A stretch of 64,000 nt of DNA from the human T2T-CHM13v2.0 reference genome, Homo sapiens. The DNA lies in the NCBI RefSeq assembly GCF_009914755.1, contig NC_060930.1, one strand, 5' to 3'. The notes beneath the pieces are model-generated. The model did no database searches. It saw only the letters and a list, made by a program, of their open reading frames with translations, and was not told the origin of the DNA. Each line of letters begins with the position of its first letter. The stretch's first letter is position 1. Made by a program: the position numbers and the translations under genes. Shown piece by piece: positions 1 to 64,000 of this stretch.

Positions 1-220
1 AAATTCAGCAATATCCTTTTAAATAACCCATGTGTCAAATGAGAAATTATGTTGGGGATTAGAAGATTGTTTGAACTGATTGATAATAGAAAACATTATA
101 AATGGGTGAGATGCGGCTAAAGAAGTGCTTACATGGAAAGTTATAGCTTTACATGCTTATGTTTAAAAAGAAGAAAGGTTTACCATCAATGACCTACTTC
201 TACTTTAAAAACCTAGACTA
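1..220 (+). mobile_element. Old L1 ORF2 fragment (just downstream of the endonuclease region)
   Basis: Motifs 'aaataacccatgtgtcaaa', 'gaaagttatagctttacatgcttat' and 'atcaatgacctac' resemble L1 ORF2; no open frame. Confidence 0.7.
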
Positions 221-1798
221 AAAACTTCTCTGGTTTCCATTGTAACATGTAAGGAGTTTGGAAGTCATTACTGCATCCTAACAACAAACAAAAAGCTGAA
301 AAGGGCCTGGAAAATAAAAACTTGTCTCAGATCTATCAGAGAAGTGAGGTCACAGGGCAAACTACTGTCCTAAAAATTAGAGAGACTGAATACAGAGAAT
401 TACAACTTAAAGGAGAAGAAACCCACAAGCAGAAACCTCCACAGGAACCAGTGCTGGGCTATATAAACCTAAACTCTAATTGACAAATTCTTAGAGCCTT
501 AGTGTAGAGAAATCTAAGAGTTAAAACACCATGGGAACCCAGTCATATGGGAACCCACACACCTTCATGAGTTTACCATTCAGAGATTGACCCTATTCTC
601 CCAGTAGATATTGAAGAAAAATCCTCTCATGCTTCTGTCAGGGGAAGGGGGAAAGTAATCATTTAAAAGTATACCAGAGCATGCCATTCTTCTTAACAAG
701 GCCTGTCCTCAGGAGAAACTATTTTTACCAGAGCCTAACCTATTGGAGTTTTTCAGAGCCCAACTGACTGAGGGAAAGGAAATATTCAACTCTACCCCAC
801 TCTAGCCATCCTCTTCTACCTAAAAGGGGAGAAAAGTGAGAAGCACATACAAACTTCACAGTCCAGAGGCACAGGCTCACTAAAACATTGAGTGCTCATC
901 ACAGTACTAAAGAAATCTACCCTGACCCACACTGTCCCACCACATCACTAAAGGCCTATTTACTGCAATTCCTTTTACCCAGTCCATGTTCACCTTTCAA
1001 CAAAGAAATTATAAAGCATACTTAGAGGCAAAATGTGCAGTTTGAAAAAAGTAAGCATCAGACCCAGAGTTGGATATAGCAGGATGTTGCAGTTACCAGA
1101 TTAGGAATTTTAAAAAATTATGATTGATGTGTTAAGGACTCTACTGGACAAAATAGAGAACATGTAAGAATGGATGCATGATGTAAGCAGAGTGATGGAA
1201 ATTCTAAGACAGAATAAAAAAGAAATACTAAAAAAAGAAATGCTAGAGATAAATAACCCTGTAACAGAAATGAAGAATGACTTTGGTGAGCTCATTAGTG
1301 GACTGGAGATAGCCGAGAAAAAAAACTGTGAGCTTGAGGATATGTCAGTAGAAACTTTCAAAACTGAAAAGCAAAGAGTAAAATACCAAAAACAATGAAA
1401 TGGAATATCTAAGAAATGTGATAAAACTACAAAAGGTGTGAATACATGTAACGGAAATATCAAGAGGAGAAAGAGCAAACAGAAGCAATAATTGAAGCAA
1501 TAAGGACACAGTTTTCCCCAAATTCCTGACAGATATCAAACCGCAGATCCCGGAAGCAGAGAGAATACCAAGCAGGATAAATGCAAAAAACAAACAAACA
1601 AACAAAAAATACCCAAACCAAAAAAAAGCCTATACCTAGGCATATCATATTCAAATTACAGAAATCAAAGACAAATTCTTGAAAGAAGTCATAGGAAAAA
1701 AATACCTTATCTTTAGAGAATCAAAAGTAAGAATTACATCCAATTTTCTCCAGGAATGCATGCAAGCATGAAGAGAGTAGAGTAAATTATTTATGGTG
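221..1798 (+). mobile_element. L1M (L1MC/L1MD-like) 5' region and decayed ORF1, first segment of a ~9 kb nested L1
   Basis: ORF 1174-1398 (EMLEINNPVTEMKNDFGELISGLEIAE) resembles the L1 ORF1p coiled coil. 'tacctaggcatatcatattcaaatt' is typical of L1M ORF1. Confidence 0.8.
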
Positions 1799-3710
1799 TG
1801 TATTAGTTCATTTCATGCTGCTGATAAAGACACACCCAAGACTGGGTAATTTATAAAGAAAAATAGGTTTAATTGACTCACATTCTATGTGGCTAGGGAG
1901 GCCTCACAGTGATGGTGGGAGGCAAAAGTCATGTCTTACATGCAGCAGAGAAGAGAAAATGAGAGCCAAGTGAAAGGGTTTCCCCTTATAAAACCATCAG
2001 ATCTTGTGAGACTTACTCACTACCATGAGAACAGTATGGGGAAAACTGTGTCCATGATTCAGTTACCTCCTATAGGGTCCCTCCCATGACACATGGGGAA
2101 TTATGACAGCTACAATTGAAGATATGAGATTTGGGTGGGGACACAGCCAAATCATATAATTCTGCCCCTGGCTCATCCCAAATCTCATGTTCTCACATTT
2201 CAAAACCAATCATGCCTCCTCAATGGTCCCCTAAAGTCTTAACTCATTTCAGCATTAACTCAAAAGTCTCATCTGACACAAGGCAAGTCCCTTCTGCCTA
2301 TGAGCCTGTAAAATCAAAAGTAAGTTCGTTACTTCCTAGATACAATGAGGGTACAGGCATTAGATAGATACACCCATTCCAAATAGAAGAAATAGGCCAA
2401 AATGAAGGGGCCAAAGGCCCCATGCAAGTCTGAAATCCAACAGGACAGTCAAATTTTAAAGCTCCAAAATGATCTCCTTTGACTTCATGTCTCACATCCA
2501 GGTCAGACTGATGCAAGATGTGGGTTCCCATGGTCTTTGGAAGCTCTGCCCCCATAGCTCTACAGGGTACAGGCTCCCTCCCAGCTGCTTTCACAGGTTG
2601 GTGTTGAGTGTCTGTGGCTTCTCCAGGCACATGGTGCAAGCTGTCAGTGGATCTACCATTCTGGGGTCTGGAGGACAGTGGCCCTCTTCTCACAGCTTCC
2701 TTAAGCAGTGCCCCACTGGGGACTCTGTGGGGGCTTCAACCCCACATTTTCCTTCTGCACTTCCCTAGCAGAGGTTCTTCATGAGGGATCATCCCTGCAG
2801 GGAACTTCTTCCTGGACATCCAGGAGTTTCCATACATCCTCTAAAATCTAACCGGAGGTTCCCAAACCTCAATTCTTGACTTCTGTGCACCCGCAGGCTC
2901 AACACCATGTGGAAGCTGCCAGGGCTTGGGGCTTTCACCCTCTGAAGCCACGACCTGAACCATACCTTGACCCCTTTTAACCACGGCTGGAATGGCTGGG
3001 ACACAGGGCACCAAGTCCCTAGGATGTACACAGAAGAGGGGCCCTGGGCTCCACCCGCAAAACCATTTTTTCCTCCTAAGACTCTAGACCTATGATGGGA
3101 GGGTCTGCTGCAAAGGTCTCTGACATGCCCTGGAGACATTTTCCCTATTGTCTTGGTGATTAACATTTGACTCATTATTACTTATGTGAATTTTTGCAGC
3201 TGGCTTGAATTTCTCCTCAGAAAATGGGATTTTCTTTCCTATTGCATTGTCAGTCCTCCAAACTATTCCAACTTCTGTCTGTTACCCAATTCCAAGGTCA
3301 CTTCTGCATTTTTGGGTATCTTTTCAGGAGCATCCCACTCTACTGGTACCAATTTGCTGTATTAGTCTGTTCTCATGCTGCTGATAAAGACATACCCAAG
3401 ACTGGGCAATTTATAAAAGAAAGAGGTTTAATGAACTTACAGTTCCATGTGCCTGGGGAAGCCTCACAATCATGGTGGAAGGCAAGGAGGAGCAAGTCAC
3501 CTCTTACATGGATGGCAGTAGGCAAAAGAGAGAGCTTGTGCAGGGAAACTCCCCTTATAATATGGTCAGATCTTGTGAGACTTATTCACTATTATGGGAA
3601 CAGCACAGGAAAGACCTGCCCCCATTATTCAATTACCTCCCACCATATCCCTCCCACAACATATGGAATTCAAGATGAGATTTGGGTTGAGACACAGCCA
3701 AACTATATCA
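1799..3710 (-). mobile_element. THE1 (ERVL-MaLR) element, chimeric: THE1B-type LTR 1799-2158, internal region 2159-3357 (internally deleted), THE1A-type LTR 3358-3710
   Basis: Both LTRs start 'tgtattagt' and end near 'gacacagccaaa...ata(t)ca'. Between them is THE1-int sequence (e.g. 'ttttaaagctccaaaatgatctcctttgac'). Confidence 0.93.
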
Positions 3711-4760
3711 GTGCATTAAGGATTGTCATGTCTTTATGGGGTATTGACCCTTTTATCATTTTGTTATGTCCCTCTTTATCCCTGATAACTTTCCTTGTTC
3801 CGAAATTTGCTTTGTATGGAATTACATAGCTACTCCTGCTTTCTTTTGATTGGTGTTAGCATAATTATCTTCACTCGTTTTCTTTTAATCTATATGTGTC
3901 TTTATATTTAAGATGAGTTTTTTGTAGACAACAATAGTTTGGCCTTCTTTTTTGATCCACTTTGATATATATATTTTAATCAGTGTATTTAGACCATTGA
4001 GTTTTAAAATGATTGTCAATGGATCTGGACTCATATCTACCATATTTGTTAATGTTTTCTATTCATTTACCTTGTTCTTATTTTGTCTTCTTTTCTGTTT
4101 CTGCCTTTTGTGGTTTTAAGTGAGCATTTTATATGATTTCATTTTCTCTCCTTTCTTAGCATAACACTTGTACTTCTTTTTGTACTTTTTAAAGTGATTC
4201 TCTTAGTTTGTAATATACATTTACAACTAATCCAAGTCCAATTTCAAATAACACTTTACCACTTCATATTATTACCAGTACTTTGTAATAAAATATTCCA
4301 AACTTCTCTCTCCCATACCTTATATTATTGTTGTCATTTATTTTACTTATACATAAGCATACATAAGTATCATAAGCTTAAATATATCTATATCTATACA
4401 TATGTACCCACATAAGCATACATAATAAAATATATAGATTTTTTAAGCAAACTACTATGTTAGATCAATTAAGAATAAGAAAAAATAAAAGTTTGCATTT
4501 TACTTCCACTTATTTCTTCTTGATGCTGTTTTTCTCTTTTCATAGATGAGAGTTTCTGAACTATATCATCTTCTTCTCTCTGAAGAACTTCTCTTAATGT
4601 TTTTGCAAGGCACTCCTAGCAACAAATGCACTCCATTTTTGTTTGCTGAGAAAGTCTTGATTTCTCTTTCACATTTTCTTTTCTTTTAATTCTTCACTTT
4701 TGAAAGATAATTTCACAAGGTACAGAATTATAGGTGGTGGTGGGGTTTCTCTTAACATCA
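3711..4760 (-). mobile_element. Inverted middle segment of the host L1M (ORF1 end, inter-ORF region, ORF2 start)
   Basis: The T-rich plus strand is antisense L1. Its reverse complement continues the L1 broken at 1798 and joins the L1 that resumes at 5821. Confidence 0.88.
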
Positions 4761-5820
4761 TGATATGATTTGGTTGTGTCCCCACCCAAATCTTATCTTG
4801 AATTGTAGCTCCATGAGCGGGGCTCTCATGAAGAATCTATGCTAGGGCAGTGAGGAAGGGAAATGTGGGGTTGAAGCCCCCACACAGAGTTCCTCCTGGG
4901 GCACCACCTAGTGTAGCTGTGAGAAGAGGGCCACCGTCCAGACCCCAGAATGGTAGATCCACCAACGGCTTGCACCATGTGTCTGGAAAAGCCACAGACA
5001 TTCAACACCAGACCATGAAAGCAGCTGGGAGGGAGGCTGTACCCTGCAAAGCCACAGGGGCAGAGCTGCCCAAGACCATGGGAACCCACCTCTTGCATCA
5101 ATGTGACCTAGATATGAGCCATGGAGTCAAAGGAGATCATTTTGGAGCTCTAAGATTTGACCACCCCGCTGGATTTTGGACCTGCATGGGGCCTGTAGCC
5201 CCTTTGTTTTAGCCCATTTCTCCCATTTGGAATGGCTGTATTTACCCAATGCTTATACCTCCATTGTATCTAAAAAGTAACTAACATGCTTTTGATTTTA
5301 CAGGCTCATAGGCAGAAGGGACTTGCCTTGTCTCAGATGAGACATTGCACTGTGGACTTCTGAGTTAATACTGAAGTGAGTTAAGACTTTGGGGGACTGT
5401 TGGGAAGGCATTACTGGTTTTCAAATGTGAGGACATGAGATTTGGGAGGGGCCAAGGGTGGAATGATATGGTTTGGCTCTGTGTCGCCACCCAAATCTCA
5501 TCTTGAATTCCCACATGTTGTGAGAGGGACCCAGTGGGAGGTAATTGAATCATGGGGGCAGGTCTTCCCCATGCTGTTCTCGTGATAGTGAATAAGTCTC
5601 ACAAGATCTGATGATATTATAAGGGGAGTTTCCCTGCACAAGCTTTCTCTTTTTGCCTGCTGCCATCCATGTAAGATGTGACTTGCTCCTCCTTGCCTTC
5701 TACCATGATTGTGAGGCTTCCTCAGCCGTGTGGAACTGTAAGTCCATTAAACCTCTTTCTTCTGTAAATTGCCCAGTCTCAGGTCTGTCTTTATCAGTAG
5801 TGTTAGAGCAGTCTAATACG
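4761..5820 (+). mobile_element. THE1 (ERVL-MaLR) element, chimeric and deleted: ~50 bp THE1B-type 5' LTR stub, 3' part of internal region (~4815-5463), THE1A-type LTR 5464-5820
   Basis: 'tgatatgatttggttgtgtccccacccaaatc' at 4761, THE1-int sequence, and a complete LTR 'tgatatggtttggc...gtctaatacg'. Confidence 0.92.
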
Positions 5821-6394
5821 TGCACATAAAAACAGAGTGTCAAAATATGTAAGCAAAAACTGATACAAGTGCAAGGAGAAATAGTTAAATCCAGTATTAT
5901 TATTGGAGATTTTAACACACCCCTCTATTAGAAATGGACAGGTCCAGTAGGCAAGAAGATCAGTAACAACAGAGTTGAACTCAACAACACCATCAATCAA
6001 CTGGTTATAATGGATATCTATTGACTACTTCATCTAACAACAGCAGAATACACATTCTTCCAAGCTTACATGGAACATTCACCAGTATAGAACATATTCT
6101 GGGCCAAAAAACACATACCTTAACAAATTTGAAGGAATAGGAATCATACAATCAATGTCTTCTCTCAGACTGCAATAAAATTAAACTAGAAATCAAAAAC
6201 AGGTAGTTGGAAAATCCCCACATACTTAGAGATTAAACAACATACTTCTAAGTAACACATAGGTCAAAGAAGAAATCTCAAGATAAAATTTTAAATACTT
6301 TGAACTAAATGAAAATGAAAACACAACTTATGAAAACTTGTGGGATGCAGCAAACATCTCACAAGTTTTTAAAATGCGTAAAGGGAAATATACA

Positions 6395-7419
6395 CAGTAG
6401 TACTTCCTCATTTGCAGTTTTACTTTTTGTGGTTTCAGTTATCTGTGGTCAACTACAGTCTGAAAATATTAAGTGAAAAATTCCAAAAATAAACAATTCT
6501 TAAGTTTTAAATTGAATACTGTTCTGAGTAGCATGATAAAATCTCTTGCCTTCCCACTTCATCCCCTATGAGATGTAAATCCTCCTTTGTTCACCTTATA
6601 TACATTCACTACCTGGCCATTAGTCATTTAGTAGCAGTCTTTTTTTTTTTTGAGACAGGGTCTCACTCTGTCACACAGGCTGGAGTGCAGTGGCACTGTC
6701 TTGGCTTACTGCAACCTCTACCTCCTGTGTTCAAGTAATTCTCCTGCCTCAGCTCTGCCCCCCTCCCCCCAGCCCCCCACCGTCCCTGAGTAGCTGGGAT
6801 TACAGGCAGGCCACCATGCCTGGCTAACTTTCGTATTTTTTGGTAGAGGCGGGGTTTCACCATGTGAGCCAGGCTGGTCTCGAATTTCTGGCCTCAAGTG
6901 ATCTGCCTACCTCAGCCTCCTGGAGTGTTGGGAATACAGGCGTGAGCAGTCTTGGTTATTAGATTGACTATTGTGATATGACCGTGCTTGTGTTCAAGTA
7001 ACCCTTATTTTACTTAATGGCTCCAAAGCACAAAAGTAGAAATGCTGGCAATTCAGATATGAAGGAAGCCATAAAGTACTTCCTTTAAGTGAAAAGGTGA
7101 ACATTCTTGACTTAATAAGAAAAGAAAAAAATTATATGCTGAACTTGCTAACATCTACGGTAAAAATGAATCTTCTATCCACGATATTGTGAAGAAGGAT
7201 AAAAAAATTCATGCTAGTTTTGTTGTCACACCTCATGCTGCAAAAGTATGGCCACTGTAAGTGCCTAGTTAAGATGAAAAAAGCGTTACATTTTGTGGCT
7301 GGAAGACAGAAATAGAAACATATTCTGATTTACAGCATTTAGGCTGGGTACTATCCAAGGTTTCAGGCATCCACTGGAAGTCTTGGAACATAGCGCCTGT
7401 GGATAAGGGGAAACTACTG
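6395..7419 (+). mobile_element. MER44 (Tigger7-derived TcMar DNA transposon) inserted in L1 ORF2
   Basis: Termini 'cagtagtac...' and '...ggataaggggaaactactg' followed by TA. Interior matches MER44 ('ggtttcagttatctgtggtcaac', 'ggtttcaggcatccactgg'). Orientation is from recalled consensus. Confidence 0.8.
6640..6947 (-). mobile_element. Alu (older S/J type), slightly 5'-truncated, nested in MER44
   Basis: Poly-T followed by 'gagacagggtctcactctg'; TSD-like 'agcagtctt' on both sides. Confidence 0.93.
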
Positions 7420-8833
7420 TAGTATTGAATGCATATATTAGGAAAGCAGAAAGATCTAAAATCAATCATGCAAGCTTTTACCATAGAAAACTAGAGAAAG
7501 GGCAAATTAATCCAAAGTAAGCACAAGAAACAATAAATATTAGAGTAGAAATTAAAGAAATTGAAATAGGAAATCAATAGGGAAAATTTTTGAAACCAAA
7601 AGCTGGGTCTTTGAAAAGATAACAAAACTGATAAGCTTCTAGCCAGGCTAGGAAAAAGAAGGGCACAAATTACTACTTTTGGAAGGAGGAGATTTCACTT
7701 CAGAGCCCATGGACATTGGAAGGATAATAAAGGAATACTATGAATAATTCTGTGCCCACAAATTTGATAACCTAGGGGAAATAGATGAATTTCTTGAAAA
7801 ATAAAATCTGATAAAACTCACACAAGAAGAAATAGACAATCCAGATAGGCCTAGATCTATTAAAGGAATGGAATTAATAATTAATAACCTTCCAAAACAG
7901 AAACCATGAGACCCTGATCAGTTCACTAGTAAATTCTACCAAATACTTAAGGAACAAATTATATCAATTCTCTACAGTCTTTTCTAAAATATAGAGGCAT
8001 ATGGAATATTTACTAACTCATTCTATGAGGCCAGCTTCACCATAATGTCAAAATCAGACAAAAACATTATGAGAAAAGATCAATATTTCTTATGAATATA
8101 GACACAAAAGTCCTCAACAAAATATTAGCAGACTGAATCAAGCAATGTATAAAAATAATTATATTCCATGACTAAGTGGGATTTATCCCAGGTATGCAAG
8201 GTTGGCTCAAATTTGAAAATCAATTACTGCAATCCATCACATCTACAGACTAAGGAAGAAAAATGACATGGTTATATCAAGAGATGCAGAAAAAGCATTT
8301 GTCAAAATACAACACCTATTTGTAATAAAAACTCAGCTAGAATTTTAGAGGGGAACTCCCTCATCCTGATAAAGAACATCTACAAAACCCCTACAACTAA
8401 CATAAGACTTAATGGCAAGAAACTAAAAGCTTTTCTACTCAGATCAGGAACAAGACAAGGATGTTCCTTCTCACCACTTCTTACATTTTACTGGAAATCC
8501 TAGCTAACACAATAAGACATGAAAAGGAAATAAAAGATATATTGATCGAGAAGAAATAAATAAAACAGTCTTTGTTCATGGATAATATGATTGTCGAGGT
8601 AAAAAATCTGAAGAAATCAACAAAACAATTCCTGGAACTGATATGTGATTATAGCAAGATTGCAGGATACAAGGTTAATGTACAAAATTTAATGTCTTTT
8701 CCATATGCCAGAAATGAAAAAGTGGAATTTGAAATTAAAGACAAAAATCCTTTCAGATTAGTGCATCCCCAAAATGAAATAGTTAAGTACACATCCAACA
8801 AAATATGTACAAGATCTATATGAAAAAAAACTA

Positions 8834-9236
<403 letters not shown>

Positions 9237-9451
9237 TCATTTCCTCCCACATTGATCTACAGATTCAATGAAATTCCAATTAAAATCCTGACAAGTTATT
9301 TTGCAGGTATCAACAAACAGATTCCAAAGTTTCTGTGGAGAGGCAAATAACCTGAAATAGACAACAAAATATTGAGTGAAGTTGGAGTACTGACATTATT
9401 CAACTAGGTTACAAATGAAATGGGAAAACAGTTTCATAGTTGGCTTTGTTC

Positions 9452-9515
9452 TATAGTTTACATTAGGGTTAACTCTAAGTGTTGTACATTCTGTGGGTTT
9501 TGGAAAATGCATAAT
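9452..9515 (-). mobile_element. Short L1MC/L1MD-like 3' UTR fragment
   Basis: 'atagtttacattagggttaactc...gttgtacattctgtgggtttt' resembles the antisense L1MC/MD 3' end. Confidence 0.55.
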
Positions 9516-9785
9516 ATGCTGTTTTGGTGAAACCAAAAGCAGTAAGTGAGCAATATATGCCTTAGCAATCTATCTTTATTAATTCACATATTTAGAGCTG
9601 ACTTATTCATATAAAGCTTTGCTTCTTATAAGAAATAACTGGCTTTCTCTTTAAAATAAGCTGAAGCTGTGTGAGATTGTATAAAACATTATATATTGAC
9701 TAATAGGGAAAAACTTTCTTGTGTATACAGGATTTTGTAATTAAGGTTGAAAATGTAATCTTTAAACCTGAAAGGCTTAAAAAAA

Positions 9786-11001
9786 TTTTTAGCCCCCACA
9801 TGTAAAGTGAAAATGTGATGTTTGTCTTTCTGTGCCTGCTTTATTTCATTCAGCATGAGTTCCATCATGCTCATTCATGCTGCCTCAAATGACAAGATTT
9901 TATTATTTTTATGCCTAAATATTATTCAATTGTGTATATATACCACATTTTCTTTATCCATTCATCCTTTGATAGACAGTTAGGATGATTTTATATCTTG
10001 GCTATTGTGAATAGTGCTCCAATAAACATGAGAGTGCAAATATTTCTTTGACATACTGATTTCATTTCCTTTGGACACATACCCAGTAGTGGGGTTGCTT
10101 GATCATATGGTATTTCTATTTGGAGTTTTTTGAGGAAACATCACACTGTTTTTTATAATGGCTGTACTAATTTGCATTCTTATCAACAGTGTAAGAGTTC
10201 CCTTTTCTTTGCATCCCACTTGCGTTTGTTATTATTTGTCTTTTTCATATGAATAATAGCCATTTTAACTGGGGTGAGATAATATCTTATTGTGGTTTTG
10301 ATAGGCATTTTCCTTATGATTAGTGATGTTGATCGTTTTTTATTATACCTGTTGGCCATTTGTATGTCTTCTTTTGAGAAATGTTCATCCAGGTCCTTTG
10401 CCCACTTTTTGATCAGGTCATTTGTTTTCTTGCTACTGAGTTGAGTTCCTTAAATATTTTAGATATCAACCCCATATCAGACATATAGTTTGATAATATT
10501 TTCTCCCATTCTATAGATTGTCTCTTTATTCTGTTGATTGTTTCCTTCTCCGTGCAGAAAATTTTTAGTTTGGTATAATCCCGTTTGTCTATTTTTGCTT
10601 CTGTTGCCTGTGCTTTTGAGGTCTTACCCAAGAAATGCTTGCCCAGACCAATGTCCTGAAGCCTTTCCCCAGTGTTTTTTCTAGTAGTTTCACAGCTTCA
10701 GGTCTTACATTTAAGTCTTTAATCCATTTTGATTTTATTTTTATATATTATGAGAGAAAGAAATCTGATTTCAAATTTCTGATTTCTTTTGCATTTAGAT
10801 ATCTAGTTTTACAGCACCATTTATTGATGAGACTGTTCTTTCCCTTATATATTCTTGGTGCCTTTGTTAAACATGATTTGGTTGTACATGTCTGGATTTA
10901 CTTCTGAGTTCTCTATTCTTTTTCATTGGTCTATGTGTCTGTTTTTGTGTCAGTACCATGCTGTTTTGGTTACTATAGCTTTGTAGTATATTTTGAAGTC
11001 A
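9786..11001 (-). mobile_element. L1MA 3' ORF2 / 3' UTR fragment
   Basis: ORF 10413-10631(-) (KTSKAQATEAKIDKRDYTKLKIFCTEKETINR) matches the L1 ORF2 C-terminal region. Confidence 0.9.
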
Positions 11002-11236
11002 TAAAGCCTATGCAACTATTATCAATCTGGGCACATGGATGGCATTCAATATACATTTTTTCTTTCTTAAGAGTCATTCAATCATCAAAATTTGGGAAGT
11101 TTTTGGTAAATATAGGACTTTAACTTTTGTGAAAGTTAAAAAAGCAAAAGAAGATCTTCCCCCAAATAAGAAAGGATCTAGTGTTGGAGAGAACAGAAAC
11201 ACAGCTGAAAATATTCATGAAAAGATGTGGAACGTA

Positions 11237-12437
11237 AGCTCAGGGTCAACCAAGGATATTAATCAGACTATTAAATGTATTCTCTTCTAATTAGATCTGA
11301 AGTGTGTTTACCCTGCTTAAAAAAGTGGACCAGCTGATAAGTACCAAACAATTCTGGAGCGATATAAAGAGAGGCATCACCCAAAGAAGGTCATGAGTTC
11401 ACTGGAAAAATGAAGTAACACTGTTGTCATGAGTGGCCACAGTAATAGCCAGAAGAGATTGAATGTGCCTTAAGTTTAAGGATAAAAATGTAATTGTGAT
11501 GGGAGGTTGGAGAGGAAGCTAGGCCTGTAGCCAAAGTATGGAAAAAAAAAAAAAAGGAAATACAGACAAAGGTAGCAATAGAGTTGGGTGATTTAGGAAG
11601 CTAGGTCTGTGAACAAAGGGAATGTACCAGGTTCCTCCCTTCATGCGGTGCCCAGGGAACACTTTCCAGGGCTCAAGTGCCCTCTAAAGGCATCACTCTG
11701 CCAGGTTGGACTCAGAGCCAAATGTAATTGTGCTGCTCTCTTCCATTCAAGTAGGTGCCTTTGTTTAACATAAGTGACCACTTTTAAAGAGCTCAGTCTT
11801 CTTGGTTCCACTCTTGAACTTTCAGTGTTATCAACAAAAACCTGTTTTGTTTTCGCATTTTCCCCTCAGTGCCTTAGCATGGTGTCCCAAACACTTCTTG
11901 ATGATTTTTAATACTTGGATTATACACATAATGCCCTTCTCAATCTCCCTTTTACTTCCCCTCAAATAAAATAAAAAATTTAAGATACTGCATTCCTGAG
12001 TCCAAGGATTGTTACAGTTGTCACCCCCAAAATTAGGACAATAATCACACAAATTACAATTCTTCTATTCAGAACATAAATCTGATATTCTTGAGCTCAT
12101 TTGATAAATATTAAGTATCCTCATATGGTTTCTGGTTTACATACATTTGCCATGTATAATATCCATAAGCCATTCTGGGTGTGTGTCCCTATTTTATAAT
12201 CTCTAGTTGGGAGGGAGAGCACCAAGCCTTTAAATTACGATCTCATGCAGAATAACAGCTCAGGGTCAACCAAGGATAATGATCAGACCATTAAATATGT
12301 TCTCTACTGTTCGGATCTGAAGTGTGTTGACCCTCTTAAAATAGTGGACCAGATGATAAGTACCAAACACTTCTGGAGGGATATAAAGAGAGGCATCACC
12401 CAAAGAAGGTCATGAGTTCACTAGAAAAATGAAGTAA
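11237..12437 (+). repeat. Dispersed direct repeat, ~181 bp, copies at 11237-11418 and 12257-12437
   Basis: Both copies run 'agctcagggtcaaccaaggata...ggcatcacccaaagaaggtcatgagttcact.gaaaaatgaagtaa'; roughly 85-90% identical by eye. Confidence 0.95.
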
Positions 12438-12918
12438 AACTTATTCATTTCATGTCAGCTGCTAAAGGATGTGCTGCAGGGTGTAGGGTGTGGCTTAACT
12501 GATTACCCATTACGGTGATCCTAATAGTTTTCATCAATGAGAATATTGTCACCGAATCTTAGCATTTTTGAAATGAAATGTTGTGGCTCTATTATGTAGT
12601 TCTTTTTGCCAGTCTCTGAAATCAGTTTTTTAAATAACTTACCTCTAAACTCTCGCTCTGCATTTCCTTTTGTTTCCTGGATGTGAATGTGGATTCATTG
12701 GTAGATGTTAGGCAAAGGCTAACTTATCAGTCATTTCTAGGCTCTTCAAGGTGAAGCAATGCCCACAGACAGTCTTAGAAGGGAATTCTGTTCTCTCCTT
12801 TCCTTATTTATTCAAAGACTTTCAGATTGTATTTCACTATTACTAGAGAATTCTTTAGTAAAGCTGGATGGATTCTTCAATGCATTGGGAACATTCATTC
12901 ATGGAAATTGGCTCTATT

Positions 12919-13185
12919 GCAGTGTTTCTCAGACTTGTGTATGCATACGAGTCCCCTGGGGATCTTGTGAACATGCAGGTTCTATCCTGTAGGTCATTTA
13001 ATTTCACTGAATTTGTGCAATGCAAAAAGTCCCTTTCTGAACCTGAATCCACAGATACCAGCATAACCTGGAGCCTGTTAGAAAGGCAGACTTTCGGATC
13101 CTACTCCAGATCCATAGAATCAGAATCTGCGTTTTAACAAGATTCCAGAGGGAATTCATTTGTACAAAATTTGGGAAACATCATC
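12919..13185. mobile_element. MER5-type hAT-Charlie fragments
   Basis: 'cagtgtttctcagactt', 'gaatcagaatctgcgttttaacaagattcc'. Confidence 0.65.
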
Positions 13186-13859
13186 CTGAAAATCACGTAG
13201 GATCAGCTATGTAATGGCAAAAGCAAAAGCAAACTTATGGTACCTTCTCTTTTTTATGTTATTCTCTGATTATTCCCTGAGGATGCAGCTGCATATAATA
13301 CGGAATCATTCATGTAAAGAGAAGCAACCTGTCCAAAATACCTTCCTTTTTGTATTGAATCTTGAAACAGTGATGTCATTTCCTATAATATACCACATAC
13401 TAACAGTTGCAAATTGGTATCTGAGGGCTGTGTCTAGACAGAAGATATGTTTTGTTGGTTATTTTGTTTGTCCTGTGGATGATTAAAAGGCAATGTTATT
13501 GGGCAGGTGTGAGCAGTTAGCAGCTATTTTTTCACATGGAGAAGATAATACAGAGGTGTTATGCATAGTATCTATAGGCATTTGAGTCTGGAATCCTTAA
13601 GAGTAATAATTCCCAACATAAATTCCATGGAACAGTAATGTAAGAATGATTAACAGGTATTATTTGAAAAAATAAAAAAAGTTTCTGTGATGCGTTGGCA
13701 TGATAAACAGTGAAACAAAAGAAATTTGGGGGGAGGATATTACAGAGGCTTTATATCATAATATGCAGTTTGAACCTCCACTGCAACATTTCTCAAGCTT
13801 ATTTACTCAGGAAATTCTGTGTCTCAAATGATTAGAGTTCTATAGAACATACTTTAGAA

Positions 13860-14192
13860 CAGGAGTCAGCAAACTATAGCCTGCAGACTAAATCCAACCT
13901 GCCACCTGTTTTTGTACTGCCTACAAGCTAAGAACAGTCTTTATGTATTTACATGTTTAAAACCAAAAGAAGAAGAATATTTCATTACACATGAGAATTC
14001 TGTAAAATCCAAATATCGGTGCTTATAAGTCAAGTTTTTTTGGAACACAATCACACTCCTTGGTTTACATTTTGCCTTTGGCAGCGATCATACTATAAGG
14101 GCAGAGTTGGCAGCTGAGACAGTGATCACATGGCCTGTAAAGCTGAAAATATCTATTATCTGACCCTTTAAAAAAAAGTTTGCCAACACCTA
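13860..14192. mobile_element. MER58B (hAT-Charlie)
   Basis: Termini 'caggagtcagcaaact' and 'agtttgccaacaccta'; 8-bp TSD ctttagaa/ctttagag. Confidence 0.85.
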
Positions 14193-14198
14193 CTTTAG

Positions 14199-14526
<328 letters not shown>

Positions 14527-14552
14527 TGCAATTACTTTTGCACCAACCAAAT
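14527..14552. mobile_element. MADE1 (mariner MITE) half-element adjacent to the Alu
   Basis: 'gcaattacttttgcaccaacc' is the MADE1/Hsmar1 terminal inverted repeat. Confidence 0.7.
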
Positions 14553-14847
14553 AAAAAGGCCTGGCTTCCTCAAATGGGAAATGATAATGATAACATAGTG
14601 TCTTTTTTGATGAGTATAAGTGTACTAACGATAACATTGTGTAGCAAATAAATATTTTCTCTTGTAGACACTTTGAAATCAATGTAAAATCATATCAAAT
14701 ATTCATTTTACTACATTATAATAAGAATTCCTTTCTGGGGATTACCACTGTTTTCAGACTTTTAAGAAATAGAGTTTAGATTTGATAACAAATTTTTGCA
14801 ATTTTCAGTTATTACAACATGTGCCTAAGTATATTTTAAGCTGATTA

Positions 14848-15213
14848 ATCTTTTCAAACTTTTTAGTCTCAGGAGCCCTTTACACTCTTAAAAATTATTA
14901 AGGGCCTCAAAGAAATTTTATTTTTATAGGTTATATCTATCAATATTTCAGAAATTAAAATTGAGAGAATTTAAAAAAGTATTACGCATTTTAAAATAAT
15001 AATAAACCATTTTATATAAATATCAATAACATATCTCTTGTGAAAATAACTATATTTTTCAAAGAGTGGCATTTTTGAAAAAATCTCATTAACATCTAGT
15101 TTGATAGGAGATAGCTAAATTCTCATATTACTTCTTTATTTAACTGTTGTGCTATTACACCTCATTAGGCCCCTGGAAAACTCCACTCATTCTTTGTGAA
15201 AGAATAAAAGTGA
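14848..15213. mobile_element. hAT DNA transposon, first part (resumes at ~19521-19628)
   Basis: 'tcaaactttttagtctcaggagccctttacactcttaaaaattatt' resembles a hAT element start. The apparent matching end 'gagagtgaaaaaggcaaataatgtcttag...ccacactttgaaaa' lies at 19521-19628. Confidence 0.65.
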
Positions 15214-18200
15214 TCTCAAAAAATTTTTTAAAAATAAATCGCATCAAGTATCTTATCTGACCACAATGAAAAAAACCTAGAAATAAATAATAAGAGGACC
15301 ATGGGACATTTGGAACTGTGCAAATACATGTAAATGAAACAAAAAGCACCTGTCCAACCAATGAGTGAAGGAAGAAATTAAGAAGGAAATGTAAACATTC
15401 CTTGAAACAAACGAAAATAGAAACACAACATACCAAAACCTATGGGGCACAGCAAACATAGTATTAAGAGGCAAGTTTATAGCAATAAATTTTTACATAA
15501 AAAAGAAAGATTTCAAGTAAACAACCTAATGATATACCTCAAGGAATTAGAAAAGCAAGAACAAACTAAATTCAAAATTAGCAGAAAAAAAGAAATAATG
15601 AAGTTCAGAGCATAAATAAAATCGAGACTAACCAAATAGAAAAAAACTCAGTGAAACAAAAAGTTGCTTTATGAAAAGATAAACAAAATTGACAAACTAT
15701 TAGCTAGACTAAGAAAAGAGAGAAGACCCAAATAAATAAATGAAATCAGATCTGAAAAAAATGACATCACAACTGATGCCACAGAAATACAAACGATCAT
15801 TAGAAACTATTATGAATAACTATATACCACTAAATTTGAAAAGAGGGAGAAAATGAATAAATTTCTGGACACATACAACCTACCAAGATTGAACCAAGAA
15901 GACAGAGAAAACTTAAACTTACCCATAATGGGTAACAAGATTGAATCCATAATAAAAAGTCTCCCAATAAAGACACGCCCAGAACCAGAGAGCTTCAATG
16001 CTGTCTACCAAACTTTTAAAGAACAAATACCAATTGTTCTCAAACTATTCCAAAAATTTGAAGTGGAGAGAATTCTTCCAAACTCATTCTATGAGGTCAG
16101 CATAACCATGATACCAAAACCAGATGAGGACACAACAAAACAAGAAAACTACAGACCAATACCCCTGATGAATATACATGTAAAAATCCTCAACAACAGA
16201 CTAGCAAACTGAATCAAACAGCACACAAAAATTTCAAACACCGTGATGTAGTAGGATTTATCCCAGGGATGCAAGGATGGTTCAACATACACAAATCAAT
16301 AAACATGATCCATTACAATAATAGAATGAGGAACAAAAACCATATATCATCTCATTAGATGCCAAAAGAGCATTTAATAAAATTCAACATTTCTTCATGA
16401 TAAAAACTCTCAATAAACTAGGTAATAGAAGGAAAATACCTCAATACAATCAAGGCCATATGTGACAAACCCATAGCTAACAACATACTGGACAGGGAAC
16501 AACTGGAACAAGACAAGCCACTCTTACCACTCTTATTCAGTATAGCACTAGAAGTCCTAGCCAGAACAATTAGGCAAGAGACAGAATTTAAGGGCATCCA
16601 GATTGGAAAGGAAGAAGTCATATTGCCTGTGTTTGCAGATGCCATGATCTTATATATAGAAAATCCTAAAGGCTGTACCAAAAAACTCTTAGAATTGATA
16701 AACAAATTCAGTAAAGTTGCAGGGTACAAAATCAACATGTAAAAATCAGTAGTGTTTCACACATAAACTAGCTGACAAACAAATGAAGAGAGTAATTTCA
16801 TTTCCAATTGCTACAAATACAAATTACCCAGGAACAAATTTAACCAAAGAGGTGAAAGATTTCACAAGGAAAACTATAAAACACAGATGAAAGAAATTAA
16901 AGAAGTGCACTCAAAAAAGGAAAGACATCCCAAATCATCCCAAATTCATAGACTGGAAAAATTAATATGTTAAAATGACCATACTATCCAAAGTGATCTA
17001 TATATTTAATGCAATCCCTATCAAAATACCAATGATAGTCTTCAAAGAAATAGAAAAAAAATCTTAACATTTGTATGGAACCACAAAATACCCTGAATAG
17101 CCATAGCAATCCTAAGCAAAAATAACAAAGCTGAAGGCATCACATTACCAGACTTCAAAATATACTATAAAGCTATAGTAACCAAAGCAACATAGTACTG
17201 GCATTAAAAACAGACACATAGACCAATGAAACAGAACCCAGAACCCTGAAATTAATTGACATATACAAAGCCAACTGATTTTTGACAAAGGTGCAAAGAA
17301 CATTCATTGGGAAAAAGACACTCTTTCAATAAATGGTGCTGGAAAAACTGGATATCCATATGCAGAAGAATAAAATCAGATCCCCGTCTCTCACTATATA
17401 CAAAAACCAACTCAAAATGGGTTAAGAGCTAAATGTAAAACTTGAAACTATACAACTGCTAGAAGAAAACAGGGGAAATGCTTCAGGATGCTTGTCTGGG
17501 AAAATATTTTGTGAATAAGACCTTTAAAGCACAAGGGACAAAAGCAAAAGTAAACAAATGGAATTGTCTCAAACTAAAAACCTTCTGCACAGCAAAGTAA
17601 ACAATCAACAGAGTGAAAGAGACAACCAACAGAATGGGAGAATATTTTTTCAAACTATTCATCTCACAGGAGATTGAAATTCAGAATATGCAAGAAACTC
17701 AAAGATCTCAATGGCAAACAAAAAACCTCCAATCAAAACATGGGCAAACTATCTGAATAGATAATTTTCAAAAGAAGATAGACAAATGACCAACACATAC
17801 ATGAAAAAGTATTCAACATCACTAATCATCAGGGAAACAAAACTAGAACTACGATGAGATATCATCTCATCCCAAGTAAGATGACTGTTATCAAAAAGAC
17901 AAAAAATGACAAATGCCAGCCAGGATGTGGAGGAAAGGGATTTCTTACACACTGTTGGTGGGAATGTAAACTAGTACAGCCACTACGGAGAACAGTATGG
18001 AGGTTCTTCTAATAAATCAAAATAGGACTACTATATGATTCAGCAAGCCCACAACTGGGTACTTATTGAAAGGAAAGACAATTATTATATTGAAAAGACT
18101 TCTGCACCATCATGTTTATTGTAGCACTATTCACAATAGCCAAGATATAAAGTCAATCCAAGTGTCCAACAACAGATGAATAAATTAAGAAAATGTGGTA

Positions 18201-18727
18201 TATACACAATGGAATACTATTCAGCCTTTAAAAAGAATAAAATCTTGTCATGCATGGCAACATGGCTGGAACTGAAGGACATCATATTAAGTGAAATAGG
18301 CCAGAAACAGAAAGTTAAACATCACATGATCTCATTTCTATATGGGAACAACAAAAAAAGTTCTTGGAAGTAAAAAGTAGAAGAGAGGTTACTAGAAGCT
18401 GGGAAGTGTAGGGGAAAAGGGGAGATGAGAAGAGATTTGTTAAAGTATACAAAATTACAGCTAGAAAGAAGGAATAAGTTTTAATGTTTGATAGCACTGT
18501 GGAATGACTATAATTAACCATAATATATATTTAGAAGTAGCTAGAAGAGAGAATATTAAATGTTTCCAACACAAAGAAGTGATAAATGTTTGAGATGATG
18601 GATATGCTAATTGCCCTGATCTGATCACTAAACATTGTATATATCAAAACATCAATATGTGCCCCACGAATATGTACAATTCTTATGTGTCAATTAAAAA
18701 CATAAATTAATTAAAAAATTAAAAAAA
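15214..18727 (+). mobile_element. L1MA (L1MA2-4-like), 5'-truncated, ~3.5 kb, decayed ORF2 plus 3' UTR
   Basis: ORF 15853-16212 ([16 protein letters not shown]...[16 protein letters not shown]...ENYRPI) is L1 ORF2. 'gtttgcagatgccatg' encodes an FADA variant of the RT motif. L1MA-type 3' UTR and A-rich tail. Confidence 0.95.
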
Positions 18728-18729
18728 CT

Positions 18730-19390
18730 AGTTAGTGTTGAGAAGGATGTAGACCATATGTAATTTTCACACATTGATGGTGGAAATACAAAATGGAACA
18801 GTTATTTTGGAATACAGTTTAGCAGTTCTTTATAAAGTCAAACATATATTTACCATATGCCCCAGTCATCCATCTTCTAGGTATTCATCCAAGATAAATG
18901 AAAGCATATTTTTGTACAACAGTTTGTTCCAGAAGCTTCATTCTAGCCACAAACTGGAAACAACTCAAATGTCTTATAGAAGATAAATGGATAAACAAAC
19001 TGTGGTAAATCCATACAATGGAATACTATTCAGTAACAAAAAAAGAACAAAATACTGATACACATAACAACATGGATAAATTTCATTTCTGTTAAGTGAA
19101 AGAAGCCAGACGTAAAAGATACGTACTGTATAATTCTTTTATGTGAAATTCTAGAAAGCGTGTAAGTATAGTGAGAGAAAGCAGGTCTGTGGATGCTCAC
19201 AGCCAGGAAAGAAGGGGTTACCTATAAAGGGCACAAATGAACTTTGGGGGGTGATGGAAATATCCTATACCTTGGTCGTTGTGGTGATTGCACAGCTACA
19301 TACATTGATCAAAACTCACCAGACGTATACCTAAAGTTGGTCAACTTTAGCCTATATAAATTGTACCTCAGTAAAGCTGATATTAAAAAT
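18730..19390 (+). mobile_element. L1ME-like 3' end
   Basis: 'aaactgtggtaaatccatacaatggaatactattcag', 'gggggtgatggaaatatcctatacc', 'ttgtacctcagtaaagctga'. Confidence 0.8.
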
Positions 19391-19397
19391 CAATCAC

Positions 19398-19500
19398 ATG
19401 GCTATACAGCAGTGTGAATGTACTTGATGCCACTGAACTGTACAATTAAAATGAATAAAATGGTAAGTTTTATGTCATGTATATTTTATCTCAATTAAAA
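19398..19500 (+). mobile_element. L1MB-like 3' terminal fragment
   Basis: 'gtgaatgtacttgatgccactgaactgtaca...tttatgtcatgtatatttta'. Confidence 0.7.
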
Positions 19501-19520
19501 TACATGGATAATATCCCTCC

Positions 19521-19628
19521 CTAAAAATGAGAGTGAAAAAGGCAAATAATGTCTTAGAATTGTTATGGGCCCTCTGAAGGTGTGTCAGGGGCCCCCAGGG
19601 TTCCCTGTACCACACTTTGAAAAGTGTT
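19521..19628. mobile_element. hAT DNA transposon, distal part
   Basis: Appears to continue the element broken at 15213; ends 'accacactttgaaaagtg'. Confidence 0.6.
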
Positions 19629-19663
19629 ACTCTTTTGTAACTAAGAATGAATAATCATATACA

Positions 19664-19664
<1 letters not shown>

Positions 19665-19699
<35 letters not shown>
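19665..19699. repeat. (CA)n microsatellite
   Basis: About 17 uninterrupted CA units. Confidence 0.98.
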
Positions 19700-19703
<4 letters not shown>

Positions 19704-20969
19704 ACACTCATACACACGTTTATACTGGTAAAAATTATCAACAATCTTCAATTTAGGAATGAAGTGTTTCAATTGTTTGCTTATAAGTATCCTGTTTGCT
19801 TGTTGAGCCCAATTGACTTGTACTAATAGTATTTCAGAACCCATCTGTTTAGGTATTTGTGATTCTGTGTATAAATATAGAGAGAGTCCAACCTGGGTGA
19901 CAGGAACATGACTCCCTTCTTGCTGACTAGTAATGGTGCTGGAACCTCTATCCCCGCATCACTCCTTACCTGTTAGTGAAATTTGGGATTTCTTCAGCCC
20001 CAAGCTACTACTGGGGTTCCCCTGGCCAGGGTTGGAGGTAAGAACCTGATGAAAATAGGGACTTGGGATATGAGTAGGTAGGTGTGAAAAACTTTTCTTT
20101 TATGAAATGCAGGGATTAGTGCAACATTTTTTTCACCCTCTTGCTTCTGTGTTTTGGATCAAGTCCTGTCTTGTTCTCTCCTGTTTCCCCATATCCTCCT
20201 ATATTTGTTAGACCTCTTACAATTCAAACTAGCTTACTTAAAGACAAGATAATTTGTTGGTTCACATTCCTTGAAAAGTCCAGGTATAAAAGGTAGAGGA
20301 GCTAACTTCAGACACGTTTAGATGTCATCAGGACGTTTTCTCTCTGTGTCTCTAAACTCTACTTCTCTGTGTTGGCATCATTTCTAGTTAAACTGGTCCT
20401 TTCCGTGTGGTGAAAAATAAGGCTAACTGAATGCATAGTCATCGTGGAAGGAAAGAAACCTGCTTTTTTACCAGTGATTAAATCAGTCCCAGATTAAATG
20501 ATGCCAGCTGGCCAACCAGGGTCACAAGCCAGTTTCTTAGTGGAAAAAGGAAGTCCTTGACTGGAAACCCCTCCAGAATACATGGAAAGGTGTAGGAGAA
20601 TTGGAGAAGGGATTCAGGGGAGACAGCAAGGGAAAAATTTGTCCTGCAATTCTTGTTTCTAAGTGAAATCAAGGACCTTTTGAAGTTTTCTGAATGTCTT
20701 TGCAATTTTTAAATTTTCATTGACAATTTGAATTAATTTGCTATAATAATTAATTGCTTTGAAGGAAACTGAGAAATAGATTCCAAACTGTAGATAAGAT
20801 ACAGACTTTTAGAAATGTCACTCTTCAACTAACCTAGTATTCTTCAACCCCAGCTAATCATGGCTGCATGCTCCTTAGCTTCATGATCAATGTATGTAGC
20901 TGTCTGTTTCTGTCTTGATCATTTCTGAAGCTGCTGTTTCCTTATGTTTTCTCAACACAGAGGCTACCA

Positions 20970-21090
20970 TGCCTTTTTTATTGAGGGGGAAGCTGAGACT
21001 TAGTGAAGTCAAATAATTTGTCCAAGGTCTCCATTAGTAAGTGACATTATAGAACTGAATCCTTTTCACCCCAAGCTAATTTTCTTTCCA
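20970..21090. mobile_element. MIR fragment
   Basis: 'gagggggaagctgagacttagtgaagtcaaataatttgtccaaggtc' resembles the MIR core. Confidence 0.6.
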
Positions 21091-21139
21091 CCATAGGCTC
21101 TACCTTCCAATTAAACCTCTTGCTAGCCAAATATGTTCT

Positions 21140-21600
21140 AAATTTGTTTATTCATTTTCCAAATATTTATTGACAGGCACTCTTCTGGACACTGAGGGAG
21201 GATACACAATGAAGAAAATAGACAAGTTCTTGTTCTCATGGTGTGAATACCCTAGCGGAAGGGCAGAAAATAAGCAAATAAATATATATGATGTCACATG
21301 GCAACACTACTGGCAAGAAGAGGATTGGAAAAGTGTGCTTTTTAATTAGGATGATTAAAGATGACGTCTTTGAGGTTACGGTTGACCAGAGCCCTCATTG
21401 AAGCCAGGAAGCATGGCAGGGAGATAGTGAAGGAAGGGCATCCCAGACAGGAGAACTGGAGGACAAAGGCTCTGGGTGTGAAAGTCTTTGGCATATTTAC
21501 AGGGAATAGGATAGAGGTGGGGGGACCTGGAACTGTTAAGGGGTTGGGGTGGAAGCAGCAGGAGATTAAATCAGAGAGGTAGCCAGAGGAGGTTTTATCC
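21140..21600. mobile_element. L2 3' fragment
   Basis: 'ttattcattttccaaatatttattga...ggcactcttctggacactgag' is the typical L2 terminus signature. Confidence 0.6.
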
Positions 21601-22944
21601 AGAGAGACCAGAGAGATGGCAAATATTCAACTGTGTGTTCTCATTCTCTGGAAGAAGAAAACACTTTATCATTTTACAGTGCTTACCTTGAGAATATGAA
21701 AAAAGAGAATCTTTTATCATTTCAGTCATCTATAAGTGAGTATTCAAATTTATATGTTCAATCATTTAGTAGTTCATTCTTACAGTCAACATTTACTAGG
21801 CACCCACTGTACCCTAGATACTCCGCCAGATGTTAGAGCTATGAAAAAGGAAAAGAGATACCATTTTCTATCCTCCAGAACCAGATGTGAGTATGTTGTA
21901 TACAACTGGAGGATGATCAGGTTGACAAGAGCATCTTGTATTACTGTCCACACATTTTTTACCCCCCAAAATGTGTGGTTTCCACAAGAACTAGCTGGAA
22001 GCCTGCCATTTACTGACACATTGCTACAAATTTTTAAATTAAATGTTTTACTAGAAATGGATTCAATGTGGTAACGGATCTGTCTGACTACGTTTCAGAA
22101 GGGTTTAAAAGCATTTAATTTCCATGTCACATCCATTAAAAGTTAATGATGTCATGCACTCCAGGGAGCAATCCATTTCATAATTTAAAGTGGAACCAAC
22201 AAAACACGACTCAAAAGGGAAATGAAGGTGACAAGGTACAGAATAACATGAACCAGTGTAGCTGCACCTGTCATGACCCTTCCCGGGGTTAACCTGGCAG
22301 AGAACAGAGAGTTTAAGGGAAATGAATCAGAGAACCAAGCCACATTCCATCTTCCTCAGAGAGAAAAGAGCATAAATCAGGAAGAAATAAAGTTTATGTG
22401 ATATGCAGCACACATTTTTAGCGTTGGTTTCCTTCACACTGAAATGAGGAAAACAGAGCATAAGGAAAGCCACGTGAGGGGACTGCATAATGAGCTGTGG
22501 GATTCCAGAGGATGTAGATCTCCACGAACCCTCTGACTCCACACTTGAACTGTGAGGCCAACTGGCACCCTCCCTCCGTCTCCACACTGCCTGAGGCTCT
22601 TTCCTGTGCCTGCGCTTCTGAACAACAGAGGAAACCCAGGGATACGCTCTTCCCAATACTCACTCCCCTGCCCTTCCAGCTCCTTCCACCTTGTTTACAT
22701 TTGTACTCGCGTATTTCATGTGGGTTGTGAAAGCTGGTAACGTTATGGCTACAGAGTGCTCTATTATATTTTCAAGGGCGGAAAAAGGCTGTATGTGAAG
22801 CTGCCAAATCAAATCCTTGCCAAAATGGTCCAAGCTAATGAGAAGGTTTGTAAATTACAGTTCAATGGATGAGACGTGGAGGACAAGGAATATCATGCCC
22901 ACCCAGCAAATAGAATCACTGAGCATCACTAGCTTTTTTACTGG

Positions 22945-23145
22945 TATATATATATATATATATTATATATATAATATATATTATATATATAATATATATA
23001 TCTTTTTTGCACTATATATATTTTGCACTATATATATACTGCAAAATACATATATACATATTTTGCACTATATATAGTGCAAAAAATATATATACATATT
23101 TTGCACTATATATATAGTGCAAAAAATATATATACATATTTTTGC
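22945..23145. repeat. (TA)n-rich tandem array containing perfect palindromes
   Basis: 'ttttgcac(ta)4gtgcaaaa' at 23061-23084 and 'ttttgcac(ta)5gtgcaaaa' at 23099-23124, in ~40-bp units. Confidence 0.95.
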
Positions 23146-24626
23146 ATGATCTTAGTCAAAGTATTCAAAAATTTAAGCATTTATAGAGTAAAGTTTCATC
23201 AATTCCTATACATTTAAGCTGGAACTAGATCGGGTGTTACTTAAACTGACAACTAATGCAATGTTTTATATAATACAGATGATCAATAAATTTCTGCTTA
23301 ATGAAAGAATAGGTGTCTACAAAAATAAATAGACACATTTAGATTGCAGAACCAATAATTAAGGGCAACTTTACCATTTGAGTCTACTTCCTGCCCCACT
23401 TCCTCCCCACAGTAAAGTTTAGAATTTTCCACATATTCTGATATGATTTAATTTTAACTAGTCCTATCACTTATCAGCTCATTTCTAGACTGATTAATGG
23501 ACATCGACCAATTTTAATTTATAAATTGGTCTTTTCCCTGTTTCTTTAGATTTTGGAAGTTTTGTGTGCATTTGCTTTGGAGCCAAACACGAGAAGAAAT
23601 TTTAAAAATCACAGCTCTTTGAGTCTTTAAACATTTTTCAAGTTATAAAGTCATTTAGTTTCAGAGACTTTTCCATTTTCTAGCTGAAAGCAATCAACTT
23701 TAAGAATCCCTATATAAGAATTCCTAGAAGTGCCTGGTCAGAAAATTAAAGCAGAGGAAGAATTGATTTCTTTGTTATAGTTTCCATAATCATTTAATCA
23801 GAAACAATACAAAAAATTAATCCATTTCTTAAAATGTTTACATGACACTTTCTATGCATATTCATTAAAAAGTATAAAATATTTTTGTAATGGATCAAAA
23901 TTTAACAAAATTTAATTTATTTTATTAAACTAAGTTTTTTCTTTAATAAAAACAATCATGATAATTAAGAAAATAGAAAGCATTCAAGTTAAAATAAAGC
24001 CAGTAATATTCCACACTATCAAGCTTAAAACATCATTATGAAAATTTTGAAGACGTTAATTTTAGATGTAGGGAATGGTAATTGCTTGGGCTTTGCCTGC
24101 ACATCAGTAGCAATGATAGTCAGATACAAATTTAGACTTTAACTTAATTCCTCTTTTCCTGCAGGTCCTTTCTCCTGTATAATTATACTCAATCATTAAA
24201 AAGAAATGAACTCAATATCTTAATATACATGGAATTACTCTGTTGTATCTACAAGAAGCACATTTCCTATTTTCAATAAGTTGAGTTGAAAAGAAAAGAA
24301 TGCAACTTTTTGAATTATTTTGTAAAATGCAGTTAGTAAAAGCTTTAGTGTTGCTTTTTGTCTTTAATTTGTTTTGTTAGTTGTTTCTTTCTGTGGTATT
24401 CACTATGATGCATTTTGTGTTGCTGGAAGCTAGTGGTAACAATGCAATAGACAAAAATACAGGGGAGTAAAGAATGAAGGGAACAGAAGAAAAAAAGGAA
24501 CTATGAGACTTTTCATGTGACATGTTCTAGAGCTCAGTACAGAGTACTGTGGAGTTTGGTTTTAGGTGGAGTTACCTCTGCCTATTGGAGTCAGGAATGG
24601 CATCCACATAAAAAAAATGTATCTGA

Positions 24627-26201
24627 AAAATGTCCAAAGCAATCTACAGATTCAGTGAAATACCTATCAAAATCCCAATTTTCTGTTTTTACAGAAAAAG
24701 AAAAAAACAATTTCAAAACTCATATGGGACCACTGATGACCACCAATAGCTAAAGCAATCCCAAGAAAGAAGGACAAAGTTGGAGGCCTCACACTTCTTG
24801 ATTTCAAATTACATTACAACGCTGCAGTAATTAAGAGTATATACTATCATAAAGATGGACATACTGCCCAGTGGAACAGAATGGAGAACCCAGAAATAAA
24901 TTCACACATATATGGTCAACTGATCTTTGACAAGGGTGCCAAGAATACACAACGGAGAAAGGCTTTTCTCTTCAACAAATGGTACTGGGAAACACACAAA
25001 AGAATGAAATTGTACCTTTCTATTATATACAAAATCAAATCAAATATATTAGAAACTTAAACCTAAGACCCAAAACTGTAAAACTCCAAGAAAAACATAG
25101 GGAAAAACTTTATGACTTTGTCTTGGCAATGACTTCATGGATATAACACGAAAAACACTATCAACAAAAACAAAAACAACATGAGACTACATCAAACTAA
25201 AAAGCTCCTGTGCAGCAAAGGAAACAATCAACGGAGTGAAAAGGCAATTGATGAAATGAAAGAAATATCCATGAACCATCTATCTGATAAAGGACTAATC
25301 TCCAAAATATATAAGGAACTTCTATAATTCAATAGCAAAAAAACCACATGACCTGATTTAAAAATGAGCTAAGGTTTTGAATAGACATTTCTCCAAAGAA
25401 GATACAAATGGCCAACAAATATAAGAAAAAATGCTCAATGTTACAAATCATTTGGAAAATGCAAATAAAAACCACCATGAGATTTTACTTCACACCTGTC
25501 CAGATGGATATCATCAAAAAAAAAAAAAGGACAAAATGTACTGATGAGGATGTGGAGAAATAGGAACGCTGGCACACTGTTGGTGGAAATGCAAAATAGT
25601 GAAGCTGCTACAGAAAATACTATGAAGATTCCTCAAAAAATTAAAAATAGAACTTCCATATATATGATTCAGCTATTCCACTTCTGGATATTTATCAAAA
25701 GAGTTGAAACCAGGATCTTAAAGAGATATCAGCAGCACTATTCGCAATAGTCAAGATGCAGAAATAACCTAAATGTCCATTGACAGATGAATAGATACAG
25801 AATATGCGATATATACATTGAAATATTATCAGCCTTAAAAAGGAAGGACATTCTATAATATGCAATGACATGATGAACCTGGAGGACATCAAGCTAAGTG
25901 AAATAAGCCAGTCACAGAAAGACCAATACTGCATTATTCCACTTATATGAAGTATCCAAAATAGTCAGATTCATAGAATCAAAGAATGAAATGGTGTTTG
26001 CCAGGGAATAGCAGGAGGGGGGAATAGAGAGTTATGAATCAACAGGCATAAGGCTCCAGTCAAGCAAGATGAATGAGCTCTAGAGATTTGCTGTACAACA
26101 TTGTACCTAGAGTCAACAATACTGTATTGTCTGTTTAAAATTTGTTAAGCAGTAAGTCTCATGTTAAGTGTTTTTACCACAATAAAATAAAATAGTAAAA
26201 T
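24627..26201 (+). mobile_element. L1MA (older, L1MA8-10-like), 5'-truncated, with TSD
   Basis: ORF2 C-terminal and 3' UTR motifs, A-rich tail; TSD aaaatgtatctga (24614-24626) / aaaatgtacctga (26202-26214). Confidence 0.9.
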
Positions 26202-26704
26202 AAAATGTACCTGAGATGAGACTTGCAGTCCTGTGTGAGGGACAGGAGTTTGCCCACAGAGGAGAGTGAAGATGGAGAGAATGTTACAGACAGGCCACAG
26301 CCTGCTTTGGGACCTAGAAGTGAGTAAACAGGCTCCCTACAGGATGTGCAGACAGCTGGGCCTGGGGAGAGAGTGCCGGGGATGCTCTGAGGGCCACTGG
26401 GAGGTGAGGCTGTAAGGCAAGTTGTGGCAGACCATCACAAGCCCTTCATAGACCTGCAAGAGACTTCCAGGTTTATGGTTTGCCTAACATGAGGGGCTAC
26501 TGAAGAGTTTTGTGCAAGACATGTGATGAAGTATTTGTGACATGATAAAATGTCGTTTCAGCCATCTTAAAACCACTCAAAGTTGACGGTCTCCTCTCCT
26601 GCCTCCTGCGGCTTCCATTACCATGGCAGAGACTGTGGTGTCTGAGGTGGTGTAGCGTACTGAAGCAAGGCTGTCTTGAAGAAGAGGAGACAACTCAGTA
26701 AGTA

Positions 26705-27100
26705 TGTTAGTCAGCATAAGCTAGGTTATGATGCAGTAACAAACAATGCTTACATTTCAGTGGCTTAGCACAACAGGAGGGTATCTCTCACTCTTTCTGG
26801 ATGCCCTACAGAAGACAGCGGGAGGTGGGGTGGGTCTGTTCCACAGTGTCACTCATGGACCAGACTCTGCCATCTTTTGACTGCACTATCTCCAACACAC
26901 GACCTTTTTAGTCACCACATCAGGGGAGAGACAACTGCAAGGGTTTGCAGTGGCTCCTTTATGCTTCACAATGGAAGTAACACATGCCATTTCTTTTTGT
27001 AGTCACAGCCAATTCCGTAGCTTTGCCTAACCACAGGAGGCTGGAAGACGGGGTGGGGGGGAAGCAGATGGGTGCTTGCTGAGCACTGCAGTCTCTGCCA
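26705..27100. mobile_element. MLT1-type MaLR LTR (old)
   Basis: 'tgttagtcagcataagctaggttatgatgcagtaacaaac...tcagtggctta'. Confidence 0.65.
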
Positions 27101-27368
27101 TGGTAATTTCAGGTAGCTAGATGGAAGCCACAGGAGGCAGGAGAGGAGACCATCAGCTTTGAGTGGTTTTAAGATGGCAGAAACATCAGGCCACAGAGAC
27201 TGAGGCAATTTGGTGGGGGTGAGAGAGGAGTGGCATAGGGTGATTGCTGGGTACTCACTGGTGGCAGCATACTCAGTGAGCAAAACTGGCAGAGAGTAGG
27301 TGTAGGGTAGAGATAAGGCTCATCTTGACCAGCACTGCTATCTGCGAAGCCTAATTAAACATGTCCAC

Positions 27369-27728
<360 letters not shown>

Positions 27729-28499
27729 TCAGGAGTGCAAAATAGAGTCAGGCCTAGCTATTGATATTTGGACATCATCACCCAGTTATAGGCAGAGGTT
27801 GAAAACATGTAGGTGAATGAGTCTCCCAAAGGAGAGAATGTATAATAAGATTAGGTGAGAGTTTAAAAAGTTGAATTGCTCGTGCAGTCTGGATCCAGAG
27901 TCATCGCACCCAGATGGATTCAAGAAATGGAGGGTCAGAAGGTCAGCTTCCACAAGTCTATAATTAACTGGGTTTTGATGTATGCTTGCAGAGGCTAGAG
28001 ACACACTGAGAGATTTATCGAGTGCAATATTTGTTTGACATCCAAAGAAATAAGACAAGCCTTCTTATGAACTCTTGGCAGAGATTTACTTTAGATAGCG
28101 AAGAACAGCTTGACACTACAGATTATTAGACACCACAAGAGTTTATTAAATAAAATGGGTGGAAGCATTGATTCTACATCTTAAATATATCTCTTTGGTC
28201 CAGGGGTTGTCAAACTGTGTTTCTTAGGGGGGTCTCAGGGGCTGCTGCAGGATGCCAGGAGCTGGTGCAGAGCAGAGTGACTCACGTCTTCCACCTCTCC
28301 CTCCATCAGCTCTGCGGTTACTGGTTTTATATTGTAATGTTTCACATAAGATTTCATTGGAGAAAAAATTCTGCACCACAAAAACAAAAAGTTTCCTTTC
28401 CATCTCCAATGTTAAAAAGCCTTAGGCTGAGGCTTTCATCATTTCCTGCTTGGATCGTTGTATTTTTCTTCCCTGGGGGTCTGTCTCGCTGCCTCTGAT

Positions 28500-29060
28500 C
28501 TCGTCCCTTTGTCATCCACCCTCCGCATGGTTCCCAAAGTGATCATTCTCGAACACAAATCCAAATCTGATGTTGGCTTCTGGGGCATTTTTGACTTCCT
28601 ATCACCAATTGTAGAAAGTTATACTCTAAAGAATGGCCCCAAGAAAGCATTTCATGATTTGGCCTTCCCTTACCTTTCTCCAGCCCCCTTTTCAGGATGT
28701 CCCCTTTTGTTCCTTGTGCCTCAGCCATAAACAACAACTCATGCCTGCAGTGCGCTGAAGGTATAGAAGGCCTTTGGTTTAGTGAATCCAACTTCTCAGC
28801 TGCAGCTTCAGCATAATGACATCTTAGAAGACTCCCCAGCTTCCAGTAGTTTAGTTAGAAGTCCTCCTCTGGGGCTCCTGTCATGAAGAATGTGTACCCC
28901 TCTGACAGCACATTGCCCGCAGTCTTGTGTTAATTGATATTTAGTTTATCTCCCTACTGGATAATCAGCAATTGCCTTCAGGAAACGGACTGGCTCATCA
29001 GCTCTATCTCCTCAGACTTTGGCTCTGCACTTGACCCTCTACCATGTTGTTAAACAAGAA
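28500..29060. mobile_element. L2 fragment
   Basis: 'gtgatcattctcgaacacaaatcc', 'ttcatgatttggcc' and 'tttatctccctactgga' are L2-like but highly diverged. Confidence 0.5.
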
Positions 29061-31913
29061 ATGAGTGTCCTCCTTTCTGGAAATCATTAAAATAATGGTT
29101 TTTTATCTGCTTTATTCATTTGAAAAGCTTTGGTCTATGAATATAGACTATACGGCTCCTTAAGATTTTTGTCTATATTATTTTTGATTTTTTTGTTTTT
29201 TAACACCTTTAGAATTTCACAGCCTTTATAAATATAATACTTAAAAGTAACATTTCAGAGTATTTGGAAATACTTTTTGACTATTTAAAACAAAATATGA
29301 AACATGAAGTATAGTAAAGATATAAAACGATAATTTAGATAAAAATTCTTTCTTTCATGGAAAACACCACTGCATTATTCCTGTTTCAAATGTCCTACAG
29401 CATTACATTTTTTTTTTTTTGCAGCAACTCCACTACACATTTGTTCATGGTGTTCACTTCCTACAAGATACAGTCAAAACTCCTTAGCCTGATTTCCAGA
29501 GCCTCTGTAATCTGACCCAACTGACTTTCTCAACCACATTACACACTAATCTTTCACAGATTTTTTTTTGCTTTATTTAAACCTTTTCCCCTCATATTTC
29601 TATTTATTCTTCTTAGCCTTTGGTGAATGCTTTCTATCAGAGGATTTGTACCTTCGGATTTTTGGAAAAGTCTGTACCATTATATCTTAGCATATTGCTT
29701 ATTTGCTGTTTGTTTATTTATGTCTTTGGAATTTCTCTGAGGCAGATACTAGAGCATTTATGATTCCTAACTTCTGTTTTATATCCTCCATTCCTTTATT
29801 TTTGTCCTCCATGTCACAGAGATGTTCTGTTCCATCTTCTAACTCATCTTCAAGCATGATTTGTCTTGTATAATCCATTTGCTTAGATTTCTAAAGAGAT
29901 TTAATGACTGTACTTACACTTGACTTTTAAGAGCCTGTTTCATAACTTGCTGTTTTTATTTTACAGATGCCATTTCTTCCTTTATATTTTAAATACTGTA
30001 AACATACTTATTGTCAGCTCTCTTTCATGTTGTTCTATTCTTGTTGGTTCCTCATGTCCTGTAAGCTGTCTTTCATGATGCTAAGTGTCCTATTTTTTAA
30101 AATTCTGTTTTATTTTGCTTACGAGTTTACTTCAGAAGGAAGTATCTTTTCTAGAGATCCGGATAACCACCTGGGGTGGTTTCCACTGGTGTTCCTGTCA
30201 GCACCTTCAAGACACACTGATTCTGAATTATTTTTTGTGTTAGTTTTTCAGCCTGGAATTCTGAGTCTATTCCTACTCCCACCTGTTGTTCAGTCTTGGG
30301 GTTCTTATATCTCTAGAAGACTCCTATTTTACCCACATGGTGGGGCTATTGGCTCATTTCCAGCAGTTATCTTGGGTATGCAGGCAGAGATGATCTGATT
30401 CCTTCAAGGTTAGTGCAGTGCTTTCTAGGGTTCTGATTCTGCACAGGAAGCCCAGTTCTTATTCCTTCTATAAACATATTTTCCTGGCCAGCTTCTGGCC
30501 TTGAATAGCCATGAAAATCCCAGACTTTGAGACCTGTAATCTCCCTTAGTTCCAGATACATTGTCATGTTGGCTCTATGTTCTAGCATTTGGAGATTTCC
30601 TTTCTTGCTTTTGTGTTCTGCTATATATTTAATATGTAAAAAAATGCTTTTAATCCCTATATCTAAATGTCTGGAAATGTTGTGTTCAATTCCATCTTAT
30701 CCTGTTATTTCTTGACTGTCTGAATATGTAGTTCTTATTTCTCTCGTTCTCTCCATTTTGAATAATCTCCCAAATGCTCTCTGCCTTTTGCAAATTCACT
30801 CATTCTTCCAGGACTTGAGGAGTCACTGAAGGTAATGCTTTTTTCCTCCAGGGACCAAATTAACCCCTAGGAAGGGTCTTCTATGAACTCCTTTGACATC
30901 CATTTGACACTTAATCATTTTCTGTTATAATTATTATATGGCTATTATTTGTTTTCTTGTGAAATTATAAAATCTTTGAAATTTGGGGCCATTTCTTAAG
31001 CTTCTTGAATTTCTTCACCTGGTCTCACAACAAATTCTTCCTAATGGAAGAAAAACAGAAAAGAAAGACACACTAGGATAGAGTAATTTAAAATGTTTTA
31101 GACTTTATTTACGAGGGTCCAAGCACCTAGGAAAACAGGATTTGTTTAAATTTTGCTTACTCATTTTATTCAGGATTCATGAATTTATAAGGCCAGAGAG
31201 ATTTCATATAAGATCCTAGATTACTAAAGGAAAACTGAAAGATTTTATGTCAAGCAATATAAAATTAATATGACAGATGCAACCTTAGAAAATGTGTTTC
31301 CTGAGATTCCTAAATTAGCTACTTTTGTGGGTGTCTGCTTAGTATTTGGTCCTGAGTAAATGAATAAACAAACAGCTACTTCTGAGAGCTACTTTCACAG
31401 GGAAATGTTTCTGAGTTCCAGTTCATGGGAGTTTAGGAAGGTATGGGATGCAAATTACATTTCAACACTGAACCAGCCAATCAATCCTTGAACACTTTTG
31501 AAGTCTTTAGCTTTGCCTGTGAACATGGGAACACCCAAGGGCACCTTCAAATTAAAAATAAACATACATTCTAAGGAGTCCTAGATGTGTAATTTGGTAG
31601 AAATTTAAGGGGTGTCTTTTTATAGTAACGGAGTCTATAAAGAAAATACAATTCAGGTGAGGTTACATCCTTTCCAGTCATAAAAGTGTATGTGAATGAC
31701 ATTTAACTCGAAATTCAAGTACTTTGGGCATATCATTCCCGCTCCCTGCCCCAATCCCATAATTTCTTGGTAGAAACTCATAGTGCATTTTTTTTTCAGT
31801 TCCAGCCAGATTTTTATATCTATTGGATGGATATTACATTAATAAAAAAATAGCTAACACTTATTGTATGATTGTCTAATGCCAAGCTATGTTCGTATAA
31901 TTATCTAATATGT

Positions 31914-32275
31914 TGGTATGATTTGACTCTGTGGCTCCACCCAAATCTCACCTTTAATTGTAATCCCTTATGTTATGGGAGGAACCTGGTGGGAGGTGAT
32001 TGGATTATGGGAGCGGTTTCCCCATGCTGTTCTTGTGATAGTCAGGGAGTTCTTACCAGATCTGATGGTTTTAGAAGTGGCAATTTCCCCTATGCACTCT
32101 CTCTCTCTCCTGCCACCATGTAAGACATGCCTTGCTTCTCCCTCCCCTTCTGCCATGATTGTAAGTTTCCTGAGGCCTCCCCAGCCATGTTGAACTGTGA
32201 GTCAATTAAACCTCTTTCCTTCATGAATTACCCAGTCTCAGGTATTCTTTATAACTGTGAAAATGGGCTAATACC
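31914..32275 (+). mobile_element. MSTA/THE1D-like solo LTR inserted in a MIR
   Basis: 'ccacccaaatctcacc...gtaagtttcctgaggcctccccagcc...gctaatac'; MIR-like sequence on both flanks. Confidence 0.9.
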
Positions 32276-32445
32276 CAGATAACCCTATGGTGTTGCTGCT
32301 GTTATTATTCTTCCCTTGCAGATGGGGAAAACTGAGATGAAGAGTTAATTAATTTACCAAAGTCAAAAGAGTAGTCTTAAACTACTGTGAAATTTCTGTA
32401 GGCCTCCTTTTTTTTCCTTCAAAACCTTTAATATGCTAATACACA

Positions 32446-33487
32446 TTTTTGTATTTTTTTTTTAATTATACTTTAAGTTCTGGGATACATGTGCAGAACA
32501 TGCAGGTTTGTTACATAGGCATACACGTGTGATTGTGGTTTGCTGCACCCATCAACCTGTCATCTACATAAGATATTTCTCTTAATGCTATCCTTCCCTT
32601 AGCCCCACACCCCACTGACAGGCCCCGGTGTGTGATGTTCCACTCCCAGTGTCCATGTGTTCTCATTGTTCAACTCCCAGTTATGAGTGAGAATATGCAA
32701 TGTTTGGTTTTCTGTTCCTGTGTTAGTTTGCTGAGAATGATGGTTTCCAGCTTCATCCATGTCCCTGCAAAGGACATGAACTCATTCTTTTTTATGGCTG
32801 CATAGTATTCCATGATGTATATGTGCCACATTTTCTTTATCCAATCTATTGTTGATGGGCATTTGGGTTGGTTCCAAGTCTTTGCTATTGTTAACAGTGC
32901 CACAGTAAACATACGTGTGCATGTGTCTTTATAGCAGAATGATTTATAATCCTTTGGGTATATACCCAGTGATGGGATTGCTGGGTCAAATGGTATTTCT
33001 AGTTCTAGATCCTTGAGGAATTGCCACACTGTCTTCCACAATGGTTGAACTAATTTACACTCCCACCAACAGTGTAAAAGCATTCCTATTTCTCCGCATC
33101 CTCTCCAGCATCTTTTGTTTCCTGACTTTTTAATGATCGCCATTCTAACGGGCATGAGATGGTATCTCATTGTGGTTTTTATTTGCATTTCTCTAATGAC
33201 CAGTGATGATGAGCTTTTTGTCATATGTTTGTTGGCTGCATAAATGTCTTCTTTTGAGAAGTGTCTGTTCATATCCTTTGCCCACTTTTTGATGAAGTTG
33301 TTTTTTTCCTTGTAACATTTTTTAAGTTATTTGTAGATTCTGGATATTAGCCCTTTGTCAGATGGATAGATTGCAAAAATTTTCTCCCATTCTGTAGGTT
33401 GCCTGTTCACTCTGGTGATAGTTTCTTTTGCTGTGCAGAAGCTCTTTAGTTTAATTAGATACCATTTGTCAATTTTGGCTTTTGTTG
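32446..33487 (-). mobile_element. L1PA (L1PA7/8-like), 5'-truncated, ~1 kb
   Basis: 'ttatactttaagttctgggatacatgtgcag' L1PA 3' end; TSD at 32395-32410 / 33488-33503. Confidence 0.96.
32670..33272 (-). pseudogene. L1 ORF2p C-terminal (cysteine-rich) remnant, 200 aa, non-autonomous
   Basis: [17 protein letters not shown]...[26 protein letters not shown]...; the element is truncated and lacks EN/RT and a promoter. Confidence 0.92.
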
Positions 33488-33504
33488 TCTTTAGGCCTCC
33501 TTTC

Positions 33505-33810
33505 TATTCATGTTTCTACTTTAGAAGACATATATATATATCTACATATATATATATTTTATATATCTATATATGCCTTCTAAATATATATGTCTACAAA
33601 TATGTATGTCTTCTATATTTTATATATCTATATATGCCTTCTAAATATATATGTCTACAAATATGTATGTCTTCTAAAGTAGAAACATGAATATATGTAT
33701 CTAGAAACATATATGTCTTCAGAAGACAAATATATATGTATATGTCTTCTAAAGTGTGTGTATGTGTGTATGTTTATATATGCGTGTATATATATATGTG
33801 TATATGTATT
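33505..33810. repeat. (TA)-rich region with a 28-bp perfect inverted repeat and a 61-bp tandem duplication
   Basis: Arms at 33505-33532 and 33666-33693; 61-bp period between ~33553 and 33676. Confidence 0.93.
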
Positions 33811-34229
33811 TGTCCAGAGTTCTCCTGGGGAATCTATATTTTATTGAGATGAGAAGGAAACGTGGTAGTGTTGGTTAACTTATCACCACCTGGTTGCTGT
33901 CTAAACTCAACCACTTCCTATTGTGTCATGGTTTGATTATAAATTTCCTCTAAGCCTCTTTTTCTGGACACTCGCTTATCACCGCTAATCCTACATACAA
34001 AAGGTTGAATACTGGCCACTCTGAAAGTTGACAATCTAATATGGATTAAATGTAAAAATAAAGCTAGTGACTCCAAAACCCACCACTAGCTGGTTCATCA
34101 CAGTTGTATATTTTTACACTTTCTCAGTCCACCCTCTAACCCAACTCATCTTCTTGTAAGCCTAGCACCTATTGTTGGCTATCTAGTGGCACACTGCAAA
34201 GGATCTTATGTGCCTGGAGCCCCGGTTTG

Positions 34230-34232
<3 letters not shown>

Positions 34233-34262
<30 letters not shown>
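34233..34262. repeat. Poly-T tract (30 nt)
   Basis: Direct read. Confidence 0.97.
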
Positions 34263-34265
<3 letters not shown>

Positions 34266-35346
34266 GATAGTGTTGTATACTTAAATCTTGACAAGCAAAA
34301 GAAAAAGAATGAAGTTTGGAAACCATCACTTCTAAAAAGCTTGTATTTTATTATTTAGAACAGACTTGCTTAAGGGAAAGATAAAATCAATACTTTTTCC
34401 CCCTGTTTTCAATAAGTGCCTAGATATTAGATTTTATGTTTGTTTGTTTTAAACAACGTTTTAAACTTGAGAGAATTTTGGGTAAGAAAATAAATAAATA
34501 AGTTGGATAGAAATAAACCTTTTAAAATTAAATTCTCTTCACTAAAGAATGTATTACTGGGAAAGGTTTTAAAAACTTCACTAGAGGTCCCTCCAATTTT
34601 TTTCACCTGTTTCCTCAAGATGGGGTAGTCGAGGACAAATTGATTACTGTTTTAAGCTTCCTTCCAAATTTCCATTGCTGTTATTTATGGTTCTATTCCA
34701 AATGTAAAATTTAGGCCTTTCCAATATTTGTTTTTAAAATGAAGAGACTTTCTGATTCCTATGAATAAAAATACTCCATGCTAATGGAAAAATCAAGAAT
34801 CTTGGTGCCAAAGTGCTTCATTCAAACTCTTAGACAATAAAATAAGCAAGACATTAAATTATAACAAAGGTTCCAACCTTTTACTAAACTAGACTCACCT
34901 TGAGGAGCTTATAAAAGTACAGATTTCTAAGTTTTCCCAATCTACTCTTTCTTCCCATCCCAAGATTCTGAAATTAATTGGTTTGGCTGAGCTTGATCCA
35001 ACACATTTTACTAAATATATATGTTTATTATATATAGTCTATATTATAAAATAAATATAATTATAACAGAATAAATATAATAAATATAGTATAAAGTATA
35101 TTTATTATATAATTATTTAAGGCTGAAGATCAGTGTCCACAAAGGCATTTCTTGCTCTTTGCTAATGCCAGACAAATTAATGCAAAAGAAATGGTTGGAT
35201 AAGAAGAAAGGAAAATGAGAAATAATATTCCTATTTATAATTTCTATCTATTTTCACAAAAATCACAAGTAGCTAAAGGTAGTCATTTTGCCTCAAATTG
35301 CCAATCAGGTTTAAGAAGTTTTTTGTCTGAATTTCCTAATTCTAAG

Positions 35347-35797
35347 TGAGAGACTGAAAATGCAAATGAACTATGACCAGACCACCTATGACAACAGAAC
35401 CCTGACCCACAATCTCTGTGGCCACCAGCCCAGGAAGCAAAACCCCACTTCTGTGGCCTTCAGCCCAGAGTGGTCAGGGCTTGGTCAATGACTGCCAGCT
35501 TTCCTTTTTTTTCTTTTTTTTTTTTTTTGGCTTCTGCTTCCAACTCAGGACCAAGGAGAGAAAGCCAAATATGTTACCCTTCTCTAAACAATCACTTAGG
35601 ATGCCCCACTTCTAGTTAGTGCACTTCCAGCTTCCCTGAAGCCTTCCTTTTTTTTTTTACTGTAAAACGTTCCCATTCCCATCTGTCTTTGAGTCTTTGT
35701 CAAATACAGGTGATGGTGGCTGACTCACTTGCTATGGCAAGCTCTGAATCAATAGCTTCTGTTTGTTCTCATTTTGGTGGTGTTTATTTAGTTCCAC
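35347..35797 (+). mobile_element. ERV1-class solo LTR (MER34/MER39-like)
   Basis: TG...CA ends; 'cagcccaggaagc', 'ggtcaatgactgccagcttt', 'tgactcacttgctatggcaagctctgaat'. Confidence 0.7.
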
Positions 35798-36165
35798 ATA
35801 GCTAAAAATGGGGAAAATAAAAATGGGAAAAAATAAATTATCCTTGTGCATACATGTAAGGTTATTTATACCAATTTATGCAATTTCAGAAAATGAGAGG
35901 AGAAAGCAGATACCATCACCAAGGCAAGTGTTCAAAAGGGCAATAATTACAGTGACAAGAGGAATCCCAATAACTTTTATTCTCAGTAAATATGGCTACA
36001 CAGTCAAGAGTGTTGAGGACCTGAGAATGGGAAGTCACTGCTTTGGCTCCTGTGATTCCACCAATACTTGCCTGAATTCTCTTGAATCAATGAATCAGGC
36101 GTGGAAGACTAGAAGCAACAAAGAGAGGAGCAGGTAGTAGAGGGGGTAACTTTTAGAAGGCTGTA

Positions 36166-36625
36166 GAGTGGTCCCTTGATATCCACAGAGGATTGGTTCC
36201 AGGACCACCCACATATACCCAAATCCATGCATACTTAAGTCGTGCTATTGGGACTTTAGAATCCAGGTATATGAAAAGTCAAATGTGTATATGTGTGTGT
36301 ATATATGTGTATATGTACATACATACATATATGTATATATATACATATACACACACATATGTGTATATATATATACACACACAGAGACTTTTTCCAAACA
36401 AAAGCAGATCAAAAATACTGTATATATATATACATATATGTATGTGTATATATGCATACATATATACAGTATATACATATATACACATACATATATGTAT
36501 ATATGTATGTGTATATATATGTATGTGTATATATATGTAGTATTTTTGATCTGCTTTTGTTTGGAAAAAGTCTGTGAATAAGTAGACCTGTGCAGTTCAA
36601 ACCCATCTTATTCAAGAGTCAACTG
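36166..36625 (+). mobile_element. MER8 (Tigger-type MITE) interrupted by a microsatellite and an inverted duplication
   Basis: TA-flanked; 'ggattggttccaggacc' near the start and 'gcagttcaaaccc...ttcaagagtcaactg' at the end. Confidence 0.8.
36283..36538. repeat. Compound (TA/TG/CA)n microsatellite
   Basis: Alternating purine-pyrimidine tract; source of several spurious Y/I/H/V-rich ORFs. Confidence 0.95.
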
Positions 36626-38309
36626 TAATTTCAATATTTTGTAACAGTTTAGTCACCAATATTGAAGTTGAGAGAAGGAAGTTCTCTCTTGTGGACAATA
36701 TGGAATGCTCTAAAACTTGAATCCAAATGTACATTCTTGGCATCACTCAAATAATGTGAGCGTGTAACATTTATGATATATTCAAGAGGCAAAACCCAAT
36801 TCTTTACACTGTAGACCTGTTTTGTTGTTATTTTAGTTTTGTGAAGGCAAGGTTTTAAGGCAATTTAGTTCTAAAAGCATTACTGAGTATTTACTATTTG
36901 CAATTCACTGCACTTGGTAATAAACTAGAGGGAGATGCAGAAACTCTCTTTTCTCCACCAATTCTTCGAAGGAAAAAACATTTCCATTATCATTAGGTGA
37001 CAATCTACACAGCTAATTGTACATATGAATTGACTGATAATTTACAGTTGCAATATGGTGTCATAAAAGGAGTCATAAAACTTTGTGACTTCGTTTGCTT
37101 TTTCTCTGTAAGATATGTGCTGCAAATGCAAACTAACATCAAATAAATAACTCCTGTCTTTATACATACATGATCTAATACTTTCCACAACTCTGATATT
37201 TAAGGTACTTCCATTATGACTAGTTAATTGCATAAATTCAATAATTAATTATATTCTAATGATCAAGAAGAATATTTATCAAAAATAAAACTTGCAGACA
37301 TTGGGGAGGAATTAAGGCATGTTAACACATTTTCTATATCAATCAGGTACTTTTAGTGTAAATGTGTTATCAAGTGAACTGGAACATTAAATAGAGGAAT
37401 TTGGTATCATTGTGGGAAAAATAATCTAATCACTTTTCAAACTTGGCTGCCCTTTGGAGCCATTTGAGAAATTTTTGAGAAGCAAGATACAGGTATTCTA
37501 ATTTACTTGGTCTGCAGTGTGGCCCTTGCCAGGTGATACTAACATGTGGCATAGAGTGAGAACCATCATTATATAATCTAGAATTTAGTGTATTACTCCT
37601 TCAATATTATACTTCTCCTCCAGCTCTTGGGACTTTTCCTGATTTCATAGGTTGGTTGAGCAGTTTTTGTTATTGTTGTTGTTTGTTTTTTTAATGTTGA
37701 CTTGTTTTCCCAAGTAGGTATTCTTCCTGGAAAGAGATAGTACTCACTATAAATAATTAATTGACTTCCTAGTCAAATTAGTCCTTGATGAGTCTAAACA
37801 GTGGGTGGTAGACATATCTCATCTCCCCAGTTTGATCACGCCATCCGTCCTTAAGATAACAGACCTATAGAGCTAGTAGGCCAACCCTAGAAACAAAAAA
37901 GGCAACAGTTATGTCCAGGTCATTACAGCTTGTCAATTTGCTTCTCCCAAATTACTGCACTTCTTGTTTCTTCATTGGGTTACACGCCTGCTTATTCACG
38001 TCCCTCGATCAGTTTTTCCTCAATCCTGGGTACACAACAGCATCACCTGGGGAGCATTTTAGATGCCTAATGCCTAATTACATCAGTCTCTGGGGGTAGT
38101 ACCCAGTTATCAGTGTTCTTTAAAGCTCCTCAGAAGACACTGTGAACCATTGCCTTAGGCTGTAGTGCTCTCAATATTTACCTAAGACATTCATGAATCT
38201 GCATTTTCTTTAGTTGATATTACAGAGCTACAGACCAGCTCTGACCCAAGCTCATTTATATAATGGCAGATAGATACTATTAAAAACCTAAAAAAAAATT
38301 TAATAGAAG

Positions 38310-38660
38310 TCTTTGGTAATGTACTTACAGAGCCCTTGTACTTTGGGCCAGGGGCTCTTGTAAGCACTGTACATAGATTGAATTATTTATTCTAGCCACA
38401 TCTTACAGATGAGAAAATTTCCCAGTGTTACACACTTAGCGTTTGGGCCAAGATTCAAATGAGGCACTCTGGCTCCAGAGTCACCAGTTAACCACAGGTG
38501 ACCAGCAATGTGGCTGTTAAAACTACTAGATGTGATTTGATAGGTGATATTCTTACACTTCCATTTTACAGGTAAAGAATCAAGGTACAGAGAAAGTGTC
38601 CTAGGATCACACAGCTAGTAAGTGGCAGAGCTGGGATTTGAACTCAAAACAGTCCCACCC
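38310..38660. mobile_element. Two MIR fragments
   Basis: 'ccattttacaggtaaagaatcaagg...cacacagctagtaagtggcagagctgggatttgaactc'. Confidence 0.75.
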
Positions 38661-39319
38661 TAAAGATGATGTTCTGTTAATAATCTAGCCTTTTTTTTCA
38701 GACAAATATTCAACTGACCCAGCTTTCCATAAATTTATATTACTGCAGATTGGAATTTGGTATTGCAAGTTTCATTTGCACTTCTGAACTTATTCTTCAT
38801 GTTTTACCCAGAAATTTATTAAAAAAAAAAAGAAATAAAACTGGTGGATTTTTCACCCTACTACAACTGACTGCACTGGAGAAGCAATTACTACAGAGAT
38901 GCTACAGCTGCTTTCTTGATATTAGTCCACGGTTTTAAAATGTTTTTGATTTGTAAATATGTTAGGCACCACAAGTCCGTCAAGATGGTATGTAGAAAGA
39001 AGAAAAGATTCTCCACTCCAAATCTTTATGTGCCTGAAAATCCCTTTGATTTCCCTTATTAGTTTGGTATGTCTTTAATTTTATATTAAAAATACAGATT
39101 TCTTCCAGTTATGGGACATTGTCCCACTTCAAACTTTTAAAAACAAATTAATCAGAATTTTATGGTAATTGTTATGTAAATAGGACAAATATATCTCAGC
39201 CCTTTGGCAAGCAGCCTTGACAACTGAAACAGTTTCACACTGTGGATTTCAATCAATGTAACAAAGTTACTGAGCACAGTCTAAAATCAATGAATTCTAG
39301 AGTGCAGGAGTTTTTTAAA

Positions 39320-39488
39320 AGTTTCTTGCTTCTCGCATTTTAATATAAAAATCATCCCAGGCTATTGTTAAAATGCAAAAATCTGATTTGGGAGGCTTTA
39401 AGTGAGATGCTGGACTTCATATTTCAGTAAGGTCTCAAGTGATGTACATGCTGCTGGTCTGTGAACCACACTTTGAGTAGCAAGGACA
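39320..39488. mobile_element. MER5-type hAT-Charlie
   Basis: 'tgctgctggtctgtgaaccacactttgagtagcaagg'. Confidence 0.7.
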
Positions 39489-39695
39489 CAGTGCTGGTAA
39501 ACTCGTTCTCCAAAGGAGGAAAACAAAGCCTTGGCTTGTAGTATTTGCTAATTTCCATGATATAAATGTTCCCACAAAGACCACATTCAAGCTACCAACG
39601 TGATGTCATTGAAAATGGAGTTGGGAAGAGACATTCAGCACGCTGCCCACAATTAGCTCTCCAACCAGGTACAAGCCAGTTCCAGCACACCACTG
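39489..39695 (-). mobile_element. MER63A-like (hAT-Blackjack)
   Basis: Ends 'ccagttccagcacaccactg'; interior 'ttcaagctaccaacgtgatgtca'. Confidence 0.7.
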
Positions 39696-42442
39696 ATCTA
39701 CATAAGTATAAGTACATGCACCTTCAAGATCCCACAACATAGCTGTTTCACTCTGCAAAGGATTTCAGGAGGTGAGGGAGAATAAGAATGTCACAGGAAA
39801 AAATGACAAGATTAATTACAAAGTTTTCAGAATAGGTGCAAAATAATCTAGTTCCAAGGCTATATAGGCTGATGAGAGGGCATGTTTAAGAAGTTAAAAG
39901 ACGTGTGTGGCCAATAATGGAGCCTTTGGGGAAGATCTGAACCCGGTTTGGACTGTGATGGGTTTGGATGAGTGGGAAAGGAGAACACGCACAGAAAAGG
40001 AAGTGGGATAAACACTAGCAAAATGTCTGATGCTAAACAAAATTGAAGGAAAACTTGGAATTCCTAAAGAGTTGGGAGTACAGTCATTGGTCCAGCAGAA
40101 TGAGGGCATCCTGCTTTCACAAATGTTTTATTCTCTGGCATGATTGAGGAATAACATATTCAGATTAATCAAACATCCAGGTTAACAGAGAGTTGACATA
40201 TGTACCAAAAAGAGATGCCAATGTTTAAAGTAATAGAATATATTAGAGTACACAGAACCTAATTTCTTTCTTCTTTGATGAAGAAAGGACTTTGAGATCT
40301 TCCATGTCTCAGAGCCATGGCTTTGAGCACCTTTGGTCCCTTCTGGTAGGGTTCTGTGATGGAGCCTGCAAAGTTTTGTTTGCAGTGTCCTGTAAGAAGA
40401 GTGTATTTTCAAGTCTTTCTCTAGGGCTGTAGAATGAGAGCATCCTAAGAAACTGACTCCCTTGGAGAGAATTTCTAACTGGCAGAAATGCTCTGCCTTG
40501 TAGTGCATTGAGTGGTTAAAAGCCCAGACTCATTTCCACATCTGTAATTGGGGCTAATAATACCAATCTCATATGGTTTTGGTGATTATTAAATGAAACT
40601 TGGTCAAGAAATATTGGTGCTCAATATTTGAATGAGCACTACAAATTAGTGCAGGCGTTGTAGCCAGGCATACACCGTTACTAATTTTTAAATCAGAATT
40701 GCTTAACAGACACTGATTGTCTACAAGGCCATAAACAGGATGAGGCTGTGGGGAGAAAGTATGGACTGGTCCCCAAGCCTGCAGAGCTAAGGTTTCTGCA
40801 TTCTGCACACATCTTTGAAAGAATCTATGACCACCTGTGCACAATGTTTAAATGCCTAGGAACCTTCCCTTGCTACCCAGGGAGAGGTTTTCCCTAGACC
40901 CTCTGACAGTTCCCTCAGTCAGCAACTATATGAAAGAATTTTCTTACATTTCTGAAATCTGAATAGAGGTTTATTTGGGAAAAAATCCTTTTCCCTCCTG
41001 TCTCTTGGAATAAATGTACTATTTCGTTTTCTTAATTTGTACTATGTTAAGAACCAGTAGAGGGAACTTAAGGTCAATCTGTCTCTCAGGTTGAGTAACT
41101 CTAAGCTATAAGCTCCAGAATCTTGTCTTTGTCTCTAATTCCAAATGGGCTTGTGGGGAAAAGTGATATAACCATGAGATCACTGTGTTCTTTTAGATGA
41201 TTTCCTGTTTCCTGTGTATTTAAATACACAGGGAATAATCCCGCTATTAAAATGAGACCCTGTATGTGTGTATGGGCAGAAGTTCAATGAAAAAGGAAGA
41301 AAAATATGCTTGCTGAATACCAGATGTAGAATGCATAAATCCTGTCAGAACAAGTGGGGAATAGCTTTTATGGCTGACTTGCAAGAAACCTAAGGGAATT
41401 GGGAAATCAGATAGGCATGTGTCAAGCAGACTTATTTAAATCATCCACTTCCTCAGCAAAATAAAAGTTTGAGAGGGTTCTGCTTCCTTTTGTGGTTTGA
41501 AATTACAGTTGTAGGCCTCAGAAGTCCTGCTTGATTGAGGGCTTCCAAGCAAAGACGTTATACAACCTAGTTCAGGCGCCCGACAACACTGGGGTCACCC
41601 AATGCCTCTCCCTGAGGTCTCCAACCTTGCCTTGTTTGTACTTTGTGTCCTTTGTCATCTCAGAAGCAAATTGTAGTGCAGCTGACCACTGCTTCATGGA
41701 CCTCCAGCTTGTCCCTACTAAAAGGCTTTTGCATCTGAAAGAGAAAGATGCCCACTGGCTTCCTTCTTAGACCACTGCTGTAGATCCTGAGCACAAACCT
41801 TAGCTCTGCAGGCTTGGAGACCAGGCAATGCTTTCTCCTTGCAGCCTCATTCTGTTCACAGTTCGCACAGGGTTTATGGCCTTATAGACAATCAGTCTGT
41901 GGTAAGCAATTCTGATTTAAAAACTAATAATCTGTGTATGCTTGGCTACAAGGCCCACATGAATTCGTAGTGAGAGATAAACTAGATACCAATTATTTCC
42001 AGGTATAATATCCTAACAGGTAAGTTTTTCAGGAGGCCACATTGTAGTTCAGCAGGTTACTGGTGTGTATAGATACAAAGCAAAGGTATTTAAGTACAAA
42101 CCATTTCCTTTAAGGTGTGGTAGCTCCCTAAATTGTTCTTCTCAGGATATTTCTGTTTTAAAATGTCCTGTTAAATATATTATTTTTATGTACAGTATAA
42201 TTTTTTAAAAGCATGCTGACATGGGAAAATCATGGACTTTGCAGACCCAGGTTTAAGTCATTCCAAATCTACCACTTACTGATGTGTGAACTTCAGCACG
42301 TTACTGTACCTCTTTCAGACTCATTTCCTTATCTTCTTGCTGAGAATGTGTGTGTAAAAATATTAATATGGAATCTAGCATGGTGTCTAGCCCTTTGTGA
42401 AACCCTGACAAATTCTTATTCCTCACCATTCATCTGTTCATC

Positions 42443-43102
<660 letters not shown>

Positions 43103-43399
43103 CTACCCATCCATCCATCCATTCATTTATTCCTTCACTAAATGCCTGTTGAACACCTTTTATGTGCCAACCACTGTCAGTTAGTGGAGGCACAGACAAA
43201 AGTGAGAGGTGAACTCAGTTGATGGTATGTAGGTGGGTCTATTTCTGGGCTCTCTATGCTTCTCCATTGATTTATTTGTTTATTTTTTTCTCTTTGTTTG
43301 CCAAAGACTTTCTTAATCTTTAACAATGTAATTCCAGTGAGAGAAAAAGAAGTTTCAGAAGTAATATACCAAATCATGGGATGGGACTGTGGGGGTGGT

Positions 43400-43427
43400 G
43401 AGTGAGTTCAGGAGAGTGAGTGAGTTC

Positions 43428-43469
<42 letters not shown>
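43400..43469. repeat. (GA)n microsatellite preceded by a short tandem gagtgagttcaggaga x2
   Basis: Direct read. Confidence 0.95.
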
Positions 43470-43472
<3 letters not shown>

Positions 43473-44071
43473 TGAAGGCCATATAAGGTAAAGTGTTGAA
43501 TGTTACGTGCTCTGTTGACTGTGGGCCCCAGGATGTGTATGATGGAATTTACTGAAACAGAATTTGCACATTTATAAAAAGGATGCAGTTTTAGAAAATA
43601 GCTAGTTATGCTAGCATCTTGTTTCTTCATTGATGCTGCAATGTTATATAAGCACTGAATCCTCCCACATTTCCAGCTCTTATCTAAAAGCCAGAATGTG
43701 TACCACCTGGGTTGAGAGGAAGATGAAATGAAATTGGGGAAGTAAATGGTAAAAAGCATCCTGAAAGAAACCAACTAGATATGTTCAAGTCAGCAGGTTA
43801 TTTAGTATTTTGAGTTATTTAGTAATTTGAGTAATGTGTAAGGGGTGTACTGACATGCTTTTTCTCTCATTTTCTCCCTGTTCTGCCTGTAGCAATTCTA
43901 CCACCTTTGTTGACCTCTTCTTCTCCCCCAACTTATTGCTGTAGAGGCTACCTGAGCTCATTGTCCCTGGAGATGGACCAAATAGAAGAATAAGCAGTGC
44001 CTGTGTGGTGAGCTTCAAGAGGCATCTGTTCTCTGGGGAGTGGGTGGGTGGTAAAGCAAAGACGGGAGATG

Positions 44072-44612
44072 TGTATATTAGCTATCCATTACTGTATAAT
44101 TAATTATACACAAAACTAAACTATACACTAAACTAAAACTTCACAGCTTAAAACAGGAAATATGTATTATCTCACACAATTTCTGAGAGTCAGGAATCTG
44201 AAAATGGCTTAGCTAGTTTGGTTCTGGCTCAGGGTGACCTATGGAGTTGCAGCCAAGATGTCATCTGGGACTACTATCATTGGAAGGCTCAGCTGGGGCT
44301 GGAGGCTACACTTCCAAGATGGCTCACTTATAGGGCTATTGGTGGGAGGCTTCAGTTCCTCTCCACATGAAACTTTCCTCATGCCATGGAACTGGCTTCC
44401 CTCAGAGTGAAAGACCCAAGAGAGAGACTAAGACAGAAGCTGCAATGTTTTTATGACCTAGTCTTGGAAGTGACTTACTGTCATTTCTACTGTATTTTAT
44501 TCATTAGAAGCAAGTCATTAAGTCCAGCCCACATTCAAAGTAAGAGGATTTAAGCTGAACCTCTTGAAAAAATGGTATCAAAGTATTTACGGACATTTTA
44601 AAAACTACCACA
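44072..44612. mobile_element. MLT1-type MaLR LTR
   Basis: 'gagtcaggaatctgaaaatggcttagct', 'cttccaagatggctcact', end 'aaaaactaccaca'. Confidence 0.78.
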
Positions 44613-44879
44613 ATACATATAGGTGAACTTCACAAGGTGTAGACATGGGCTGAGACAGAATATTGGATAATATCTCATTCTGCAAACAGCAGCCTCATCT
44701 GTAATAAAATCCCAGCATTCAGAAATTATCACGATCAAGTAGGAAAAGGGCTTGTTGGAAAAAACTTATCAAAGATGTTACTTCATTTATCCATTTATTC
44801 TGAGCCATAGCATAATAGCGACAAATTGTGTGTCCTGTGTAATTTGGATACCTCTGCTCAATAATAGCTGAACAGATTT

Positions 44880-46180
44880 TATCCTATTTTTAGAATAGTT
44901 AATATATACACATGGCACAAAATTTAAAAGGTATAAAAGTTTCTGGTTCAAAAATAAGATTCCCTCATTTTCTTTTTTTCTGATTCTTTGAATGCAATTC
45001 GATTTACTGATTTCTCATGTAGCCTTAGAAAGTATTCTATGTACTTACAAACATATATGTACACATATTTTTTCTTTCCCACAAATAAAATACTGTATGC
45101 ATTGTTTTATTCTTGGCTTTTTTTCAATGGACAGTATATCTTCAAGGACTTCTACAATAGCACATATAGACCTGCTTTATCTTTTTTTAAATGTCTGTCT
45201 AGTACTGCATTATATTTATTTAAGCAGTCATCTATTGACAGACGACATTAGGTTGTTTCCAGTCTCTTGTTACTATGGACAAAGCTGCAATGACTATCTC
45301 TGCACATTCATCATTTCTCACACAGGAGTAGAATTCTTCTTCATTTGTAACATTGACAGATATTGACAAATTTCTCTCCAAAAGGGCTTACCATTTTGCT
45401 CTCACTACAATATGAATGCCTGTTTCTTCAACCCTTGGCAGTACAATAGGTTACCCACTTTTTGATATTTGCCAATTAGGTAGGCACAAATGGTCTGCAG
45501 TTGCAGTTTTAATTTTTATTATCTTTATGAATGAGGTTGGGCCTCCTTTTATATGCTTAAAATCATCTGCATTTGCTTTACTATGAATTATTTGTTCTTA
45601 ATCTTTACCCGTCTTTATATTGAGTTGGTGGGTTTTTATTTTCCTTACTGATGAGTGGGAGTTCCTTAGGATTAAAGAAATTAGCTCTTCTAAAGAATCG
45701 GTATACATGGACAGACAGAGTGGAATAATAAACATTGGAGACTCTGAAAGGTAGGGATAAAATACTGCCTACTGGGTACAATGTACGCTATTTGGGTGAT
45801 GGGTATGCTAAAACCCTAGACATCACCTCTATGCAATACATCTATGTAAGAAAACTGCACTTGTACCTCCAAATCTATTTCTTTTTAAAAGAAATTAGCT
45901 CTTCATCTAGAGTGTGAGTGGCACGTATTTTTTCAAGTGTGTTTTTTCCATTTGTTTTTTGACTTTTTATTGGTTTTCTTTTTCTTTTTCCATGTAGTAA
46001 TTTTAAAAAATATTTTTCTGTGGTCACATTTATCAGTTTTTTTCTCTTATAGTTTCTGGGTTTGCATCATTCTTAGAAAGTCTTCCCACTCCTAGGGTTA
46101 CTAAGAATCCTCTTAAGGTTTCTTTTAGTACCATCATAATTTGATTTTTACATTTCAAATTTGACTGAATTGGTTCTTTT
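44880..46180 (-). mobile_element. Old L1ME-like 3' region
   Basis: Antisense L1 motifs 'ttaggttgtttccagtc', 'gttttaatttttattatc' and 'tttttacatttcaaat'; highly diverged. Confidence 0.65.
45691..45887 (+). mobile_element. L1PB-like 3' terminal fragment with a 17-bp TSD, nested in the L1ME
   Basis: 'gggtacaatgtacgctatttgggtgatgggta...ctgcacttgtacc'; TSD aaagaaattagctcttc at 45674-45690 and 45888-45904. Confidence 0.88.
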
Positions 46181-47092
46181 AATGCTTTACACTCTACCGA
46201 AGTATAAAATACTGCACTGACCATGTTTGTTTTGTTTCTGGTTCAGATATTTCTAGTTTATTCTCAGTTTTCTTCGTTTGTGAAATAGAGATAATAAGTA
46301 TTACTGAGTACCATCCATGACTTTTAGTGGAGAGATGCCATCTTGATGACTGAAAGCTAAACCAGAGTTTTCTTCCTCATTCTCATTACTTAGAAACCTT
46401 TGCTGATGATTAGGTTTGGTGCCCTAATGGGACAATTGAGACTAACACGGTCTATAAGATAACTTGCTTCAATTTAAAAAGGCAAAATCAAATTAGCCAT
46501 TTCATATCTGCCTACATAGGGGCTACTGCTTTCATTTGTAATGTTTAATTACATTTTTTTCCCCAAGAATACATACACACGGCTATCACTTCTAAAATAA
46601 TTTTGGCTCCCTATGAAGCAGAATTGGAAAGTGTCTTAAAGTTAGTTTTGAATTGGTTATTTGGAATTCAAAATGATACTTCATTAAAACAATACCTTAA
46701 ATATTGGTTAGGTTCTTGAGCCTTATTACAAATTCCATACTTATGTATTTATGATTCAGAATAGGAGGAATGGTGCTATGTCAATGACATGTAATGATAT
46801 TTAATAACAGTGTGTCCCTGTTAATATGTGTCTGAGTGGCATATCAGGAATCCCAAATATGTCTTCCCCAGTCCTTCCCGTGCATCCTAGCAGCAGATGT
46901 GAGAACCCCAATAGCCCACTGGGAACTGGTTGCAAGGCCAGAAAGGACACTCTGGTCAGGAGAATACCTCTTTATATTAGTACCAGGGAAAGCTGTTTTC
47001 TAATATTTGGCAGTTGTCCTGAATAGGATAACTAGAGAAATTAGGTCTGTGGTGTAGAATTTCAGAGGCGTATCATATTTTTTCTTGGCAAA

Positions 47093-47447
47093 TAATATGG
47101 TTTTGCTGTATCCCCACCCAAATCTCATCTTGAATTGTAGCTCCCACAATTCTCACGTGTTGTGGGAGGGACCTGGTGGGAGGTAATTGAATAATGGGAA
47201 TGGGTCTTTCCTGTGCTATTCTCATGATAGTGAATAAGTCTCACAAGATCTGATGGTTTTATAAGGGGAAGTTCCCCTGCACACACTGTCTCTTGCCTGC
47301 TGCCATGTAATACGTCCCTTGCCCTTCCGCCATGATTGTGAGGCCTCCCCAGCCATGTGCAACCGTGAGTCAATTAAACCTCTTTTCTTTATAAATCACC
47401 CAGTCTTGGGTATGTCTTTATTAGCAGTGTGAGAGCAGACTAATACA
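47093..47447 (+). mobile_element. THE1B-like solo LTR
   Basis: Complete LTR with a perfect 5-bp TSD gcaaa (47088-47092 / 47448-47452). Confidence 0.94.
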
Positions 47448-50399
47448 GCAAACAATTAGCTTTAGGGAAGCTGGCAAGCATGAAATAGCGTCTTAGCCAT
47501 CAAGGTGGGTTTTAAGGGAAGGGAGGTCCTGGAGAAGAGAAGGCAGAAGGCAGATCCCCAAGACAAGGATTCAGCCATACACAGAAAGAAGATAGCAATG
47601 TAGGTGTCTGGCATGGGAAGCAAGGTGGGAATTGAGGCTCGAGAATAAGAAAAAATCTAGATATCAGGACTAAAGTCTAAGACTACCTAGAAGAGTGAAA
47701 TTATGCTGAGCCCCACACTGATGGTTTGGAGATAATTCATCTCCAGTGTTTAAGGTAGGGACCTGGGAACTGGGCCAAAGCATGGGTGAAAGGTGAGAAT
47801 GAAGCGGGTCTGACTGTGGGGCAAGGAGAGGACAGTGGCTGATTATGGGACAGGGAAGATGTTTACCACCTCTGAGTGGAAGTTTATCACCACCGAGAAA
47901 GTGGATGACCATTATTTGGTGAACTACTTATACTGCTGTATTTTGTGTATAGTACTAAATATATATATATATTTGTTTCAGGATTATTTAATGGTTTTGC
48001 CCATGTGGAAAGAGGCATATGCTTATTCTATTTCTCAATGACATTTATGAGTGCTATAATTATAATAACAATGATGAAAGTTTGACTAATCAATATGTAA
48101 ATAGTACTTATAGTGAGCCAAATCTATTAGAAAGCCAGCCAGTCTAAAAGAGAATAAAGTTCCCATATTGCAAATACAAATTATGATAGTTTGGAATAAA
48201 AATCAAATTATATTTTGCTCTGTGATGCATTGTGCATGCTATCTATGTTCTTTGCGTCTCCTTCCATCTGTCTTCCCGCTGTTTCCCTGCTCATTAACAC
48301 CTCTACTAGAAAGTGGGCAGGGTGATGACAAGAAATAAAAATACAAGTTGAACTGCAACTAAGAATTTAACATTTAAAAAATGCCAACGTAAGAATGATA
48401 TAAATATCTCAATTGTGAAAATAGACTGCGACCCTGGTTAGTATATGGTATTTTAAATATGTGAAAAATGTGAGGAATTGGAGCACATCCCATAAAAAAG
48501 AACAAGTTCACAGAATGTTATCAAGGGAAAGGACTGCAGAGATAGACTGCAGGAGCATCTTTCCATACAGGTGGGAAATGCAGAAAAATTCATTAAAAAA
48601 AAAAAAACGAATTAGCAAGTACGCGTAAACTCTGAAGACCTAAACACATTTCTGGAAGCTAACTGCAAAGCTTGGCCTAAACATGGAAATGCTGAGGTCA
48701 CTTGCTGGAGTCAGGTACGGCATCTGCAATGGAAAGATTTTTTTTTTTTTAAAGAAGGTTATTTCAACATTTTCAAAAAGGAGGCTGGGGTGGAAATATA
48801 TGACACTAGGTAAATATACATCAAAATATTTATATCATAATAGGCATGTAGTTTATTTAGGCTACTTTTATTATGTTTATACTTTACATCTCAAGATTTC
48901 TACAATGAACATGTATCAATTTTATTATGGGAAAGTGGGCTTTAAATAAAAAATTTATGTTCTGCTCTCATTTGCTTATCTGTCAGTGGAGTTTCTTCAG
49001 TGAATTTTACTAGTCAACCCGTTTTTACAATGGGATTGAGACAGGGATCAATGCTGGGAATTTCTGACATGCAAATGATTTTAATGATGAAAGCATGGAG
49101 TTTAGTCCCAATGAGGTCATGTATGCATGCTGATTAGATTTATCAGACTGCTTCTAAGCAGGAAGGACTTTTAAAATTTAAAGATTGAGCGACCCAACTT
49201 ATAGGAAATTCAGTGGCTCAAACTATATTTTCCAAGTGGTGTGATAAGATAATTAGACACAATTAACTTGCAGCTAGAAGACAATTACCACCACAAAATG
49301 TTAATTGTTTGTTCTAGAAATTCCTGCATTCAGTCTCAAATTAGAAGTATGTATTAATATATATAATATTATACAAATATATTATTCATTACATATTACA
49401 TGTAAAAGCTAATTGAGTATTACACATATTATTTATTAGTGAATCTCCCTGAGCTTCAAGGAAATTATAGACTTCAAAAAATTTTTGTGGCCTTTGGTAC
49501 AAATGAAGCCGATTTTAGAATTTCACAGATTCTTTTATGAGGATAAATAAGTTTTTGTTTATATTTTTGTGGTACAAACCTAATAAAGTGCCCAAATCAT
49601 CGGCCTAAACATGGAACTTATTTCAAGATGTATTGATTGATTTAATAACACAAAGTTGCTGAAGTTTTTAAGATATATTATCTGAAACCAACTGGAAATT
49701 TCTGATTATATTTCCAAATCTGGGCAAACTTTGGTGAACCCTATGTCTGTGAAAATGCACACTTGCTTATGAATCTGATAAGCTTTATTCTGAGATCCAC
49801 TGTGAGTAATGCAAAACTGAATTCAGAATTGAGGATGTCCTGAGTTTACCCCAGAATTCACCAAAATATTCTAATTTGTTAAATACAAAAACTCTCATTG
49901 AAATGGATGAAAATGATCATGATTAGCATTAAAGCCGTAAGTGTAGATTAAGTAGCTTTCTGTTTAATGCTTCTAAATAGAATGCTTCTAATGGTACACC
50001 CATGTTATTTTCTATTAAGATATATTCCACTCATGTTTATCAATAAAAGCTATATGTATCACACACATACTGATTTCTGAAAATTGAAGTTTATACAAGT
50101 AAAGTAATTTTTTCAAAGTTACAGCATGGCTGGCTAGAACCTAGGTATGCAAAATCATACATAATCAGTGGTCATTCTACGAAACAATGCTACTTCTCCC
50201 TGTCGTTAGAGAACTAGGAGGGACCTTTGAAGGAATTTGATAGGAACTGAAAGTATTGTCATGTATAATTATAAGAAAGAAAGGTTAAAGTGTTTCCCAA
50301 AATAATTTTTACTTTATAAATGATTGATTACAAAAAGATTAGAAGATAAGATTAATTAGGTTTGTATGCCTCTTTTACAATTTATTACTTGTCATTGTA

Positions 50400-50880
50400 C
50401 AAGTTTTAAAATTTCTGCCTTTTGCTTTTCATTTTTAAAATGGGGATAATAACTGTGCCTGTATCACATGGTTGTATTGGTGACTATGATTTAATAATAT
50501 AAAAGGCTTGGACAATGCAATATATCAGTGTAGCAAAATTTCATTTATACCCCATGATTATATACAAATAAAAAAGAGAAAAATAACAATAATAAAATTA
50601 AAATAAAATAAAAAATAGCTTTGCAGTGAAAAATAATAATATAAAAAGCTTGGGACAGTGTTTGACACATCATAAGTGTTCAAAAAACATTAGATGTTAT
50701 TATCACTATATGTCAAGCACTATGTTTTGCCCTTAGTATACATAATTTTAATCATTCCTTACAACAGCAGTGGGAGGATAAATATTATCATTCCCACATG
50801 GCAGTTTTCGTAAGTGACCATTTTTGCATGGCTAATATGATTAAAAGTCAACATTCATACCCAGATCTGTGTAAGTCTAG
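50400..50880. mobile_element. MIR fragments; the first is split by a tiny L1 3'-end insertion (50512-50634)
   Basis: 'ttttaaaatggggataataac', 'gacacatcataagtgttca'; TSD-like aataatataaaa(g/a)gcttgg. Confidence 0.7.
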
Positions 50881-50881
50881 A

Positions 50882-51022
50882 ACAGCAAGTTGGTAAATTA
50901 AAAACTATTTTACATTTTCAAAGAGTTGTTAAAAAAATGGGACAGAGACCATCTGTAGCCTGCAATGCCTGTAATACTTACTGTCTGAACCTTTAGAGAA
51001 CATGTTTGCTGACTGCCACTCT
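50882..51022. mobile_element. MER58-like fragment
   Basis: 'gacagagaccatctgtagcctgc...cctttagagaacatgtttgctgac'. Confidence 0.6.
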
Positions 51023-51154
51023 AGTGCAGTTTTTTCTTCTGTAATATCAGACTAGGCTGCCTCCTGAAAACCAGATGCCTATTTTAATTGATAAAATCAT
51101 TCATGTTTTCATTTATTTGACAGATATTTATTGAGTACTTGATATTTGTGAGGC

Positions 51155-51510
51155 GTGTGTCAAAGTTTGTTCAGGCTGCTCTAACAAGATACCTTAGACT
51201 AGGTAATTTACAAACAACGGAAATTTATTGCTCACAGTTCTGGAGCCCAGTAAGTCTAAGATCAAGGCAGCAGCAGATTTGGTGTCGGGAGAGGGTTCAT
51301 TCTCTACTTCATAGATGGTATCTTCTTGCTGCACCCTAACATAGTAAAGGACAAACAAACTTCTTTGTCCTCTTTCATAAAGGTACTAGCCCCATGACCG
51401 AATCACCTCCCAAAGGCCCCACCTCTTAAAACTATTGCCTTGGGAATTAGGTTTCAACATACAATTTTTTTTGTTGTTGGGTTGGGGGATACAAAATTTA
51501 GATCATCACG
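51155..51510 (-). mobile_element. MaLR solo LTR (MSTC/MLT1A-like) inside an L2
   Basis: 'caggctgctctaacaagataccttagact...ttattgctcacagttctggag...cacctcccaaaggccccacctct'. Confidence 0.82.
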
Positions 51511-52099
51511 GCATTTTCTAGACCTGTGGGTACCAGGTCTAGGAAAATGAGTGAGATAATAACATTTCCATCAAGAAAGTTGCAATCCTGTGAGGAAGTC
51601 TAAGAGAAAATAGACAATCATGGGACAGGGTGAAAGGTATTTTGGTTCAATATCACAGGCTTCTGTGGAAACACATAGGAGGGACTTTGAATGTAGCATT
51701 AAGGAGTCAGATATACCTTCCTGGTGGAACTGATACTTGAAATAAGTCCGAATTTTTAGTTTAAGAGTAGGTATAGAGTATTCTAAATTACTGGAGAAGC
51801 AAATAAGTACAATGCAAAAAGAAGTATGAGAATCTGAAACGTAGTTGAAGTTTATGGTAATGGTGGAACTTAGGAGGAGGGTCCCTGTTAAAAGAGAGGG
51901 TGAGAAAGAAAGAGTGCAAAGTATAAATATCATGCATGTCGTGCTACTGTTTAAAATTTATCCTGAAGGCTATGAACATTGTCACACTGTGGGATTATTG
52001 GAAACTTTCAGCAGGGAAGTGACACACTAAAATTTACATTTTCGAATGATCCTTCTGGAAGCATGGGAGATGAAGAACAAGGATTCAAGAGTGAGGACA

Positions 52100-53140
52100 G
52101 GGCTTGCAGCCATGGAGTTAAAGGGCCTGGATTTACCCTCATGTCTTGATCAACTCTAACATTACATGAAGAAGACTTCTCCTCAGACATTGGACAATAG
52201 GCAGCACAAGAAGGACTGTGAATCTCGGGGGAAGAGAAGTAAGTGAGGTGAGCCCTGCACTGCAATTGCCTAGGATTTTCGCCTGGAGGCACATTTTAGA
52301 CTGCAGAGCAGAGAGGGAGATTCCAAGCAAGGAAAAGTTGTCTTATATAATTGAGGAGGCAGAACTTGAAGTTTAGGAAGTCTGGTGTCTGTAAATGGTG
52401 AGGCAGAGATCTACAGAGTAGGGAGCTACACAGAAAACGGGCTTGAGAAATATACACAGTGGGTCCCATGAGTCTGAAAAATATCAAGACAATGCACAGC
52501 GTGAAATGCTACAAGGCTGGGCAAAGAACAACTGTGGAGTTATGAGAGGAGCGTATTTCCACAATACACACAGACTGCGGAATCATTTGCATTACCACCA
52601 GATAGCATGGAGAGCCCTCATTGAGCCTCTTTACTTGGAGAATGCAGTAAAGACTCCATCCAGAAGGACTACTCTGCAGTAGTGGGCTAACCCATTCCTA
52701 GAGGAAAGGTTTCTCTAGCCCTGCCCAAGCACAACTTAAAAGCAAGTCTCAAAACCATCTAACTAAATACTTATATTAGAAAAGAAGTAGTATCAACAAT
52801 CAATGATCTAAATTTATTAGAGTCTAAATTCCCACCACAAGAGGCTGGAAAAGAGAAGAAAAGTTAAACCAAAGTAAGCAGAAGGAAGAGAATAAAAATG
52901 ATAACAAAAATAGAAAACCCAAGACAAACTGAGAAAATTTATGAAACCCCAAGCTGGGTTTTTGACAACATCAGTAATATTGGTAAATATCTAGCAAAAC
53001 TGATACAGGAAAAAAAGGGAAGACAAAAAATTATCAGTCAAGAATTAAAGAGGGGACATCATTAACTATCCTATAGATTTTACCCAGATAATAAGGGAAT
53101 ATTAGTAACAAATTTATAATGACAAAGTTGGATTGTTGGG
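52100..53140 (+). mobile_element. Old L1M fragments (5' region and ORF2)
   Basis: 'aaaccaaagtaagcagaaggaag', 'agctgggtttttgacaacatcag', 'aagaggggacatcatt'. Confidence 0.6.
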
Positions 53141-53244
53141 AAAAGCATCCTGTGGTAGCAGTAAGTAGCCATCCAACAAAAGCCACTATAACAATAACAA
53201 AAACACATCATTCATTAACCAATTTTATGTGGCAGGTCCTGGTT

Positions 53245-53784
53245 AAAGACAGTGGAAAGAAACCAAAACCAACTAAAGAAGAAAAGCAAGGATTATTTAT
53301 TCAGTGTTTGCTATAGCAAGGGGAGTCTGCCACTGTCACTTGTGTTTTGGGAGAGAATCAAAGGCAAGCAGAGGAGTGGGAAGCTTCATAGTGAGAAATA
53401 AAGGGAAGGCTTCAATCATACCCTGACTGGAGGCTGTTGTCTTGGGGAAGTTGGAGGTAGGCTAACCAGAAGCAGAACATCCTCTGTGATTGCTTAGGGG
53501 TGCATATTTGGCTTTCTCTGGTTTGTCCTAAGTTTGGAGTGGGGACAGATATTGGGAAAGCTGTCAGTTATGAATCAAGTCCTGGCCATTTTGAGCCGAT
53601 TGTTACAGAAGTTTTTGCTTAGCTTCCTATATTGTTTCTACAGATAGCAGCCTGACTTATAGCAGGCTGGCTTCCTGGACTATTTATTGAAGTTAACAGA
53701 TTGGCTTTCTGGACAAGATTCTGGAGGTTGATGGTCAAAGTTCTATTTTTATACATGGATTAGTTCATGTCAGTTTGTATATTC
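53245..53784 (-). mobile_element. ERV1-class solo LTR (MER31/MER67-like)
   Basis: 'tttattcagtgtttgctatagcaagggagtctgccactgtcact' resembles the reverse complement of the U5-side motif of the LTR at 35.7 kb. Confidence 0.65.
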
Positions 53785-54740
53785 AGTCCCTCAGTAATAA
53801 ATGATATAGTGATACCCAATTCATTCTGAAAGCATAATGAAAAGAGTGACCCAGTCTTCCTGGGAGCATCCGAGAAGCCTTTACAGTGAAGCTAATATTT
53901 GAAGTTGCCTTAAATTCTGAGGCAAAAAGAAGATGAGAAGAAATTGCTACCAGAGATGACCACATTAAAAAAAATAATAAGCAGGTGGGTGGGTGGTGTG
54001 TTTGAAGATTAGTGACCTTTTAAAGAAGCTTGAACATAGGCGGGTGGAGGCAGACAGCCAGGAAAGAAAGGTGGAACCAAAATGTAATGGACTTTGAGTG
54101 TTGTTCTAAGATGTAATCTTATGGGCTCCAAGGGAGACAGGATGCTTTAAAGCCAATAGTTATAATATTAGACTTGTATTTTAGGAACATGATCCTTTTG
54201 ATAGTGGAAAATATGCATGGGGTGGGTCAGGAAACTGGAAACTTGCACACAAGCTAGGATGGTATTTTACCAATTGGAGGAAGTGGTGGGAAAGGCCTTG
54301 ATTTGGGCAGGGACGGTGGGGATACAGCAAAGGGCAGATAGAACAACCAGGGCAACATTTTGGACATGCAGTGCGTGCTCCGTAAATATCTGTTATATTT
54401 TTAAGTGAATAAATGGGACATTTAGGAAGTGGAATGGGTTAGGTTTGGTGACTGATTGGATATTATAAGGACAGGAAATAGTCAAGAACTACTAAAGTTT
54501 TTAGCTTCAGTGACTGATTGTATAGCAATGCTATCAGCCAAAGTGTGAAAAATAGGGGTGTGGCAGTTTATGAGTGAGGATGCCAAGTTTCATTTGGGGC
54601 ATGTCTTTAGGGCTTATAAAATTGGAATCAGGGTTTGGGGGGGTCACTGATGGCACATAGGTAATAGCTGGAATTATGCAAAGAGGTGGGATTGGTCAGA
54701 AAGACTTTCCAAAGCTAGGGGAGAGGGTCCAGTCCTTGAA
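53785..54740. mobile_element. L2 fragment
   Basis: 'tttggtgactgattggat', 'aagtttcatttggggcatgt'; purine-rich antisense-L2 pattern. Confidence 0.6.
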
Positions 54741-54748
54741 TGCACTGA

Positions 54749-55056
<308 letters not shown>

Positions 55057-55299
55057 TGCACTGATTTTTAAACAGTGGATAAAAGAGGAAGAAACAGTGT
55101 TTGCCATTAAATACTGTTGTGTGCTACTTCTTTGGAATTTTTCCTTTAGTTTCTTGCACACAGTTTAACCATTCATCTACTTGTATGTAGGGAGATGAAA
55201 CAGAATACCTTTTAAGGAAAACTATGGAAATCACATTGGGTGGAATGTACAGAATTCGGAGACTCTGACTCTTTGAGTCCTGAGCTTTGCGTGAGGGTG

Positions 55300-55515
55300 A
55301 ATGACCTGTTGCACAAAGGGACCTGAGTTAAAATCCAAGCTCACCTAATTTCTGTGACCTTGGCCACATTACTTTTCTCAGTTATACACTGAGGTTAATG
55401 ATATCTATTTTAAAGAGTTTTTAGGATTAAATGAGATAATTCTACATAATATATGTAAAGTGCCCACTGGTGTCTTGCATGTAGTTTGTGCTCAATAAAT
55501 ATAAGTTGTTATTAT
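55300..55515. mobile_element. MIR
   Basis: 'ctgtgaccttggccacattact', 'ggattaaatgagataat', 'gtgctcaataaat'. Confidence 0.75.
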
Positions 55516-57539
55516 TTTTGAAGACCTAGAAGAATGACACTCAAGAAAAGCCATCAATGCAATTTTTTTAAATAAAATAAAATTATGGTATTATTTTTGT
55601 TGTTTATATTGCAAAGTTGATCATGTGAATTTCACATTTCTCTCTTTTAATTCTCCCCTACCTAAGAAAAAACAAAATCAATTTTTTTTCTAGAGAGGGA
55701 TTTTGAAAAAGTTTCAAAATAGCATTTTCAAAATAGCATTTTATTATTTCTTTGGTTCAACACGTGTTTATCCTTATCTAAAATTACCCTGAAGATTATT
55801 TCCTAATATGGAATAAATGCTTCTAGGTTACAAGCATTTATTGGGTGCCTTACCATGCATCAGTTACTGTGCTCAATGCCAGAATACAAAGATGAGTCAG
55901 GAGACTTCTCTTGAGAAATTCATTCATTCATTTACTCAATTAATTATTTATGTAACTCCTTCTAAAGGGCAAGTGCTTATCTCAGTGGTAAAGGTAGAGC
56001 AGGGATAGAATAAATGCACAAAAAGACTCGGAGCTTTGGCAGACTGTATTAAAGTGAAGGGAGACATGAGAGAAAATAATAAACAGGTAAATCGAGAAGG
56101 TAAGTTTAGATGTTGCTTAGTGGAAAAAAAGTGAAAAGAAATAATAGGTAGAGATTGATTGGAAGAGAACAGCATGTGTGGCCAGATGGCCTCTGGGGAT
56201 TGGGGTAGGATTGGGGAGGAGGATGAGAGAAATGAGTCAAAATAATTATTATAAAACAAAAATATTGCATAATTGGGAGCAAAGGAAATTATAGACATCA
56301 CGCACACAAAAAAAAACAGCCCAAGGAGGAAAAAGCTATAAATGCTTAAAATATATTAATTTGGAATCACATTTTAATCATTTTAGAGGTTTTATATGCT
56401 CATGACTCCCACTTTAACCTCATTCTTGAACTAATGATAATACTTAAGGTAGGGGGAAAAAAAGATCTCTTTCTCTGTTCTCCCAAATACTCACTTTGGG
56501 TAAACATCCTGATTGCAAATTAACCTCAGTCATGTTGGATAGAATTTTTGTTATAAGTAAGATTTTTGTGTTGGTCATTCTCCCAACCAAGTAGATCTTC
56601 ATTATCTGTATCCTTGAAGTTCTAGCTACGGTCTTTAAATTATCCAACCAGCATGTAGAATCAAAGTGATACTGAAAGTCATAAGACTTTGAAACTAGAA
56701 AGGACCATTTTGTCTAATTCATCCTTAATTCGCAGCAGGTGGAATGGAGGCTCAGAAATAAATAACAGAGAGTGAAAAACAGTAATTGGCAGAGCAAGAA
56801 CAGAAACCCTGGTTTCATATCACCAGATTCATTGATTGAGATCTTTCCAGTCTTCCCATCTATTCAAGAAACTAGCACTTCCTAAATGCCAGGCACTGTA
56901 AAGCTCTGGGTTCCTGGATGAGTAATAAGTTTCTCTGCAAGAAAACACTCTCTCATTCCCTAGAACATTGTAGAGTACTAAAAGATGTCTCAATTAAGCA
57001 AATGATAATTCATAACCTCTCAAAGTACAATAGACATTATTGAAAATGTCTAATTGTCACTTGAGAGCAAATCTTCGACATGCTTATTCTTTACCCTTTT
57101 GCATCAAGAGTTTTAAAAATGATATTTCAATGGAGAAGGCTTTGGAATGATAGATTTGGAGCTTAATCTAGACTGAGACTTACCACCTTTTGACCTAGGA
57201 AAAGTTGTTGAGCTTCACTTTCTAGTGGCAAAATGTGACCAAAGTTACCAGCCCAATGCCAGGGACTCATAGAACTTGGTGTGTTGATGGAACTGTCCTT
57301 CAGTTGCACTGCTTGAGGTTAGGAGGCTGCAGGAGGTTGGGCTGAGAAGGCCCTTGGGCCCACAGTCTTCAAACCCCAGTACACCCAGCTCTTCTCTACT
57401 TCCCCAAAGCTCTCAGGGCCCTTTGCAAACAAGAACTCATGCAGGACAGTGAACTCTGCCCTACATCCAAGGGAGAAACCTGAACTTGGGAGTTGGAGGT
57501 TGCAATGAACACTACATCACCGGCCACTCCTACTCAGCC

Positions 57540-58740
57540 TCTGTGATTAGTTCTTCTCATCTCTGATCTCTGAATGCTGTCATGTTCCAGGGCTCAATCT
57601 CTGTAGTGCTTTTCTTTTCTGTCTACATTACCCTTTGTCATATCATCCAGCCTTCTGATTTTAAATGCCATCTATACATAATTCTGATGTATATATTAAC
57701 TCTAGAGTTGGAAGTCTCAACTCATATTTGACTACCTCCTCTTGGTTGTCTAATAGTCAATTCAAAATTAGTAAATCCAGATCGAGCTCCTGATTTCCCT
57801 CACCAAACTTCCTCCTGGGTGGTCTTTCCCAACTCACTAACATGGCAACTCCACTTGTTTTTTCAGTTGCTAAGGTCAAAAACTGTATTCTTGATTTCTT
57901 TTTCTTACATCCAACATTCAACCTATCAGGAATCTTGTTGGTTCTATCTTCAAAATATGTTGAAACCTATCTTTTAACCACTTTCACCACTAAGAGTCTG
58001 GTTCAGCCCCCATCATCTCCTGCCCAGATGACGCAAGAGCAGCGGTCTCAGTTTCAGTGCTCAGTCCCTCTGTTTCTGTATTTTCCCTCTTACTGTCTAC
58101 TTTCAAAAGCGGCCAGAGTGATCAGAGTGAAATGGAAATCAGATGTTCCTCTTCTGCCCAAAGTTCTCTACTGGTTTTCTATCTCACTCAGTGAAAGCCA
58201 GAGTTCTTAGAATGATCCCAAATGATTAACAGGGTCTGTCCCATAACAATTCTTTATTTTTCTCTGCTGTTATTCTCCTACCCAATCTCTCTACTTCAGC
58301 CACACTGGTCACTTAATTTTTTTTTTTTTAACATTCATGGAAACTTCTGTCTCAGGGCTTTTGCACTTGCTGCTGCTTTTGCCTGAAATGATTTTCCCTC
58401 AGAGGTTTGCCAAGCTCTTCTTCCCCACCTTCTGAGTGAGGAATTTCCTGACTATCCTATCTGAAATTGCAAAGCTCCCTCCAACCCCAGTACCCTCCAA
58501 TTCTCTTTGTAACTTTATTTTTCTCTCTATATTATCTGCCTATGTATCTATGTATCTATCTATCTACCTATCATCTATCTATTTTTCTATTTATCTGTTG
58601 TTTATATTTCCCCAATAAAATATGAGCAATGTTTTTTTCCTTTGTTTTCCGTTTTATCCATTTCTATATCCCTAGTGCCTAGAGCTAAGTCCTGATGGGT
58701 GGGAGGTGTTTTGTAAGTATTTGTGTGATAAATAAGTGGT
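57540..58740. mobile_element. L2 (long fragment including the 3' end)
   Basis: 'ttttaaatgccatctatac', 'cttcagccacactgg', 'ctcagggcttttgcacttgctg', 'ctatatccctagtgcctagagc'. Confidence 0.78.
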
Positions 58741-58787
58741 GTTATCCTTAATAGTTGTACAATATTTTTTTATAAAAAGGCATTTTG

Positions 58788-59090
58788 GGCCAGGCGTGGT
58801 GGCTCATGCCTGTAATCTCAGCACTTTGGGAGGCCGAGATGGGCGGATCACGAGGTCAGGAGATCGAGACCATCCTGGCTAACACAGTGAAACCCCGTCT
58901 TTACTAAAAATACAAAAAAAAATTGGGCGCACGCCTGTAGTCCCAGCTACTCAAGAGGCTGAGGCAGGAGAATGGCATGAACCTGGGAGGCAGAGTTTGC
59001 AGTGAGCCGCAATCGCGCCACTGCACTCCAGCCTGGGCAACAGAGTGAGACTCCGTCTCAAAATATAAAAATAAAAAAATAAAAATAAAA
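58788..59090 (+). mobile_element. AluY-like with a small deletion at the start of the right arm
   Basis: 'gagatcgagaccatcctggctaacac', 'gagaatggcatgaacc'; TSD-like aaaaaggcattttg / aaaaagacgttttg. Confidence 0.95.
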
Positions 59091-59277
59091 AGACGTTTTG
59101 CTTCATTTTTAGTTTATCTGTTTTTAAATAAATTCTAATTCTTTAGATAATAGTGGGCTTTAGGGTCAAGGATAAAGTGGGAGGATATATCAAAACCACC
59201 TGCAACACACCAAAAACAGAAAAAATCATAGACAGTGAATTTTGCAAATGTTAAAAATAAACCATTCTACTCAAAAA

Positions 59278-59297
59278 GGAGAGAGAGAGAGAAGAGG

Positions 59298-59331
<34 letters not shown>
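59278..59331. repeat. (GA)n microsatellite
   Basis: Direct read. Confidence 0.95.
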
Positions 59332-60383
59332 AATTCCCAGGGGCTAGAACAGAGAAAGTCCATCAGAGTTGGGGTTAAAGTGTCATGCCCAATGGCAAAG
59401 AGGACCAAATTAGGAAAAAAGGGACTGAGGTTTCAGTGCCTGTTCAGGAGGTGGAGTTAAGGGTGTGTTGGCCAAGGTGGAGGACCACAGTGGAGCCACC
59501 AGTGGAAGGCTGGAGGTGGGCAGGGGTGAGGTGTTGAGTTAGTTCCAATCGATGTAGAGGAAGAATAACCCATGAAGGGCTGGAGCCTGGCCCATATCAC
59601 TTGCATGGGGCCCCAAATTGCACAATTCAGGTGGAGCAGTAGCCTTCAGGTTCTAATTTCAGGGTGGGTTTAGAGCCCTGAAACCCAGAGAACCAGACTG
59701 TGCACATCAAACTCATGATGGTCTTGCCTCTAGGAAGGGTGGGGAAGGGAGGTGGCAAAGAGGACTTTACCTACAGTGTTTATTGAAAGGAACAATACAG
59801 ATGTGAAGAAATTGTTATCAATTTTCAATTATTGTGAAAATGTGGATTTTTTCTGCCATTCTAAGTACTTTTCTGTAATTATTTTAATATCACAATTATT
59901 TTCAAAAGAAAAAAATTAAAGAAATAGGGTAGTCTTTTAAAACTAAGAGTATCTAGTCTTTCTGTGATATTTCTAGTGACTTAGGTCCACTTCCCATATA
60001 CTTTAACTGGTAGTATCAGGAGTGATTTTAAAAAAGAGCAAATGTCTATTAATATATGTTTTTCCTATTTTGTTTGAATGATAATATATGACAATCTGTT
60101 AAAAAGTACTTTCTTGGGTTAAAAGTAAAAAAATGAAATCTGATTTTTTCCTTTTGTTACCTTGATCAATTGTGATAGCACTGACTTAGATAGAATGCAA
60201 ACCATAGGACAACTCATACAATTCCCATCCTATGGCATTTTATAGTGAAGGAGAATTAAAGTCAAAAGAGGCAGTCAAGTATCTTTGGATATTTATACGT
60301 AATTGTCAAGTAGACTTTATATTAAGTGCATAGTTGTATGTGTTAGTGTATTGCTTTATTATTTATTTATTTATTAAATTCCA

Positions 60384-60722
60384 TTTTTATTTTAGATTTA
60401 GGGGGTACACGTGCAGGTTTGTTACAAGGGTATTTTGCATAATGCTGAGGTTTGGGCTTCTATAGATCCTGTCACCCAGATAGTGAACATAGGATCCAAT
60501 AGAAAGTTTTTCAGCCCTTGCCCCACTCTCTCCCTCCCTCCTTTTGGAGTCCACAATGGTGTCTATGGTTCCCTTGCTTATGTCTCTGTGACCCCAAGGT
60601 TTAGCTCCCATTTATAAGTGAGAACATGCAATGTTTGGTTTTCTGTTTCTGCATTAGTTTGCTTAGGATAACAGCTTCCAGCTGCATCCATGCTGCTACA
60701 AAGGACACAATTTTGTTCTTTA
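60384..60722 (-). mobile_element. L1PB-like 3' end
   Basis: 'ttttagatttagggggtacacgtgcaggtttgttac...ataagtgagaacatg'. Confidence 0.9.
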
Positions 60723-60862
60723 AATTAAAATTTAAAACATTTTTTAAAAGAAATAATCCAAGATGTTTTCTTGCTTAGTGAAAACTGCTCAGGTGTACAT
60801 CTGGAATATTTATTTGCTGTAAGACTTCCTGGAAATTGCTACTGGATATAATAATGTACTAT

Positions 60863-61259
60863 TGATATGGTTTGGATGTCCCTTCCAAATCTCATGTTGA
60901 GATGTAATCCTCCTTGGTGGGTGGACAGGCAGGGGGCCTGGTGGGAGGTGTTTGGGTCTTGAGAGTGCATCCCTCATGCCTTGGTGCTGTCCTCACCATA
61001 GTGAGTGTGTTCTCATGAGATCTGGTTGTTTAAAAGTGTGTGGCTTCTCTCCCCACCACCTTGCTCCTGCTTTCACCATGTGAAGTGCTTGCTCCCACTT
61101 TCCCTTCCACCATGAATGAAAACTTCCTGAGGCCTCCCCAGAAGCAGATGCTGGCATCATCTTAGGAAGGATGCAGCCTGCAGAACCATGAGCCATTAAA
61201 CTTATTTTCTTATCCAGTCTCAAGCATTTCTCTACAACAATGCAGAACAGCCTAATACA
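60863..61259 (+). mobile_element. MSTB-like solo LTR
   Basis: 'tgatatggtttggatgtc...cctaataca'; perfect 5-bp TSD actat. Confidence 0.9.
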
Positions 61260-62731
61260 ACTATTAATCCATATTCATGTCTATACCAACAGCAATACTT
61301 TGCTGATAGCAAACGGGTATGTATGCTAACACTCCTGAAAAAAAAACACCTTCCATTTTCCTCAAGGCCAATTTGGAATAAGAGAGGCATTGTTATTCTG
61401 CATCATTGCATCATACATCATGCTTTCAGATATGGGATTTCGCTCTTGAAATTTCACCTTTTAAAAGAAAATTCTCTGCTTTTCAAAAATAAAGGTATTT
61501 TCTTTGGAGAAATAATCTCCACTCAAAATGTAATTTAAAAAAAAACATGCTTTTGAATCACACTCTTGCATCCCCTTTTCACTTTTTGTTTTGGCTCACT
61601 GCAGATTTGAAAGCTGCTAAACAGATCTTACTCAAATTTTCCAAAACAATTCTTTATTGGAAAAAGATTAGGAATCAGAAACGTAAAATTATGAGCCCAA
61701 GAATGCTCTTCTAAATTTTAAGAATTTGATGAATCTAGATATTTAAAATAAAACTCCTTCTCTTGTATACACTTACTTAATTTTTCCATTGTAATTACTC
61801 GGCATTTCATGTAGATGCACATATAGTCAAATTTTTATATGATCTGCTTGGTTCTTACATCCAATCTTGGCAACTGTGGCCTGGGATGAAAGCCAAATCT
61901 GTTCCTAACAGAGTGATTATCCATTCTTCCATTACTTATTCCATTTAGAGTATGTGGATATGTTAATGTCTGCAGAACATTTTAAGATGTTCAGAGTAAA
62001 AGAGCTTTATTAATTCCAGATTTGTGACCAAAGATGGGGATCTTTTAAATGGAAATGGCAATTGGGAAATCCAGGACATAAAAGTAGAAGGGGCATTTTA
62101 ACCAAGGAGGGATGAGAAAGGTTATGAGAAATAGAAATAGAGAGATGAAAATATAAAAAGAGATCTGGATCTAACACAATCCCAGGAGTAACATTCCAGG
62201 AGTTCTAACAACAACTGATAATGTCTTAACATTGATATTCTCATCAATCGTAACTGTGCTTGGAAGTCATACGAGACACTAATAATATAGTACTCGTGAT
62301 GGGCTTAGGTTATATGCCATTCTCTTGGAATTTCAAAGGGTTAGAATAGCTTTCATGAAGTGAGAGTGAAGCATGTATGCTTGTCTTCAGACCATCACAA
62401 CTGAGAAAAATAATTATATTAATAAAAGGGCTTAATTAGAAAGGAGCCATTTGAGAAGAATTAAGTCACTTTGATTAATATAATTACCTTTCTCACAGAA
62501 TTAATCAAGATTTAACTTTAACATATAACCCCAGATCACTTGCTAGAATTCTGTGTGTCTGAAAACCAAGTTTTGAAACTCACTTTTCATGTAGATTCAT
62601 TATCCTGGTGTTCCCAAACTTAGTTTATCAGCTGGAACAACTGTGGAGCTTTGGCCACCACCCCAGACCACTAACTCAGAATCCCTAAGATGGAGACTGG
62701 GAATTTAGGTTGCTTGCTTAACCCTCTACAT

Positions 62732-63092
62732 CAGAGGTCTTTAACCTTTTTGGCACCGGGGCCCGTTTGATGGAAGGCAATTTTTCCACAATGGGGCAGG
62801 GAGAGGGGGATGGTTTCAAGGTGAAACTTCCTGATTCTCAGATTCCTGAATCCTCAGATTATCAGGCATGATTTAGATTCTCATAAGAAGCATGCAACCT
62901 AGATCCCTCGCATGCACAGTTCACAATAGAGTTTGCACTCCTATGGGAGTCTAATGCCACTGCTGATATAACAGGAGGCAGAGCTCAGGCGGTAATGAAC
63001 GCTCACCTGCCGCTCACCTCCTACTGTATTGCCCAGTTCCTAACGGGCCACGGACTGGCACAGGTCCACAGCCCTGGGGTTGGGGACCTCTG
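62732..63092. mobile_element. MER1B (hAT-Charlie) inserted in a MER5-like element
   Basis: Termini 'cagaggtctttaacc' and 'ggttggggacctctg'; TSD ctctacat/ctctaggt; interior 'gcatgcaacctagatccctcgcatgc'. Confidence 0.88.
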
Positions 63093-63189
63093 CTCTAGGT
63101 GTTTGGGCCCTTGCATGATGGGGATGAGTTTCAAATATCAAAACATTCAGCACTTTGAGTAACTTGTTAATCTTTGGTATATAACATAA

Positions 63190-63410
63190 CAATAAAATCT
63201 ATCATTTATTGTTGTATACTATGTGCCAGAGGATAACGTGCATTTTCTCCATCCACACCTTAATGCTTCCAGGCATCATTATTCCCATTTGACAGATCAG
63301 AAGTTAAATAGCAGAGCAAGTCTCTGGTTTGCCTAAGGTTTTACAGTTAGTAAAAGGCAGAGCCAGGATTCCGGCACAATTCAGCCTAACTCTGGAGCTT
63401 GTGAGCTTCT
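63190..63410. mobile_element. MIR
   Basis: 'catttattgttgtatactatgtgccag', 'cccatttgacagat', 'ggcagagccaggattc'. Confidence 0.7.
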
Positions 63411-64000
63411 CAGAGTAGCATCCATAGGATGTTATGATCCTTCATACAATGGCCTGCCCATGTATATGAGGTTTGGTGTTGGCATATTTAATAAGAAGAG
63501 TTTTATATTTATTTCCACAAAGTCCCAATAATTTTCAGCTGGTAAGAATTCTGAGTTGTGAGATGGTAACAGAATTCTAAGCCTGGTTGTCTCACAATCC
63601 TTTAGCTGATAAATGCTTTGAGATTTGCATTTTAATTATAACAAGGACAAAAATATGGAAAATACAAAATATATTTTCTCTCTTCATATGGAAGGGAGAA
63701 GAAATGTCTTCTCCCTTAGGAGCTTTGTAGTAAATGAAATGTCCCATTCTTAAGCTTTTCTCTCTTTGCCTTCTTCTTACTCCCCTTCCCACGCTAGGTT
63801 TCAGTTCATTCCCAACAGTGCAGGTGGCTGTAGGAGGTACAACTTGGCTGAGGAGGAGAAAGCCCATTGGTAATGTTCTCATGTTCTTCTGTAGATAGAG
63901 TAAGCCTTTTCCACATCTAAAGGGCTTTGAAATTGGCAGGAGGATTGGAACCTCAATCCTCATTCCTAAGTAATACTTCTAGGTTTCCAGCAACTCATTT

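What the first reader, a model, noticed from the sequence alone, without database searches (positions are those of the whole stretch)
1794..5825. Fossil inversion between two inverted THE1 elements, with swapped TSDs and LTRs and a flipped L1 core
Seen in sequence, first: the host L1 is sense at 221-1798 and from 5821, but antisense at 3711-4760. Reverse-complementing that block restores a continuous L1: ...ttatggtg | tgatgttaagagaaa... and ...cttaatgcac | tgcacataaaaac.... Second: neither THE1 has its own 5-bp TSD, but the flanks match crosswise. 'tggtg' (1794-1798) matches the reverse complement of 'catca' (4756-4760, tgatg; 4/5). The reverse complement of 'gtgca' (3711-3715) equals 'tgcac' (5821-5825; 5/5). 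Third: the LTRs pair crosswise. 3358-3710 and 5464-5820 share 'cttgaattcc' and 'atattataaggggagtttccctgcacaagct', whereas 1799-2158 and the 4761 stub share the 'aattgtagct' variant. Established: MaLRs insert with identical LTRs and a 5-bp TSD, and recombination between inverted repeats inverts the DNA between them. Inference: two independent THE1 insertions ~1 kb apart recombined, giving two chimeric elements.
Basis: partly seen in the sequence, partly recalled or inferred. Interest (0 to 1): 0.85.

Follow-up and report, generated by a model that had tools for sequence, protein, structure and literature searches.

The report
Old inversion between two THE1 retroelements
Two retrotransposon copies that landed head-to-head about 1 kb apart in an old L1 element later exchanged halves and flipped the DNA between them; this is a clean but ordinary example of a known kind of rearrangement, in an intron of a non-coding RNA gene.

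Summary
Window 221-1798, the reverse complement of 3711-4760, and 5821 onward form one continuous L1. In 29 other genomic L1 copies the three pieces align in that order on one strand: 24 of 24 copies with a left match, 28 of 28 with a right match.

- **Target-site duplications:** the 5-bp duplications match crosswise (4/5 and 5/5). Within the present elements they match 1/5 and 0/5.
- **LTRs:** 3358-3710 and 5464-5820 fall in one LTR clade and 1799-2157 in another. Pairing the two LTRs of present element A is rejected (AU p 0.00058). The crosswise pairing is not rejected (p 0.366).
- **Internal sites:** element A switches type between 3324 and 3041, probably near 3168-3176.

Two independent THE1 insertions in opposite orientation therefore exchanged arms and inverted about 1.6 kb of present-day sequence.

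Caveats:
- The two crosswise LTRs are not sisters in the free tree.
- Six L1 bases are missing beside one duplication.
- Both type switches lie at or near internal deletions, so homologous exchange (about 0.7) is not fully separated from end-joining (about 0.2).
- The date and any polymorphism could not be tested.

The mechanism is already described for Alu, L1 and one THE1C pair. Interest is low to moderate.

The parts
221..1798 (+). Host L1, 5' part (ORF1 region by recall), sense
   Evidence: Aligns on the same strand and upstream of the reverse-complemented middle block in 24 of 24 reference L1 loci with a left match.
1794..1798 (+). TGGTG: one copy of the 5-bp target-site duplication of the first THE1 insertion (X1)
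   Evidence: Matches the reverse complement of 4756-4760 in 4 of 5 bases. The reference L1 copies carry this 5-mer once: a 5-base overlap in 5 of 6 references whose alignments reach both ends.
1799..2157 (-). 3' LTR of X1, not moved by the inversion (type 1 LTR, carries the extra 15-bp segment)
   Evidence: Falls in the LTR clade of 30 rows with support 99/93*. 85-87% identical to the best genomic copies. The word TTGAATTGTAGCT is present, as in 28 of 29 type 1 LTRs and 0 of 17 type 2 LTRs.
2158..3170 (-). Internal part of element A derived from X1 (3' portion of the THE1 internal region)
   Evidence: Type 1 at 5 of 5 strict diagnostic columns (window 3041, 2718, 2594, 2414, 2373). Softer sites are type 1 from window 3168 leftward.
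3171..3357 (-). Internal part of element A derived from X2, moved by the inversion. It holds a 365-bp internal deletion whose junction is 3253/3254
   Evidence: Type 2 at window 3324 (1/10 against 12/14 references) and 3342. Softer type 2 sites at 3229 and 3176. The deletion is seen against full-length copies.
3358..3710 (-). 5' LTR of X2, moved and flipped by the inversion (type 2 LTR)
   Evidence: Lies in the same 100/99* clade as 5464-5820. 88.7% identical to it, inside the 86.8-91.0% range of 4 intact LTR pairs. Shares 3 rare variants with it.
3711..4760 (-). Host L1 middle block (end of ORF1, spacer, start of the ORF2 endonuclease), now antisense
   Evidence: Its reverse complement is colinear between the two flanks in the reference L1 loci. 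An open frame in reference L024 that spans the point matching 3711/5821 hits human LINE-1 ORF2p residues 27-150, E 4.6e-26.
3711..3715 (-). GTGCA: reverse complement of the X2 target-site duplication
   Evidence: Reverse complement TGCAC equals 5821-5825 in 5 of 5 bases.
4756..4760 (-). CATCA: reverse complement of the X1 target-site duplication
   Evidence: Reverse complement TGATG matches TGGTG at 1794-1798 in 4 of 5 bases.
4761..4814 (+). Stub of the 5' LTR of X1 (first 52-56 bases), moved and flipped. It is joined at 4812-4817 to the internal region about 1.59 kb further along the element
   Evidence: 92% identical to the matching end of 1799-2157, against 86-87% to the type 2 LTRs. Carries the type 1 word. 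The junction was read.
4815..5463 (+). 3' portion of the internal region of X2, not moved
   Evidence: Type 2 at 4 of 4 strict diagnostic columns (window 4894, 5015, 5195, 5236). 82.9% identical to A 2159-2785 in inverted orientation.
5464..5820 (+). 3' LTR of X2, not moved (type 2)
5821..5825 (+). TGCAC: second copy of the X2 target-site duplication
5821..6376 (+). Host L1, continuation of the ORF2 endonuclease region, sense
   Evidence: Same strand as and directly downstream of the reverse-complemented middle block in 28 of 28 reference loci with a right match; within 5 bases in 24 of them.

Best explanation
Two THE1-type (MaLR) LTR retroelements of different LTR types inserted independently into one old L1. 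They sat about 1,045 bp apart, in opposite orientation, each with its own 5-bp target-site duplication. X1 was on the minus strand between L1 bases now at 1798 and 4760. X2 was on the plus strand between L1 bases now at 3711 and 5821.

Later the two elements exchanged arms within their internal regions, most likely by homologous recombination in register. The switch point lies near window 3168-3176 in present element A. The exchange inverted everything between the two switch points: the 5' part of X1, the L1 spacer and the 5' part of X2.

This produced two chimeric elements, a flipped L1 core, and duplications and LTR types that now match crosswise. A 365-bp deletion in A and a roughly 1.59-kb deletion in B are read as separate events. 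The deletion in B removed the reciprocal switch point.

Shown here: the inversion, the two independent insertions and the chimerism of A. Inferred: homologous exchange as the mechanism, the order of the deletions, and an old date.

The stated confidence is for the whole statement including homologous exchange. For the inversion alone I put about 0.93.
For: L1 order and strand:
- The three L1 pieces are colinear only if 3711-4760 is reverse-complemented. They lie on the same strand in 24/24 and 28/28 reference copies.
- The left junction overlaps by exactly 5 bases in 5 of 6 references. The right junction is within 5 bases in 24 of 28.
- An endonuclease reading frame in reference L024 runs across the point where X2 sits.

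Duplications: they match crosswise 4/5 and 5/5, against 1/5 and 0/5 within the present elements.

LTRs:
- Two clades with support 100/99* and 99/93*. A's two LTRs fall in different clades. A's right LTR shares a clade with B's LTR.
- Holding A's two LTRs together costs 82.7 log-likelihood units, AU p 0.00058. Holding the crosswise pair together is not rejected, p 0.366.
- Crosswise pair identity is 88.7%, inside the range of 4 intact pairs, 86.8-91.0%.
- The crosswise pair shares 3 rare variants, tied rank 2 of 351 pairs. Only 4 of 346 unrelated pairs reach 3, while the control true pairs score 3, 3, 2 and 0.
- The stub carries the type 1 15-bp segment.

Internal sites:
- With 13 type 1 and 14 type 2 full-length references, A is type 2 at window 3324 and type 1 at 5 of 5 later strict columns. 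B is type 2 at 4 of 4 strict columns.
- Leave-one-out calls are right in 104/128 and 110/133 cases.
- Softer sites put the switch between window 3176 (type 2) and 3168 (type 1). That is 77-85 bp away from the deletion junction, in colinear sequence without an indel. The pattern also holds in the 6+9 references that were not picked for likeness to A.
Against: - In the unconstrained tree the two crosswise LTRs are not sisters. 3358-3710 pairs with a copy on another chromosome (94/74). 5464-5820 pairs with two others (90/88). Those references were, however, picked as the best genomic matches to these same LTRs.
- The 3 shared rare variants lie within 9 bp and may be one event.
- The right L1 junction needs a 6-bp gap.
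- The switch is placed away from the deletion on the strength of two sites only. At window 3229, 2/13 type 1 against 11/14 type 2 references carry A's letter. At 3176 the counts are 2/13 against 8/14.
- A few sites disagree with a single clean switch. At reference element (L071) positions 1343-1345 both A and B carry type 1 letters. At 1437-1438 they are swapped the wrong way.
- The strict interval for the switch (3324-3041) contains A's deletion, and B's switch lies in its deletion junction.
- No outgroup or second assembly was available.
Confidence: 0.7

Rival explanations
1. The inversion is real but arose from two double-strand breaks, or a replication template switch, inside the two THE1 elements. 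The ends were rejoined without register, and sequence was lost at both joints. On this reading the junctions are the two internal deletions themselves, 3253/3254 in A and 4812-4817 in B. About 770 bp of X1 and 825 bp of X2 would have been lost in the same event.
For: - Both type switches fall at or near a deletion. The strict interval in A (3324-3041) contains the 365-bp deletion. B changes from type 1 stub to type 2 internal sequence across its deletion junction.
- One event would explain what otherwise needs three.
- Little or no microhomology is visible at either joint, as in end-joining.
- In print: 27% of TE-mediated inversions were not homologous, and 4 of 7 Alu-mediated inversions had deletions or insertions at both breakpoints (PMC9675761, passages read). 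Some retrotransposon-mediated inversions come with deletion of part of the inverted sequence (PMC2603318, passage read).
Against: - Window 3229 and 3176, which lie on the far side of A's deletion, carry type 2 letters. The change to type 1 comes at 3168, in sequence that is colinear with all references. By my arithmetic the likelihood ratio from these two sites is about 19 to 1 for type 2.
- Deletions of hundreds of bases are common in elements of this age, so two independent ones are not a strong coincidence.
Confidence: 0.22
2. There was no inversion. The antisense L1 block is a separate L1 fragment, an L1 5' inversion made at insertion (twin priming), or an assembly error. The LTR and flank matches are then coincidence or gene conversion.
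For: - L1 copies often carry an inverted 5' segment (recalled knowledge).
- The crosswise LTRs are not sisters in the free tree.
- Gene conversion among LTRs is reported in the title and abstract start of PMC4921805, seen in the listing only.
Against: - The pattern is sense, antisense, sense, with base-level continuity at both joints. Twin priming gives a single inverted 5' block.
- The joints coincide exactly with THE1 ends and with 5-bp duplications that match crosswise.
- Element A has LTRs of two clades, AU p 0.00058. Neither insertion nor gene conversion of one LTR explains this together with the flipped L1.
- The repeats are only 83-88% identical, so a mis-join in a long-read telomere-to-telomere assembly is unlikely (inference).
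Confidence: 0.03

Closest known systems
Retrotransposon recombination-mediated inversion (RRMI), Lee et al. 2008, PLoS One 3:e4047 (PMC2603318; abstract and passages read)
   Same: Two elements of one family in opposite orientation recombine. Both become chimeric and their target-site duplications no longer match within an element. The DNA between them is inverted. The reported sizes, 166 bp to 81 kb with a median of 1,452 bp, cover this case.
   Different: That survey covered L1 and Alu pairs and events since the human-chimpanzee split, each polarised with an outgroup. Here the elements are LTR elements of the MaLR group. The state was inferred from one genome alone, and the event is undated.
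Human polymorphic inversion HsInv0347, mediated by inverted THE1C copies (Aguado et al. 2014, PMC3961182; table row read)
   Same: An inversion whose inverted repeats are THE1 elements (1.6-kb repeats, 7.1 kb).
   Different: That inversion is polymorphic in living humans and lies on chr14. Here the repeats come from two LTR types and are now only about 83% identical inside. Polymorphism was not tested.
Transposable element-mediated rearrangements (Balachandran et al. 2022, PMC9675761; passages read)
   Same: All inversions there had TEs in opposite orientation at the junctions, and 73% were consistent with homologous repair. Breakpoint deletions and insertions occur. 14 of 543 events involved ERVL-MaLR elements.
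   Different: The MaLR events were not analysed further in that paper, and all events are recent variants in three people. Its supplementary tables were not opened, so whether any MaLR event is an inversion is unknown to me.
HERV-mediated rearrangements detected by discordant LTRs and flanks (Hughes and Coffin 2001, Nat Genet 29:487)
   Same: The logic matches, as I recall it: LTRs of one provirus that do not group together, and mismatched flanking duplications, betray recombination between two proviruses.
   Different: That work concerned HERV-K proviruses. I saw only the reference entry; the content is recalled.
Galileo transposon inversions in Drosophila (PMC2775673)
   Same: Ectopic recombination between inverted transposon copies generates inversions.
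   Different: A DNA transposon in flies, producing chromosomal-scale inversions. Only the title and the start of the abstract were seen in the listing.

Membership tests
Retrotransposon recombination-mediated inversion (RRMI) | Two elements of the same family in opposite orientation at the two ends of the inverted segment | tested here: met
   A is on the minus strand and B on the plus strand. Their internal parts are 82.9% identical in inverted orientation over 643 columns.
Retrotransposon recombination-mediated inversion (RRMI) | Intervening DNA inverted relative to both flanks | tested here: met
   L1 colinearity holds only after reverse-complementing 3711-4760: 24/24 and 28/28 references on one strand.
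Retrotransposon recombination-mediated inversion (RRMI) | Target-site duplications mismatched within each element and matched between the two elements | tested here: met
   Crosswise 4/5 and 5/5; within the present elements 1/5 and 0/5.
Retrotransposon recombination-mediated inversion (RRMI) | Both elements chimeric | tested here: met
   A has LTRs of two clades and a type switch in its internal part. B has a type 1 stub joined to a type 2 internal part and LTR.
Retrotransposon recombination-mediated inversion (RRMI) | Exchange in register within homologous sequence, that is, recombination rather than end-joining | tested here: inconclusive
   The soft switch at window 3168-3176 lies in colinear sequence. 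The strict interval 3324-3041 includes a 365-bp deletion, and the reciprocal point is lost in B's deletion.
Retrotransposon recombination-mediated inversion (RRMI) | Ancestral, uninverted state seen at the orthologous locus of another species or haplotype | not testable with these tools
   No primate genome or second human assembly is held.
THE1 / MaLR LTR retroelement | LTR-internal-LTR structure with LTRs of about 350 bp, an internal part of about 1.58 kb and a 5-bp target-site duplication; thousands of genomic copies | tested here: met
   Four intact genomic relatives have a 2,275-2,291 bp LTR-internal-LTR layout. The first-look candidate counts are 6,230-13,380 per query. The 5-bp duplications were read.
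THE1 / MaLR LTR retroelement | Match to the curated THE1 consensus and subfamily (THE1A-D) in Dfam/Repbase | not testable with these tools
No repeat library is held. I call the two LTR kinds type 1 and type 2.
LINE-1 (host element) | Relatives encode the ORF2p endonuclease | tested here: met
   An open frame in reference L024 hits LINE-1 ORF2p residues 27-150, E 4.6e-26. Pfam Exo_endo_phos scores E 8.3e-4, below its cut-off.
LINE-1 (host element) | The window's own copy still gives a protein-family match | tested here: not met
   14 stop-free stretches of the window's L1 gave no L1 family in Pfam. The copy is about 30% diverged from its relatives.
L1 5' inversion by twin priming | One inverted 5' block directly joined to the sense 3' block, with no sense L1 upstream | tested here: not met
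   Sense L1 lies on both sides of the antisense block. Both joints are occupied by THE1 ends with duplications.

The most novel reading that the evidence does not exclude
The flip is not ancient. It is specific to apes or humans, or still polymorphic, having arisen between repeats that were already about 83% identical, by a replicative or microhomology route. It would then be an unlisted structural variant inside an intron of AHI1-DT. It would also show that strongly diverged MaLR pairs can still drive inversions. Nothing in one genome dates the event, so this is not excluded.
Probability: 0.08. Interest if true: 0.4.

Novelty: new member of a known kind. Interest (0 to 1): 0.25.

Why it matters
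On its own this is a small neutral rearrangement in an intron, with no sign of function. Its value is as a worked case. The full history can be read from a single genome using three independent marks: continuity of the host L1, swapped 5-bp duplications and swapped LTR types. That history is two insertions, one inversion and two deletions.

The same three marks could be scanned genome-wide. This would count old inversions mediated by LTR elements, which species comparisons limited to Alu and L1 or to recent variants leave out. It also warns annotators that an LTR element with discordant LTRs need not be two nested insertions.

Tried and rejected
- **Pfam on the window's L1.** 14 stop-free stretches gave only two chance-level hits, Aldedh and Urease_alpha, both below cut-off. 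Ten open stretches from reference copies gave one sub-threshold Exo_endo_phos hit. An ORF1-region stretch of L014 gave nothing against solved structures.
- **First crossover mapping.** With 5+6 references it had too little power. Leave-one-out calls for type 1 copies were right only about half the time with relaxed sites, so I added 16 references.
- **Sliding-window mean identity.** It separates the LTRs clearly but not the internal part.
- **Log-ratio sums per segment.** They are biased in the last internal segment, reference element (L071) positions 1701-1938, where both reference groups score positive. That segment was not used.
- **MAFFT placement of B's stub.** The alignment misplaced the 15-bp segment. 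The stub was judged by a word search and by eye instead.
- **Literature search** for AHI1-DT together with inversion found 0 papers. No search was made by genome coordinates, and no inversion database was available.
- **Rejected: twin priming, separate L1 fragments, a single element duplicated in inverted orientation.** The three L1 pieces do not overlap apart from the 5-bp duplications, and the LTRs are of two types.

Full report
**What is there.** Reading the sequence, a repeat scan and a self-comparison give the following layout.
- An old L1 runs in sense at 221-1798.
- Element A is a complete LTR-internal-LTR element on the minus strand: LTR 1799-2157, internal part 2158-3357, LTR 3358-3710.
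- L1 sequence runs in antisense at 3711-4760.
- Element B is a truncated element of the same family on the plus strand: LTR stub from 4761 to about 4812-4816, internal part to 5463, LTR 5464-5820.
- L1 runs in sense again from 5821.

The window is human (T2T-CHM13 chr6), inside an intron of the lncRNA AHI1-DT according to the hub's table. No repeat library is held, so I call the two LTR kinds type 1 and type 2.

**Is the L1 one element with a flipped core?** I searched the window's own genome with the reverse complement of 3711-4760 (2,718 first-look candidates, 40 scored). I took 29 loci (L012-L040), each with 1.5 kb of flank.
- In every locus that has a match, the left piece, the reverse-complemented middle and the right piece lie on one strand and in that order: 24 of 24 for the left piece, 28 of 28 for the right.
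- Six loci have alignments that reach the very ends at the left joint. Five show an overlap of exactly 5 bases, which is what a 5-bp target-site duplication predicts. The sixth has a 641-bp insert at that spot.
- At the right joint 24 of 28 loci place the two ends within 5 bases, most often with 1 base between.
- The alignment explains that offset. The references read ...TTAATGTGTATGCAC..., whereas the window reads ...TTAATGCAC. The window copy therefore lacks about six bases just before the duplicated TGCAC (19 reference rows, one too diverged to judge). This is a small blemish, not a break in colinearity.
- The host family was checked through a relative. An open frame in locus L024 spans the point matching 3711/5821 and hits the human LINE-1 ORF2p endonuclease, residues 27-150, at E 4.6e-26.
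- The window's own copy is too decayed to give family hits.

**Flanking duplications.** TGGTG (1794-1798) against the reverse complement of 4756-4760 (TGATG) matches 4 of 5. The reverse complement of 3711-3715 against 5821-5825 (TGCAC) matches 5 of 5. The flanks of present element A match 1 of 5 and those of B 0 of 5. With equal base frequencies the joint chance of the crosswise matches is about 1.5e-5 (my arithmetic).

**LTRs.** By blastn:
- 3358-3710 and 5464-5820 are 87.9% identical.
- 1799-2157 is 72.8% and 72.5% identical to them.
- The stub is 92% identical to the matching end of 1799-2157 and 86-87% to the other two.

I built a maximum-likelihood tree of 50 LTRs. They were the three full window LTRs, one more window copy, 9 and 29 genomic best matches of the two kinds, and both LTRs of four intact elements. 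The tree has two clades, with support 100/99* and 99/93*. 3358-3710 and 5464-5820 fall in one clade and 1799-2157 in the other.

Forcing the two LTRs of present element A together costs 82.7 log-likelihood units and is rejected (AU p 0.00058).

Each member joins another genomic copy (94/74 and 90/88). The sister arrangement is not rejected, however (p 0.366). One of four true LTR pairs also failed to pair in the same tree. The references had been chosen as the closest genomic matches to these same LTRs, which works against pairing.

Three further measures bear on the pairing.
- The crosswise pair is 88.7% identical, inside the 86.8-91.0% range of the four intact pairs.
- It shares three variants that occur in at most one of 25 other type 2 LTRs, tied rank 2 of 351 pairs. 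Only 4 of 346 unrelated pairs reach three, and the true pairs score 3, 3, 2 and 0. The three variants sit within 9 bp and may be a single event.
- A 15-bp segment marked by the word TTGAATTGTAGCT is present in 28 of 29 type 1 LTRs and 0 of 17 type 2 LTRs. It is present in 1799-2157 and in the stub, and absent from the other two LTRs.

**Where did the exchange happen?** I used an intact element (L071, 2,289 bp) as a ruler.
- A lacks ruler positions 462-826, a 365-bp deletion whose junction is window 3253/3254.
- B joins LTR position about 52-56 to internal position about 1287, with the junction at window 4812-4817.

I collected 13 full-length copies with type 1 LTRs and 14 with type 2 LTRs and aligned them with A and B. 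The internal regions of the two types differ at few sites. There are 10 strict diagnostic columns, and leave-one-out calls are right in 104 of 128 and 110 of 133 cases.
- A is type 2 at window 3324.
- Four diagnostic columns fall in A's deletion.
- A is type 1 at all five later columns (3041, 2718, 2594, 2414, 2373).
- B is type 2 at all four columns it covers (4894, 5015, 5195, 5236).

This is the reciprocal pattern an exchange predicts. The switch in A lies between 3324 and 3041.

Softer sites narrow the interval.
- At window 3229, A's letter is carried by 2/13 type 1 and 11/14 type 2 references. At 3176 the counts are 2/13 and 8/14. Both sites read as type 2.
- From 3168 onward the sites read as type 1: 12/13 against 4/14 at 3168, and similar counts at seven more sites.
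- Three weak sites disagree (3110, 3079, 3050).
- The pattern also holds in the 6+9 references that were not chosen for likeness to A.

The switch is therefore most likely at about 3168-3176. That is 77-85 bp away from the deletion, in sequence colinear with all references. This favours an in-register homologous exchange followed by independent deletions.

The evidence is thin. It rests on two sites, with a likelihood ratio of about 19 by my arithmetic. A few sites elsewhere do not fit one clean switch: at ruler positions 1343-1345 both elements carry type 1 letters, and at 1437-1438 they are swapped the wrong way. The reciprocal junction in B is gone.

A two-break inversion with loss of about 770 and 825 bp at the joints therefore remains a live rival. 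I put homologous exchange at about 0.7 and the end-joining or replicative route at about 0.2. The inversion itself stands at about 0.93.

**History inferred.**
1. An L1 inserted.
2. X1 (type 1) inserted on the minus strand.
3. X2 (type 2) inserted on the plus strand about 1,045 bp downstream, in the endonuclease region.
4. The two elements exchanged arms. This inverted the 5' part of X1, the L1 spacer and the 5' part of X2, about 2.85 kb before the deletions and about 1.6 kb now (roughly 3172-4814).
5. Deletions occurred in A and B.

The LTR divergence of X2 is 40 mismatches in 353 compared sites. With recalled neutral rates this implies an insertion tens of millions of years ago. The inversion can be any age since then, and only other genomes can date it. 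Homologous exchange would have been easier soon after insertion, when the internal parts were far more alike than today's 83% (inference).

**Comparison with what is known.**
- The mechanism and its signature are described for L1 and Alu as retrotransposon recombination-mediated inversion: chimeric elements, duplications that no longer match within an element, and inverted DNA between them. That survey found 252 human-chimpanzee inversions of 166 bp to 81 kb (PMC2603318; abstract and passages read).
- A polymorphic human inversion with THE1C inverted repeats is listed as HsInv0347 (PMC3961182; table row read).
- A survey of TE-mediated rearrangements counted 14 ERVL-MaLR events, found all inversions between oppositely oriented TEs, judged 73% homologous, and noted breakpoint deletions (PMC9675761; passages read; supplementary tables not opened).
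- The use of discordant LTRs and flanks to detect recombination between proviruses goes back, as I recall, to Hughes and Coffin 2001. I saw that paper only as a reference entry.
- A search for AHI1-DT together with inversion found no paper. I did not search by coordinates.

**Verdict.** This is a new instance of a known kind of event, well resolved from a single genome, with no indication of function.

Noticed in passing
window 1889-1901 (minus strand): The unmoved type 1 LTR carries CCTCCCTAGCCAC, an exact match to the 13-mer CCNCCNTNNCCNC. I recall this as the human PRDM9 hotspot motif associated with THE1A/B elements. There are 3 matches in the window against 0.62 expected. It lies in the LTR, not in the mapped switch interval, and today's PRDM9 motif says little about an old event.
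   Followed up: partly
window 3711-3720 / 5821: The L1 lacks about 6 bases (TGTGTA or its equivalent) directly before the duplicated TGCAC, compared with the aligned reference L1 copies. This is a small deletion between TG repeats, either before or after the X2 insertion.
   Followed up: partly
window 3253/3254 and 4812-4817: Internal deletions of 365 bp in element A and about 1.59 kb in element B, from LTR position about 55 to internal position about 1287. Neither joint shows clear microhomology.
   Followed up: yes
window 2736-2738 / 4872-4874 and 2645 / 4963-4964: Sites that break the simple one-switch pattern. At reference element (L071) positions 1343-1345 both A and B carry type 1 letters. 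At 1437-1438 A is type 2 and B is type 1. This could be variation within the subfamilies or short conversion tracts. It remains unexplained.
   Followed up: no
window 47095-47447, 42443-43102, 31914-32252: Three more THE1-like LTR copies in the window, 70-79% identical to the LTRs studied. The one at 47095 carries the type 1 word but branches at the base of the type 2 clade.
   Followed up: partly
window about 6400-7200: The L1 is interrupted again after about 6376. By eye and recall, the interrupting sequence looks like a Tigger-type DNA transposon end and the start of its transposase. An antisense Alu sits inside it at about 6640-6950, which is masked in NCBI's file.
   Followed up: no
locus L027, about 100-750: This reference L1 copy has a 641-bp insert exactly at the point that corresponds to the X1 insertion site in the window. 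By eye the insert begins like an Alu. Probably coincidence.
   Followed up: no
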